A stretch of 56,207 bases of DNA, taken from Actinomycetota bacterium (GTDB lineage: Bacteria > Actinomycetota > Aquicultoria > Aquicultorales > JAMCWL01). The DNA is taken from contig JAMCWL010000089.1 in the NCBI GenBank assembly GCA_023481285.1, forward strand, positions 1-56,207, in the 5' to 3' direction. Both the position numbers and the translations under genes were made by a program. Under the pieces are notes generated by a model. That model searched no databases. It was not told where the DNA came from and saw nothing but the letters and a program-made list of their open reading frames with translations. Shown in pieces: positions 1-56,207 of the stretch; position 1 is the first letter of the stretch, and every line of letters begins with the position of its first letter.

Positions 1-12
1 CGGCCCCATCAC

Positions 13-1227
13 CTATGACGAGTTGCCGATCAAAAACTCGACCTCATTGGCGACCACCTGCCGGTGAATCTCCCGAAAATCCGCCTCGGGGATGATGACC
101 GGCCTCGCGCCTCGCTCGCCGACGATCCTTTCGATCCGGCCGGCGAAACCGGCGTCGCCGCCGCCCGTCGCGATCACCGCCGGCTCCATGCCCATCTCGA
201 CGGCCAGGGTGGTGATTCCCTCCACCAGATCGGCTTCGCCGTAGATCGCGGGACGGCGCCCGAAGAGCACCTTGTGGGCGTCGACCATGGCATCGAGCAG
301 TCGACCTCGCTCGTTCATATAGCGATCCGGAACCGGGCGACCGGTAAGCTCCGTCACCGCCTCGAGAAACCGGTCGGTATTCGCCAGGCCGATCGGCAGC
401 CCGATAACACGCCCCGGGACGCCGTACGATCGCTCGAGAAAGCCAGCGACCGACATCTCCCCGGAGGCCGACCCACCGCACTCGACGGTCGCCAGGGCAT
501 CCGACATGCTCTCGATCTCCTCCACCGCGGTTCCCCCCTCGGGGATCGGCCGGAAGGAGTCGTGCATCGGGGCGTCGAGCGTCTCTGAGACATCGGGAAG
601 GAGCGTGTAGGCAACGCCCGTTCGGTCGAGCAAATCCTTGATATACCTGGCGTCGGCCGGAGAGCAGTCGCCCGGAATCACGTTGATTTTTCCATTGGGG
701 TTCCCGGCCGGCGAGACCAGGCGCTCCACGAGCGATCTGAGCGCGACGCGGAATCCTTCCGACTGGCTTCCCCTATAGCTGGGGGTAGAGACCGGAACAA
801 TATAGGGGACGTTGGTTGCGTTTGTTGCATCGGCTATTTCCTGCTCGAACTCCTTGATAATTCTGGGCACGTCGTCGCCGATCGTCTCGGCTAGGCAGCC
901 CGTGACCACGCCGATGAGCGCCGGTCGGTAGCTCTTGATGACGTTGCGCAAGCCCTGTACCAGGTTGGCCTCCCCGCCGTAGACGGCTCCCTTCTCGCTC
1001 AAGCTGGATGAGGCGACATCGATCGGCTCGTTGAAGTGACCGGCCATATGCCGGCGCATGTAGGTGGCGCACCCCTGGGAGCCGTGGAGAAGCACCATGG
1101 TATCGGCCACCCCTTTCAGGGCGAAGACGGCCCCGATGGGCTCGCACATCTTGCAGGGATTGACGGCTACGACAGCCGGTTTGCTCTCCTCAAGGCGCAA
1201 GGTCTTTTTCCGATAGATCGCGCTCAT
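13..1227 (-). CDS. nifN: FeMo-cofactor scaffold subunit NifN, apparently C-terminally truncated
   Basis: NPCKMCEPIGA, HGSQGCATYMRRH and VTGCLAETIGDD motifs; follows nifE with an ATGA overlap (ATG at 1227). Ends at IGNSS-TAG, earlier than the paralog NifK, which continues about 55 aa past IGNS. Confidence 0.85.
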   Translation of the reverse strand: MSAIYRKKTLRLEESKPAVVAVNPCKMCEPIGAVFALKGVADTMVLLHGSQGCATYMRRHMAGHFNEPIDVASSSLSEKGAVYGGEANLVQGLRNVIKSYRPALIGVVTGCLAETIGDDVPRIIKEFEQEIADATNATNVPYIVPVSTPSYRGSQSEGFRVALRSLVERLVSPAGNPNGKINVIPGDCSPADARYIKDLLDRTGVAYTLLPDVSETLDAPMHDSFRPIPEGGTAVEEIESMSDALATVECGGSASGEMSVAGFLERSYGVPGRVIGLPIGLANTDRFLEAVTELTGRPVPDRYMNERGRLLDAMVDAHKVLFGRRPAIYGEADLVEGITTLAVEMGMEPAVIATGGGDAGFAGRIERIVGERGARPVIIPEADFREIHRQVVANEVEFLIGNSS

Positions 1228-2645
1228 CTTCCATCCCCACGCTCGAAGCGACATTCTTTATCGGCGATGGCCGGCCGGCGGTCGGCGGTTGTAATTTTTC
1301 GATAAGCGGCCCAGACGGGGCTGTTGACGGTAGCGTGCACTTCGCGAGCGAAGTTCAAAAGACCCTCGAATCCTGAGAAGAAGCGCTTCCGCTCGTGGTT
1401 GAAGTCGCAGAAGCCGATCCCCGATTTGTAGGCGATGGGCCGCTCCTTCACCCCACCGACCAAGATATCGACCTCCTGCTCGCCAATGAGCTCCACCAGC
1501 TCGAGGACCCCGGCATCGTCGATGATGACGGCGCCATCCATCGCTTCCGCCCTGATCTCCTCGTAATCCTCCGACTTGCCCGTCTGGCTGCCGGCGACGA
1601 CGACCTCCATCCCGAGATCGCGGAAGGCCTTGATGAGCGAGAGGGTCTTGAAGGCGCCGCCCATGTAGACGGCCGCCCGCTTGCCTTTGAGGACGTCGCG
1701 GTAGAGATCGAGCTCCCTGTCGACGGCCGCCCGCCGTTCTCTACAGAGCTTCCACGCCCGCTTGACCAAGGCCGGCTCATCGAAGAAGCCGGCGATCTTT
1801 ATGAGGGCCTCCTCCGTGTCGTCGAGCCCGAAGAAGCTCACCTTGACGAAGGGAATCCCGTACTTCTTCTGCATCTTCTTGGCGAGATAGGTCATCGACC
1901 CGGCGCACTGGACCGCGTTGAGACCCGCCGTATGGGCCTGCATGATCTCCGCCACCCGGGCGTCTCCGGTGAGCGTCGCCACCACCTCGATGCCAAGCTC
2001 GGCCAGGTAGTTCTTGATCACCCAGAGCTCTCCGGCCAAGTTGAACTCGCCCAGCAGGTTGATCGCGCGGGGAGAGTCCGCGCCGCGGTCGGAACGGCCG
2101 ATAATCTCGAGAAGCGCGTCGCACGCGGCGTGGTAGCCGTCCGCCTTGTTGCCCTTGAAGCCCTCGGACTGGACGGGGACGACGATAGTGCCCGTCTCCT
2201 CCTCGACCCGCTTGCAGACCGCGCGCAGGTCGTCGCCGATGACGCCGACGATGCAGGTCGAGTAGGCGAAGACGGCGGGCGGCCTGTGCTCCTCGATCAA
2301 CCCGCGAAGGGCTTGGTAAAGCTTCTCCTCGCCTCCGAAGATGACGTCCTTCTCCCGCATGTCGGTTGAGAAGCTGTAGCGGTAGGTTTCAGGACCGCTC
2401 GAGAGGCTCCCCCTGATGTCGCAGGTGTAGGCGGCGCATCCGATGGCGCCATGCACCAGGTGGACGGCGTCGGTTATCGGATTGAGTACCACCCGGGCTC
2501 CGTTGTAGACGCAGCCCCGCTGGCTCATCGCCCCGGCGACCGAGTTCACGTCGCAGACGATGTCGGCGTCCCGATCGGCCGTGTCCTTCTTATATATCTG
2601 TCGCCTGCGATCTGAGAGCACCGCGCTCCGTTCGTTCATGGACAC
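1224..2645 (-). CDS. nifE: FeMo-cofactor scaffold subunit NifE
   Basis: MSQRGCVYNGARVVLNPITDAVHLVHGAIGC, STCIVGVIGDD, GEFNLAGE, VQCAGSM and DFNHER motifs; RBS AAGGAGG 8 nt before the GTG. Confidence 0.93.
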   Translation of the reverse strand: MSMNERSAVLSDRRRQIYKKDTADRDADIVCDVNSVAGAMSQRGCVYNGARVVLNPITDAVHLVHGAIGCAAYTCDIRGSLSSGPETYRYSFSTDMREKDVIFGGEEKLYQALRGLIEEHRPPAVFAYSTCIVGVIGDDLRAVCKRVEEETGTIVVPVQSEGFKGNKADGYHAACDALLEIIGRSDRGADSPRAINLLGEFNLAGELWVIKNYLAELGIEVVATLTGDARVAEIMQAHTAGLNAVQCAGSMTYLAKKMQKKYGIPFVKVSFFGLDDTEEALIKIAGFFDEPALVKRAWKLCRERRAAVDRELDLYRDVLKGKRAAVYMGGAFKTLSLIKAFRDLGMEVVVAGSQTGKSEDYEEIRAEAMDGAVIIDDAGVLELVELIGEQEVDILVGGVKERPIAYKSGIGFCDFNHERKRFFSGFEGLLNFAREVHATVNSPVWAAYRKITTADRRPAIADKECRFERGDGR

Positions 2646-2658
2646 CCGCTTAACCTCC

Positions 2659-4017
2659 TTACTGAATCAGCTCAACCAAGTAGTCGGGAGTTCGATCTTC
2701 CTTCCAATCGAGAAGCGTATTGCCGATCCGCTCGACCAGCCAGGCGGTCCCGGCATAGCCGACGACCGGGAAGTGCTGGAGATTCGCCCGATCGGTGATC
2801 GGAAACCCGACGCGGATGAGGGGTATGCCCTCGGATCTCGCAATGTACTTCCCATAGCTGTTGCCGATCAAGAGATCGACCGGGTTCCTCTTAATCAGGC
2901 GGTGGAGCATGAAGAGATCGCTGTCGTCTACCACCGTCGCCTTGGGGGCGATCATCGTGACCGCCGCCTTCCAATCCTTGCTCCTCGTCCCGGTGAGAAC
3001 GTGCTCCGGCTCCATCCCCATGCTTACGCAGAAGCCGGTGAGCGCCTCGGTGACGTCCGGATCCCCGAAGATCGCCACCTTCTTGCCGTACCAGTGGGCG
3101 TGAGCGTCGAGCATCATATCGACCAGGCGCCCCCGCTCCTCCTCAAGCTCTTTGGGAATAGGCTTGCCCATCACCGCGGAGAGCCTCATGAGAAGCGCGT
3201 CGACGTTATCGATGCCTATGGGCACGGGGAGCACTTCGAGCGGCACCTGGAAGTTGGTTGCGAGCGCCATCCCGGCGGCATTGCCCGCCTCCCGGCCCAG
3301 GGCGATCGTCGCCTTGGACGCCCCCATCCGCTCGATCTCCTCGATCTTTGTGCCACCTTCCTGGTAGAGCTTGAGCTCGCCGGTCATCGGAGCATCGATC
3401 ACGCCGGAGACGTCCGGCAGCACGACCACCTCGGTGCCCATGATCTTCAATATCCGCTTGATCTCTCTCGCGTCGCTCGGGCTCACGAAGCCCGGCAGTA
3501 CATTGACAGCCTCCGCAGCCTCGCCGTTCTCGGCGAAGGCATCGACGGCCGCTTTGACCATGTTGGCGAAGCCGGTTATGTGCGAGCCGACGTAACTCGG
3601 CGTGCTTGCGCAGAATACCTTGACATCCTCGGGCAGCTCGCCGGCCCGCCGCATCTCCTCGACGATGCCCGGCACGTCGTCGCCGATGGTCTCCGCCGAG
3701 CAGGTCGTGTGGACTCCTACCACCTCCGGCTTGTAAATGTGAATGAGGTTCTTCAGCGCCATCTTAAGGTTTCCGGAGCCCCCGAAGACGACCTGTCCTT
3801 CGGTGAAAGAGCTTGTTGTCGTGATAATGGGCTCCCTGAAGTGCCTCGATAGATGCATCCTGAGATAGGAGGCGCAGCCCTGCGAGCCGTGACTGTGCGG
3901 CATGCAGCCATGGATCCCCAACGCCGCGTAGACGGCGCCGATGGGCTGGCAGGTCTTGGCCGGGTTGATGGCGAGCGCTTGCCGTTCGATATCGGGACAC
4001 TCAGCTATATCTACCAT
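2659..4017 (-). CDS. nifK: Nitrogenase MoFe protein beta subunit (short N-terminus, Group II/III style)
   Basis: INPAKTCQPIGA, HGSQGC and TTCSAETIGDD carry the three P-cluster Cys; STPSYVGSH and GFPITDR present; RBS AAGGAGG. Confidence 0.95.
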   Translation of the reverse strand: MVDIAECPDIERQALAINPAKTCQPIGAVYAALGIHGCMPHSHGSQGCASYLRMHLSRHFREPIITTTSSFTEGQVVFGGSGNLKMALKNLIHIYKPEVVGVHTTCSAETIGDDVPGIVEEMRRAGELPEDVKVFCASTPSYVGSHITGFANMVKAAVDAFAENGEAAEAVNVLPGFVSPSDAREIKRILKIMGTEVVVLPDVSGVIDAPMTGELKLYQEGGTKIEEIERMGASKATIALGREAGNAAGMALATNFQVPLEVLPVPIGIDNVDALLMRLSAVMGKPIPKELEEERGRLVDMMLDAHAHWYGKKVAIFGDPDVTEALTGFCVSMGMEPEHVLTGTRSKDWKAAVTMIAPKATVVDDSDLFMLHRLIKRNPVDLLIGNSYGKYIARSEGIPLIRVGFPITDRANLQHFPVVGYAGTAWLVERIGNTLLDWKEDRTPDYLVELIQ

Positions 4018-4036
4018 CTAATACCTCCTTAAGCCT

Positions 4037-4056
4037 TAGGGGACGTTGTTTACTAA
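4037..4056. repeat. Orphan copy of the terminal repeat of the Y1 element at 34.4-35.5 kb, overlapping the nifD stop codon
   Basis: TAGGGGACGTTGTTTACTAA matches 19/20 to the reverse complement of 35459-35478 (TAGGGGACGTTGGTTACTAA). Confidence 0.7.
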
Positions 4057-5699
4057 GTTAACTTTTTCTCATCAGTCGCCACATCGGTTGCCATAGAATC
4101 GACGAGCTCCAGTTCGACCGCCCTTCTCCAGGGCGGGACGACCGCCTTCCAAATGGGGTTGTTGATCGCCATGTCCATATCCCGGGCAAAGTTGACCGCT
4201 CCCTCGAAGGCCGTGTACGGCCCCGAGTAGTCGTACGAGTGAATCTGGCGGGAGGCGACGCCCATCTTCTGAGTGATGTATCGGTCCTTGATCCCGGAGA
4301 GGAAGAGGTCCGGCTTCACGCCCTTCACGAACGCCTCGGTTTCGAAGTGGTTAAGGTCGTCCACCACGAACGCTCCTTCCTTCATGTGGACCATCATGCC
4401 CTCGTAGTCCATCAGGTGATCTGGAAGTGCTTCCTTTAGCTGCTCGATCCGCTCCTCGTCATACGGAGGCTTGGTACCCGGGTCCCGGTCGAAGGAGAGG
4501 TTGTCGATTATCCTATGGTGCGGCGCCTCCTTCATCTCCGGAATGACCCTCCGGCCCTCGTAATCATCGCGATGGGCAAACTGGTAGCCGGCAAGCACCG
4601 TTTCGACTCCCAGATCATTCAAGAGGTCCTGGTAATGATGCGAGCGGGAGCCGCCGGCAAAGACCATGGCTGTCTTGCCCTCAAGGCGCTGTCGGTAGTA
4701 CCCAAACTGGGGCTTTACTAATTCGAGCTCCTCCTCGATGACCTGCTCCGTGTTCTCGTAGATCAGAGGGTCGTTAAAAAACTTGGCCATCTCCCTCAGA
4801 GATTTGATTGTGGCCTCGATCCCGATGTAGTTGACCTTGAGCCAGGGGACGCCGAACTTCTGCTCCATCATCTTATTGCTATAGTTGATGGAGCGATGGC
4901 ACATGAGGATGGAGAGCTTTGCCCGATGGGCCCTCGCAAGATCCTCGAACTTGGAGTCGCCCGTGAAGACGCTGACGACGCGGTATCCTATCTTCTCAAG
5001 CAAGGGCTTGACTACCCAGACGTCGCCCCCGATGTTATACTCGCCGAAGATGTTGACGTCGAAGGGCGTCGGGTCTTCGAGCTCCTGCGTCCCGACCACC
5101 CGGGTGATGAGCGAGTTCGACGCAATGTGGTGGCCCGCCGACTGACTGACCCCCTTGTACCCCTCGCAGCTCACGGGGATCACCGTGACGCCGAGCTCCT
5201 CGGCGGCCTTCTCGCAGACGCTCTTGATATCGTCCCCGATCAGGCCGACCGGGCAGGTGGCGAAGACCCCGATGTACTTCGGCTTGAATATCTCGTAGGC
5301 TTCCCTGATCGCCTGGGCTAGCTTTTTCTCGCCCCCGAAAACGACATCCCGCTCCTGCATGTCCGTCGAGAGGCAGATTTGGTTGAAATGGTCGTAACCC
5401 TCCTCGGGACGAGCGAGGTTTCGCCTCGTGTTCCACGTATAGTAACCGCACCCGATGGGACCATGGGTGATGTGAAGAATATTCTTCACCGGACCAAAGA
5501 CCACGCCTTTGGCACCTGCATACGTTCAGCCGCGGTTGGTCATGATGCCGGGGATGGTGAAGACGTCCGCCTCGATCCTCTGCTCGGGGTCGCTCGGATT
5601 TCTGACGATCATATGCTTGCCACGCTCCCGGCCGACCTTCTTCGGGTAAGCCTCGACTATCTCGTTGATCAGGTTTTCGCGTTCTTCTATGGTTGCCAT
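4053..5699 (-). CDS. nifD: Nitrogenase MoFe protein alpha subunit with an in-frame UGA (probable selenocysteine, residue 58) at the alpha-Cys62 position
   Basis: ORFs 5526-5708 and 4053-5504 are in one frame, reading PGIMTNRG-TGA-TYAGAKGVVFGP. All other ligands are intact: HGPIGC (C88), ATCPVGLIGDD (C154), SQSAGHH (H195), LMCHRS (C275), RQIHSYDY (H442). RBS AAAGGAG 9 nt before ATG 5699; about 548 aa, including a ~50-aa insertion. Confidence 0.93.
5491..5516 (-). promoter_or_regulatory. Bacterial SECIS-like hairpin downstream of the nifD UGA
   Basis: mRNA GG-U(bulge)-GCCAAAGGC-GUG-GUCUUUGGU-CC. The 9-bp upper stem starts 12 nt after the UGA, and the apical loop begins with GU 21 nt after the UGA. 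Confidence 0.75.
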
Positions 5700-5728
5700 G
5701 TCAATCATCTCCTTTCTGTTTGCTTTTT

Positions 5729-5764
5729 GTCCGCCGTCGGCCGTCCGCCGTCCGCCGTCCGCCG
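5729..5764. repeat. Heptamer tandem repeat (GTCCGCC)x5
   Basis: GTCCGCC GTCGGCC GTCCGCC GTCCGCC GTCCGCC, just upstream of the nifD RBS. Confidence 0.9.
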
Positions 5765-5782
5765 CTTTCTAGACGCCAGATC

Positions 5783-5873
5783 GGGCCTTCGGCCCTACGG
5801 GTAGGGCGCGTTCCCCGAACGCGCCGTCGCCATGTTTGCGCCTCAATCGGTCCGTTCGGGGAACGGACCCTAC
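5783..5873. repeat. GTAG-family REP cluster: inverted doublet (REPIN-like) plus one short REP
   Basis: 5801-5826 GTAGGGCGCGTTCCCCGAACGCGCCG; inverted partner 5848-5873 (rc GTAGGGTCCGTTCCCCGAACGGACCG); 5783-5798 rc GTAGGGCCGAAGGCCC. Confidence 0.8.
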
Positions 5874-5923
5874 TACGCTATCTGGTTTCTTGGATTCTCA
5901 GTTCAGACGCTTGAAAGAAATTT

Positions 5924-5961
5924 CCAGGAAACCAAGAGGCCAAGTCGCCAAGACACTAGAG
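5924..5961. repeat. Degenerate octamer tandem repeat (CCAAGxxx) just downstream of the nifH stop
   Basis: CCAGGAAA CCAAGAGG CCAAGTCG CCAAGACA CTAGAG; partly complementary to 5881-5894. Confidence 0.6.
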
Positions 5962-5965
5962 CTTC

Positions 5966-6964
<999 letters not shown>

Positions 6965-7272
6965 TCATCTCCTCAAATCCAAGCTTAGCATAGAACTCAA
7001 GGGCGGAACGGTTGTCTCAGTCGGCCCTAAAGTCAAGCGCTTAAGGTTCAAGAATAATGTGACGCTTCTTCCATGAGATAGCGCTTATGTATAGACGCTT
7101 TGCTGGGCCTGAGGGCCTCGTCGGCAAAGCCTGGGACCGGCCGGTCGCCTCTTTGAGCTTCGTATTAATGCAATGGCGAGAACGGCCGGTCGAAAATCCC
7201 ACCAGATTGTAACATACGCCGATCGACAGCCGTACATGCATCTTGTACTACCATCTAGGGTATAGACTTTAT

Positions 7273-7728
7273 ATGACCGCCCCTCTAAACGACAAAGCCG
7301 AAATCATTGCCACACTCAAACGGCTGGTAGATTTCATCCAACCGAATACCTCGTCATTGATAGTGCTCTCCGAGGGAAGAAATCGCTATATCTGCGACAA
7401 GGAGCCTTTCAAGAAGGGATTCCTGGACGACGTCGAGAAAAGACATGAACTTACACGCAGACTGAGAACGCTGGATAGGACAAAAGCATCGATCCTACTG
7501 CTCTGGTATGTGGAGACAAAATCGAAGGTCGAAATCGCCCGGATACTGGGGTTATCCAGAACTCACATTTATCGCCTACACAACGAGGCGATAGAGGAAC
7601 TTGTCGCAATGAACGCGGAGGCTCCGAGAAAACCCCGGAGCCCTATTCCGTGCGGACCAATCCGACCGTCATCGAGTGAGGCGCCGCTACTCCACCATCG
7701 AGTGACGCGCCGCGGCTCCGCTATCTAG
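7273..7728 (+). CDS. Sigma-70 region-4-like HTH protein (ArpU/RinA-like regulator), divergent from nifH
   Basis: ILLLWYVETKSKVEIARILGLSRTHIYRLHNEAIEEL fits a sigma region-4 HTH. Start uncertain (7243 or 7273); low-complexity C-terminal tail. Confidence 0.6.
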   Translation: MTAPLNDKAEIIATLKRLVDFIQPNTSSLIVLSEGRNRYICDKEPFKKGFLDDVEKRHELTRRLRTLDRTKASILLLWYVETKSKVEIARILGLSRTHIYRLHNEAIEELVAMNAEAPRKPRSPIPCGPIRPSSSEAPLLHHRVTRRGSAI

Positions 7729-7742
7729 TGAGGAACTATCAT

Positions 7743-8387
7743 CTACTCGTAAGCAGCGCTCTTCACGTACCAAAAACCATTCAGGAAGACCATGTCAATC
7801 GTGACCGGCTCCGTGGTACCGTCTTTGTTAAACACGGTTCCCTCTATCGTCACATTCTCGTTGCTCTTCTTCACGGTGTTGTTGAAGACGATCTTCGAAA
7901 TCGTCCCGTTGAGGAGATCCGTGAAGACCTCCTGGTTGTCGGCTTGCGTCTGCACCAGGCTGTCACCGAGTTTCATCTCGCCCGGTCCTATGCTGGCCAT
8001 CTGGCCCGGCACGCCGGCATTGCTCAGCCGCCTGATCTGAGTCATATAGAACTTATCCTGTACGTTATCAATATACACGATGCCATCCAAGGATGACTGA
8101 TCCGTATAGAACGCTTTAATGAACACCTGCTTGTCGTTTTGGTTAACGCCTATGACATCTATGTTCTTGATTTGACCCTCCGCCAACCTCCTCATGTTTT
8201 CTCTGGAATTTTGCTGATCGATAATCAGCTTCTTCGCCAGATCATTATATTCCGCCGCCTTAGCTGGAGACTGCTGGGATTTGCCTTGAACGTTCACGCT
8301 GTCCTGCCTTTGCGATACCGCGGAATAGGACCACGAAAGCAGAAGAGCCAAGGCCAAAACAACGCTGCCTATGATTATTTTTTTCAC
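7743..8387 (-). CDS. Exported hypothetical protein with an internal tandem domain duplication
   Basis: MKK plus hydrophobic signal peptide; RBS AGGAG; GTGA overlap with the transaldolase stop. Confidence 0.8.
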   Translation of the reverse strand: MKKIIIGSVVLALALLLSWSYSAVSQRQDSVNVQGKSQQSPAKAAEYNDLAKKLIIDQQNSRENMRRLAEGQIKNIDVIGVNQNDKQVFIKAFYTDQSSLDGIVYIDNVQDKFYMTQIRRLSNAGVPGQMASIGPGEMKLGDSLVQTQADNQEVFTDLLNGTISKIVFNNTVKKSNENVTIEGTVFNKDGTTEPVTIDMVFLNGFWYVKSAAYE

Positions 8388-9103
8388 TTCGCCATCTCCT
8401 TTCCGGTTTCAATCCGCTCGATACTCTCGGGCGCTTCGGACATATCCAACACGGCTTTCTTCGCGTTGTCGATGAACTCCCGTATGGTTTCCCTGGTGTA
8501 TTTGTGATCCACCATCTTCAACAAAAACTCTGGCGGTATGGTAATTATGTGAGCCCCGGCTACGATTGCGCTCTGGATGTCGGCCGTCCCTCTAATGCTG
8601 CCGACGAGAACCTTTCCCAGATTCCAGCGTTCGGTAAACTTGACCGATCTCTTGATTACCGTAGAAGCATCATTTCCCTCGTCGGAAACCCTTCCAGCGA
8701 AGACGCTCAGATAAGTCCCACCCGCTTGAGCAGCCAAAACGAGCTGGTTGAAGGATAATATACCGGTGACATTCACCTTAACGCCTTCTTCTCGCAACCT
8801 GTGTATGACCCCTAAGCTCGGTTGACCGAATTGATTTATTACCGGGATCTTAACGACTATGTTCTCAGCCCACGATGTGAATTCGACCGCTTGGGCGTGC
8901 ATTTCTTCCAGTTCGTCCGTTGTGACCTCCACGCTGAGCGGTCGATTTCCGATGCATTCGGCGATCGCCCTGATCCCGTTTTCCATCTCGAAAACGCCGT
9001 CTTTCAGAAGTATGCTCGGATTCGTGGTGACCCCATCGATTACCCCATAACCTATCCATGTCTTTATCTCATCGATATTCGCCGAATCGACAAAGATTTC
9101 CAT
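8384..9103 (-). CDS. Transaldolase (short TalC/FSA family)
   Basis: MEIFVDSA, GVTTNPS, catalytic Lys in VVKIP; SVEV and SVFAGR give the Glu/Phe pair of transaldolases rather than the Gln/Tyr of FSA. TAATG coupling to gmhB places the start at 9103. Confidence 0.88.
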   Translation of the reverse strand: MEIFVDSANIDEIKTWIGYGVIDGVTTNPSILLKDGVFEMENGIRAIAECIGNRPLSVEVTTDELEEMHAQAVEFTSWAENIVVKIPVINQFGQPSLGVIHRLREEGVKVNVTGILSFNQLVLAAQAGGTYLSVFAGRVSDEGNDASTVIKRSVKFTERWNLGKVLVGSIRGTADIQSAIVAGAHIITIPPEFLLKMVDHKYTRETIREFIDNAKKAVLDMSEAPESIERIETGKEMAK

Positions 9104-9687
9104 TATCCCCCCCCTGTGATTACCCGGGCCGCCTCGTATAGATTTGGAGCGATATAATCGGGTTTGACCCCCAACTCGGCGGACTTGCGGCAGATGTCGC
9201 ACTTCTCGGTGCCGACGAGAATGGTCTTGCAGCCGGCTTTCAGCCCTGCTTCTATATCCGTCAGACCGTCGCCGATCAAGAAGGACTCTTCCAGTTCGAA
9301 ACCGTTCTCTTCCGCCGCCTTGGTTAGCAAACCGGATTTAGGCTTTCGACAGGAGCAATCACCCCTGTATCTCTCGTCAACGCCTTCGGGATGGTGCAGG
9401 CAGTAGTAGACCCCATCCAGATAGCAACCGAGCTTTCTCAGTACTCTCTGCATCTTTCGGTCGATTTGATCGAAGAGCGCCTTGCTTATCTTGCCCTTCG
9501 CTATGCCCGGTTGATTGGAGGCCAGTACTATCGGAATCCCTGCTCTATTCATCATCTGTATCCCCTCGGCCACCCCGGGCATGAGGGAAAACTGATCCGG
9601 GTTTAGCGGAGAGTCGTACACTCCGTGCTCGGCGTCGTATATCAACGGATTCAACACTCCGTCCCTATCGAGAAAGACCGCTTTCAC
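9103..9687 (-). CDS. gmhB: Heptose-1,7-bisphosphate phosphatase family (HAD-IIIA)
   Basis: FLDRDGVLN, SNQPG, YCLHHP...CSCRKPKSG, IGDGLTD motifs. Confidence 0.88.
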   Translation of the reverse strand: MKAVFLDRDGVLNPLIYDAEHGVYDSPLNPDQFSLMPGVAEGIQMMNRAGIPIVLASNQPGIAKGKISKALFDQIDRKMQRVLRKLGCYLDGVYYCLHHPEGVDERYRGDCSCRKPKSGLLTKAAEENGFELEESFLIGDGLTDIEAGLKAGCKTILVGTEKCDICRKSAELGVKPDYIAPNLYEAARVITGGG

Positions 9688-10303
9688 GAGACTCCTTTAT
9701 CAGGTCGTGCAGTCGAGAGCAGATCAGATGTTCGAGCGCGAGATGGAGCGATTCCGCGTGTGGCGTAGAGTCGCACGGAACGATGACGCAGGTGTCCGCC
9801 ATGGTTTTCATCGCGCCTCCATCAAACCCGGCGAACCCCATCGACTTGGCCCCACGCGCTTTGGCGAGTTCGATCGCGCGTAGGATGTTTTGAGACCACG
9901 CCGACGCGTTCCCCTTGCCGGATCCCCCATGCACGCTCAACGCCACGACCACGTCGTCGGCTTCGAGAAGAGCATCGAGTTGCTCGTCGTAGATCTTCTC
10001 GAAACCCTCATCATTCGTTAACGCGCTAACCAATGGGATGTTGTCGACCAAGCTGATCACCTTAAAGCGTTTTTCTCCGGGAACAATCGTGGTTTTGGTA
10101 AGATCGCAAGCAAAGTGAGTCGCGGTCGAGGCCGAACCACCGTTACCAAGGATAAAGACTTTGCGATCGAGAAGCCACGTTTGGTAGAGCATCTCGATGG
10201 CGCGGTCGACCTGCGCCCTGTCGATTCTCCCGATAATCGCGGTCATTTCATTCAAGTACTCGTCGATCGTCGATAAATTGGCGGTCGCGACGTTTTCTTT
10301 CAT
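9665..10303 (-). CDS. gmhA: Phosphoheptose isomerase family (SIS)
   Basis: GNGGSASTATHFACDL, ALTNDEG, GFDGG, ESLHLALEH motifs. Confidence 0.85.
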   Translation of the reverse strand: MKENVATANLSTIDEYLNEMTAIIGRIDRAQVDRAIEMLYQTWLLDRKVFILGNGGSASTATHFACDLTKTTIVPGEKRFKVISLVDNIPLVSALTNDEGFEKIYDEQLDALLEADDVVVALSVHGGSGKGNASAWSQNILRAIELAKARGAKSMGFAGFDGGAMKTMADTCVIVPCDSTPHAESLHLALEHLICSRLHDLIKESRESGLSR

Positions 10304-10337
10304 AACGCTCTCCTTGAAACCTTCGAAAGCTTTCCGA

Positions 10338-11324
10338 TTAGAAATCGACCAAAACCTTCGCGCCTTCGGGTTCGAACCTGAAAGGTAGTTCTCGCAGACC
10401 CTCGGAGACCAGGACCGACCTCAACTTCAGCATGCTTCCATTGGCGAAGAAAGCCATGAACCCGCCTCCTCCGGCTCCAACGAGCTTTCCTCCCTCGGCG
10501 CCGTTCGCTTTAGCCAATCCGTAGAGGTCGATTATTTCCCGGTCCGCAATCGCGTCCGAGAGCTTGATCTTCGCCTGCCAATGAGCATCGAACAGCGCCC
10601 CCAAGTTTTCGATGCGTTCCTCTTCCAAAAGAGTTTTTATTCTGATCCCGACCTCTTTTATCTCGTGCAGGCTGTCGATCACCCGGCTATCGTTTATCTT
10701 TGTCGAATTGTCTTGCTTCCTCAGCACTTCGACGCTTCTTCTAATCCGGCCGGTGTAAAACAGGGTCAGATGATTCTCCATTTCACGAACGACCTCCGGC
10801 GAGATATTCGTTGCACGGACATCGACGACATTATCGCGACCGATCTCCAAAGCCACCAGGCCGCCGAAGGCTGCCACGTACTGATCGTGCTTGCCTATCG
10901 GATGGCCCAGGATGTCGATTTCAATCGTAGCTGCTTCTTTCGCCAATACCTCCGCCGGGACCGACTCCTTTTTAAAAGTATGCAGCGCGAGGAGAAGGGC
11001 GACCAAGAAAGCTCCGGACGATCCGAGGCCTGTTCCGTCCGGCACATCGGCCATCGCGGTGATCTCTATGCCCTTGTCTATGCCGGTAAGCTTCAAGGCC
11101 TCTCTTATCAACTCGTTTTGTATGTCGTCGACCGTCGAGACCGTTTCGGAACGCGAATACTTCAACCGGATGAAGTCGTCGGCTTGGGGACGATTGACGC
11201 TTATGTAGATAAACTTGTCTATCGCCGAACTTAAAACAAAGCCCCCGAAGCGCGATGCGTACGAAACGATGTCCGTTCCACCTCCTCCTAGCGGCAACCT
11301 CAAGGGAGCTCTCGTGACTATCAA
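10338..11324 (-). CDS. hddA: GHMP sugar kinase, D-glycero-alpha-D-manno-heptose-7-phosphate kinase family
   Basis: RAPLRLPLGGGGTD, PDGTGLGSSG, GKHDQY, GKLVGAGGGG motifs; RBS AAAGGAGG. Confidence 0.88.
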   Translation of the reverse strand: MIVTRAPLRLPLGGGGTDIVSYASRFGGFVLSSAIDKFIYISVNRPQADDFIRLKYSRSETVSTVDDIQNELIREALKLTGIDKGIEITAMADVPDGTGLGSSGAFLVALLLALHTFKKESVPAEVLAKEAATIEIDILGHPIGKHDQYVAAFGGLVALEIGRDNVVDVRATNISPEVVREMENHLTLFYTGRIRRSVEVLRKQDNSTKINDSRVIDSLHEIKEVGIRIKTLLEEERIENLGALFDAHWQAKIKLSDAIADREIIDLYGLAKANGAEGGKLVGAGGGGFMAFFANGSMLKLRSVLVSEGLRELPFRFEPEGAKVLVDF

Positions 11325-11625
11325 AACGCCTCCTTTCGAATTATCAACGAGACAAAATGCGACCTAACCAGATAGGCGGCCGCGTTCTACAAACTGAACA
11401 TATCGGAAGATTTTTCCTTGTTACCAAAGAAATGTCACATCCAAACTTATTTCAAATAAAATCTTTCATGCCATCCGATAGACCGTTAGAGGGGACACTT
11501 TTCGGGTATTACAGCAACACGGCGAATTACCTTTGCGAGAAAGCGCAATTCAAATACGATACGGAACCGTCCGACCAACCCCCGCCGCTCTTTTAATTCT
11601 TCGGATCACCTTACGGGAGAATATT

Positions 11626-12915
11626 TTGCGAATCGTTAAAGACACGCTACTCGTATTCAGCGGAGATTTTGTCGTCGGTTTAACGGCGCTGACTGTTAAC
11701 GTCATTATTTCGAGAAACTTGGGCGTTTCCGGTTTCGGAATATTCTCCACCGTCACCAGCGTTTTGTTGATTGCGAGTAGCGTGGCCGACTTCGGTCTTG
11801 GTACCAGCTTGGTCAGATTCACCGGCCTCTATCGCCAAGAGAATCGAGACTTGATTGACAGTCTTACCGCGGTCGCTTTTCGGCTGATGTTTATCGCCGG
11901 GGCCGTCGTCGCCGCGGTCGTCTTCCTCGCAGCACCCCTTATGTCGAGGTTTCTCTCCGCCGGCGGCGAGTTGGCGTATCTAATAAGGCTGGTTGCCTTC
12001 GGCGTCTTCGGCACGACGTTAACGATGGCCGTGCTATCTATCTTACAGGCCGACGAGTCCTTTAAGCGCTACGCGGCGATAAATATATTCACCGCGATGT
12101 CTAAATTTCTCATAATAATAACGCTCCTTTTAAGTCGTTGGCTCACGACGTTCAGCGCTGTCCTCGTCTTTTCTTTCGTTCCTTTACTCGTCTCAACCTT
12201 CGGATTGATGCACATTCGCTCGAGAATACCGCTGCGCCCCACCTTACGCTTGCCGAAAAAACTGATCTCGGATTATCTGCATTTCGGGAAATGGGTAATC
12301 ATATCATTTTTGGCGGTTTCCCTGATGACCAGGGTGGATATCATACTGCTGGCCCACTTCAAAAACGCTCGAGCCGTAGGTTTGTATGCCGCGGCACTCC
12401 AACTAAGCATGGTTGTCTATACTCTTGTCGGATCGATAATTCGCGTGATTCTCCCGAAGATCAGCAAGCTGACGCATAAAGATCAATACATCAACTTCGT
12501 CAAGAAGTCGTTGGCCTTTTCGGTCGCGGCTTGCTTGATATTAAGCCCGGTCTTGCTCTTCTCGAAAGAGATTATTATGGCGGTCTACGGAAGCAAATAT
12601 CTCGGGTCGTTGAACCAGTTCAGGCTGCTCTTCTTCACCTTCTTGCTTTTCCCGCTTTTTCAGCCAGTGACGATCGTCGTCTATGCCATCGGCAAGCCCT
12701 TCATAATGACGCTCACGCACATCGCTCAGCTTCTGGTCAGCATTGCGAGCAACTTGGTGCTCATCCCGATTTACGCGGGTTACGGAGCGGCGATCACATG
12801 GCTGATGGTCAATCTTTTGGGCACGGTCTTTATGGTTGGATATATTTTGTTGACCATCTATCGAAGCAACGAGCTAGTCGTCAAAGGAGAGTATCAATTC
12901 AATGTCCAACAATAA
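11626..12915 (+). CDS. wzx: Polysaccharide flippase (Wzx family)
   Basis: Multi-TM; ADFGL, VDIILL, VGLYAAA and LIPIYAGYGAA motifs; RBS GGGAG before TTG 11626. Confidence 0.88.
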   Translation: MRIVKDTLLVFSGDFVVGLTALTVNVIISRNLGVSGFGIFSTVTSVLLIASSVADFGLGTSLVRFTGLYRQENRDLIDSLTAVAFRLMFIAGAVVAAVVFLAAPLMSRFLSAGGELAYLIRLVAFGVFGTTLTMAVLSILQADESFKRYAAINIFTAMSKFLIIITLLLSRWLTTFSAVLVFSFVPLLVSTFGLMHIRSRIPLRPTLRLPKKLISDYLHFGKWVIISFLAVSLMTRVDIILLAHFKNARAVGLYAAALQLSMVVYTLVGSIIRVILPKISKLTHKDQYINFVKKSLAFSVAACLILSPVLLFSKEIIMAVYGSKYLGSLNQFRLLFFTFLLFPLFQPVTIVVYAIGKPFIMTLTHIAQLLVSIASNLVLIPIYAGYGAAITWLMVNLLGTVFMVGYILLTIYRSNELVVKGEYQFNVQQ

Positions 12916-13645
12916 AGCCGCCTGGGATGACTTTTGGAGAAAGAGCGACGGCTTCCGCCACGAAGACGTATATTCACTCATCAACAAGGCAAAATTCGAC
13001 TATTTGAAGAGCCTAATCCCGCCGAAGGGCAGGTCGCTCGAGGTGGGGGCCGGAGAAGCTCATCTATCGGCTTACTTGGCGAAGATCGGTTATGAGACAA
13101 CCGCTCTTGACTACTCCGAAGAGGCGCTAAAGCTGGCCGAGACGAACTTCGAGCGACAGGGGGTCACCGGCAATTTCGTCGTCGGAGATGCGTTTGGGTT
13201 GCCGTTCGAAGACCGCTCATTCGACCTGGTATTCTCCACTGGTTTGCTCGAGCATTACGAGGACCCGTCGCCTATCGTTCGGGAGATGGTACGTCTTGTC
13301 GAACCCGGCGGACTCTTCTTCTCGGATATCGTGCCGGACAAGTTCTCCCTGCTGAGAGCTTTTAAGAGCTGGAGAAGGCAGCCGGACGGTATGGATGGTT
13401 TCTACGAACGTGGCTTCAGGAAGGAGGAGATCGAGAAGATTTTGGCGGACGCGAGACTCCATGAGGTCGAGGTCATTCCCGCCGGCGTCTACCCCCCTGA
13501 ACTCCCGCTGCTCCACCGGTCGGCGACCTATCGCCGGCTGGAGCACGCGTTCCTGACGTTCACGGGCCCTTTTTGGAAGAGACTCGATCGCACGATGATC
13601 GCGGAGTGGCTCGGTTTTTACTACTTGGCCCACGGAGTTAAGTAG
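12902..13645 (+). CDS. Class I SAM-dependent methyltransferase
   Basis: LEVGAGEA, GDAFGLPFEDRSFDLV, GLLEHY motifs. Confidence 0.88.
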   Translation: MSNNKAAWDDFWRKSDGFRHEDVYSLINKAKFDYLKSLIPPKGRSLEVGAGEAHLSAYLAKIGYETTALDYSEEALKLAETNFERQGVTGNFVVGDAFGLPFEDRSFDLVFSTGLLEHYEDPSPIVREMVRLVEPGGLFFSDIVPDKFSLLRAFKSWRRQPDGMDGFYERGFRKEEIEKILADARLHEVEVIPAGVYPPELPLLHRSATYRRLEHAFLTFTGPFWKRLDRTMIAEWLGFYYLAHGVK

Positions 13646-13650
13646 AAGTC

Positions 13651-15159
13651 ATGACTAGAATCGGATTGATTTTCCCCTGCACAAACCCGGCATGGCAGGG
13701 TGCCGAGATCGACCGCTGGGATTACAAAGGGGTCCCGATCGGATTGCTGAGCGTCGCCTCCTACCTGGACGCCATCGGTCATTCGGTACGGATTATCGAC
13801 ACTATGATGTACTCCAAGAAAGAAGTCGACCAAAAAATAGATAATCTAACCGGTTGGGCTGATGTAATCGGATTCTCCGTCATGACAACTCAAGTCAGGC
13901 ATGCCTTGACGCTCTCGGACCGCATCAAGAGAGCGGCGCCGCAGACGCCGGTAGTCTGGGGCGGCATACACCCCACGCTCTTCCCCGAGCAATCGGAGGC
14001 CGACTCCTCGGTCGACTATGTCGTCTATGGGGAAGGCGAGCGGGCGATAGCTGATTTAACTGCTTTCTTGGCCACCGGTAAGCCCGACCTGGGCGAGATC
14101 CCGAACCTCGTGTACAAGAACGGAAATGAGGTTAAAAAGAACCCCGCCGGAGGTCTGTGTGACGTCAATCGATTGCCGAAACTAGCTTATCACCTGTTGG
14201 ACATAGACAAGTACATCGATCGATCCTTGCTCGGCAGGCCTGTTCGAGGATTGGATATCCTGACGAGCCGGGGCTGTCCGTACCGGTGTTCTTTTTGCGC
14301 CAACACCATCTTGCTCGGCAGAAAGTGGAGACCCCGCGATCTGGACGCGGTCTTCGCCGAGATCGATGAGCTCGTATCCGCATATCGGCTCGATAATCTC
14401 TGGATAATGGATGATTACTTTTTTGGAAACCGTCACAGATCTCACCTGATCGCGCAGCATATTATCGATAAAGGTTACAAGCTGGCTTGGGAAGCGAACA
14501 TAAGGGCAAACGATCTGGCCACAGAACGAATGGACGGTGATTTTTTAAAGGTTATGGAGCAGAGCGGTCTTGCTGGCCTAAAAATCGGCGCCGAGTCCGG
14601 ATCGGATGAAATTCTTAAACTACTGGAAAAAGACATCACCGTGAAGCAGATAGTGGCAGCCGTCGACCGCTGCCGCAACTATCAGATTATCCCTTATCTC
14701 TACTTTATGCACGGCATACCTGGAGAAAGCATCGATAATATTAAAAAGACAAGTTATTTCATGTTCCAGCTTAAAAAGCGCTACCCTGAGGTGGTCCTTA
14801 ACGGACCGGGGGTATTTCGCCCTTATCCCGGCAGCAAACTATATCAGCGATGCGTTGAAGCTGGTTTTCGTACTCCTGCTTCGCTACGCGGTTGGGCTCA
14901 GCGAGATTTGGGCGCCAATTATCTGTCTACCTATACTTTGCCTTGGATTCCCAATCCAGGGCTGGTCGATGATCTGCACTGGTATCTCTACAAGGCCTGT
15001 CGAGAAGATCGCATTCTTAGATATAGATACCTTTGGCCTAGAAAAATACTTGGCTGGATGGCGGGCTGGCGTTTTCGTCATGATTTCTGGAAATTGAGAT
15101 TCGAGCCGCGCTTGGTTGCAGCGGCACGCCGTTTTCGAGATCGATTTCAGGAGGTATGA
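13651..15159 (+). CDS. B12-binding radical SAM enzyme #1
   Basis: PIGLLSVASYL, VWGGIHPT, GEGE, TSRGCPYRCSFC, GAESGS motifs. Confidence 0.92.
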   Translation: MTRIGLIFPCTNPAWQGAEIDRWDYKGVPIGLLSVASYLDAIGHSVRIIDTMMYSKKEVDQKIDNLTGWADVIGFSVMTTQVRHALTLSDRIKRAAPQTPVVWGGIHPTLFPEQSEADSSVDYVVYGEGERAIADLTAFLATGKPDLGEIPNLVYKNGNEVKKNPAGGLCDVNRLPKLAYHLLDIDKYIDRSLLGRPVRGLDILTSRGCPYRCSFCANTILLGRKWRPRDLDAVFAEIDELVSAYRLDNLWIMDDYFFGNRHRSHLIAQHIIDKGYKLAWEANIRANDLATERMDGDFLKVMEQSGLAGLKIGAESGSDEILKLLEKDITVKQIVAAVDRCRNYQIIPYLYFMHGIPGESIDNIKKTSYFMFQLKKRYPEVVLNGPGVFRPYPGSKLYQRCVEAGFRTPASLRGWAQRDLGANYLSTYTLPWIPNPGLVDDLHWYLYKACREDRILRYRYLWPRKILGWMAGWRFRHDFWKLRFEPRLVAAARRFRDRFQEV

Positions 15160-15804
15160 GTGAGCTCGAAACCTTTACGTCCGGCTGTTTCTCGAAATAC
15201 GGAAGCTAGCACGCGGTCATTTCAAGCCAAGTATGCGAGATTGTTCAACCCCGGCCAGACTGTACTCGATATTGGATGTGGTCAAGGAGAATTTCTTGAG
15301 CTTCTGCGTGATCGAGGCATCAACCCCATAGGAGTCGATATATCTGAAGAAGCTCTTTTCGCCTGCCAAAAGAAAGGCCTCGAAATCCATAATGCCGACG
15401 CCTTCGTTTTCTTGACGGCAAACCCACATCGCTTTGACGGTATCTTCGCTTCTCATTTCATTGAGCATTTTACGCCACCGGATGTGCTTCACTTCTTTGA
15501 GCTGTGTGGTAAATCGCTAAAGCCGGGTGGGCTGATAATCATTGTAACTCCGAATACTTCCGATCTAGTCGTTATCACACAATGGTTCTGGCTCGACCCT
15601 ACACACGTCCGTCCCTACCCTATGGAACTGGTCAAGAGCCTTCTAAGCCAGTCGGGTTTTTCTATTGAAACTGCAATGGAGGATAAGCAAACAGTCGGTG
15701 TTCGTGGCATGCGTCAACGCGTCGTCGACTCGATTCGACGGGTAACGACCGTTGGTCTAGCGGGTCGAGGTGACATATTCGTCTCGGCCAGAAAGGAAAA
15801 CTAA
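15160..15804 (+). CDS. Class I SAM-dependent methyltransferase
   Basis: VLDIGCGQGEF, SHFIEH, LKPGG, WLDPTHVRP motifs. Confidence 0.88.
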   Translation: MSSKPLRPAVSRNTEASTRSFQAKYARLFNPGQTVLDIGCGQGEFLELLRDRGINPIGVDISEEALFACQKKGLEIHNADAFVFLTANPHRFDGIFASHFIEHFTPPDVLHFFELCGKSLKPGGLIIIVTPNTSDLVVITQWFWLDPTHVRPYPMELVKSLLSQSGFSIETAMEDKQTVGVRGMRQRVVDSIRRVTTVGLAGRGDIFVSARKEN

Positions 15805-15807
15805 ACC

Positions 15808-16977
15808 GTGCGAATCGCGATAGACATCACGCCATTGCAAAACGGTCATCGCCATCGAGGCGTGGGTGAGTACGCTCGACACTTGCTAAGGAGTCTAGCG
15901 CAAGTAGATAATGTGAATGAATACTTACTACTTGGATATCCAGGCGATCTGTGGGAACTCCCCCACCGTTGCGACAGATTCGAAGTAATCCAGTCGGGAC
16001 CCGTCGGCGATGAAAGTCTATGGTCGCGTCTCAAATGGCACCAATATGCCCTTCCCCGACTACTGACCAAATACAAGGCCGACCTTCTTCACATACTCGT
16101 GCAAAGCTTCGACGTTAATATTCCGGTCTGGTCGCCGGTTCGGCCTGTTGTTACCGTGCACGATCTAAAAGCAAGGTTGTTTCCAAATCTATACTTGAAT
16201 ACTGCAAAGAAACGGCTTTCCTACACAATAATGCTCAATCTAGCTTCCAAGGCTTCTCATATAATCACCGACTCAGAGAGCTCAAAAAGAGACATCGTAC
16301 AAGAGATGGACATCGCCGGAGAAAAAGTCAGCGTAATACCTCTCGCGGCCGACCCCGTCTACTTCTCAAACTCTCCTCGAGCGGCTGGTAAAAAAAGCGA
16401 TGTCGTGGCGAAATACCAGTTGGACTCGGAGTTCATACTATTTGTCGGAGCCATCGAGCCGTCAAAGAACATCGGTACTCTGCTCGGCGCCTATAGTTCG
16501 TTGCTGAAGAGGGGATTCGAGCACCAACTGGTCCTCGTGGGCATAAAGGATTCCAAATACTATCACAGGCTCCAAGAGAACTTCGGAAGATTATTCGGGA
16601 GACAAGTTCGATTCCTCGGATCGGTGCCGCAAAGGGAGCTGCGCGACCTTTACAGGAAAGCATGGTTGTTCGTTTATCCATCGCTATATGAAGGCTTCGG
16701 CCTACCGGTTCTCGAAGCAATGGCATCGGGAACTCCGGTTATCACCAGCAATGTCTCCGCCATTCCCGAAGTCACCGGCGACGCCGCATTGCTTATCGAC
16801 CCCCGAGACAAAGACAAGCTCGCCTTGTATATCTGGAATCTCTACCACGACGGAAAAGCTCGATCCGACCTGGCCAATAAAGGACTGTCTAGAGCCCAGA
16901 ACTTCTCCTGGAATCGCTGTGCTAGACAGACCATCGAGGTCTATCGGCAAGTTATGGAATCGGGGGGCGAGAATTGA
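15808..16977 (+). CDS. GT4 glycosyltransferase
   Basis: VVTVHDL, FVYPSLYEGFGLPVLEAMASGTPV motifs. Confidence 0.92.
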   Translation: MRIAIDITPLQNGHRHRGVGEYARHLLRSLAQVDNVNEYLLLGYPGDLWELPHRCDRFEVIQSGPVGDESLWSRLKWHQYALPRLLTKYKADLLHILVQSFDVNIPVWSPVRPVVTVHDLKARLFPNLYLNTAKKRLSYTIMLNLASKASHIITDSESSKRDIVQEMDIAGEKVSVIPLAADPVYFSNSPRAAGKKSDVVAKYQLDSEFILFVGAIEPSKNIGTLLGAYSSLLKRGFEHQLVLVGIKDSKYYHRLQENFGRLFGRQVRFLGSVPQRELRDLYRKAWLFVYPSLYEGFGLPVLEAMASGTPVITSNVSAIPEVTGDAALLIDPRDKDKLALYIWNLYHDGKARSDLANKGLSRAQNFSWNRCARQTIEVYRQVMESGGEN

Positions 16978-18404
16978 GGTACCAAAGGGTTGCTCTGATA
17001 TCCCCAAGGTATGCGATCGGCCCTAATGCCATAGCCGATCACCCACCTGCTGGCCTAGGATACCTGGCTGAGGCGCTTGAATCCACTGCGGTTGACTACA
17101 TAGTAATCGACCAAAGGCTTGGTTATACCAACCAGGCCTTGTTGTCAATGATAACAGAGTATCGCCCTGATCTAGTGGGGATCAGCATGATGACCTACCT
17201 GCACCAGGATACCTACGCAACCATTGGAGAAATAAAGACCGCCTGCCCGGAGACGGATATCGTCGTCGGCGGTCCCCATGCATCAACTTTGAGAGAGACA
17301 GTCTTAAAGGAATGCCCTGACATCGACTACGCGGTTGTTCTAGAGGGTGAAGGAGCGCTAAAGGAATTATGTCAGGGAATACCCCTTGCCAAAATCAAGG
17401 GACTAATCTATCGAACGAAGAGCGGAATAGTCTTCAATGGTGATCGACCCTTCCAGCACCTGGACGACATGGCTTTCCCCTGCTTTAGCAAGTTTGAGCT
17501 CGATAAGTACCTAACCTCGATGATACCTTTGGTCACCTCCAGGGGGTGCCCGTACAACTGCATCTATTGTCCGGTTGAAAAAGCGATCGGCAAGCGATTT
17601 CGCATGCGCAGCGCGGAAAGCGTTTTTTTGGAGATCAAATACTGGCGCGACCGCAGTTTCAGAGAATATCTCATCCTCGACGATAACTTCACGTTAAATC
17701 CCCGCCGTGTTCTCGAGATCTGCGACTTGGTCAAGGATGACAATCTAAACGATCTCAATTTCGGGCTTCCTAACGGCATTCGTGCCGACAGGATAGATCG
17801 TTCGATGCTGAAAACCATGAAAGACGTCGGCTTTACTAAACTGGCGTTTGGCGTGGAGGCGGGAAATGACAAGGTGCTCTCAGAGATAGACAAGGGCGAG
17901 GGAATCGAGAGGATTGAGGAGTCGATTAGAGCCGCTTGTGAATTAGGGTTCGGAGTAACGCTATTTTTCCTAATCGGCTCGCCCAGTGAGACATGGGAAG
18001 ATTTTATGGACTCAATAAACTTGGCAAGGCGCTATCCCGTCGACGAAGTGAGATTCTACAATCTAATTCCTTTCCCCGGAACCAGACTTTTTGAATGGGT
18101 TAAGGCCAACGACTACCTAGTGCAAGATCCAAGCACCTATTTGAATTCCGCTTCACATTTTACAAATTCGCCATGTTTTGCCACACCGGAAATGTCACTG
18201 AGGGAGAGGCGAAAGGCGTTCAATTTGGCCACAAAGGTCGCTCGTCAAGTTAAGAAGAAGGCGTTAAGTCGGCGTTTAGCCTATTTGGGACCGCTGGCTG
18301 GGTTCGTCGCCGTCGTCTATACAAACCTACGACGACTACGCTATGCGGACCAGGCGATGAGAAAGCTAAGGAGTGCGATTGCAAAGGTTGCATCGGCAGG
18401 ATAG
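16974..18404 (+). CDS. B12-binding radical SAM enzyme #2
   Basis: PAGLGYLA, VVGGPHAS, EGE, TSRGCPYNCIYC, GVEAGN motifs. Confidence 0.92.
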   Translation: MRYQRVALISPRYAIGPNAIADHPPAGLGYLAEALESTAVDYIVIDQRLGYTNQALLSMITEYRPDLVGISMMTYLHQDTYATIGEIKTACPETDIVVGGPHASTLRETVLKECPDIDYAVVLEGEGALKELCQGIPLAKIKGLIYRTKSGIVFNGDRPFQHLDDMAFPCFSKFELDKYLTSMIPLVTSRGCPYNCIYCPVEKAIGKRFRMRSAESVFLEIKYWRDRSFREYLILDDNFTLNPRRVLEICDLVKDDNLNDLNFGLPNGIRADRIDRSMLKTMKDVGFTKLAFGVEAGNDKVLSEIDKGEGIERIEESIRAACELGFGVTLFFLIGSPSETWEDFMDSINLARRYPVDEVRFYNLIPFPGTRLFEWVKANDYLVQDPSTYLNSASHFTNSPCFATPEMSLRERRKAFNLATKVARQVKKKALSRRLAYLGPLAGFVAVVYTNLRRLRYADQAMRKLRSAIAKVASAG

Positions 18405-18421
18405 AGGTCGAGAAAGGGGGC

Positions 18422-19936
18422 TTGGCGGCAATGGTAGGTATGGATATCTCATGGATTTTGATTGCCATCCTCGGGACTGCGGTCGGACTCATACTCGTAC
18501 TCAGGATTTTTCAGGATATTAATTTCGGCATCTGGTTGCTGATTCTTCTCTTCCCCTTTACCCAGCTAAGGATTGTAGATACACCTTTCGGTTCTCTTCA
18601 GCCCAGTCAGCTACTGGTAATAGTTACGCTCGCAAGCCTTCTTCTCAGGGAGGCGGTGAAGAAAGAAGGGTTGAAGCCAAGCCCTCTGCCGATCAATAAG
18701 GCTCTGGTTCTTTTTCTGCTTGTCAGCATCTTCTCGCTCGGCCAATTCATTTGGCTCGATTTTGTCGGAACCTCGGCAACAATGCCGTATACGAGACCCG
18801 GCCGGGTGGATCCCATCGTCCGTGGTGCGACCTCAATCCTAAATATTTTAATCGGATTCGCCACTTTCTATGTGATAAGTAGGCATCTGAAAACGGAGCA
18901 GGCTATCAAGAAAGGGATCGTGTTCTGGTTGATATCGGGCACGGCGGCTTCTCTCTTCGCAATCTACGCATTTTTGACGAACCTGCTTAAGTTCTTACCA
19001 CCGCTGCCGGCACTATTGGCGGGCGGGCAAGGAGGTGTAGTCCCCAGAGAGCTTGATATGACTAATCCACTAGGAAGCCCGTTGATACCTCGAGCTGCTT
19101 CAGTACTGCAGGAACCTCGACATCTGGCTATCTTTTTGGCGCCTCTCGTCTTTTTCTTTATTTTACTGTTCATGAAGAGAACGTTTCTCATTCGTCCTTG
19201 GGCTCAGAGCGCAATGATGGCGCTCACCATCATCGGCTTTCTCCTGACTTTGTCTCGAATTACCTTCATTCTTGCATTTGCCATACTTGTCGTATATTAT
19301 ATTTCGACGGTATCTTCTCGGAATCGGACACCCCCAAATCGTAGCTGGCCGTTGGTCCTGCTGGTGATAATAGCGCCCGCCCTTATAGCAGCCAATGCTT
19401 TTATAACCCACTTCTTCAAAGTAGACTTGGTCAAGTTTTCTATTTTCCAGTGGGCAAGCGTTATAGGCGGCAGTCACCTAACATACTTCGCCGAGCAAAT
19501 GGCGTCCTTTGAGACCGCTTGGCGCACCTTCTTGGGTCATCCGTTCCTTGGGGGTGGCATTGGCAGTTATTACTATTTCGTAAAGCTTTTCGATGCGCCA
19601 ACCACATCTTCAGTGGTGAACAACGTTTATCTAGAACTACTTGCCGAGACCGGCCTCCTCGGGATCGCGACATTCATCGCGTTGATCTTCTCTTTCTTTA
19701 AGAGCTTAAGCGCCTCCGAGGGGCATCTTGAGAAACTCCAGGAAACTCTGGTCGATGGTTTTAAGGGCAGCTTTAAGATTTTGCTGGTCGGCTACATGTT
19801 TCTCTCGGCGTTTTTCTATCCTTTTGTCTGGGGGCTTATGGGGCTGGCGGTAGCCTGTAAAGTTAATTGGAATCAACGAGGCGCGCCGGGAGAAAAACCG
19901 CTTTCGAGAGTCGAAAATGCCGCGCCTACCAAGTGA
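18422..19936 (+). CDS. Wzy polymerase / O-antigen-ligase-like membrane protein
   Basis: Many TM helices; RAASVLQEPRH, LTLSR, HPFLGGGIGSY and NVYLELLAETGLLG (Wzy_C-like). Start codon uncertain. Confidence 0.8.
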   Translation: MAAMVGMDISWILIAILGTAVGLILVLRIFQDINFGIWLLILLFPFTQLRIVDTPFGSLQPSQLLVIVTLASLLLREAVKKEGLKPSPLPINKALVLFLLVSIFSLGQFIWLDFVGTSATMPYTRPGRVDPIVRGATSILNILIGFATFYVISRHLKTEQAIKKGIVFWLISGTAASLFAIYAFLTNLLKFLPPLPALLAGGQGGVVPRELDMTNPLGSPLIPRAASVLQEPRHLAIFLAPLVFFFILLFMKRTFLIRPWAQSAMMALTIIGFLLTLSRITFILAFAILVVYYISTVSSRNRTPPNRSWPLVLLVIIAPALIAANAFITHFFKVDLVKFSIFQWASVIGGSHLTYFAEQMASFETAWRTFLGHPFLGGGIGSYYYFVKLFDAPTTSSVVNNVYLELLAETGLLGIATFIALIFSFFKSLSASEGHLEKLQETLVDGFKGSFKILLVGYMFLSAFFYPFVWGLMGLAVACKVNWNQRGAPGEKPLSRVENAAPTK

Positions 19937-19969
19937 GCGACTTCTGCAAAAATGAGCGACTTCTGTAAA
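19934..19969. repeat. 17-bp direct repeat, two copies
   Basis: TGAGCGACTTCTGCAAA (19934-19950) and TGAGCGACTTCTGTAAA (19953-19969). Confidence 0.85.
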
Positions 19970-19981
19970 TAAGAGGAGCCG

Positions 19982-21127
19982 ATGCGAATAGGATTCAACG
20001 GTCGGTATCTTCAGAAAACGCCGAGCGGTATCGAACTCTACTTGCTCAACCTGATCGATGCGTTGATCGGCATGGACTCGGGCAACGAATTCTTCGTATT
20101 CATCAACAGTCAACCATTTGAAAGCATTGAGATGAAGGATCGGTTGGACCGGAGCGGAGCCAAAATATATCCGACCAAATGGCCGTCGGGGTCGAGAGTG
20201 TCCAGACTCATTTGGGACTATGCGGTGCTCGGAAAGGAACTTGGAAAGGAACGAATCGACCTGTTTCACGGGCCATCCTTCTCCATGCCTTTGACCAAGG
20301 TATGCCCTTCGGTTGTGACCGTTCACGACCTCGCCTTCAGGTACTTTCCAGATAGCTACACGCCGATAAATCGCTACTATTTCAAAGTATTGCTGCCCGC
20401 AGTCGTGAGACGGGTCGATATGATAGTGACGGATTCCGAAAGTTCTAAGCTGGATATCGTGGAATCCTTCCCGATACCCGACGAAAAGGTCGCGGTCGTC
20501 TATCCGGGCATCGGTCCGGATTTCAAGGTGACCGACGACGCCGACCGGCTCGCGGATGTCCATCGACGATTAGGGATATCAAGAGAGTACATTCTCAATG
20601 TTTCGGGGCTTATCACGCCGAGAAAGAACCTCACCGCTCTCTTCAAGAGCTATTCCGAACTCCGGCGGACGCGCGCCGTCGATCACCAGCTTGTTATCGT
20701 GGGAAGCGCCGGCTGGTCTTATTCGAAGATCTTCGAGATGGTGGACGAACTCGATCTCCGAGAGGATGTAATCTTTACCGGATCGGTCTCCACCGACGAT
20801 CTCGTCGCCATCTATAACGGAGCCGACCTGCTCGTCTTTCCTTCTTGGTATGAGGGCTTTGGATTCCCGGTGCTCGAAGCGATGGCGTGCGGTACTCCGG
20901 TAGTCGCTTCAAACATCTCGTCCTTGCCCGAGATCGGCGGAGACGCATGCGTACTCGTCGACCCGGCGGATGAAGACGAGTTGGCCGACGGAATCGCTAG
21001 TCTTCTGCGGGACGGCGGCCTGAGAAACCGCTTGATCGGGAGCGGTTTGCATAGGGCCAAGTCGTTTTCTTGGAGCGAGACGGCGAGGCGGACTTTGGAG
21101 GTCTACAAGCGGGTGGCGAATGGATAG
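19982..21127 (+). CDS. GT4 glycosyltransferase
   Basis: VVTVHDL, PRKNL, FPSWYEGFGFPVLEAMACG motifs; RBS GAGGAG. Confidence 0.92.
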   Translation: MRIGFNGRYLQKTPSGIELYLLNLIDALIGMDSGNEFFVFINSQPFESIEMKDRLDRSGAKIYPTKWPSGSRVSRLIWDYAVLGKELGKERIDLFHGPSFSMPLTKVCPSVVTVHDLAFRYFPDSYTPINRYYFKVLLPAVVRRVDMIVTDSESSKLDIVESFPIPDEKVAVVYPGIGPDFKVTDDADRLADVHRRLGISREYILNVSGLITPRKNLTALFKSYSELRRTRAVDHQLVIVGSAGWSYSKIFEMVDELDLREDVIFTGSVSTDDLVAIYNGADLLVFPSWYEGFGFPVLEAMACGTPVVASNISSLPEIGGDACVLVDPADEDELADGIASLLRDGGLRNRLIGSGLHRAKSFSWSETARRTLEVYKRVANG

Positions 21128-22286
21128 GATCCCGGTTCTCTACGTGAATTCGACCCCCGAGCTCGGCGGGGCGAATATCCAGCTCATTCAAATTCTAAAG
21201 AAGATGGATCTCAGCGTATATCGTCCGATCATCGTCAACCCGCCTCAGGATGTCCAAAAGCTGGCGGATTTCGCGCAATTCGGAGAACCGATCGTAACGA
21301 TTCGCATCGGCGTCATCAAGCGCTCCTATAACCCCGTGAGGGCCGTGGGATTCTTAGTCGAAAGCGTCGGCGGCGTTCGGCGGTTGTGCAGGCTGATAAG
21401 AAGGGAGCGCATTCGAATCGTCCACTCGAATACCTCAACCGTAATCAGCGGCGCGATAGCGGCCAAGCTAACCGGCGCATATTCGGTCTGGCACGTGCAC
21501 GAAGTTATGATGCCGAAGCCGGTGCGAGCGATTCTGTGCCGGTTGATTCTGGCCCTAAGCGACAAGGTAGTGGCCATATCGAATACCGTCCGCGAGCAAT
21601 TCCCGTTGCGCGACCGTTGTCGAATCGAGGTCGTCTACGACGGCATCGACCTACGCGGGTGGACCCCGCCAACGGCCGAGAAAAGAGCTCTCGCCAGGCG
21701 GAGTCTCGGCCTGACGGACGACGCGCCGTTGGTGGGAATGGTCGGCCGTTTCGTGCCCTGGAAAGGCCAGGAGACCTTCGTTAGGGCTTGCGAGCTGGTC
21801 GCAAGGGAGCATCCCGGAGCGCAATTCTTAATGATAGGTCAGACATTCGGTGAGCTGCGTTCCTACAATCGTCGCCTCGAGCGATTGGTAAGAGCGCTTG
21901 GCATGGATGACAGGACATCCTTTGAGTATTGGTGCGAGGACATACCCGCGCGTATGTCGATGATGGATATCGTGGTGCACGCTTCCGAAAAACCCGAGGG
22001 TTTTGGTCTTGTAGCGATAGAAGCCATGGCCTTAGGAAAACCTGTAATAGGAACCATCGGCGGCATCAGGGAGATAATCAGCAACGATGTCGGATTGGTC
22101 GTACCTCCTTGCGACCACAACGCCCTCGCCGACGCCATCAACCGCTTGCTGGCAGACCGGGACGGGGCGGATCTTATGGGCTTGAGAGGCCGCGACCGCG
22201 TCGCGGAACACTTCACAATCGAGCGAACGGCCGAAAAAATCAGCGCCGTCTACCAAGAATTGCTCGCGCGGAAAGGAGCCCGATGA
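21120..22286 (+). CDS. GT4 glycosyltransferase
   Basis: VWHVHE, VGRFVPWKGQ, PEGFGLVAIEAMALG motifs. Confidence 0.9.
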   Translation: MDRIPVLYVNSTPELGGANIQLIQILKKMDLSVYRPIIVNPPQDVQKLADFAQFGEPIVTIRIGVIKRSYNPVRAVGFLVESVGGVRRLCRLIRRERIRIVHSNTSTVISGAIAAKLTGAYSVWHVHEVMMPKPVRAILCRLILALSDKVVAISNTVREQFPLRDRCRIEVVYDGIDLRGWTPPTAEKRALARRSLGLTDDAPLVGMVGRFVPWKGQETFVRACELVAREHPGAQFLMIGQTFGELRSYNRRLERLVRALGMDDRTSFEYWCEDIPARMSMMDIVVHASEKPEGFGLVAIEAMALGKPVIGTIGGIREIISNDVGLVVPPCDHNALADAINRLLADRDGADLMGLRGRDRVAEHFTIERTAEKISAVYQELLARKGAR

Positions 22287-23779
22287 GCTTGAGGGGGGAG
22301 AGAATGAAGGTTCAATTGATCTTCGCGCCGCCTCAACAGTCGCCCAAGTACGGTGAGCTCGGCCAAAGCATCACCCCGCCGCTCGGAATCCTTTATCTCG
22401 CCGGTTACTTGCGCCGCGAGCTTCCCGAGGTCGAGTTGAGTGTAATCGACGGCCTTAAGAGCGGCTACGATCGTACGCTGTCGGCCATCGAATCTTTCGA
22501 CCCTGACATCCTGGGGATATCGTTTTATACGCCCGTCGCCCTGAGCGCCTATCGATTGATCAACCAAGTCAAAGAGGCGCTCCCGAATACTTTCATCGTC
22601 GCCGGGGGACCTCACGCGACGGCCCTGCCCCGAGAGGTTCTGGAGAGGTCCGGAGCGGACGTCGTAGCCATCGGAGAGGGTGAAGTCACCCTATCGGAGC
22701 TCGTAAGGATGTTGGCGGCCAAGAAACTCCCGTCGCACTCGGACTACGAGCGGATCGATGGTCTGGCTTACAGATCGAGCGGTCGCATAAAGAAGACCCC
22801 ACCGCGACGGTTCATCCCCGATATCAACGACATTCCGTTTCCCGCGCGCGATTTGGTCGACCTGAGCGAATACTCGGGCTGGTACGTACATCACGCTCTG
22901 CCCGAAACCAAGATGCTTTTCTCGAGGGGATGCCCTTACCACTGCACCTTTTGCGACGCGGTGATCTGGAAGTCATCCAAGCCGTGGGTCCGACTCCGAA
23001 CGCCCGAGAATATAGTCGACGAAATCGAAGTTCTAATGAAAGAATTCGGCGTCAGGGAGATAATGGATGACAGCGATGAGTTCAATAACAGCGAAGCCCA
23101 CGCCATCGCCATATGCGAGGAGATAAAGAGGCGCGGGGTCGATATCCCCTGGAAAACCCAGCTTCGAGCCTGGCCGTTGTCGGAGAAGTTGGTGCGCGCA
23201 ATGGCGGAATCGGGTTGCTGGTACGTCCACCTGGGGATCGAAAGCGGGAATCCCGAAACGCTCAGGGGTATCCAAAAGCACATAACCGTCGAGCAAGTGA
23301 GAGAGGCTTGCGCTAGACTTAAGAAATACGACATCAAAATCCTCGGTCTTTTCATGCTCTTCAACGTCTGGGAGGAAGATGGAGAGCTGCGATTTGAAGA
23401 CGTGAAAAAGACGGAGAACACCTTTCGCTTTATCGAGAGCCTCATAAACGAAAAGCTCTTGGACTATATCGGGTGGTCCGTAACCACCCCCTATCCGGGG
23501 AGCAAGCTATACGAGATCGCCCTCAACCACGACTTGATTAAACCTCGATTGTTGAACCAATGGGATGCCTGGATCACCGACGACGCCTACGTCATGAGAC
23601 TTCCCGGGGTGGACGAGCGGGAGATGATCCGGATGAAGACATTAGGCCAGATCTTGCGGGCCAAATTAATCGTGAAATCCCGCCGGTTCGGCTATAAGGA
23701 CATCCCATTCTTCATCCAAAAGGGCTTGAAACTGCTGCATGACGAGGTAAGGAGCAGGTTCGCAAATAATGGTCGATAA
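22283..23779 (+). CDS. B12-binding radical SAM enzyme #3
   Basis: PPLGILYLAG, AGGPHAT, GEGE, FSRGCPYHCTFC, GIESGN motifs. Start is 22283 (ATGA overlap) or 22304, not 21929. Confidence 0.92.
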   Translation: MSLRGERMKVQLIFAPPQQSPKYGELGQSITPPLGILYLAGYLRRELPEVELSVIDGLKSGYDRTLSAIESFDPDILGISFYTPVALSAYRLINQVKEALPNTFIVAGGPHATALPREVLERSGADVVAIGEGEVTLSELVRMLAAKKLPSHSDYERIDGLAYRSSGRIKKTPPRRFIPDINDIPFPARDLVDLSEYSGWYVHHALPETKMLFSRGCPYHCTFCDAVIWKSSKPWVRLRTPENIVDEIEVLMKEFGVREIMDDSDEFNNSEAHAIAICEEIKRRGVDIPWKTQLRAWPLSEKLVRAMAESGCWYVHLGIESGNPETLRGIQKHITVEQVREACARLKKYDIKILGLFMLFNVWEEDGELRFEDVKKTENTFRFIESLINEKLLDYIGWSVTTPYPGSKLYEIALNHDLIKPRLLNQWDAWITDDAYVMRLPGVDEREMIRMKTLGQILRAKLIVKSRRFGYKDIPFFIQKGLKLLHDEVRSRFANNGR

Positions 23780-24701
23780 TCCCGTCAAAACGCCGCTTGA
23801 TGTCTCGATAATCATCGTCAACTTTAACGGCGGCTCGGTGCTGCGTGATTGCGTGGCGTCGCTGTTCGCCCGGACTATAGGAGTAAAATTTGCGGTCACC
23901 CTATTTGACAACGGCTCCTCGGATGGGAGCGCCGAACGCATAAAGAAGGAGTTCGGGGAGGTCAAATTGGTTCACCACATCGAAAACGTCGGTTTTGCGA
24001 AGGCTAACAACCAAGCGATCGCTCAAAGCGGAGCGGCGCGCTACTACTTGCTGCTCAATCCCGATACCGTTCTTCGGTCAGATGCAATCAAAACGATGAT
24101 GGACTTCATGGACGCGAATCCGAATGCAGGGGTTTGCGGACCGAAGGTCGTCCTGGAAAATGGCAAACTCGACGCTCCATGCAGGCGCTCTTTCAAGACG
24201 CCCGCCATCTACTTTTACAACACCTTAGGTCTGAGCAAGCTTTTCCCGAAGAGCAGGCGTTTCGGCAAATATTACTTTTCTTACCTGGACGAAGATGAGG
24301 GCTCCGAAGTAGATTCCGTCGTCGGCGCCTTCCTGATGATCCGTGGGGAGACGATGAGGGAGATCGGGCTCCTTGATGAATCATTCTTTATCTACGGCGA
24401 AGATGAGGATTGGTGTTTCCGAGCCAAGCAAGCGGGATGGAAAGTCTTCTACAACCCTAATGAAAGCGTTCTGCATCTGAAAGGTACGAGCACAGGTAAG
24501 AAATCGCTGACAATGAGCGTTCACTGGCACAAAGCGGCTTACCTCTTTCACCGCAAGCATTTGGCTGGCTCATACGGTATGCTCACCAACCTCATCGTAT
24601 ACGCGGGGATCGCACTTCATTTGGGTGTAAGCTTGTTTTTCACTACGATTAACTTGGGGAAGAAACGACTACATGAAATTCGATTCTTTCACATTCAATA
24701 G
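23769..24701 (+). CDS. GT2 glycosyltransferase (WbbL-like)
   Basis: SIIIVNFN, DNGSSDGS, GFAKANN, LLLNPD, YGEDEDWC motifs. Confidence 0.9.
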   Translation: MVDNPVKTPLDVSIIIVNFNGGSVLRDCVASLFARTIGVKFAVTLFDNGSSDGSAERIKKEFGEVKLVHHIENVGFAKANNQAIAQSGAARYYLLLNPDTVLRSDAIKTMMDFMDANPNAGVCGPKVVLENGKLDAPCRRSFKTPAIYFYNTLGLSKLFPKSRRFGKYYFSYLDEDEGSEVDSVVGAFLMIRGETMREIGLLDESFFIYGEDEDWCFRAKQAGWKVFYNPNESVLHLKGTSTGKKSLTMSVHWHKAAYLFHRKHLAGSYGMLTNLIVYAGIALHLGVSLFFTTINLGKKRLHEIRFFHIQ

Positions 24702-25368
24702 GCCGTCATTCTATAAGAAGAAAGCCGAAATCGTCTATCGACTAAAAAAAACCGCCTACGCCCTACTCGATAAGGATCTGGATGGAGATTGGAAGACATT
24801 CTTGGGCGAGCGATCGTCCTTGCTGAAGGGATATTGCAGGGATAGGACGGTTCTCGATGTCGGGTGCGGGACGGGAGATTTCTTGAACGAGCTTAAACAT
24901 CGATACGGAGCGAGAACGCTTTTCGGACTGGACATCTCTCCCGCGATGATTTCGGAAGCGAAAAACGCCAACCCGCACTACAACTACGTTATCGGCAGCA
25001 GCGATCGCCTACCGTTCGAGGACAACTCGTTCGACGTGGTGACTTTTCAATGGGTCTATCATCATCTGTCGCCCAGCACCGCCTCAGCCGCTATGAATGA
25101 GGCCAAACGCGTCTCAAGAGAGACGATCGTCGTACAGGACACCGTCGGGTACGATTCGGGTCCGATGCGCTACTTATCGTTACTATACTGGGCGCTCGTC
25201 GACGGGGGCTCGTGCTACAGAACCAGGGCTCAGTGGAGAGAGCTTTTTGAAGATAACGGGCTTAAAGTCATCGAGGAACGTTTCGGGTCGATTATCAGGA
25301 CCGGGATTTTCGTGCTTGGAAAGGCAAAGTCTAGGACTAAGAGAAAGAGGGCCAATGGAGCTCAATGA
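24673..25368 (+). CDS. Class I SAM-dependent methyltransferase
   Basis: VLDVGCGTG, GLDISPAM, LPFEDNSFDVV motifs. Confidence 0.88.
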   Translation: MKFDSFTFNRPSFYKKKAEIVYRLKKTAYALLDKDLDGDWKTFLGERSSLLKGYCRDRTVLDVGCGTGDFLNELKHRYGARTLFGLDISPAMISEAKNANPHYNYVIGSSDRLPFEDNSFDVVTFQWVYHHLSPSTASAAMNEAKRVSRETIVVQDTVGYDSGPMRYLSLLYWALVDGGSCYRTRAQWRELFEDNGLKVIEERFGSIIRTGIFVLGKAKSRTKRKRANGAQ

Positions 25369-27007
25369 ATATCTGAAGATTATCAAAAGCCGCAGGACTG
25401 AATTGGTGGGCATCACCCTTTTCGTCCTGCTTCTCATCTTGTTCATCTCATCACTGCAGCGACCCGTCTACAGAGCGACGGCGGTCCTGCAGTACCAGAC
25501 TAACAATATCGCGAGTACCTTTCTCGGGCAAATGAATTTTCCGTTCTTGGCCAGCCAGCCGGAGAGGGAGCTCTCCACTCAAGCCGCACTGATTACCTCG
25601 GAACCAATGGCCCAAAATGTCATTAGCAAACTCAACCTAAAGATTTCACCTGAAGAATTGATACGAAAGATCGACGTTTCGTTCGAAGAGAAGACGAACC
25701 TCATCAACATCAGCGTCGAAGACAACGACCCTCGGCAAGCCCAAATCATCGCTTCTGTCCTGACCCAAGTCTTCCTCGACAATTCGAAGAAGTCGGCTTC
25801 GTCGGAGGTTTCGGAAGCCAAGGACGAGGTTTCGTTCAGGATGAAGGACATCCAGGAAGATATACAACTCTACTCACAGATAGCCGATTCTAAGAAGGGA
25901 CCGGACGGTCAGCCGACCAGCGACGCTAACAATATAAAATCGCAGATGGCGATAGCGACCAGCATCTATACGGAACTCGCCGGGAAACAACAGCAACTAG
26001 AGGTGCTCGAGGATCTCACGACAGGTGGAATGAAGCTCGCGGTTCCAGCCGTTCTGCCAAAGACACCCTCGAAACCCGATATGGCGAAGAACACGATTCT
26101 GGCTCTGGTCTTAGGTTTGGCTTCGAGTTCCGCCTGGGTTTTCACGACAGAGTACCTGGACAACACGATCAAAACCACCGAGGACGTCGATAAATACTTC
26201 AAACTGCCGGTAGTGGGCCAGATTCCCCTTTCCGGAAACGAGTCGGCAAGACGGGAAGACCGGACGGTGCAGGAGGGCAATATCCTCGTCAGTCCGGAAT
26301 CGTACACCGCTGAGGCCTACCGCACATTGCGCACCAACATTCAATTTTTCAATTTCGAAAGCCAAGCGAGGACGATAATCGTGACGAGCTCTATCAGCGC
26401 GGAGGGAAAGACCACGATCGCCTCCAACCTGGCGGCAACTTTAGCGCTGAGCAGCGGCAATATCTTGTTGATGGACTGCGATTTTCGGCGTCCGCGAATC
26501 CACAACAGCTTCTACAAGAATAACGATCTGGGCTTATCAAGCGTATTGGCAAGATCCTGTTATCTTAGGGACGCTATACAACCGACTCATGTGCCGGGGT
26601 TGTCGGTCATTACCAGCGGCCCCCAGCCGCCCAACCCGTCCGAGCTTTTCGGGTCGGGTTTGATGACCGACATAATCGAGACTCTAAAAATGGAATACGA
26701 CTATGTCGTACTCGATACACCCCCCGTCTGTGCCGTCACCGACGCCGTGGTCTTAGCGACCAAAGTAGACGGCGTTCTGCTGGTCTGTTCGTTCAATGAG
26801 ACCACGGGCGAGGTAGCTGCGGAATCGGTAAGACTCCTCGATAAGGTGCCCTCGAAAATCCTGGGGGTGGTCATGAATAAAATCTACTCCCAGAAAGGCA
26901 GGTACGGCCGCTACTACGGGCATTACTACGGTCATTACTACGGCCGCCGCTACGGTCGTTACTACGGCAGTCACGAGGAAGATGGCGGGGAGAAAAAAAC
27001 CGTCTAA
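25355..27007 (+). CDS. Fused chain-length regulator / BY tyrosine kinase (Wzc, CpsC-CpsD type)
   Basis: Wzz-like N-terminus with two TMs; EAYRTLRTNI, EGKTT, DCDFRRP, PPNPSEL, DTPP motifs; C-terminal Tyr cluster encoded by five 12-bp repeats (26906-26965). Confidence 0.92.
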   Translation: MELNEYLKIIKSRRTELVGITLFVLLLILFISSLQRPVYRATAVLQYQTNNIASTFLGQMNFPFLASQPERELSTQAALITSEPMAQNVISKLNLKISPEELIRKIDVSFEEKTNLINISVEDNDPRQAQIIASVLTQVFLDNSKKSASSEVSEAKDEVSFRMKDIQEDIQLYSQIADSKKGPDGQPTSDANNIKSQMAIATSIYTELAGKQQQLEVLEDLTTGGMKLAVPAVLPKTPSKPDMAKNTILALVLGLASSSAWVFTTEYLDNTIKTTEDVDKYFKLPVVGQIPLSGNESARREDRTVQEGNILVSPESYTAEAYRTLRTNIQFFNFESQARTIIVTSSISAEGKTTIASNLAATLALSSGNILLMDCDFRRPRIHNSFYKNNDLGLSSVLARSCYLRDAIQPTHVPGLSVITSGPQPPNPSELFGSGLMTDIIETLKMEYDYVVLDTPPVCAVTDAVVLATKVDGVLLVCSFNETTGEVAAESVRLLDKVPSKILGVVMNKIYSQKGRYGRYYGHYYGHYYGRRYGRYYGSHEEDGGEKKTV

Positions 27008-27028
27008 CGGCAAAGGAGAATTTGGCGA

Positions 27029-28495
27029 TTGGCCGATATACTCCTCTTCTATCCCAAGACGGGCTTCGATATCGCCAAGCTTTCGGTGGATATCCCTCTC
27101 TCGATTCTCTCGGCCGCTTGCCTGGCGGTTAAGGACTTCGAGATATCCCTTATCGACCAGCGAATCGAAGTCGATTGGCGCGCCCGTCTTGAAAAAGAGC
27201 TGGAGAGCAACCCCCTCGCCGTCGGTATATCGGCGATGACCGGCAACCAGATTCACTACGGCGTTCAGGCCGCCGGGGTGGTTCGCGACGCGGAGCTCGG
27301 CACCAGAATCGTATGGGGAGGCGTTCACCCGTCGCTCCTACCCGAACAGACGTTGAAAAGCAGATTCGCCGACATCGTCGTCTGCGGTGAAGGCGAAAAG
27401 ACACTATCGGATTTGGCACGCGCTCTTAAAACGGGAGCCGGTCTTGATTCCGTCGATGGCATCGCCTACAAGAAGAACGGCGAAATCCGTTTCACCAAGG
27501 CAAGGGCGCCCCTTAACCTCAATGAACTGCCTCTTCTTCCATACCATCTCTTGGACATGGAATCCTACATCGGCAGCCAGGGCAGGTTCAAAGACAATTC
27601 AGCCCGGAGCCTTATCTTCATTTCGAGCCGGGGTTGTCCCTGGCGTTGCGCGTTCTGCTGCAATCCCAGACTCTCGGGTCGCCGCTGGCGATCGATGGAC
27701 GCTCACCTGGTATACGAACGCGTCATGGAGCTGGTCGAGAGGTACGATTTGGACTCCGTCACATTCCATGACGAGGAGTTCTTGGTCAAAGAGGATCGCG
27801 CCCTGGAGATCGCCCGTCTCATCGACGGCCGGCTGAGCTGGTGGATTCAGGCGAGGATGGACCGGCTTCTGCAGGTGGATGTGGACGCGTTGGCCGAGGG
27901 CGGGCTGGAAGCGGTCCAGCCCGGCATCGAATCCGGATCCGATCGAATCCTACGGATGATCAAGAAGGGCGAGACCGTGGCGCAGATTAAGGCCGCGAAT
28001 AGAAGGCTCGCACGAACGCCGGTTGTCCCCCTATACAACTTTATGATGGGTTTCCCCGGAGAAACCAAGAAGGAGCTCGATGCGACGGTCGACCTCGCCC
28101 TCGAGCTCCTGGACGACAACCCTAAAGCCGAAGTCTCGGGTTTTTACGTTTTCGTCCCCTATCCGGGCACCGAGCTCTTCGAACTGGCGGTTCGAACCGG
28201 CTTCAATCCGCCTCGGACCCTCGAGGAATGGTCGCGGTACAACAGACAGCATCTCCGCACCCCTTGGATACAAGAGGACAAGCGCGAACTCGAAAACCTG
28301 GTTTTCGCGTCCAAGTTCATCGACGGCAAGAGGGTTTTAAAAAGGGTAAGACAGGCGCTGCCATACCTGCCGATGCCCAGAGGGCCGTTTGACATGTTTA
28401 CTGGGATTTTAAGAAAGAGATGGCGGATGCATGATTATAAGGGCGGTCTCACGTTGGAGTTAATTAAAAGGTCGAGCCGGTATTTCCTTAGATAG
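27029..28495 (+). CDS. B12-binding radical SAM enzyme #4
   Basis: VWGGVHPS, GEGE, SSRGCPWRCAFC, GIESGS motifs; RBS AAAGGAG. Confidence 0.92.
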   Translation: MADILLFYPKTGFDIAKLSVDIPLSILSAACLAVKDFEISLIDQRIEVDWRARLEKELESNPLAVGISAMTGNQIHYGVQAAGVVRDAELGTRIVWGGVHPSLLPEQTLKSRFADIVVCGEGEKTLSDLARALKTGAGLDSVDGIAYKKNGEIRFTKARAPLNLNELPLLPYHLLDMESYIGSQGRFKDNSARSLIFISSRGCPWRCAFCCNPRLSGRRWRSMDAHLVYERVMELVERYDLDSVTFHDEEFLVKEDRALEIARLIDGRLSWWIQARMDRLLQVDVDALAEGGLEAVQPGIESGSDRILRMIKKGETVAQIKAANRRLARTPVVPLYNFMMGFPGETKKELDATVDLALELLDDNPKAEVSGFYVFVPYPGTELFELAVRTGFNPPRTLEEWSRYNRQHLRTPWIQEDKRELENLVFASKFIDGKRVLKRVRQALPYLPMPRGPFDMFTGILRKRWRMHDYKGGLTLELIKRSSRYFLR

Positions 28496-28527
28496 AACGG
28501 ACGGACGACGACCGAGGTGGTTCTAGC

Positions 28528-29178
28528 TTGCCAAGCATAGATTTGAGATCCGACGAGGCGATGAATCGTAAAAACCCGGACTGCTCCGTGACGAAGAGAC
28601 TTGTCGATATCGTAATATCCGCTTCGCTGCTCATACTATTGGCTCCCCTTTTCGTAGTCATATCCCTCGTTGTGAAGCTGATGTCGGAAGGACCGGTTTT
28701 TTATCGCTGGAAGGTCGTCGGGCGCGACAACGCCGATTTTACTAGCTATAAATTCCGCTCGATGGTCGAGCATGCCGACCGCATCAAGCAAGCATTGGCG
28801 GAGCACAACGAGATGAACGGGCCGGTCTTCAAGATGAAGAACGATCCGAGGATCACCGCTGTAGGCTCGTTCTTAAGGAAATATAGTATCGACGAATTGC
28901 CCCAGTTGTTCAGCGTTTTACGAGGTCAAATGAGCCTTGTCGGTCCCAGACCACCAAGCAGGAAAGAGGCCGAGCAGTTCCGCCCATGGCAGAGGCGGAA
29001 GCTCAGCATTAAACCGGGAATCACCTGCCTCTGGCAGGTCGGGGGGCGCAATAAAATTACGGACTTCGACGAGTGGGTGAAGCTTGATCTCGAATACATC
29101 GACAATTGGTCGCTGAAGCTGGATTTCGAAATCCTATTCAAGACCCTGGTTGCCGTATTAAAAGGGACCGGGCAGTAA
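28528..29178 (+). CDS. Initiating polyprenyl-phosphate phospho-glycosyltransferase (Bac_transf)
   Basis: KRLVDI, KFRSM, DPRIT, IDELPQL, MSLVGPRP, KPGIT, LDLEYI motifs. Confidence 0.93.
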   Translation: MPSIDLRSDEAMNRKNPDCSVTKRLVDIVISASLLILLAPLFVVISLVVKLMSEGPVFYRWKVVGRDNADFTSYKFRSMVEHADRIKQALAEHNEMNGPVFKMKNDPRITAVGSFLRKYSIDELPQLFSVLRGQMSLVGPRPPSRKEAEQFRPWQRRKLSIKPGITCLWQVGGRNKITDFDEWVKLDLEYIDNWSLKLDFEILFKTLVAVLKGTGQ

Positions 29179-29214
29179 TTCGGACGTAAAGTACGTATAG
29201 GCATTGGAGTCGAT

Positions 29215-30162
29215 TTGAGAAAAAGAATAATGGTGACGGGGGCGGCGGGTTTCATCGGCGGCAATCTCTGCCGTCGCTTGGTCGATGAAGGATACGCGGT
29301 GGTCGGCATAGACGATCTATCGACGGGAATACCGGAGAACGTGCCTGCCGATATCGATTTCCACCTCGCCGATATCCGAGGAAGGGCGATCCATCCCCTA
29401 TTTAAAGATATCGATACCGTCTTTCATCTTGCCGCCAAGAACTGTCTATTCGACTGCTTGAACAGCCCTCTGGAGACCAGCGACATCAATGTAAGAGGCA
29501 CCGTGAACGTCCTCGAAGCGAGCAAAGAAGCGGGTATCGGGAAGTTCGTCTATGCGGATAGCTCGGCCGTCTACGAGGGCGTGCGGGATTTCCCCTCTAA
29601 GGTGGAGAGGGTCAAGCCCGTCGGGGCCTATGCGATAAGCAAGCATTCGGGCGCCTTGTTCGCCGAAATGTACAGAGCCTTCCATGGGCTCAATCTTACG
29701 ACGCTCCGCTATTTCAACGTCTACGGTCCGGCTCAGGATTATCGCAGGATAATGCCTCCGGCGATTAGCGCCTTTATCCTGAAGATATTCGAGGGCAACT
29801 CTCCGATCATCTACGGCGACGGGACGAAGCGTCGCGATTTCGTCTACGTCGACGACGTCAACGACTTACATCTCCTGACTATCGAAGATCCGCGAACCGA
29901 CGGGCGGGTTTTCAATGTCGGCTCCGGCGCCAACTACTCGGTCATCGAGATTTTCAACCTGATCTCCGAGGCCATGCACGTTAGCGTCGAACCGATCCTA
30001 CTCGATGAACTGCCCGGGGAAGCTGAGGTCACTCTGGCGGATATCACCCAAACGCTTGAATTGGGGTGGCGTCCGAGAACGAACATCCGACGGGGGATCC
30101 TCAATTCGATCGAGTATCTTAAGAAGGAATTCGAAAGCGGGAAGCTCGCTTCGCTGGATTGA
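29215..30162 (+). CDS. NAD-dependent epimerase/dehydratase
   Basis: VTGAAGFIG, YAISK, RYFNVYGP, RDFVYVDD motifs. Confidence 0.92.
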   Translation: MRKRIMVTGAAGFIGGNLCRRLVDEGYAVVGIDDLSTGIPENVPADIDFHLADIRGRAIHPLFKDIDTVFHLAAKNCLFDCLNSPLETSDINVRGTVNVLEASKEAGIGKFVYADSSAVYEGVRDFPSKVERVKPVGAYAISKHSGALFAEMYRAFHGLNLTTLRYFNVYGPAQDYRRIMPPAISAFILKIFEGNSPIIYGDGTKRRDFVYVDDVNDLHLLTIEDPRTDGRVFNVGSGANYSVIEIFNLISEAMHVSVEPILLDELPGEAEVTLADITQTLELGWRPRTNIRRGILNSIEYLKKEFESGKLASLD

Positions 30163-30179
30163 TCGATGGAGGTCCGAGG

Positions 30180-30992
30180 ATGAAGTTGGAGGGGAAAGTC
30201 GCCGTCATTACCGGCGCCAGCCGCGGCATCGGCGAGGCTATCGCCAAGAAATTCGCGATGGAGGGAGCGCTCTTGGCCATCGCGTCCCGTTCGAAAGCGA
30301 TCTTCAAGACGGCTGAAGGATTGAGGGCTCCTGTTCTGGCCCTGCAAGGGGATGTTTCCGATCCGGCTTTCGTGGAGCGGTTCTTCTCCGAGACGGTCGA
30401 CAGGTACGGGGGGCTGGATATTCTAATCAACAACGCCGCGGTTCAAGGCCCGATCGGTCCGCTGGCCGAAAACGATCCCGGTGAATGGTTTAAGACGATC
30501 GAAATAAACCTCTTCGGCGCCTTTCTCTGTTGCCGGGCCGCCATCCCCCTCATGAGCCGGCAAGGCGGTGGCAAAATCGTCAATTTTTCCGGTGGCGGGG
30601 CGACTTCTTGCAGACCGTACTTCTCCGCGTATGGAGCCTCGAAGACGGCTCTCGTTCGGATGACCGAGACCCTGGCCGAGGAGGTTCGACCCCTTAACAT
30701 CCAGGTAAACGCCATATCTCCGGGAGCAATAAACACGCGGATGTTGGAAGAGGTGCTCGAAGCGGGAGAGAAAGCTGGAAATTCCGAATCGAAAGCGGCT
30801 CGAGAGCGCATTGTCGCAGGGGGCGATCCCATCAGTAAACCCGTGGATTTGGTGCTTTTCCTAGCTTCCAACGAGTCCGTAGGTCTGTCCGGGAAGTTGA
30901 TCAGCGCCATCTGGGACGACCGGGAAGAGATTTTAAGAAAGGCCTCGACTCTTAACGGAAGCGACGTATATACGCTTAGGAGAATCTGCTAG
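30180..30992 (+). CDS. Classical SDR oxidoreductase
   Basis: ITGASRGIG, NNAA, YGASK motifs; RBS GGAGG before ATG 30180. Confidence 0.9.
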   Translation: MKLEGKVAVITGASRGIGEAIAKKFAMEGALLAIASRSKAIFKTAEGLRAPVLALQGDVSDPAFVERFFSETVDRYGGLDILINNAAVQGPIGPLAENDPGEWFKTIEINLFGAFLCCRAAIPLMSRQGGGKIVNFSGGGATSCRPYFSAYGASKTALVRMTETLAEEVRPLNIQVNAISPGAINTRMLEEVLEAGEKAGNSESKAARERIVAGGDPISKPVDLVLFLASNESVGLSGKLISAIWDDREEILRKASTLNGSDVYTLRRIC

Positions 30993-32021
30993 GTGAAAGA
31001 ATTGCGCATAGGAATCGTCGGCTGCGGCGGTATCGGCTCGAAGCGTCTGACAAGCGCCCTGTCCAACAGACTATCACAAATTGAGATAGTAGCCGATCTC
31101 GATAGCTCAAAAGCCAACCAACAAGCCAAATTCGCCGGTTGCCGCTGGACCGCCGATTGGCGGGAAGTCGTCGGTTCCCCTTCCGTAGATGCCGTGGTCG
31201 TTTCCACGACGAACGACAGCCTCGCCCCCATCGCGCTATCGGCGCTCGAAAACGATAAGCACGTTTTTTGCGAGAAACCGCTGTCCAGGGATGTGACTGA
31301 AGCCGAACCCTTGGTCGAAACGGCAAGAAGAAAAGGGCTTATCCTCAAGGTGGGTTTCACTCTACGCCACCACCCGGCGATCGCCGAAGCGCATAGGCTG
31401 TTCACCACGGAGGCGGTAGGCGCCCCTATGTTCATCAGGTGCGTCTACGGCCACGGAGGCCGTCCGGGGTACGATCGCGAATGGCGGGCGGATAGATCGA
31501 TTTCGGGCGGCGGGGAACTTCTCGACCAAGGGATTCACGTTCTGGATCTGTTTCGATGGTTCCTGGGCGATTTTCAGGAGATCTATGGATTAAATATAAG
31601 CGCCTACTGGGAGATGAAAGGAGCCGAAGACAACGCGTTCGCCGTGCTGAAAACGGCCGACGACAAGGTCGCCTCCATGCACGTGAGCTGCACCCAGTGG
31701 AAAAACCTCTTTCGCTTTGAAGCATACGGACGGAAAGGTAGTCTGCAAGTCGATGGCCTGGGAGGCGGTTACGGTTCCGAGAGGCTCACGATCAGCCTGG
31801 GAGCGGGAACGGGCCGGCCACCCGAGGAAAAAGAGGTCGCGTTCGATGACGCGGGCGCCTGCTGGGTGAATGAGTGGGAGGACTTCGTTGTCGCCATAGC
31901 GGGGAAGGGACGGGCGATCGGAGATGGTGCGGACGCTCTGGCGGCTCTCGGTTTGGTCTCCGCGTTATACGAGTCCGACGCGGAGCGAAGGATCATTCGC
32001 ACACCATATCGAGGGGTATGA
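30993..32021 (+). CDS. Gfo/Idh/MocA oxidoreductase
   Basis: IGIVGCGGIG, HVFCEKP, GGGELLDQGIHVLD motifs. Confidence 0.92.
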   Translation: MKELRIGIVGCGGIGSKRLTSALSNRLSQIEIVADLDSSKANQQAKFAGCRWTADWREVVGSPSVDAVVVSTTNDSLAPIALSALENDKHVFCEKPLSRDVTEAEPLVETARRKGLILKVGFTLRHHPAIAEAHRLFTTEAVGAPMFIRCVYGHGGRPGYDREWRADRSISGGGELLDQGIHVLDLFRWFLGDFQEIYGLNISAYWEMKGAEDNAFAVLKTADDKVASMHVSCTQWKNLFRFEAYGRKGSLQVDGLGGGYGSERLTISLGAGTGRPPEEKEVAFDDAGACWVNEWEDFVVAIAGKGRAIGDGADALAALGLVSALYESDAERRIIRTPYRGV

Positions 32022-32165
32022 CGGTTGAGAGGGGCATGAAGGCTGAGGGTGATCGCGTTTGAGTCCAGGAGACCTTGGTTGCAGCAGTTGCACACTCAAT
32101 CCGTTCGAATAGTAAGGAAAAGGACGGCTGGAACGACTACCCGAATCGGGGCTCGAACGCGGTTG

Positions 32166-32714
32166 TCACTTAGCAAGCTTCCATGGTCGCAGATCACTCG
32201 TCTTTTTGATGAAAGTAGTGAGGTTCATCTCCTCGAAGCCACAGTCGGCGTAGAATCCTAAGGCCGAGAGGTTGTCCTTGTCGGCGACGAGAGTTAGACG
32301 CTTGAGTCCCTTATCGGCCGCGATAGCCAAAAGCGCTTCCATCGCGTGCTTGCCGACGCCGCGCCGCCTGAACTCAGAAGCAATGTAGAAGTCCTCGATT
32401 CGGCCGCACCAGCCGCCTTCGGCGGTGCTGATCGAGCGGTGAAGGGCGACCGTTCCCGCGATCTCTTCGCCCACCTTGACCAGGTAGATGACCGCGTGGT
32501 CGGGGTTGTCCAGGATCGCCGAGAGGGCCGCCTCTTGCCGGTCGACTTCGGGATGGAAGTCCTTCTCAAGCGCGAAAAGCTCCCCTAGAAAGCCGACAAG
32601 AACCGGAACGTCCTCCCGGCTTGCCTTTACCAGATTCACGACGCATTCCGTGCGTATCTCGCGCGACCGAGAGCGCGGGTCGTCGGAAGATCGCCCGCAT
32701 CCCGTGTTGAGCAT
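32166..32714 (-). CDS. GNAT acetyltransferase
   Basis: FRRRGVG acetyl-CoA motif and NLSALGFYADCGF. Start inferred from a TGATG overlap with the PucR gene. Confidence 0.8.
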   Translation of the reverse strand: MLNTGCGRSSDDPRSRSREIRTECVVNLVKASREDVPVLVGFLGELFALEKDFHPEVDRQEAALSAILDNPDHAVIYLVKVGEEIAGTVALHRSISTAEGGWCGRIEDFYIASEFRRRGVGKHAMEALLAIAADKGLKRLTLVADKDNLSALGFYADCGFEEMNLTTFIKKTSDLRPWKLAK

Positions 32715-34321
32715 CACAGTTTTAGAAGATATTTTACATATAGGCCCATGTAGAGCTTCTCCCTCTCGGTTCCTTTGAAAGGATCGCATCCCGTTATCTC
32801 GCCAATCCTTTGGAGTCTATAGCGTACGGTATGTCGGTGAGCGTAAAGCTCCTCGGCGGCGAGGGCGACGTTCTCGTTGTTCCTGCGAAACGATTCCAGG
32901 GTCGGCAAGAGATCAGTGCCATGACGCTCATCGTAAGAGACTATCCGGCCGACCGTTTCCTCATAGTACCCGCGCCCATCTTCTCTTCCGTCCCTTGCCA
33001 GCGGCAGAAGAAGACGATAGATACCCACCTGGTCGAAGTCGGTTACCGACCCCGCGCCGTTCAGACGGCGCCCGGACTCAAGTGCAATCTTTGCCTCATC
33101 AAGCGACCTGATGATCTCACCCGAATCAACCTGCCAGCGGCTGACGCCCACAGTAGCCTGACCTTCTAGCGCTCTGGCAACGACTAGAATCCGTTCGGCG
33201 CCCTCCCTTGCGTACTTTGACCGGTTGGCCGCCCGCTCATCCTCCGCCGAGAGTATAACAACGAGACTGCCTTCATGCTCCATTACAAGAGAGTTCTTCG
33301 ATCCGCTCTTGATAACGCGCGCCACTTCGCGGTAAAAACGACCGAACAGCCGCTCGGGTTCCAAAGCGGTATAAAGGACGGCGTAACCTCTCGTAACGTC
33401 TCCGCCCAACCTCGCCACACGGGAATCTACCTGCTCCAGTGGAATGCGACCGGCGATCAAGTCTTCAAGAAAATCACCGTACACCCTGGCTTGGGCCTCT
33501 TCGATGGCCCTCTGGCGCGCTATCTCAACAGCGGAAGCTTCAGCCGACTTTTTTAGAAGACCTAAAGAGCGCTCGTCAAGATCGGGTGCGACGGTCGCGA
33601 CAACGCCGACTATCTCCATGCCGATCGTCACGGGTGCGACTAAAAGGTCATGCCCTGCAACCGTACGATGACCGGTCGTTTGACTTGATCCGTCGAAAAT
33701 ACTCTCCGCGCTCTCATGCCTCACCTCCACCTCGAGAAAGGCAACCAATTCTCTCGGAAATGGAGAGGTTGCCGGTGCCTCCGCGACCACCCCGTCCAGC
33801 CAGTCAAAGATAATTATCGGCGCATCGAGCCTCTTCGACGTGGAGGATGCGATGGCTTTTAAGCCTCTCCCGTCGATGGCCCCGCGAAGAAGCTCGTTAC
33901 CAAAGTCGCCAGCGGCCTCGGCAATGTCACGTCTGGCCATCGCCGAGTAGACGTCAGAGATGATCCTCGTCCAGCGGGTTTCTGACGGTACTTCGATGAC
34001 CGGGAATTGGAGCTTCCTGGCGAGCTCCAGCACATCGGGCGGCATAGATTCCAGGAACCTCGCGGGCTTTATAGCGAGCGCCGCCGCCGGGCCTCCGATT
34101 ATCTTCTTCGCAAACGCGCCGACTGTATCCGGATCGCGCGAAACCGCAAAGAAGGTGGAGAGCACGAGCTCTCCACCGGTCAGCCAGTTCGCTATATCCG
34201 GAACTTCCCCAACGGTCACCCCAGTGACCAGCCTGTCGAGTTGGTCTTCGCCCGCCAGGATTTTTGAGTCTTTTAAGCTTTCGATTTCCAGGATTTCGTC
34301 GAGACTTAGGCCCCTCATCAT
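32714..34321 (-). CDS. PucR-family transcriptional regulator
   Basis: EVPDIANWLTGGELVLST ligand domain; C-terminal AAEELYAHRHTVRYRLQRI HTH. Confidence 0.9.
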   Translation of the reverse strand: MMRGLSLDEILEIESLKDSKILAGEDQLDRLVTGVTVGEVPDIANWLTGGELVLSTFFAVSRDPDTVGAFAKKIIGGPAAALAIKPARFLESMPPDVLELARKLQFPVIEVPSETRWTRIISDVYSAMARRDIAEAAGDFGNELLRGAIDGRGLKAIASSTSKRLDAPIIIFDWLDGVVAEAPATSPFPRELVAFLEVEVRHESAESIFDGSSQTTGHRTVAGHDLLVAPVTIGMEIVGVVATVAPDLDERSLGLLKKSAEASAVEIARQRAIEEAQARVYGDFLEDLIAGRIPLEQVDSRVARLGGDVTRGYAVLYTALEPERLFGRFYREVARVIKSGSKNSLVMEHEGSLVVILSAEDERAANRSKYAREGAERILVVARALEGQATVGVSRWQVDSGEIIRSLDEAKIALESGRRLNGAGSVTDFDQVGIYRLLLPLARDGREDGRGYYEETVGRIVSYDERHGTDLLPTLESFRRNNENVALAAEELYAHRHTVRYRLQRIGEITGCDPFKGTEREKLYMGLYVKYLLKL

Positions 34322-34452
34322 TCCCTCGCTATTAAGGTCAACAAGAATATCGACCCTGAACCTTGCGGTTTTGTTTCATCACTGTTAAATCCAGGTAAAG
34401 TTTTTAGCCGGACGATGAATTGGGGGACGTTGGTTACCAAGAAAACTAACTA

Positions 34453-34481
34453 TTTACCAACTAGTAAATCTATTGTATATT
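34453..34481 (+). promoter_or_regulatory. Putative sigma-70 promoter giving a leaderless transposase mRNA
   Basis: TTTACC-17 bp-TATATT; the ATG at 34488 lies 7 nt after the -10 box and has no RBS. Confidence 0.55.
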
Positions 34482-34487
34482 TATCAT

Positions 34488-35447
34488 ATGCCAAGAAAAC
34501 CACGTCTTGATGCTCCAGGACTTCTTTATCATATCATCGCAAGAGGAATAGAGGGACGCGAAATATTTACTGACAATAAAGATAGGGATTTCTTTATCTT
34601 GCGCCTCGAAAAAATCTTAAAGGAGACAATTACTTCGATCTACGCGTTTGCCCTCATCCCCAACCATGTTCACCTTCTGTTGAGAAGAAACACGACGCCG
34701 ATTTCGACGGTGATGCGACGGCTTTTGACCGGGTATGCCCTCTATTTCAACAAGCGACAAAGAAGATACGGCTATCTCTTTCAAAACCGCTATAAGGCGA
34801 TCATCTGCCAGGAAAGTTCTTACTTCCTTGAGCTCGTAAGATACATCCACTTGAATCCGATCAGGGCTCATCTTATGACGTCGATTGAAGAGTTAAACTG
34901 CTATCCTTTCTCTGGACACAGCTACCTCGTTGGAAAAGAGAAAAGCGATTGGTTTGACACGGATGCCGTGCTATCCCACTTCGGTAAGGTAGAAAGAAGG
35001 GCAAAAAGCTCATATCTTACATTTGTAAGCGATGGCCTTTCGATGGGTAGACAAGCTAAGTTTACTGGCGGTGGGCTGAAGCGCTCCCTCGGACATCCTA
35101 AAGAATATCCTAAGACAAGAGAGGCCTTCGATGATCGCATCCTTGGCGAGGGAGGTTTCGTCGAAGCGGTTCTTGCTGCAGTTGAAAACCAGCCGCCTAC
35201 TCCCAATAAGCGCCCTGATTTTAACCTTCTCCTTTATGCTGTGTGTAAAAGGTTTGACGTATCAGAGGCTGAACTCTTGGGCAAAACACGAATCAAGCCG
35301 GTGGCGAATGCAAGAGCCGTCCTTGCGTATAGAATGTCAAAGGAGATAGGCCTCTCACGAGACGAGATCGCGCGTCTGCTCTCAATGACGGGGCCCGGGG
35401 CAATAAAAGCGATAAGGAAAGGGGCTGTCAACATAGGTAATACATAA
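34488..35447 (+). CDS. Y1 (HUH) transposase, RAYT-like, with C-terminal DnaA_C-like HTH
   Basis: MPRKPR, YHIIARG, PNHVHLL (HUH), GYLFQNRY, VRYIHLNP motifs. Confidence 0.9.
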   Translation: MPRKPRLDAPGLLYHIIARGIEGREIFTDNKDRDFFILRLEKILKETITSIYAFALIPNHVHLLLRRNTTPISTVMRRLLTGYALYFNKRQRRYGYLFQNRYKAIICQESSYFLELVRYIHLNPIRAHLMTSIEELNCYPFSGHSYLVGKEKSDWFDTDAVLSHFGKVERRAKSSYLTFVSDGLSMGRQAKFTGGGLKRSLGHPKEYPKTREAFDDRILGEGGFVEAVLAAVENQPPTPNKRPDFNLLLYAVCKRFDVSEAELLGKTRIKPVANARAVLAYRMSKEIGLSRDEIARLLSMTGPGAIKAIRKGAVNIGNT

Positions 35448-35483
35448 AGTTAGTAATTTTAGTAACCAACGTCCCCTATTATA

Positions 35484-35804
35484 CTAAGACCTTACCATCA
35501 CCAGCAGCATTTTTAATCTGTCCGTTGCTTTGAGGGCATGCGGTTGATTGGCAGGCATGATGACCATCTCGCCAGCCTTCGCCCGAAGCGTTTTCCCGGA
35601 GATGGTGATTTCCCCCTCGCCATCAAGGAGATAGACCAGAGCGTCATAGGGCGCAGCATGTTCACTAAGCCCTTGTCCTTTATCGAAAGCAAAGAGGGTG
35701 ACCGTTCCTACCTTTTTGTCGACGAGGGTACGGCTTACAACGGACCCTTCCTGGTATTCAACCAGGTTGATCAAGCTTAGCGCTTTAGCAACAAGCTCTT
35801 CCAT
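35484..35804 (-). CDS. Cupin domain protein
   Basis: FAFDKGQGLSEH...MPANQPHAL. Confidence 0.88.
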   Translation of the reverse strand: MEELVAKALSLINLVEYQEGSVVSRTLVDKKVGTVTLFAFDKGQGLSEHAAPYDALVYLLDGEGEITISGKTLRAKAGEMVIMPANQPHALKATDRLKMLLVMVRS

Positions 35805-35885
35805 ATTCGCCCACTCCTTGTGCCGCCTGCTCTCTCGGAAGGCACGCGTCTCCGCGCCGGGTTATTTCTCTCCGACGCAATACGT

Positions 35886-36836
35886 TCATCTCGCGTGATC
35901 TGTTTCCATAAGCTCTTCCGAAAAGGCGCCGAGCAGTCTTATCTCCGGTTCGAGAAGGACGCCGCTTGCCTCTTCGACGCGACGGCGCACCTTCAACATG
36001 AGGGCGTAAATATCCAAAGCCGTCGCTCCTCCGGTATTTATGATGAAGTTGGCGTGCTGCTCGGAGACCTTCGCGCCGCCGATGGAGAGGCCTTTGCAGC
36101 CCGCCTCCTCTATCAGGCGGCCGGCGGAATCTCCAGGCGGGTTCTTGAAGGTGCTCCCCGCGCTCGGATGGTGGAGGGGTTGGGTCTCCTTGCGCTGCCG
36201 GAAGAACCTCTCCATGTCCATCTGGACAAGATCGATATCGGCCGGGCGCAGTCCCAGCGAGACCTCGACGATGATCTCATCCTGCCCCAGGGAACTCTCA
36301 CGGTAACCGAAGGTCATCTCAGACTTATCGATTGAGCGCAGCTCTCCCTTGGATAAGAAAACGGTCGCACTTCTGACGATATCCCCAAGGCAACCGCCGT
36401 GGGCGCCGGCGTTGCCCGCGATCCCTCCGCCGAGCGTTCCCGGGATGCCTATGGCGAATGCAAGCCCGCCCAGTGCATGCTTAAGCGCCGCCTGCACCAG
36501 CATTGAAAGAGGCATGGCGCCGCCCGCCCTGATTTCACTCCCCGACACCTCGATTCGCCGGAAGTCGCGGCCCAGCCGGACGACGACGCCGTCGAACCCA
36601 GCATCGGAAATGAGCAGATTGGAGCCCTTGCCCAGGACGAACCAGGGCAGATCATAATCGACGACCGTCTCAAAGACGACCCTCAAATGATGGAAGGTAT
36701 CGGCGGTGGCAAAGACGGCCGCCGGGCCGCCGATTCGCAAGGTTGTCTCTTTAGCAAGCGGCCTGTCCGTGACCACACTCTCACCAAGGTGGCGCTCGAG
36801 AATTGAGTACGCTCTTCTAAGCCAGCGATCGGACAC
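35886..36836 (-). CDS. murB: UDP-N-acetylenolpyruvoylglucosamine reductase
   Basis: RIGGPA, GKGSNLL, GIPGTLGG, SAGSTFKNP, HANFIIN motifs. Confidence 0.95.
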   Translation of the reverse strand: MSDRWLRRAYSILERHLGESVVTDRPLAKETTLRIGGPAAVFATADTFHHLRVVFETVVDYDLPWFVLGKGSNLLISDAGFDGVVVRLGRDFRRIEVSGSEIRAGGAMPLSMLVQAALKHALGGLAFAIGIPGTLGGGIAGNAGAHGGCLGDIVRSATVFLSKGELRSIDKSEMTFGYRESSLGQDEIIVEVSLGLRPADIDLVQMDMERFFRQRKETQPLHHPSAGSTFKNPPGDSAGRLIEEAGCKGLSIGGAKVSEQHANFIINTGGATALDIYALMLKVRRRVEEASGVLLEPEIRLLGAFSEELMETDHAR

Positions 36837-36859
36837 AGATACTCTCCTAAAATACTTTT

Positions 36860-38302
36860 TTAGCCCGATGCGCCTTCCGCCATCGGGAAAGCGGGGGACG
36901 CGGGAGCCACAGCGTAGTGGCTTTCCATCCGGTGCGTCTGCAAATGGTGGTGCAGCTCCTCGCCGACCATCCAGACGTCACCCGCGCCCATCGTGATGAT
37001 GAGGTCGCCAGGGAGCGCGTGATCATCAAGAAAGTTCTTGATTTCGACCTTTTTAGGGAGGTAAACGACCCTCTGCCTGGGATTATGGGCGAGAACGGCG
37101 TCCAGGATCACCTTGCCGGTCACTCCGGGCACCGGCTGCTCGCCAGCCGCATAGACGTCCGTCAGTACGACCACATCGGCGGAGTCAAAAGCCTGTCCAA
37201 ATTCGTGGCCCAGAAGCCTGGTTCTCGAATAGCGGTGGGGCTGGAATATGCAGATGACCCGGTTCCATCCCCCATTCTTGGCCGCATCAAGAGTTGCTTG
37301 CACCTCGGTCGGGTGGTGGGCGTAATCGTCGACGATCGTAACTCCGGCCTGCCGACCGACCACTTGAAAACGCCTCTTGACGCCGGTAAAGCTTGCGAGG
37401 GCCCTGGTGATCTCTTCAACGCTCAATCCAACCGCACTGCCGACAGCCAACGTGGCCAGAGCGTTATATATATTGTGCTTACCGGGAACTTTAAGTCCAA
37501 CCTGCCCCAAGAGCTCTCCATCGCGATAGACCTCGAAGGTGCTTCCCAGCGCCTCCAGAGAGAGGTTGGCGGCCTGAAGATCGCACGCCTCCTCGAAGCC
37601 GTAAGTGACGAAGTTTGATTTGGATTTGGACAACAGAGACTTGACCGCCGGATGATCGCCGCAGACGAACGCGACACCGTTCTTCGGAAGGGCGTCGGCG
37701 AAGGCGAGGAAGGTCTCCTCGATCCGGTCGAACGAGCCGTAGAAATCGAGATGGTCCGGTTCGATATTTGTAATGACTATCATCTCAGGAGCCAGGCAGA
37801 GGAGGGAACCGTCGCTCTCATCCGCCTCCGCCACCAGGAACTCGCCCTGTCCGTACTTGGCGTTGCTCCCTATGTCGTTCAGCTCACCGCCTATCAAAAA
37901 CGTCGGGTCGAGACCGCACTTCTGGAATACGAGCGATATCATGGATGTGGTGGTCGTCTTGCCGTGAGTTCCGGCCACCGCAATACTGCGGTAACGCCTG
38001 GCGATCTGACTCAGCATTTGGGCTCGCGAGACGACCGGTATCGACAGCTCTCTCGCTCTAGCAAGTTCCGAATTTCCGGACGGAATCGCCGACGATATGA
38101 CGACGGTATCCTGGTCGATGACGTTATCAGGATCGTGATCGATCATTACTTTGACGCCCTCTTCGCGCAGGCTAAGCGTATTTCTCGACTCTTTAAGATC
38201 CGAACCCGAGACTTCGTATCCCATCGCCAGAAGAACCCTGGCGATGCCGCTCATCCCGGCCCCACCTATACCGATAAAGTGAACTTTCGCCAAGTTGTTC
38301 AA
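36860..38302 (-). CDS. murC: UDP-N-acetylmuramate-L-alanine ligase
   Basis: HFIGIGGAGMSG, GTHGKTTTT, EADESD, DDYAHHPTE, FQPHRY motifs; start trimmed to a TTG near the RBS. Confidence 0.95.
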   Translation of the reverse strand: MNNLAKVHFIGIGGAGMSGIARVLLAMGYEVSGSDLKESRNTLSLREEGVKVMIDHDPDNVIDQDTVVISSAIPSGNSELARARELSIPVVSRAQMLSQIARRYRSIAVAGTHGKTTTTSMISLVFQKCGLDPTFLIGGELNDIGSNAKYGQGEFLVAEADESDGSLLCLAPEMIVITNIEPDHLDFYGSFDRIEETFLAFADALPKNGVAFVCGDHPAVKSLLSKSKSNFVTYGFEEACDLQAANLSLEALGSTFEVYRDGELLGQVGLKVPGKHNIYNALATLAVGSAVGLSVEEITRALASFTGVKRRFQVVGRQAGVTIVDDYAHHPTEVQATLDAAKNGGWNRVICIFQPHRYSRTRLLGHEFGQAFDSADVVVLTDVYAAGEQPVPGVTGKVILDAVLAHNPRQRVVYLPKKVEIKNFLDDHALPGDLIITMGAGDVWMVGEELHHHLQTHRMESHYAVAPASPAFPMAEGASG

Positions 38303-38431
38303 TGCTCCTTCTCCATAAGTCAACCAGCCTACCAGCCACATTGCGTCCGGTAAATTGTACCTCATATAGCCGCATGATGGCCGTCGCGGAATCCCTTGCC
38401 CGAAATCGAACAAATCCAACGGATTTCCGGT

Positions 38432-39535
38432 TCACCTTTTCCGGCCGGTGGCGACTCTTTTCACCAGCTCGGCCAGCTTTTTCGCGGCATCCGGCCTTCC
38501 GAGCCTTTTCGCAGCCTCGGCCATACGGTTCAACTCCGGCTTGTTCTTTATCAAATCGGAAACTTCGGTTACCAGTCTCTCCGAAGTTAAATCCTTATCG
38601 GCGATCACCTTAGTCGCTCCCGCCTCGATCAGCGCCCGGGCGTTTTTCTCCTGATGCTTGCCGGTCGCGTAAGGATAGGGAACCAGCAGGGAGGCCACTC
38701 CGCTCGCCGTTATCTCGGCTACCGTGGTGGCGCCGGCCCGGCTGACGACTAGATCGGCTGCAGAGTATACGCATCCCATATCGTCGATGTAAGGAAGTAC
38801 TAGATAGCGCTTGTCAGCCAGTTCTCCAATCGCCTCCTTGACCCGTTCAAAATCGACCTCGCCGGTGGAGTGAATCACCTGGATCCCAAGGTCGAGGAGC
38901 TTACCAATCCCACCTATCGCCGCGTCGTTTAGCCGGCGTGCCCCCCTGCTTCCGCCGAATATGAAGAGAACTGGGTCCAAGGGATCCAGATCGAAAATCT
39001 TTCGCGCGCTGACCCCGTCCGCTGCGAGAATATTTTCCCGAACGGGATTGCCCGTTAACTCAACGCGGTTCTTCTTGGGAAAGAAATTCTTTGTCTCCGG
39101 ATACGTAATGGCGATTGCCGTTGCGAACCTTCCTAGCAAGCGATTGGCAAGCCCCGGGAGGGCGTTCTGCTCGTGAATGATCGTCGGTATCCGCGCCAAG
39201 GCCGCCGCCAGCACAACCGGAACGCTCACATAGGCGCCGGTTCCGACGACGACGTCGGGGTTGAACCGCCTGAGGAGACCCCGCGCCTTCCGGACAGCCT
39301 TCGCCATTTTGACCATCGCCGTCACGCCGGAGAGGGAGACCTTTCTAGGCAAACCCGAGACATCCAATCCCTCAAATGGATAACCGGCGCTCTTAATCAT
39401 CGGCGCTTCCAAACCGTCATGGCTGCCGATATATAGAACTTCCGCCACCGCATTACCGGATGCCAGCGCTTTTAACAGCGCGAGCCCGGGATAGATGTGG
39501 CCTGCCGTCCCGCCGCCGCTTACTATCACCCTCAT
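38432..39535 (-). CDS. murG: Undecaprenyl-PP-MurNAc-pentapeptide GlcNAc transferase
   Basis: GGGTAGH, HEQN, TGNPVR, GGSRGA, HQEKNA motifs. Confidence 0.96.
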   Translation of the reverse strand: MRVIVSGGGTAGHIYPGLALLKALASGNAVAEVLYIGSHDGLEAPMIKSAGYPFEGLDVSGLPRKVSLSGVTAMVKMAKAVRKARGLLRRFNPDVVVGTGAYVSVPVVLAAALARIPTIIHEQNALPGLANRLLGRFATAIAITYPETKNFFPKKNRVELTGNPVRENILAADGVSARKIFDLDPLDPVLFIFGGSRGARRLNDAAIGGIGKLLDLGIQVIHSTGEVDFERVKEAIGELADKRYLVLPYIDDMGCVYSAADLVVSRAGATTVAEITASGVASLLVPYPYATGKHQEKNARALIEAGATKVIADKDLTSERLVTEVSDLIKNKPELNRMAEAAKRLGRPDAAKKLAELVKRVATGRKR

Positions 39536-40655
39536 AGGCCTCGTTGGAACATACCCTCCTCTCCCGGGAAGCGATATTCATGAGTATACCGATCATAGAC
39601 ATGGTTACGATAAGGGAGGAACCCCCGGAAGAGACCAATGGCAACGGAACCCCGGTAACCGGTAGTATCCCGGTTACGGCGCCCAGATTGACGAATGCCT
39701 GGCCAACGATCGAGGCCGTTATGCCGGCCCCAAGAATCTTCCCTAGATAATCCTTTGTTTTAAAGGCGATATTTATTCCCGCGTACGCCATAATACCAAA
39801 GGCCACGACAACCAGGAGCGTGCCGGGCAAACCAAGCTCCTCACCTATGATCGCATATATGAAGTCGGTGTGAGACTCCGGCAGGAAAAAAAATTTCTGC
39901 CTGCTCATTCCAAGACCGACGCCCGCCGGACCGCCGGAACCGAGCGCGATGAGCGACTGCCTGATCTGGTAGCCGATCCCACGCGGATCGGATGACGGGT
40001 CGATAAAAGCGAGTATCCGGTTTCGGCGATAAGAGGCCGACATGGCGAAGGCCAATCCACCTAGGAAGGAAGCCGTGGCAAGACCAACGACATCCCGTAT
40101 CCTTGCTCCGCCTAGAAAGAGCATGGTTAAAACGGAAAGAGCGATGATTATCGTAGTCCCGAGGTCGGGCTGGAAAAGAACCAGGCCAGCGATGATGATA
40201 ACGACGAAACCGGCAGGAGCGAGGCTCGTAAGGTGACCGAGCTCTCTTCGTTTTACAGAGAGGACGCTGGCAATATATAGTATTAGCGCAAGCTTGGCCG
40301 GCTCCGATGGTTGAAATGAGAACGGGCCCAGAGCGATCGCTCTCGATGCTCCCTTGGCCGTCTGCCCGATCCCCGGCAGATGCGTGAGAAGAAGGGCGAC
40401 CGCCGTTAAGACGATGAGTACCGGAGAATACTTGACCAGCTTACGATAGTCGGCCCTTGAACAGAAGAACATCCCGAAAAGACCGAGAACTAACCAGATC
40501 AGTTGCCGCTTTAAGTAGTAGTAAGAGTCGCCGTAATCCGAATAAGCCTTGACCGAACTGGCGTTCAGAACCATCACCAGCCCCGTGAGGATCAAAATGG
40601 TGGACGCACCAAGAAGAAGATAGTATGCGGTTGGTTTGTATCTAGGTCTTGACAT
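39453..40655 (-). CDS. ftsW: SEDS peptidoglycan polymerase
   Basis: FQPSE, QPDLGT, LPESHTDFI, TGVPLP motifs; dcw context. Confidence 0.95.
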   Translation of the reverse strand: MSRPRYKPTAYYLLLGASTILILTGLVMVLNASSVKAYSDYGDSYYYLKRQLIWLVLGLFGMFFCSRADYRKLVKYSPVLIVLTAVALLLTHLPGIGQTAKGASRAIALGPFSFQPSEPAKLALILYIASVLSVKRRELGHLTSLAPAGFVVIIIAGLVLFQPDLGTTIIIALSVLTMLFLGGARIRDVVGLATASFLGGLAFAMSASYRRNRILAFIDPSSDPRGIGYQIRQSLIALGSGGPAGVGLGMSRQKFFFLPESHTDFIYAIIGEELGLPGTLLVVVAFGIMAYAGINIAFKTKDYLGKILGAGITASIVGQAFVNLGAVTGILPVTGVPLPLVSSGGSSLIVTMSMIGILMNIASRERRVCSNEAYEGDSKRRRDGRPHLSRARAVKSAGIR

Positions 40656-40663
40656 GATAATTC

Positions 40664-41701
40664 CTATTTTGGTCCCGTCATGAAGAAGAGCGCAAACCCG
40701 GCCCCCGCTAAAACTCCCGTAACGACCCAGAACCTCACCATAACTTGCGTCTCCGACCAGCCCTTCAACTCAAAATGGTGGTGGATCGGGGCCATCTTTA
40801 GCAACCGCGTGCCGAACCAACGGAAGCTTATTATCTGGGCGATGACGGAGAGACCCTCGATGACATAGATGCCGCCGATGAGGATCAGCAGAAGCTCCGT
40901 CCTCGTCAAAATCGCAAGCGTTGCAATCACGCCGCCGAGGGCGAGTGAGCCGGTATCCCCCATGAATATATCCGCCGGATAGCAGTTGTACCAGAGGAAG
41001 CCGATGCATGCCCCCGCGACTGCCGCCGATAGCACGGCGAGCTCCAGGTGATTCTGGCGGAAAGCGATGCCCGCGTAGGCAAGCACTGTTATAGTCACCG
41101 TACCGGCCGCCAAACCATCCAGACCATCCGTGAGATTAACCGTGTTGGTCGCCGAGATGAAGACGAGATAGATGAAAGCCACGTAGAGAATGGGCACCAC
41201 GATCTCCGCACCGAAGAGCGTGAACGAGAAGGCCGGGCTGCCAAGCGGGATGGCGAACCTGGTCCCCGGCACCGCGATATTCGCCGGAATGTTGGCTATG
41301 TTAACGACCGCCAACCCGATCACCGCCGAGATGGCAAACTGCCAGAGAAGCTTTGAGCGTGCCCGCAAGCCCAACGATCTCTCCTTGACGACCTTGCGGT
41401 AGTCATCCACGAGACCGATGACGCCGCTCGCCAGGAGAGCGAAGAGAGCGATGAGCCCGCTCACGTCCCGGCGGGAGAGCAGGAAGTAGACGGCCGTCAC
41501 CACGCCGATAATCAGGACCCCGCCCATCGTAGGCGTTCCCGCCTTGACCAGGTGTTTTTGAGGCCCGTCCACGCGGACGACCTGGCCGACGTTCCGTCGT
41601 TTTAAGAGTTCAATCCAGACGGGCGTTAGGACGACCGTAGCCACGAGAGCCAGGACAGCGGTTAAGAATACTTGGTATGTCGGGTATCTAACCGGATACA
41701 T
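40664..41701 (-). CDS. mraY: Phospho-MurNAc-pentapeptide transferase
   Basis: KAGTPTMGG, NLTDGLDGL, FMGDTGS, MAPIHHHFE motifs. Confidence 0.97.
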   Translation of the reverse strand: MYPVRYPTYQVFLTAVLALVATVVLTPVWIELLKRRNVGQVVRVDGPQKHLVKAGTPTMGGVLIIGVVTAVYFLLSRRDVSGLIALFALLASGVIGLVDDYRKVVKERSLGLRARSKLLWQFAISAVIGLAVVNIANIPANIAVPGTRFAIPLGSPAFSFTLFGAEIVVPILYVAFIYLVFISATNTVNLTDGLDGLAAGTVTITVLAYAGIAFRQNHLELAVLSAAVAGACIGFLWYNCYPADIFMGDTGSLALGGVIATLAILTRTELLLILIGGIYVIEGLSVIAQIISFRWFGTRLLKMAPIHHHFELKGWSETQVMVRFWVVTGVLAGAGFALFFMTGPK

Positions 41702-41722
41702 AACTTTCTACCTTATGCCGGA

Positions 41723-43132
41723 CTACCTATAAATCGACCGACGCGTTGCTCGTATTATCGCGTCGGCGACTTGTTCAAGCTTCATGCCTCTGGATGCCTT
41801 AACCAGAACGACGTCTTTCGGTTCGATGAATTCCGCGACGTTCCGACCGGCGTCTTCCGCCGAATCGAAGGAGATGATCGCACCGTCAGCCATCCCACCT
41901 TCTCGCGCTCCCTCGGCGATCAAACGCCCCAGCTCCCCTACCGTAACCAGGAGATCGACCCCCGTCTTGGCGGCATTCCTTCCGACCGCCAGATGCGACT
42001 CTTCGGCTATTGGGCCTAGCTCAAGCATATCTCCCAGAACAATGATCCGGCGACCCTTTGTTTTCACGTCGGCAAGCACGGCGATCGCAGCCAGCATGGA
42101 GTCGGGATTGGCGTTGTAAGCATCGTTTAGAATCACCACCTCACCGGCCCTGGACACCTCCATCCGCATCTCCGGCAGCCTTACCTCAGAGAGACCGCCG
42201 GCGATTTCATCGGCCCCCAAGCCCAGAGCAAGCGCTATCGACGCCGCCGCCAGGGCGTTGTAGACGTTGTGCCTCCCGGGAACCGGCAGGGAGACCGCCG
42301 CCAGGAAACGCTCTCCTTTGATCCGGAAGGACGGGCGACCGAGCGAATCGACGGTAATCCGGTCGGCCACGAGATCCGCGTCACACAGACCGTACGTCCT
42401 TACGGAAGCGCTCGTCTTCTTGACGAGCATCGGCGTCCACCCGTTGTCGGCATTCAAGATGGCGATCCCGCTGGATGGCAGCCCCTTAACCAGCTCGGCT
42501 TTTGCCTCGGCGATAGCTTCTGCCGTTCCCAAAAGCTCGATGTGGCTCTTCCCGACCCCGGTAACGAGCCCTATATCCGGTTTAGCAATCTCGGTCAGCG
42601 CGGCTATCTGACCGAGGCCCCGCATGGCCATCTCCACGATGATTACCTCGGTCTCCGGGGACGCGCCGAGCAGCGTCAGCGGCAGCCCTATCTCGTTGTT
42701 ATAATTCTTCTCGCTGGCCACAACCGAAAGGCGACGGCGCAAGATGGCCGTCGCCATCTCCCGGGCCGTCGTCTTTCCGGTGCTTCCAGTTATGCCGACA
42801 ACCTTAGCCGAGAGGATCCCCCGGTAGGCGGCGGCAAGTCGCTGCAGCGCCCCAATGGAGTCGTTCACCTTTATCGCGAAAGCCCTGCTCGAGATGGCCC
42901 GTTTTGCCTCCCCGTTCAACTTCTCGGTTAAAAAGCCGGTCGCCCCGGCTTCGACGGCCCGCACGATATGCTCGTGGCCGTCGGTGAACTCTCCCTTTAA
43001 AGGAATGAATATCTCACCCGGCTTTATCGTGCGACTGTCGACACTCACGCCGGTAACCTTCGTGGTCAGGAAGCCGCCGACCAGCTCCCCGTCTACCCAG
43101 GAGGCAAGGCGCCCCGCCGTTACTTCGAACAC
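41723..43132 (-). CDS. murF: UDP-MurNAc-tripeptide D-Ala-D-Ala ligase
   Basis: ITGSTGKTT, NYNNEIG, DAYNANPDSM, LGDMLELG motifs. Confidence 0.96.
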   Translation of the reverse strand: MFEVTAGRLASWVDGELVGGFLTTKVTGVSVDSRTIKPGEIFIPLKGEFTDGHEHIVRAVEAGATGFLTEKLNGEAKRAISSRAFAIKVNDSIGALQRLAAAYRGILSAKVVGITGSTGKTTAREMATAILRRRLSVVASEKNYNNEIGLPLTLLGASPETEVIIVEMAMRGLGQIAALTEIAKPDIGLVTGVGKSHIELLGTAEAIAEAKAELVKGLPSSGIAILNADNGWTPMLVKKTSASVRTYGLCDADLVADRITVDSLGRPSFRIKGERFLAAVSLPVPGRHNVYNALAAASIALALGLGADEIAGGLSEVRLPEMRMEVSRAGEVVILNDAYNANPDSMLAAIAVLADVKTKGRRIIVLGDMLELGPIAEESHLAVGRNAAKTGVDLLVTVGELGRLIAEGAREGGMADGAIISFDSAEDAGRNVAEFIEPKDVVLVKASRGMKLEQVADAIIRATRRSIYR

Positions 43133-44580
43133 GCGGCCAGCTCCTTTACGATTTCCTTCGCAACCTGACGATCGCTGAAGGGCAATGTCCTATCGGCAAA
43201 GATCTGCCCTCTCTCATGTCCTTTGCCGGCGATAACCACAAAATCGCCCTTTCCGGCCTCCATGATCGCTCTCTTGATCGCTTCTCTCCGATCCTCAACG
43301 ATCATGTAATCAACTCCCGGCACCCGTCTGGTGCCCCGCTCGATTTCGGCGATAATGGCCACCGGTTCCTCACCCCGCGGGTTGTCAGACGTAATGATCG
43401 TCCGATCCGCCAATCGACCGGATACCTCCCCCATCAGGGGTCTTTTGGCCCTGTCGCGGTCACCCCCGCAACCGAAAACGCAGATCAGCTTGCCTTCGGT
43501 CAGTTCACGCGCTGCGGTAAGCGTCTTTTCAAGGCCATCCGGCGTGTGGGCATAATCGACGATGATAGTGCGATCATGGCCGGCAAGGACCCGTTCAAAC
43601 CTGCCAGATACCCCTTCCAGGCTTTCCAGGCCCTCCTTAATGTCCTCGATAGGTATTCCAAGGGCGATGGCGCTTCCCGTCGCCGCCAGCGCATTTTGCA
43701 CGTTAAAAGAGCCGGGAAACTTCAGCCTTATCCCGATGCGACCGGCGTGCGTCTCCATGGTGAAGTGAGACCCGGTCGCCGAAACCGCTCTCTTCCTTGC
43801 ATAAACCTCTACTTTATCCTTAGTGCTGTAGCGAATACAGCGGTCACCCATCTTCCTGGCAATCCGCCGTCCGTACTCATCGTCGGCGTTCACCACCCCG
43901 ACCACCCCGTCGCGATCAAAGAGGAGCATTTTGGCTTCGAAGTAGCTCTCGATGGACGAGTGATAATCTAAATGGTCCTGGCTGAGGTTTGTAAAGACCG
44001 CCACGTCAAAATCACACCCATCCACTCGATGAAGATCCAGGGCATGAGAGGATGCCTCGATGACGGCCGCCTCAATCCCCCTGCTTACCATCTCATTAAA
44101 GGTCCGCTGGAGGTCGGATGCTTCAGGCGTTGTTCGGACGACGGGAACGATCTCATCGGCGATATGGCATTCCACCGTTCCTACCAAACCAGCCTTGAGC
44201 CCGGCCGCCTTGAAAATCGATTCGACCAGAAAGGTCGTGGTCGTCTTGCCATTCGTCCCGGTAACCCCGACAAGTTTTAAGCTGCGGGTCGGGTGAGCGT
44301 AGTACGCGTCGGCGAGAGCCGCCAAAGTGGCTCGGCTGTCGCCGACGAGAATTTGCGGCACATCGAGAGAGCTCATGCCTTTTTCAGCCACGACGGCCGC
44401 TGCGCCGCGACCGACCGCCTCCCCGGCAAAGTCGTGGCCGTCCATCTGGAAACCCCTGATGGCGATGAAGAGGTCTCCTGGTTTGACCAGCCTGGAATCG
44501 TATGCCAGGCCGCCGATCTCAACATCCCCGCCTATTAAGCTTGCCCCGGTCAGGCCGGTAATGAGCTCGGATAGGTGCAA
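43120..44580 (-). CDS. murE: UDP-MurNAc-dipeptide meso-DAP ligase
   Basis: TGTNGKTT, DHLDYH, DYAHTPD motifs; DNPR indicates meso-DAP specificity. Confidence 0.96.
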   Translation of the reverse strand: MHLSELITGLTGASLIGGDVEIGGLAYDSRLVKPGDLFIAIRGFQMDGHDFAGEAVGRGAAAVVAEKGMSSLDVPQILVGDSRATLAALADAYYAHPTRSLKLVGVTGTNGKTTTTFLVESIFKAAGLKAGLVGTVECHIADEIVPVVRTTPEASDLQRTFNEMVSRGIEAAVIEASSHALDLHRVDGCDFDVAVFTNLSQDHLDYHSSIESYFEAKMLLFDRDGVVGVVNADDEYGRRIARKMGDRCIRYSTKDKVEVYARKRAVSATGSHFTMETHAGRIGIRLKFPGSFNVQNALAATGSAIALGIPIEDIKEGLESLEGVSGRFERVLAGHDRTIIVDYAHTPDGLEKTLTAARELTEGKLICVFGCGGDRDRAKRPLMGEVSGRLADRTIITSDNPRGEEPVAIIAEIERGTRRVPGVDYMIVEDRREAIKRAIMEAGKGDFVVIAGKGHERGQIFADRTLPFSDRQVAKEIVKELAACSK

Positions 44581-44716
44581 GTGTAAAGCCCTCCCAATAA
44601 ACCCAGCTACTCTAGCATACCCATTAATCTACCCTTTGGCCATCCGCAAGCCGAGGGCGCCTGACGGCGCCGACTGCAGACGTTCCTAGCGCCTCCAATA
44701 TCGACGCGTGTGTTTG

Positions 44717-44747
44717 GCTCAAAGCTCAGAGCTCAAAGCTCAGAGCT
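44717..44747. repeat. Heptamer tandem repeat (GCTCARA)x4
   Basis: GCTCAAA GCTCAGA GCTCAAA GCTCAGA GCT, just past the ftsI stop. Confidence 0.88.
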
Positions 44748-44751
44748 GCCT

Positions 44752-46449
44752 TTATTGCGGCGGCACCCTCAAATGCCTCAGTGAGTACTCGGCGATCCGG
44801 CTGAAAGCCGGCGCGGCCACGACGCCCCCGTATATAGCGGTGGTCGGCTCATCGATGATGACGATGACGGCGATCTGCGGGTCCCTGGAGGGTAGATAGC
44901 CCAGGAACGAACCGATATAAGCGCCGCTCGCATAACCCATGCCTGGCTTCGGCTTCTGGGCCGTGCCGGTCTTCCCCGCCACGCGGTAGCCGTTGACCGC
45001 CGCTCTCCCACCAGTACCGTCGGTGACCACCTTTTCCAGGATGTCGCGCATCCGCCCGACGGTATCTGGAGAGATCGCCCTCTTCTCAGGTTTCGGCCTG
45101 TACTCCTTGACCACCTTGCCGTTTTTATCCGTCGCTTCGATGAGGAGATGCGGGTTAGGCAGTAGCCCGTCATTGGCGATCGACGAAAAGCTTCTCAATA
45201 TCCCGATCGGCGTCACCGTAATGCCCTGGCCAAAAGGAATGTTTCCGATCGTCGATGCCGACCAATCTTCGGCGGGCGGCATGTATCCGACCGCCTCGCC
45301 GGGAAGATCCACGAGAGTCGACTTGGTCAGTTCGAATCTGTCGACGTACTTACACAGCTTTGATTTGCCCAGCTTCAGACCTATAGTAACCGCCCCGACA
45401 TTGCTTGATTCCTGGATTATCTCCGAAAAGGTAAACGCCCGCGCCTCTCGTTCGTGGGCCTCGCCGATAACCCTTCCGCCCACCTCGATGTGTGAGGGTA
45501 AATAAAGCGTGTTGTCCGCGCTGAACAACCTCTCCTCTAGAGCGGCGCTCGCCGTAAAGACCTTCATCGTCGACCCCGGCTCGTACATATCGGTGATCGC
45601 CCGGTTCCTGACCAGCTCGGGCTTGGCCGCCGAGTCGTCGTTCGGGTTAAAGGTGGGAGCGCTGGCCATTGCGTAGACCTCTCCGTTCTTCGGGTTCATG
45701 ACTATGACGGTACCTGCGGAAGCCTTGAATTCCTTTACAGCATTCTGTATCTCTACTTGAGCCTTATACTGAATGTCTTTGTCGATCGTCAGCCGGACGC
45801 TATGGCCGTCGACGGGAGGCTCAAGCTGGGTCAATCCTCCAGGTATTTCGTGTCCCTGCGGGTCGCGCTCGGCCAGGAGCTTCCCTGGCTTCCCCTTCAG
45901 GAGGGAATCGTAATAGAGCTCTATTCCCGTCAGCCCCTTATCGTCGATATCGGAAAATCCGATCACCTGGGAGCCGATTGAATCGAAAGGATAGTAGCGC
46001 TTTGTCTCTCTTATAAAACCGACGCCGTCGATTTTTTCATCTCTCGTGACCTTGCGAAGGCGCATCGCGACTTGGGGATCGATTTTTCTTGCCAGGTAAA
46101 CGAAGCCCGATTTCGACCTGAGGAGCTTTTCAACTTTGGCAGGCGGCAGCGATAAGAGAGGCGCTACTTTCTCCGCCGTCCTTTTGGCGTCTTTAATCTG
46201 ATACGGGGTGGCGTAGACCGTTTCGGCTTCACGGCTGTCCACCAGTACCTCACCGTTTCTATCAAGTATCGCACCTCTTCTAGCTGGCAGGTCGACCGTC
46301 TCCAGGCGCTGCATATCGGCTATCCGCCGGTAGTCGGCCGCCCTGGCGACCTGGAGAAAAAATAATCGGATTGTCACAGTGCTCAACCCGATCAAGAGGA
46401 TAACCAAGAGTATGAGGATTCTCTTATCAGTCCGCTGAAGAGTTTTCAC
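44752..46449 (-). CDS. ftsI: Class B penicillin-binding protein
   Basis: RGAILDRNG, EPGSTMK (SxxK), SSN, KTGT motifs. Confidence 0.93.
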   Translation of the reverse strand: MKTLQRTDKRILILLVILLIGLSTVTIRLFFLQVARAADYRRIADMQRLETVDLPARRGAILDRNGEVLVDSREAETVYATPYQIKDAKRTAEKVAPLLSLPPAKVEKLLRSKSGFVYLARKIDPQVAMRLRKVTRDEKIDGVGFIRETKRYYPFDSIGSQVIGFSDIDDKGLTGIELYYDSLLKGKPGKLLAERDPQGHEIPGGLTQLEPPVDGHSVRLTIDKDIQYKAQVEIQNAVKEFKASAGTVIVMNPKNGEVYAMASAPTFNPNDDSAAKPELVRNRAITDMYEPGSTMKVFTASAALEERLFSADNTLYLPSHIEVGGRVIGEAHEREARAFTFSEIIQESSNVGAVTIGLKLGKSKLCKYVDRFELTKSTLVDLPGEAVGYMPPAEDWSASTIGNIPFGQGITVTPIGILRSFSSIANDGLLPNPHLLIEATDKNGKVVKEYRPKPEKRAISPDTVGRMRDILEKVVTDGTGGRAAVNGYRVAGKTGTAQKPKPGMGYASGAYIGSFLGYLPSRDPQIAVIVIIDEPTTAIYGGVVAAPAFSRIAEYSLRHLRVPPQ

Positions 46450-46463
46450 GCTCGTTTCCTAAT

Positions 46464-46964
46464 CTAGCGTACTCTATCAGAATAAAGCGCCCCCATCCGC
46501 TCCCATATACCGCCGAGAAAGCTGCCCGTACCGGTACCGCCGGCCATAGCCAGCGAATCCTTGTTCGCCGCTTTTGCCGGTTCAAGCTTTATATAAGAGA
46601 CTTTCGCAGGCTTGACCATCTTGAGCTTACCCATGGCAACTTGCTCGATTCGCTCTGGGGAGATCAGCTTCGCCCTCTCGACCTTCAATGTCTCGTTGAG
46701 TTCTTTGGCGGATAGATACTCTCCTTTGAGCCTTTCCAGATCGACCGATCCCTGGGCAATCAACGCCTTCTGGGCGGAGTTAATGAGGAGGACGGCGGCC
46801 AAGGCGATCGCCAGAACGACGAAGAACGGAAAGACTTGTGCCAGCGTAGACCCTCGTCGCCGTTGTTTTGCCCGCTGTTTCGGAGCACGTTCTTTTGGAG
46901 CAACGCTTAACTGCCTATGCCTGGTGTTTCCCCTATTCTTTTCTCTCCTTACAGGTTGCGTCAT
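46464..46964 (-). CDS. ftsL: Cell division protein FtsL-like
   Basis: Basic N-terminus, one TM, coiled coil, SPERIEQVA...LKM; lies between rsmH and ftsI. Confidence 0.8.
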   Translation of the reverse strand: MTQPVRREKNRGNTRHRQLSVAPKERAPKQRAKQRRRGSTLAQVFPFFVVLAIALAAVLLINSAQKALIAQGSVDLERLKGEYLSAKELNETLKVERAKLISPERIEQVAMGKLKMVKPAKVSYIKLEPAKAANKDSLAMAGGTGTGSFLGGIWERMGALYSDRVR

Positions 46965-46966
46965 TG

Positions 46967-47914
46967 TCAATCGCCAACCTTCTCGGCCGCTCTCAGCCTC
47001 GCGCTCGACGCCCTCGGGTTTGCCCTCAACTCTTCGTCTGTCGGCCTGACCGCTTTCTTCGTCAATATCTTGACCATCGGTCGCTTGCCGCAAATGCATA
47101 CTGGAAGCTCGGGAGGACAAAGGCATCCTCTCGCGAGATCGGCGAAGGTGCGCTTGACGATCCTGTCCTCCAGGGAGTGGTACGAAATAACGACCACCCT
47201 GCCACCAGGTTTAAGCCAGTTAATGCTCCGGCTCAAACCGGCCTCCACCGCTTCCAGCTCCCCGTTTACCTCTATTCTTATCGCCTGGAAGGTCCTCTTG
47301 GCCGGATGCCCCCCGCGCCGCCTCGCCGGCGCGGGGACCGCATCCTTGACGACCGCCACCAGGTCAAAAGTGGTTTTGATCGGCCTTTTTTGTCTGGTCC
47401 TAACGATGAGTCCGGCGATCTTCGATGCCCACCTCTCCTCCCCGTACCTCCGGATGACTCCCGCCAGCTCCTTCTCCGAGTAACCGTTCACGACGTCCGC
47501 CGCCGTCAACTTCTGGCTCAGATCCATCCGCATGTCGAGTGGAGCTTCAAAGCGGTAACTGAAGCCGCGTTCCGGCCGGTCGAACTGGTAAGACGAGACC
47601 CCCAGGTCGAACAGGAAGGCGTCGACCTCCAGCACCCCCGCCTTGGGAAGGAGGCGGTCGAGCTTCTCGAAGCCGCCTTTCATAAACTTGATTTGCTGGC
47701 TGAAGCCGGCTAGACGTGCCCTTGCTGCTTTAAGTGCTGCGTCATCTTTGTCGATCCCTACTAAAACGCCATCTGACCCTAGTAAATCCAATATTGCTTC
47801 CGCGTGACCTGCCCCGCCTAAAGTGCAGTCAACGACTGTGCTGCCGCTCCTGATGCGTAGATAGTGCAAGGCTTCAGCCAGCAAAACGGGTTTGTGCTCA
47901 TATTCCATTGTCAA
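46967..47914 (-). CDS. rsmH: 16S rRNA m4C1402 methyltransferase
   Basis: HKPVLL, DCTLGGAGH, DLGVSS, PLDMRM, SYHSLEDR, NPRASSARLR motifs. Confidence 0.98.
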   Translation of the reverse strand: MTMEYEHKPVLLAEALHYLRIRSGSTVVDCTLGGAGHAEAILDLLGSDGVLVGIDKDDAALKAARARLAGFSQQIKFMKGGFEKLDRLLPKAGVLEVDAFLFDLGVSSYQFDRPERGFSYRFEAPLDMRMDLSQKLTAADVVNGYSEKELAGVIRRYGEERWASKIAGLIVRTRQKRPIKTTFDLVAVVKDAVPAPARRRGGHPAKRTFQAIRIEVNGELEAVEAGLSRSINWLKPGGRVVVISYHSLEDRIVKRTFADLARGCLCPPELPVCICGKRPMVKILTKKAVRPTDEELRANPRASSARLRAAEKVGD

Positions 47915-48349
47915 TTAGATCCCGAACTGGGCGAGAGCCTCTCCGGTGACCTTCTCCTCGGACTCCCGGGCGTGCTTCTCCCAGTTTTCAAGCGACCATA
48001 TCTCAAGCCAGCTCCCATTGCCCGCGATGACCACGTCTTTCTCAATGCCGGCGTACTCCCTCAGGTGGAAAGGTATCGATATTCTGCCCTGCTTGGAAAT
48101 CTCTTCTTCTGAGGCGTTCGAGAAGACGACCCGCTGAGCGCGTCTGGCGATGTCGTTTGAGATGACCGGCAGCTTCTCCAAAAGCTTTCTCTCGAGCCCC
48201 GGCCACTCGGTACGCGTATAGACCAAAATACAGGGATCGTCGATAGCCCTGGTCATCATCAGACCGTCAGCTAGCGGTTCTCTGTACTTAGCCGGCATAA
48301 TCAACCGTCCTTTTTCATCGAGTGAGTGACGGTACTGCCCGTAAAACAC
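47915..48349 (-). CDS. mraZ: dcw transcriptional regulator
   Basis: MFYGQYRHSLDEKGRL, KQGRI, LEIW motifs. Confidence 0.95.
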   Translation of the reverse strand: MFYGQYRHSLDEKGRLIMPAKYREPLADGLMMTRAIDDPCILVYTRTEWPGLERKLLEKLPVISNDIARRAQRVVFSNASEEEISKQGRISIPFHLREYAGIEKDVVIAGNGSWLEIWSLENWEKHARESEEKVTGEALAQFGI

Positions 48350-48378
48350 TATCCGGCTCCTCTACTTACGAGTGTCTT

Positions 48379-48404
48379 CTCCACCTTACTCCACTTTGTG
48401 CCAC
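48379..48404 (-). promoter_or_regulatory. MraZ-binding direct repeats
   Basis: Three GTGG boxes at a 10-bp period upstream of mraZ (GTGGCACAAA GTGGAGTAAG GTGGAG). Confidence 0.75.
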
Positions 48405-48606
48405 AACGCAACCCCTTTGTTCCATTTTATCGACTTTTTTTTAAAAAACTTAAGGATTTTCCCCAAAACGGTCGCCTATACAGTGAAGATATGGTGGGTG
48501 ATTGATTATTTGACCAGGTAAACGGCCCAAAGCTACTCGGCACCATCAGATGAAAATAGCAGAATAGAGTGTATAACTAACGAGAGTCGAGCCTCGGTGT
48601 CTACTG

Positions 48607-49077
48607 TCAGTATCTCAATGCTGCAATCAGTCTCTTGGGTTTTAAAAGGAGTTCGAGCGCCGATACGGGACTCGGCACGACGATATGGGCGGCGGTCAGA
48701 AGGCCCGTGAAGCACCCCTCCGGCCCGAGGACGGCGACGCCCAAAGCCGCCCCTTCGAACATGGCAAAGTCGTTTGCCCCGTTACCGAAGACAGCTACGC
48801 GGTCCAAGCCCAGCCGGAAGACGAAATCCGCCTTCTGCTCCCGCTCACCGGGCGGATTAACGATCACGGGCTCGACGGGGAGCGCTTCCAATTGCGACCT
48901 TATCGTTCCGTACGTGTCGGCGGTCAGGAGGTAGACATTTACTAAAGCAGCCAGCTCTTTCAGGCGACTTAAAACTGCTTCATTAATAACGCCATCCTCG
49001 GCAAGGGTGCCGTTCACGTCAAAGACGGCATTCTCTATAAGGAGCCTACCGCGTCCGGGTATATCAATCTCTATCAA
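48607..49077 (-). CDS. HAD hydrolase (soluble P-type-ATPase-like)
   Basis: FDVNGTL, LTADTYG, GNGAND motifs. Confidence 0.85.
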   Translation of the reverse strand: MIEIDIPGRGRLLIENAVFDVNGTLAEDGVINEAVLSRLKELAALVNVYLLTADTYGTIRSQLEALPVEPVIVNPPGEREQKADFVFRLGLDRVAVFGNGANDFAMFEGAALGVAVLGPEGCFTGLLTAAHIVVPSPVSALELLLKPKRLIAALRY

Positions 49078-49228
49078 AATTCCTCCACAGATTCTGAATT
49101 CCAGAACACATCTGGATGCTGACTGAGCGCTTTATTACCGACACCGATGACCATCGACCGACGATGTTAATCCATATCTAAGCGTCTAAGTAAATATTTC
49201 GGCGGTCTGCGCTCATCCGTTTTCGGTC

Positions 49229-49289
49229 GGCGCACCAAAGGTGCGCCTTTCCAGTATCCAGTATCCAGTATCCAGTATCTAGTATCTAG
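49229..49289. repeat. GC hairpin followed by a heptamer tandem repeat (CCAGTAT)
   Basis: GGCGCACC-AAA-GGTGCGCC at 49229-49247, then CCAGTATx4, CTAGTAT, CTAG (49251-49289). Confidence 0.85.
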
Positions 49290-49542
49290 CGGGCGGTTCG
49301 CGAACCGCCCCTACTTCTTCATATACTCCCTTGAACTCGACGCCTACTGACGCCAACACCGCCTCAACTTCACTTCGACGCTCTGACGAAAATCGAAGTG
49401 CTATTCCGCAATCGGCGGTGATGTGGCGAGGAACCGGAATCACGATCGCCCGCAGGTTGGCTTCGGAGAGAGCCCGCTCAGCCTTCATGGCTGAGTGGGT
49501 CGAAGGAAAGGTCATTATTAGAGAGGTTTCCGCCACGAGCAT
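49279..49542 (-). CDS. DUF3343-family small protein (putative Se/S carrier-like)
   Basis: FPSTHSAMKAERAL...PVPRHITADCGIALRF pattern. Confidence 0.75.
   Translation of the reverse strand: MLVAETSLIMTFPSTHSAMKAERALSEANLRAIVIPVPRHITADCGIALRFSSERRSEVEAVLASVGVEFKGVYEEVGAVREPPARY
49291..49314 (-). repeat. GTAG-family REP inside the 3' end of the DUF3343 ORF
   Basis: rc GTAGGGGCGGTTCGCGAACCGCCC. Confidence 0.8.
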
Positions 49543-49837
49543 CCCCCATCATCCCAACCTGGCAAGCAGAGCTACACTGAGCACGCCCACCAACTCCGGG
49601 TGCTTGAGACCAGCACGGGCCGGCCCAATCTCTTTATTAGTATGTCTAATACTTGCCAATAAGGCAATACAATTTATATTGAGAGGCATCTTGTCGCCAT
49701 AGCACACTCGTAGCCTTAGCACTTGTGATTAGCGGCTCACCGATTTAAAATCAAGTGAGTGTCAGTATGCATGCCTCATAGAGAAAGCGTCATCTTCTAA
49801 TACTTGCGCTGACACCGTAGTAAGATTTGCTCTTTTC

Positions 49838-49874
49838 CCAAGAGACCAAGATACCAGGGTACTAAGATACTAGA
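49838..49874. repeat. Degenerate octamer tandem repeat (CCAAGATA-like)
   Basis: CCAAGAGA CCAAGATA CCAGGGTA CTAAGATA CTAGA. Confidence 0.7.
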
Positions 49875-49887
49875 TGGAGGTATGTCG

Positions 49888-49995
49888 ATGTTTCCGGTGA
49901 CGATCATTATGCTGTTGGGCGGAGCCCTCTTCGTCAGCACCGTCGCCAACGTCATTCTCGGATGGATGGCATTCAAGCGCACAGAAGCAAAGTAG
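49888..49995 (+). CDS. Small single-TM protein (35 aa), absent from the ORF track
   Basis: GGAGG 7 nt before the ATG; MFPVTIIMLLGGALFVSTVANVILGWMAFKRTEAK. Confidence 0.6.
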   Translation: MFPVTIIMLLGGALFVSTVANVILGWMAFKRTEAK

Positions 49996-50031
49996 AGAAA
50001 GCGCATGCATTAGCATTAAGAAGCTAAAGTC

Positions 50032-50403
50032 TTAAACGAGCTCCAGGCTGGCGACGACATCCGCCACCGAAACGATTCCAAGAAGACGCTTCTTCTCCAC
50101 CACCGGCAGCCAGCAGACCCGATGACGGCTCATCAATCCGATCAGTTCGCGGATGTCGAGGCTTGGTGAAGTCACCGGTGGGCATGGTGACATCACTTCC
50201 CAGACAAGTCGATCCGCCGGCAAGTCACCGTTGGCAACCGTCCAAAGGATGTCCGAGTCCATTATAACTCCGAGGAGCCTCTCGTCCTTCGTTACGAGCA
50301 GGTTTCTCACGTTCTTTTCTTTCATCCTTGCCGCCGCCTCTGTCAGCGAAGCGGAGGGTTCTATCTCTGAAACATCGCGTATCATGATTTCGTTAACCCT
50401 CAA
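50032..50403 (-). CDS. CBS-pair protein
   Basis: VNEIM...LLGVI...EVMS...LPVV...LLGIVSVAD. Confidence 0.88.
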   Translation of the reverse strand: MRVNEIMIRDVSEIEPSASLTEAAARMKEKNVRNLLVTKDERLLGVIMDSDILWTVANGDLPADRLVWEVMSPCPPVTSPSLDIRELIGLMSRHRVCWLPVVEKKRLLGIVSVADVVASLELV

Positions 50404-50503
50404 TTTTCTTCCCCCTTAGGCCGTACACTGATTTAGTAATCGACAGGAAAGTAGCCAAGCTTAAGGGCTTGTCCGTAAATAGGCCTTAGGTATGAAGGTC
50501 ACC

Positions 50504-50968
50504 TTATGGGTGCTCGGTCGAGGCTATGGGAAGCGCACCACCGGTTGAACGCGCTCCATCCGGATCTCTGAAAATATTAACAATGACCCCCATGAGCTTG
50601 GGTTTATCGAGAGGCTTCGTGAAGTAGTACGCGGCACCGGAACGATAACCGAGGTTCATATCTTCGACGCTCGTCCGCCTCGCGGATATCAAAATCACCG
50701 GAATCCGGGCGGTCTTCTCATATCCTTTCAAGCATTCGGTAACCGCGAACCCGTTCTTCATCGGCATGGTGACGTCCAGGATGATGAGGTCGGGAAGATG
50801 AGTGGCGGCAAGCCTGAGGGCTTCGCTCCCATTGTTGGCCGTGACAACCCGATAGCCAGCCACCTCCAGGATATTCCTGAGCGCCACCATTTCCTGCTGG
50901 GAGTCGTCGGCCAACAGAATTAATTTTCCCTGCTTTTCTTTTAGAAGCTTGAACAACCGCTCTCTCAC
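50504..50968 (-). CDS. Stand-alone response regulator receiver
   Basis: LLADD, PDLIILDVTMPMKNG, ISA, FTKP motifs. Confidence 0.9.
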   Translation of the reverse strand: MRERLFKLLKEKQGKLILLADDSQQEMVALRNILEVAGYRVVTANNGSEALRLAATHLPDLIILDVTMPMKNGFAVTECLKGYEKTARIPVILISARRTSVEDMNLGYRSGAAYYFTKPLDKPKLMGVIVNIFRDPDGARSTGGALPIASTEHP

Positions 50969-51082
50969 CTCAACTTACAATCCGATCATTGATACTCTTT
51001 ATCGGCCAACGCGGTGCATATCTTTAGAAAAGACTGAATCCCGATCCTTGCTCGCTATCTTAAGCGATTTCTTGCACAGGAT

Positions 51083-51595
51083 TTAAATGTGACGGGGGTT
51101 GGCGAAATTCCAGTTGAACCTCGCCTTTTTTACGAGTCCCAGCTCATCCAGCTTTTCGACCATGGCCGCTTCGGTTACGCCAAATATCCCCGCGAGGACC
51201 CTGTGATCGTTATACCACTCGGCTGCATAGCGCCTGACGAGCCTGGTGGGAATAGAAAGCTCGGAGGCAAAAATATCCGCCTCCCGGTGGAGGTACTCTT
51301 TCTCCTTGGCTGTCGAGTAGGCCATGTTGGTTCTATGAAGTTGATAGTGCCCCAATTCATGCGCTATCGTGAACCGCTTCTTCTCCTCCGGAAACAACTT
51401 GTTGATGACTATGTAGCACTCGTCGTGAAAGCCAAGGAGCATTCCGTAGAACCAGGTGTCCTGCGTCATCTCGATGATTTCCAGGCCCAGACCTTTGGCG
51501 ATTTTTCTGACATCCACCGGGGGGCGGGAGATATCAAAGTGCTTCAGTAATTCCTCGGCCTGATCTTTGATGTGTCTGTGGGTGAAGATAGGCAT
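51083..51595 (-). CDS. ImmA/IrrE-family Zn metalloprotease
   Basis: PPVDV, RFTIAHELGH, EADIFASEL motifs; start at MPIF directly after the XRE gene. Confidence 0.88.
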   Translation of the reverse strand: MPIFTHRHIKDQAEELLKHFDISRPPVDVRKIAKGLGLEIIEMTQDTWFYGMLLGFHDECYIVINKLFPEEKKRFTIAHELGHYQLHRTNMAYSTAKEKEYLHREADIFASELSIPTRLVRRYAAEWYNDHRVLAGIFGVTEAAMVEKLDELGLVKKARFNWNFANPRHI

Positions 51596-51596
51596 C

Positions 51597-51947
51597 TTAC
51601 TCTTTCCCTTCAGCTCGACGCTTGGCCTTGATGATACTGAGCACATTCTTGATGAGCGCCCGCTCGTCCTCCGAGAACTTCGGATCCGACATGAGGAGCG
51701 CCTCCACATCCATCGGCGCCCCTCTCTCCGGAATCACCGACTCTCCAAGCAAGAAAGAGGCCGACACGCCGTAAATATCGGCAAGCCTCTGCAGACGAGG
51801 AGTCGGGATACGTCTCTTCGCGTTTTCATACATGGCGAGGATCGACTCTTTAAACTCTCCCCGGCTACGTTCCTCAACCTCTCGGCGACTTAGTCTTAAG
51901 CTTTCGCGCACGTGGCGGAGCCTCAACCCCACATCCTGCCCGTACAT
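51597..51947 (-). CDS. XRE-family HTH regulator with a BldD-like DNA-binding domain
   Basis: GLRLRHVRESLRLSRREVEERSRGEFKESILAMYENAKRRIPTPRLQRLADIYGV; RBS AAGGAG before ATG 51947. Confidence 0.85.
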   Translation of the reverse strand: MYGQDVGLRLRHVRESLRLSRREVEERSRGEFKESILAMYENAKRRIPTPRLQRLADIYGVSASFLLGESVIPERGAPMDVEALLMSDPKFSEDERALIKNVLSIIKAKRRAEGKE

Positions 51948-52143
51948 CGCGTTCTCCTTTACAATAAGTACAGAAGCACTTAATCCGGTTATCGGCAGTT
52001 TTGCCAAAATATTGAGGATATTTTTGGCTTTTGCACTATACGTGCACGACCAATGATAGCCAAGCGAGCGCTAAATTTCAATATTTAAGTAAGAGAGTAG
52101 AAGCACGCTACTTGTTTCTTGTGAGCACGCCAACGGCGTGCCC

Positions 52144-52812
52144 CTACTTGGCAGCCTCCACCAGAATGTTCCGGAGCTCTTCATCCATGCCGGGCGAGAG
52201 GATGGCAAGAACCCGGTCGCCTTCGATCAAGACCGTTGAGCCGCTCGGTACTATCGAGTGGATGCCGCGCAGGATGGAGATGATAAGTATGCCCTCGGGG
52301 AGGTTGAGCTCGTTGATCTCCTTGCCCTTCGCCGGCGACCTCCCGGTTATGGCGGCCTCTACTATCTCGAGGTTTTGTTCTCTTAGCGTCAGCAGGTGGA
52401 CGAGGCGATCAGCCGGTACGACCTCATGCTCAATGAGCGAGAGGATGGCCGCCGTGGACGAGACGGTCGGCGCGATGCCTAGAAGATCGAATGTCTGCTG
52501 ATTACGAGGGTTATTGACGCGGGCAATCGTCTTCTGAACCCCGTACTTCTCCTTGGCCAACTGGGAGACGATGATGTTGTCCTCATCATCTCCGGTGACC
52601 GCAACGACGACGTCCGCCCGCTCGATCCCCCCTTGCTCCAGGACGTAGATCTCAGTCCCGTCGCCGTACATAACCGACTCCTCAAGCCGCTCCTTTAGGA
52701 AGTTGAAGCGCTCGGGACGTCTCTCGACGAGCATGACTTCGTTTCCCATCTCGATGAGTATCTCGGAAAGGTTGAAGCCGACTTTTCCCCCGCCGATGAT
52801 AAGCGCAAACAT
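52144..52812 (-). CDS. trkA: TrkA/KtrA-type RCK protein (RCK_N + RCK_C)
   Basis: IIGGGKVG, GDGT, VTGDDEDN motifs; C-terminal RCK_C. Confidence 0.88.
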   Translation of the reverse strand: MFALIIGGGKVGFNLSEILIEMGNEVMLVERRPERFNFLKERLEESVMYGDGTEIYVLEQGGIERADVVVAVTGDDEDNIIVSQLAKEKYGVQKTIARVNNPRNQQTFDLLGIAPTVSSTAAILSLIEHEVVPADRLVHLLTLREQNLEIVEAAITGRSPAKGKEINELNLPEGILIISILRGIHSIVPSGSTVLIEGDRVLAILSPGMDEELRNILVEAAK

Positions 52813-53231
52813 TAAGACTCACTCCTTTGGAAGCGATGGATGCCGTCGAGCAGCATGTGGATGGTCGAAAGTGTCGGGCTCACCGTCTTGATCCCAAGCT
52901 GATCGGAGTAAAACTGCGCCCTGAAGGGATCCTGAACGCGGGAGACGACGTAAGGCACGTTGAATTGCCTCAATGCTATCTGGCAGATGACGAGGTTCGT
53001 GTTATCCCCGTCGGTTGACGCGACGAAGACGTCCGCCCGTTCGACGCCGGCCTCTTTTAATATGTCGATGTCCAGTCCGGGACCGAGGATGAAGCCGCCC
53101 GCATAATCCTCGCCGAGCCTGAGAAGCGACTCCTTGCTCTCATCGATAACGGTCACTTCCCATCCCTCACGAAGAAGCGTTTTGGCGACGTTCGATCCCA
53201 CTCTCCCCCCTCCGACGATAAGCGCAAACAC
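52812..53231 (-). CDS. TrkA-N-only RCK protein
   Basis: IVGGGRVG and STDGDNTN motifs; 139 aa with no RCK_C. Confidence 0.85.
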   Translation of the reverse strand: MFALIVGGGRVGSNVAKTLLREGWEVTVIDESKESLLRLGEDYAGGFILGPGLDIDILKEAGVERADVFVASTDGDNTNLVICQIALRQFNVPYVVSRVQDPFRAQFYSDQLGIKTVSPTLSTIHMLLDGIHRFQRSES

Positions 53232-53238
53232 CTCTACT

Positions 53239-53820
53239 CTACTCTCCTCTCGGTGCCACGGCCGTCTCTCTAGACGACCTGACGATGACGACCTCTTCCT
53301 TCACCCGTTGGAAAAGGTAGCTGATGTCCTCGATCTGGCGTTCCAGTTTCAAGCCCGGACCCGCCCCTTTCATCTCAATGACCATGCTATCAAAGGGTTC
53401 CCTTTTGAGCATCTCTATCATACCTCTTCTGGCCGTTCGCTCACGCTCCAGCCGGATTTCCGTATCAACCCCCGACCACTTGGCTATCTGCTCTGCTTTC
53501 TCCAGGGCGTTGAAACCCTTTTCGACCTCTCGCGTCAGCTCCGCCTCGATGTTGAGGGTCACCGGAACGATGGCCACATAAAAAAGGACGAGTTTGGCGT
53601 CGCGAGCCCTCGCGAGGTTTATGGCCACTTCGAGCGCCTGCCTGGGGGCACTCTCGCCGCTGAAAGGAAGAAGAATGCGCCCGCCTTTCGCAGGGGCCGC
53701 CGCCGTCACCGGTCTTTGCCGACGACCCAGACTGATCAGGTAGAAGAGAATGAGGCCGACCCCGATGCCGACTACGAAAAGAACGGCCGCGACGATAAGG
53801 CCGACGGTTCCTGAAGGCAT
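53239..53820 (-). CDS. Membrane-anchored universal stress protein (USP) domain protein
   Basis: N-terminal TM, then RILLPFSGESAPRQALEVAINLA. Confidence 0.75.
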   Translation of the reverse strand: MPSGTVGLIVAAVLFVVGIGVGLILFYLISLGRRQRPVTAAAPAKGGRILLPFSGESAPRQALEVAINLARARDAKLVLFYVAIVPVTLNIEAELTREVEKGFNALEKAEQIAKWSGVDTEIRLERERTARRGMIEMLKREPFDSMVIEMKGAGPGLKLERQIEDISYLFQRVKEEVVIVRSSRETAVAPRGE

Positions 53821-53824
53821 TTAC

Positions 53825-54979
53825 CTACCTCGCTTCCCTTCGCTTCTCGCGTGTGACGACATGTAAATCAATCCCGGAAAGCATCTCGAGAACCTGCATG
53901 ATGAAAGAGGGGCGAAAAGCTCCTAAGACGGCCGCGCGCTCCCTTGGCTCGCCCACGACGACGTTGGTTATGTGTTGCTGAGTCGCCTGAGAAGCGATCA
54001 CCCTGGCGACATCGTCGCCGACGATGGTGAGCCAGTGCCCGCCGAGCGTACCCGTCAGACGCTTAAGAGAATCGAGGTTTCTCTTCTCGTCCTCGGAGAG
54101 CTTGCGCTCCTCATCCGTCTGAACGTGCAAAACGTAGAGGTCGCCGTGGAGGCGCTTCGCCATACGCCAAGCACGGCGCAAGATTCTCTGGGACTCGGGC
54201 TGCGTGGTTACGCAGGCCATCACCCGCTCGGCAACCGCGGGCACCCCTTCACGACGCTGGACGTCCTCCAGCTTCACCTCGATTTCGTCCGCAACTTGAC
54301 GCAAGACTATCTCGCGCAAGGCCGCCAGGTTCTCCGTCCTAAAAAAGTTATTAAGCGCTTGCTGTATCTTCTGAGGGACATAAACCCTGCCCTCTTGAAT
54401 TCGCTGGCGGAGAGCTTCCGGGGAGATGTCGACGAGGACGACCTCATCAGCCCTCTCCAGAATCTTATCGGGGATGGTTTCCCGAACGCGCACGCCGGTA
54501 AGCTCCGCGATGACGTCATTCAAGCTTTCGAGGTGCTGAATATTGATGGTGGAGATGACGTTGACCCCGCTTTCCAGGATATCCTGGACATCCTGGAATC
54601 TTTTAGCGTGCTTCAAGCCCGGGACATTGGTGTGGGCGAGCTCGTCGACAAGAGCAACCGTGGGCTTGCGTGTGATAACCGCATCGCCGTCCATCTCCTC
54701 GAAGACGACGCCCCTGTACTCTACTTTCTTACGAGGGACGGCTTCAAGGCCGGCTAGCTTCTCCTCCGTCTCCGAGCGTCCATGCGTCTCCACAAAGCCA
54801 ACGACTACGTCGACCCCGCGCTTCTTAAGGCGCTGGGCCTCCTCGAGCATCGCGTAGGTCTTACCGACGCCTGCGGCGGCCCCGATATAAAGCTTCAGGC
54901 GAGCGCCCTTCCCGCCCTGCTCATCCTTTTCTATCTTGGCCAGAATCTCTTCCGGCGTGGGCCGTCTACTCCGATCCAA
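53825..54979 (-). CDS. kdpD: Short soluble KdpD (sensor + USP domains; no TM or His-kinase)
   Basis: GAAAGVGKTYAML, VETHGR, VDELAHTN, NIQHLESLND motifs; ends after the USP domain (384 aa). Confidence 0.9.
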   Translation of the reverse strand: MDRSRRPTPEEILAKIEKDEQGGKGARLKLYIGAAAGVGKTYAMLEEAQRLKKRGVDVVVGFVETHGRSETEEKLAGLEAVPRKKVEYRGVVFEEMDGDAVITRKPTVALVDELAHTNVPGLKHAKRFQDVQDILESGVNVISTINIQHLESLNDVIAELTGVRVRETIPDKILERADEVVLVDISPEALRQRIQEGRVYVPQKIQQALNNFFRTENLAALREIVLRQVADEIEVKLEDVQRREGVPAVAERVMACVTTQPESQRILRRAWRMAKRLHGDLYVLHVQTDEERKLSEDEKRNLDSLKRLTGTLGGHWLTIVGDDVARVIASQATQQHITNVVVGEPRERAAVLGAFRPSFIMQVLEMLSGIDLHVVTREKRREAR

Positions 54980-54996
54980 GTGGCAACCGCCCCCTG

Positions 54997-55593
54997 CTAC
55001 TTTTTGAGCGGAAAACGCTTATCCAGCTCAAGATTTAAGATTAGCACATTAACGCGGTACTCGCCTAAGAAGCCAAGCTCTCTGCCGACGGTCATCTCCT
55101 CGATCAGGGAATCTATCTTCTCTTTTGAGACGCCTCTCCTGACGGCGATCCGAGCGGCCTGCAGGCGTGCGGCGGCCGGGGTTATCTCCGGATCGAGCCC
55201 CGATCCGGATGAGGTGACGATATCCACGGGAATCTCGCCCTTTATTACCTGTCCGTTATTCTCCTTACCGAGCTTGTCGACTCGCTTGCCGACCGATTCG
55301 ATATAATTTCGGTTTGTGGGACCGAAGTTCGCCGGCCCGGAAAGCGAGGCGTCATAGTCGACCGCCGACGGCCTGGGATGAAAGTACTCGTCCCTGGTGA
55401 ACGCCTGCCCGATAAGGGACGAGCCGACCGGCTTGCCGTCCACAAAAACCAGGTTACCGCCGGCCTTGCCGCCGAAGACGAGCTCTCCCAAACCGACTAT
55501 GACGAAGGGGTAGATTAGGCCCGTTAAGATGATGAACAAGACCAGCAGCAGCGCGGCGTTCTTGAAGACCCTACGGAGACTCGTGCCTTTCAT
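54997..55593 (-). CDS. kdpC: K+-transporting ATPase subunit C
   Basis: GSSLIGQAF, YFHPRPSA, SGSGLDPEI, VNVLILN motifs. Confidence 0.95.
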   Translation of the reverse strand: MKGTSLRRVFKNAALLLVLFIILTGLIYPFVIVGLGELVFGGKAGGNLVFVDGKPVGSSLIGQAFTRDEYFHPRPSAVDYDASLSGPANFGPTNRNYIESVGKRVDKLGKENNGQVIKGEIPVDIVTSSGSGLDPEITPAAARLQAARIAVRRGVSKEKIDSLIEEMTVGRELGFLGEYRVNVLILNLELDKRFPLKK

Positions 55594-55594
55594 C

Positions 55595-56207
55595 TCAACC
55601 CACCAGCCTCAAAGCATTGATTAGTAAATCGATCAGCTTGATCCCTATGAATGGGAGAACGATCCCGCCGAATCCGTAAATGAGCAGGTTTCGCTGGAGA
55701 AGCTTGGCCGCTCCCAGAGGCCGGTAGGATACGCCGCGAAGGGCCAAAGGAATGAGCGCCACGATGATGAGGGCGTTGAATATGACCGCGCTCAGGATGG
55801 CCGATTCAGGCGTCGCCAGCCTCATAATGTTCAGCGTCTGGAGGACCGGGTAGCGAACGGCGAATATCGCTGGAATGATGGCGAAGTACTTGGCCAGGTC
55901 GTTTGCGATCGAGAAGGTCGTCAACGCCCCCCTTGTCATCAGGAGCTGCTTTCCTATCTCGACGATCTCAATGAGCTTTGTCGGGTTCGAGTCGAGGTCC
56001 ACCATGTTGCCCGCCTCCTTGGCGGCGGTCGTCCCGGAATTCATCGCGACCCCGACATTCGCCTGGGCGAGCGCCGGCGCGTCGTTGGTTCCATCCCCCA
56101 TCATCGCTACCAGCTTGCCTTGGGCCTGCTCCTCCCGAATCAGCTTCATCTTCGTTTCGGGCGTCGCCTCGGCCAGGAAGTCGTCGACGCCGGCTTCCGC
56201 GGCGATC
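55595..56207 (-). CDS. kdpB: K+-transporting ATPase subunit B (5' part outside the window)
   Basis: [41 protein letters not shown] motifs. Confidence 0.97.

What the first reader, a model, noticed from the sequence alone, without database searches (positions are those of the whole stretch)
5526..5528. Probable selenocysteine-ligated nitrogenase P-cluster (UGA at NifD alpha-Cys62)
Seen: the two ORF-track fragments are one frame interrupted by a single TGA in MTNRG-*-TYAGAKGVV, where NifD has the conserved Cys62. All other cluster ligands are intact, the downstream GTG has no RBS, the paralogous site in nifE is TGC, and other genes here use TGA as stop. Established: Cys62 is a terminal ligand of the [8Fe-7S] P-cluster. 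Inference: Sec is inserted, giving a Se-ligated P-cluster with possibly shifted redox properties and making N2 fixation depend on selenium supply. From memory, Sec at this position has been predicted in a few thermophilic/subsurface anaerobes, so it is rare rather than unprecedented. I know of no biochemical characterisation or actinobacterial example. Pipelines would call this gene a pseudogene.
Basis: partly seen in the sequence, partly recalled or inferred. Interest (0 to 1): 0.92.

Follow-up and report, generated by a model that had tools for sequence, protein, structure and literature searches.

The report
Selenocysteine codon in nitrogenase NifD
The nitrogenase alpha-subunit gene of this uncultured actinobacterium has a UGA codon where a cysteine normally holds the enzyme's P-cluster; it is almost certainly read as selenocysteine, a rare substitution first reported in 2013 and seen here in a new bacterial lineage and a new nitrogenase subgroup.

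Summary
nifD lies on the minus strand (4053-5708). It has one in-frame TGA (5526-5528) at the RG-C-xYAG site of P-cluster ligand alpha-Cys62, followed by 490 open codons. Contigs from 4 runs in 3 studies carry the same TGA. The genome, an Aquicultorales (Actinomycetota) MAG, has selD (itself with a Sec codon), selA, selB and tRNA-Sec in one locus. TGA also ends 252 of 1060 long frames, so the code is not reassigned. A hairpin sits 13-38 nt after the UGA, with its loop at +25-27.

Four related genomes carry a TGA at the same site in a different NifD (44% identical). There the downstream dN/dS is 0.018-0.038. I read the codon as Sec (confidence 0.85).

It is not new in kind. Howard et al. 2013 reported alpha-Sec62 in three Group III NifDs, and a 2026 review lists the family.

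What is new:
- This is a Group II NifD, with the 52-residue insertion and nifE plus a nifN-like gene.
- Its NifK has beta-Ser92, not the reported beta-Ala92.
- All 119 close homologues that cover the site have Cys.
- A tree needs at least 3 separate Cys/Sec changes.

Sec incorporation and its chemical effect are untested.

The parts
4053..5708 (-). nifD, Mo-nitrogenase alpha subunit, Group II type. It has 551 codons counted from ATG 5708. The likelier start is ATG 5699, which lies 9 nt after the Shine-Dalgarno AAAGGAG. The stop is TAG at 4053-4055.
   Evidence: TIGR01282 680 bits against a cut-off of 653.55. Full-length match to PDB 9p1x_A (746.7 bits) and C. pasteurianum 4wes_A (602.3 bits), including the roughly 50-residue insertion.
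5526..5528 (-). In-frame UGA, codon 61 (58 from the likelier start), at the position of P-cluster ligand alpha-Cys62 (A. vinelandii numbering). Proposed to be a selenocysteine codon.
   Evidence: Unchanged in contigs of 4 runs from 3 studies. 119 of 119 homologues that cover this column have Cys.
5491..5516 (-). SECIS-like hairpin, nt +13 to +38 counted from the U of UGA. It has a 9-bp stem plus 2 bp beyond a bulged U (+15). The apical loop GUG lies at +25-27 (5504-5502) and is the 'GTG start' of the 483-aa ORF fragment.
   Evidence: 60 nt fold at -21.2 kcal/mol, z -3.34, 0 of 200 shuffles as stable; 28 of 1000 synonymous recodings as stable. Caveat: Cys-bearing homologues L020 and L021 fold a similar hairpin.
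5472..5489 (-). Second small hairpin (+40 to +57), a 7-bp stem with a 4-nt loop. Role unknown.
5709..5715 (-). Shine-Dalgarno AAAGGAG upstream of nifD.
   Evidence: Read from the sequence.
5966..6874 (-). nifH, the nitrogenase Fe protein. The family match begins at residue 32 of the ORF, so the true start is probably further in.
   Evidence: TIGR01287 460.3 bits against a cut-off of 394.35.
2659..4017 (-). nifK, the beta subunit. It carries HGSQGC, i.e. beta-Ser92 next to P-cluster ligand beta-Cys95.
   Evidence: TIGR01286 437.8 bits against a cut-off of 427.3. Motif seen.
1224..2645 (-). nifE. The site paralogous to the nifD TGA is TGC (2511-2513). The gene ends in TGA.
   Evidence: TIGR01283 618.1 bits against a cut-off of 505.1..
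13..1254 (-). nifN-like gene following nifE. It scores below the curated cut-offs of both nifN and nifK.
   Evidence: nifK 285.4 bits (cut-off 427.3) and nifN 239.7 bits (cut-off 326.8).

Best explanation
The UGA at codon 61 of nifD is a selenocysteine codon.

Proposed mechanism:
1. SelB, loaded with Sec-tRNA(Sec), binds the hairpin that starts 13 nt after the UGA, and Sec is inserted.
2. Translation continues for 490 more codons and yields a full-length Group II NifD.
3. In the NifDK tetramer a selenolate replaces the alpha-Cys62 thiolate as a terminal ligand of the [8Fe-7S] P-cluster.

Shown here: the codon is real, the site is the Cys62 site, the Sec machinery is complete, the hairpin exists, the gene and operon are otherwise intact, and the same-site TGA persists under purifying selection in relatives.

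Inferred: actual Sec insertion, Se-Fe ligation, any change in P-cluster chemistry, and selenium dependence of N2 fixation.

By parsimony on the tree the state arose from Cys (TGY to TGA, one base) inside a Cys-bearing Group II clade. It arose separately from the Sec62 NifD of the neighbouring family and from the published Group III cases.
For: (1) There is one in-frame TGA at the Cys62 site, and the ligand motifs are intact.

(2) The TGA is identical in contigs of 4 of 4 runs laid, from 3 studies. Of the 9 variant positions listed in nifD, 7 are synonymous and 2 are conservative (K162R, F149Y).

(3) selD, selA, selB and tRNA-Sec(UCA, 74.9 bits) lie together on contig C20. SelD itself has a TGA at ...AG-U-AAK.... 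Contigs C18 and C20 both fit the bin's tetranucleotide profile (0.982 and 0.992 against a median of 0.981).

(4) TGA ends 252 of 1060 long frames, and nifE ends in TGA, so there is no genome-wide reassignment.

(5) The hairpin spans +13 to +38 with its loop at +25-27. The own selD hairpin loop is at +24-26. The fold has z -3.34 with 0 of 200 shuffles as stable, and 28 of 1000 synonymous recodings are as stable.

(6) In the class, 7 of 48 genomes have a NifD over the TIGR01862 cut-off, and 5 of those 7 have a TGA at this site.

(7) In the other four genomes (Group I-like NifD), dN/dS downstream of the TGA is 0.018-0.038 in the 6 of 10 pairs where it could be computed. Three pairs were saturated and one pair was identical.

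(8) There is precedent: alpha-Sec62 in three species (PMC3760896).
Against: - There is no direct evidence of Sec incorporation. No RNA run was listed, and there are no protein data.
- The hairpin does not discriminate. Cys-bearing homologues L020 and L021 fold a similar one, because the conserved AKGVVFGP coding sequence largely dictates it.
- The synonymous-recoding test gave no signal for the positive control selD (630 of 1000), so it has little power. bSECISearch was not available.
- One relative with the TGA, G006 (97% complete), shows no selA, selD or tRNA-Sec.
- One metagenome copy (L057) has stops about 100 codons after the TGA. Another (L056) has no stable hairpin (z +1.19).
- No close DNA relative of the window's own nifD exists in what I searched, so dN/dS for this gene rests on 9 variant positions only.
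- Apart from selD, nifD and one doubtful DJ-1/PfpI frame, I found no other selenoprotein gene. The Fdh-alpha and FlpD matches have no internal stop.
Confidence: 0.85

Rival explanations
1. A recent nonsense mutation: nifD is a pseudogene and the organism no longer fixes N2 with this enzyme.
For: Gene callers split the gene; P0002 is a 483-aa fragment. G006 has the same-site TGA with no sel genes found. L057 is broken downstream.
Against: The 490 codons after the TGA stay open and nifHDKE plus the nifN-like gene are intact. The TGA is identical in 3 studies. 7 of 9 listed variants are synonymous. The stop falls exactly on a Cys codon that is one base away from TGA. It recurs in relatives with dN/dS of 0.018-0.038 across dS up to about 2.
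Confidence: 0.06
2. The UGA is translated, but not as Sec. It might be read as Cys by a tRNA(Sec)-like tRNA(Cys), or as Trp/Cys by near-cognate read-through.
For: The genome carries a second, Sec-like tRNA (90 nt, 55.1 bits to RF01852) next to a selB paralogue on C60. This is the selC*/selB* arrangement described in PMC5389517 (passages read), some forms of which read UGA as Cys.
Against: That tRNA's anticodon is GCA, not UCA, so it should read UGY, not UGA. A canonical tRNA-Sec(UCA) with selA, selB and selD is present.
Confidence: 0.05
3. Sec is inserted, but the selected function is regulatory. A slow, selenium-dependent decoding step early in nifD would gate NifD synthesis, rather than changing P-cluster chemistry. 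Howard et al. raise this possibility.
For: The codon lies early in the gene (residue 58-61). Howard et al. note that Se terminal ligands hardly shift Fe-S potentials in model compounds.
Against: If gating were all that mattered, any early position would serve. Yet every case found here (the window, the f2 genomes, L056 to L058) and the three Howard reports sit on the same metal-ligand codon.
Confidence: 0.12
4. A sequencing or assembly error produced the TGA.
For: The genome is a MAG of 115 contigs.
Against: Four independent Logan assemblies from 3 studies are identical over the site.
Confidence: 0.01

Closest known systems
alpha-Sec62 NifD of Candidatus Desulforudis audaxviator, Thermodesulfatator indicus and Desulfotomaculum kuznetsovii (Howard et al. 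2013, PMC3760896)
   Same: A stop codon recoded at the very same P-cluster ligand position. selA, selB and selD are present, and a stem-loop follows the codon. It is the only Sec in NifHDK.
   Different: Those three are Group III NifD, lack nifN, and were reported to covary with beta-Ala92. The window's gene is Group II: it has the 52-residue insertion, nifE plus a nifN-like gene, and beta-Ser92. Its host is an actinobacterium. I could not fetch the three sequences, and my DNA patterns did not hit them.
Cys62 Group II MoFe proteins: PDB 9p1x_A, Clostridium pasteurianum 4wes_A/1mio_A, and Carboxydocella sp. JDF658 NifD (P0003, 75% identical)
   Same: Full-length collinear alignment including the insertion. 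The context is identical in P0003 for ten residues before the Cys/Sec site (TIPGIMTNRG) and four after it (TYAG), then differs (AGCKGVVMGP against AGAKGVVFGP).
   Different: They have Cys where the window has TGA.
Sec62 NifD of the neighbouring family in the same order (G004, G006, G009 = Candidatus Aquicultor sp., G011; metagenome contigs L057 and L058)
   Same: Same order of bacteria, a TGA at the same codon, and a Sec locus in 3 of the 4 genomes.
   Different: Only 44-45% identical to the window's NifD. It is a Group I-like type: its nearest proteins are labelled Nitrospirae/Thermodesulfovibrionales at 80-83% identity. Its NifK homologues carry the PF11844 N-terminal extension, and it has a fused nifEN. 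A single Sec clade is rejected (p-AU 3.9e-10).
Sec as a metal ligand in [NiFeSe] hydrogenase and formate dehydrogenase H (recalled; also cited by Howard et al.)
   Same: Selenolate replaces a cysteine thiolate at a metal centre.
   Different: Those are catalytic sites. Here the ligand belongs to an electron-transfer cluster.

Membership tests
Sec-containing NifD (alpha-Sec62 nitrogenase) | The protein is a NifD | tested here: met
   TIGR01282 680 bits against a cut-off of 653.55. Full-length match to solved NifD chains.
Sec-containing NifD (alpha-Sec62 nitrogenase) | In-frame UGA aligned with P-cluster ligand alpha-Cys62 | tested here: met
   Codon 61 aligns with the Cys of 'rgc' in 9p1x_A and 4wes_A, and with Cys in 119 of 119 homologues covering the column.
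Sec-containing NifD (alpha-Sec62 nitrogenase) | selA, selB, selC and selD in the same genome | tested here: met
   All four lie on contig C20 and score over their cut-offs. ARAGORN calls tRNA-SeC with anticodon tca.
Sec-containing NifD (alpha-Sec62 nitrogenase) | Bacterial SECIS stem-loop just downstream of the UGA | tested here: inconclusive
   A hairpin is present at +13 to +38 with a GUG loop at +25-27 and a bulged U, z -3.34. However, similar hairpins occur in Cys homologues, bSECISearch was not run, there is no Rfam model, and the recoding control on selD gave no signal.
Sec-containing NifD (alpha-Sec62 nitrogenase) | Selenium actually present in the polypeptide | not testable with these tools
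   This needs 75Se labelling or mass spectrometry.
The published Sec62 set (Howard Group III) | Group III indel pattern, no nifN, beta-Ala92 | tested here: not met
   The Group II insertion is present. A nifN-like gene is present. NifK has HGSQGC.
Group II Mo-nitrogenase NifD (Howard classification) | Insertion of about 52 residues at A. vinelandii alpha-391 | tested here: met
   Window residues 393-441 have no counterpart in Group I-like NifD. They align with C. pasteurianum and 9p1x chains. The definition was read.
Group II Mo-nitrogenase NifD (Howard classification) | P-cluster and FeMo-co ligand residues conserved | tested here: met
   The motifs GPIGC, ATCPVGLIGDD, MCHRS and IHSYDYSGPY are present. 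Their assignment to Av residue numbers is recalled.

The most novel reading that the evidence does not exclude
Selenocysteine at the P-cluster ligand alpha-62 is not a one-off of odd Group III enzymes. It may be a recurrent, convergent Cys-to-Sec switch that has happened in all three Mo-nitrogenase groups. In one actinobacterial order it seems to have happened twice, on nif clusters acquired separately from different donors: a Carboxydocella-like Group II cluster in this genome and a Nitrospirota-like Group I cluster in the sister family.

The conserved AKGVV(F/W)GP coding sequence already folds into a hairpin at SECIS distance. That would make this particular Cys codon unusually easy to convert in any Sec-competent host. 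The reported need for beta-Ala92 does not hold.
Probability: 0.55. Interest if true: 0.6.

Novelty: new member of a known kind. Interest (0 to 1): 0.45.

Why it matters
What Sec does at the nitrogenase P-cluster has been an open question since 2013. The three published cases sit in Group III enzymes whose N2 fixation was unproven and which lack nifN.

This window shows the same substitution in a canonical Group II nifHDKE plus nifN-like operon. Its close Cys relatives have solved structures (C. pasteurianum 4wes, 9p1x). A clean Sec/Cys comparison therefore becomes feasible in a well-understood scaffold.

Independent recurrence of the substitution argues that it is selected, not accidental. It also ties N2 fixation in these anaerobic Actinomycetota from mine-tailings and sediment samples to selenium supply.

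There is a practical consequence too. Gene callers truncate these genes (P0002, P0124), so surveys of diazotrophs will miss them or call them pseudogenes.

Tried and rejected
- Pseudogene, assembly error and code reassignment were considered and rejected (see the rivals).

- beta-Ala92 covariation. The window's NifK has Ser. In the sister family the QGAQGC motif looked like support at first. It then turned out to be a lineage trait, shared by 112 of 120 close NifK homologues. The matching NifD hits are Cys in 120 of 120, although the NifD and NifK hits are not paired contig by contig. At the 50%-cluster level, 87 of 106 motif-bearing hits have Ser and 9 have Ala. So I dropped covariation as a criterion.

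- Rfam found nothing relevant in 5300-6000: 3 hits, all with E above 1.

- Synonymous-recoding test of hairpin stability. Counts are recodings as stable as the native sequence, out of 1000:
  - window 28
  - f2 genes 36, 211 and 634
  - Cys genes 205 and 886
  - L056 783
  - selD control 630
  The test has low power, so I use it only as a weak hint.

- Own-genome scan for further in-frame TGAs gave 33 candidates, nifD among them. I sent 20 of the other 32 to Pfam. Five had families. Three of these are adjacent genes, one (L059, DJ-1/PfpI) has a domain spanning the TGA, and the rest look like antisense frames. The scan ignores short proteins and TGAs within 30 codons of a start, so it is not a selenoproteome.

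- Fdh-alpha and FlpD matches have no internal stop.

- The look-up of sequencing runs listed no RNA holder, so nothing can be said on expression.

- The two DNA-pattern scans are not a census. Genome contigs gave 3 stretches, all of the f2 type. Metagenome contigs gave 4 stretches, of which L055 is a chance hit. Neither scan hit the three published species, so their motif differs from my pattern.

- P0108 (462 aa, starting just after the site) looked like another split gene. Its first residue is the native Met of VVMGP and the contig is 1759 nt, so it is probably an edge fragment.

- Literature searches:
  - selenocysteine + NifD: 24 papers
  - selenocysteine + P-cluster + nitrogenase: 12 papers
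  - Aquicultor + nitrogenase: 0 papers
  - selenoproteome + nitrogenase: 12 papers
  - Aquicultoria: 6 papers, listing only
  I found no report of Sec62 in Group I or II NifD, or in Actinomycetota. The library omits most subscription journals, and I do not know the organism of the GenBank example in the 2026 review. The supplements of Howard et al. (Tables S1 and S5) were closed, so I could not see their species lists.

Full report
**What is there**

The window begins with a minus-strand operon:
- nifH, 5966-6874
- nifD, 4053-5708
- nifK, 2659-4017
- nifE, 1224-2645
- a nifN-like gene, 13-1254

NCBIfam names the first four over their curated cut-offs. The last scores below both the nifN and the nifK cut-offs.

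The ORF listing breaks nifD into a 60-aa piece and a 483-aa piece in one frame. Read through, the gene has one TGA, at codon 61, in GIMTNRG-U-TYAGAKGVVFGP. After it come 490 open codons ending in TAG.

The Shine-Dalgarno AAAGGAG sits 9 nt before a second ATG at 5699. That is probably the real start, which makes the Sec residue number 58.

The read-through protein aligns over its full length with solved Group II NifD chains: 9p1x_A at 746.7 bits and C. pasteurianum 4wes_A at 602.3 bits. The TGA falls on the Cys of their 'rgc' motif. The other ligand motifs are intact.

**Is the TGA real?**

Logan contigs from 4 of 4 runs laid carry the stretch with no differing letter at 5526-5528. The runs come from three studies: mine tailings 2019, sediment 2022 and mine drainage 2020. 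One study may be the MAG's own source, and contigs are not raw reads. Even so, an assembly slip is excluded.

Nine variant positions were listed inside nifD. Seven are synonymous and two are conservative.

**Can the organism read UGA as Sec?**

The genome is a MAG of 2.17 Mb in 115 contigs, 92% complete. It has selD, selA, selB and a tRNA-Sec (UCA) side by side on contig C20. SelD itself has an in-frame TGA at AG-U-AAK.

The nif contig and the sel contig both fit the bin's tetranucleotide profile.

TGA is also an ordinary stop: 252 of 1060 long frames end in it, nifE among them.

**The hairpin**

Thirteen nucleotides after the U of UGA a hairpin begins. It has a 9-bp stem plus 2 bp beyond a bulged U, and a GUG loop at +25-27. 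That loop is the 'GTG start' of the ORF fragment.

The 60 nt after the UGA fold at -21.2 kcal/mol, with z -3.34 and 0 of 200 shuffles as stable. The genome's own selD has its loop at +24-26.

This evidence is only moderate, for three reasons:
- The two Cys-bearing relatives for which I had DNA fold a similar hairpin, because AKGVVFGP largely dictates it.
- In a synonymous-recoding test the window is more stable than 972 of 1000 recodings, but the selD control shows nothing.
- Rfam has no model for it.

**Relatives**

One genome of the same order is titled Candidatus Aquicultor sp., which is Actinomycetota, class Aquicultoria.

Of 48 class genomes (G000 included), 7 have a NifD over the TIGR01862 cut-off. 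Five of those 7 have a TGA at this codon: G000, G004, G006, G009 and G011. G008 and G025 have TGT.

The four other TGA genes are only 44-45% identical to the window's. They are a different kind of NifD:
- Their nearest proteins are labelled Nitrospirae/Thermodesulfovibrionales (80-83% identity), with Paenibacillus and Frankia at about 68%.
- Their NifK homologues carry the Group I N-terminal extension domain.
- nifE and nifN are fused.

Among these genes, dN/dS downstream of the TGA is 0.018-0.038 in the 6 of 10 pairs where it could be computed, with dS from 0.27 to about 2. Three pairs were saturated and one pair was identical. Upstream it is 0.063-0.081. So the TGA has been kept through long divergence in a gene under strong purifying selection.

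On the Sec machinery: selA is found in 11 of 13 genomes of the order. Three of the four TGA relatives have tRNA-Sec and a Sec-containing selD. G006 (97% complete) shows none of selA, selD or tRNA-Sec. That counts against the reading unless its single sel locus is simply unassembled.

**Independent origins**

The window's closest proteins are full-length, Cys-bearing Group II NifDs, such as Carboxydocella sp. at 75% identity and a Clostridiales MAG at 73%. Of 121 aligned rows, 119 have Cys at the column. The other 2 rows start after the site; one of them is the window's own truncated call.

For the other family's NifD, 120 of 121 rows have Cys and 1 is a truncated call.

I built a 77-row tree (quick IQ-TREE, LG+G4, NifE as outgroup). 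It places:
- the window in a starred 6-row clade of Cys proteins;
- the other family in a starred 5-row clade beside Cys proteins;
- a metagenome fragment (L056: nifH-nifI1-nifI2-nifD with the same TGA) near a Thermosulfuriphilus protein.

At least 3 changes of state are needed. L056 is short and on a long branch.

Holding the window and the other family together costs 548.8 log-likelihood units, p-AU 3.9e-10. The group was named after I had seen the tree.

The three published Sec62 genes are Group III, and I could not fetch them.

**What is known**

Howard et al. 2013 (PMC3760896; section 13 read in full, other passages by search) reported alpha-Sec62 in Ca. Desulforudis audaxviator, Thermodesulfatator indicus and Desulfotomaculum kuznetsovii. 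All three are Group III, all lack nifN, and none was proven to fix N2. The authors reported covariation with beta-Ala92.

A 2026 Chem Rev review repeats this (one passage). [quoted passage not shown]

So the kind is known. The new points are the host phylum, the Group II scaffold with nifE and a nifN-like gene, and beta-Ser92 (HGSQGC).

The beta-Ala92 link does not hold in the sister family either. QGAQGC is shared by 112 of 120 close NifK homologues, from a clade whose NifD hits are all Cys.

**Verdict**

My confidence that the codon is read as Sec is 0.85. I file it as a new member of a known kind.

Its value lies in two things: it shows that the Cys62-to-Sec switch recurs across nitrogenase groups, and it offers a canonical Group II context for experiments.

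Noticed in passing
own genome G000:C60:11501-12856 (locus L012, tRNA at 1499-1588): There is a second, Sec-like tRNA: 90 nt, an 8-bp acceptor stem, 55.1 bits to RF01852. ARAGORN calls it tRNA-Cys with anticodon GCA. It sits just upstream of a selB paralogue that matches only positions 1-359 of the SelB model. This is the selC*/selB* arrangement that Mukai et al. (PMC5389517) described mainly in deltaproteobacteria, here found in an Aquicultorales actinobacterium. G008 also has a second weak tRNA-Sec-like hit (48.9 bits).
   Followed up: partly
own genome G000:C39:37055-37678 (locus L059): This is a DJ-1/PfpI-family frame (Pfam domain over residues 36-186, 81.6 bits) with an in-frame TGA at codon 55, inside the domain. 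It could be a further selenoprotein or a broken gene. No stable hairpin follows the TGA (z +0.19).
   Followed up: partly
window 5720-5760 (nifH-nifD spacer): A tandem heptamer repeat (about five copies) lies just upstream of the nifD ribosome-binding site. Short copies occur on contigs C96, C60 and C40. Contig depth in two runs rises about four-fold over 5649-5842. Two GC-rich hairpins follow the nifH stop (5795-5880).
   Followed up: partly
loci L020 (G025), L021 (G008), L022-L025, and the window: Genomes of this one class carry nif clusters of at least three different origins: Carboxydocella-like Group II, two other Group II lineages, and Nitrospirota-like Group I with a fused nifEN. This points to repeated horizontal acquisition of nif in Aquicultoria.
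   Followed up: partly
L056 (metagenome contig, 2495-2497): A low-GC nifH-nifI1-nifI2-nifD cluster from another organism has a TGA at the same Cys62 codon. No stable hairpin follows it (z +1.19), and the contig ends 42 codons later.
   Followed up: partly
L057 (metagenome contig, about 195-700): This f2-type nifD has the TGA, but its frame closes about 100 codons later, at the ECPVG motif. It is either a broken copy or a misassembly.
   Followed up: no
G006 (same order, 97% complete): This genome keeps the TGA in a nifD under purifying selection, yet no selA, selD or tRNA-Sec was found in the assembly.
   Followed up: partly
own genome G000:C74:5174-5968 (locus L081): The only nifB-like match scores 246 bits, below the 343.65 cut-off, and covers only positions 4-277 of 441. 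It is a short NifB without the C-terminal domain. The nif cluster in the window runs into the contig start, so further nif genes may be unassembled.
   Followed up: no
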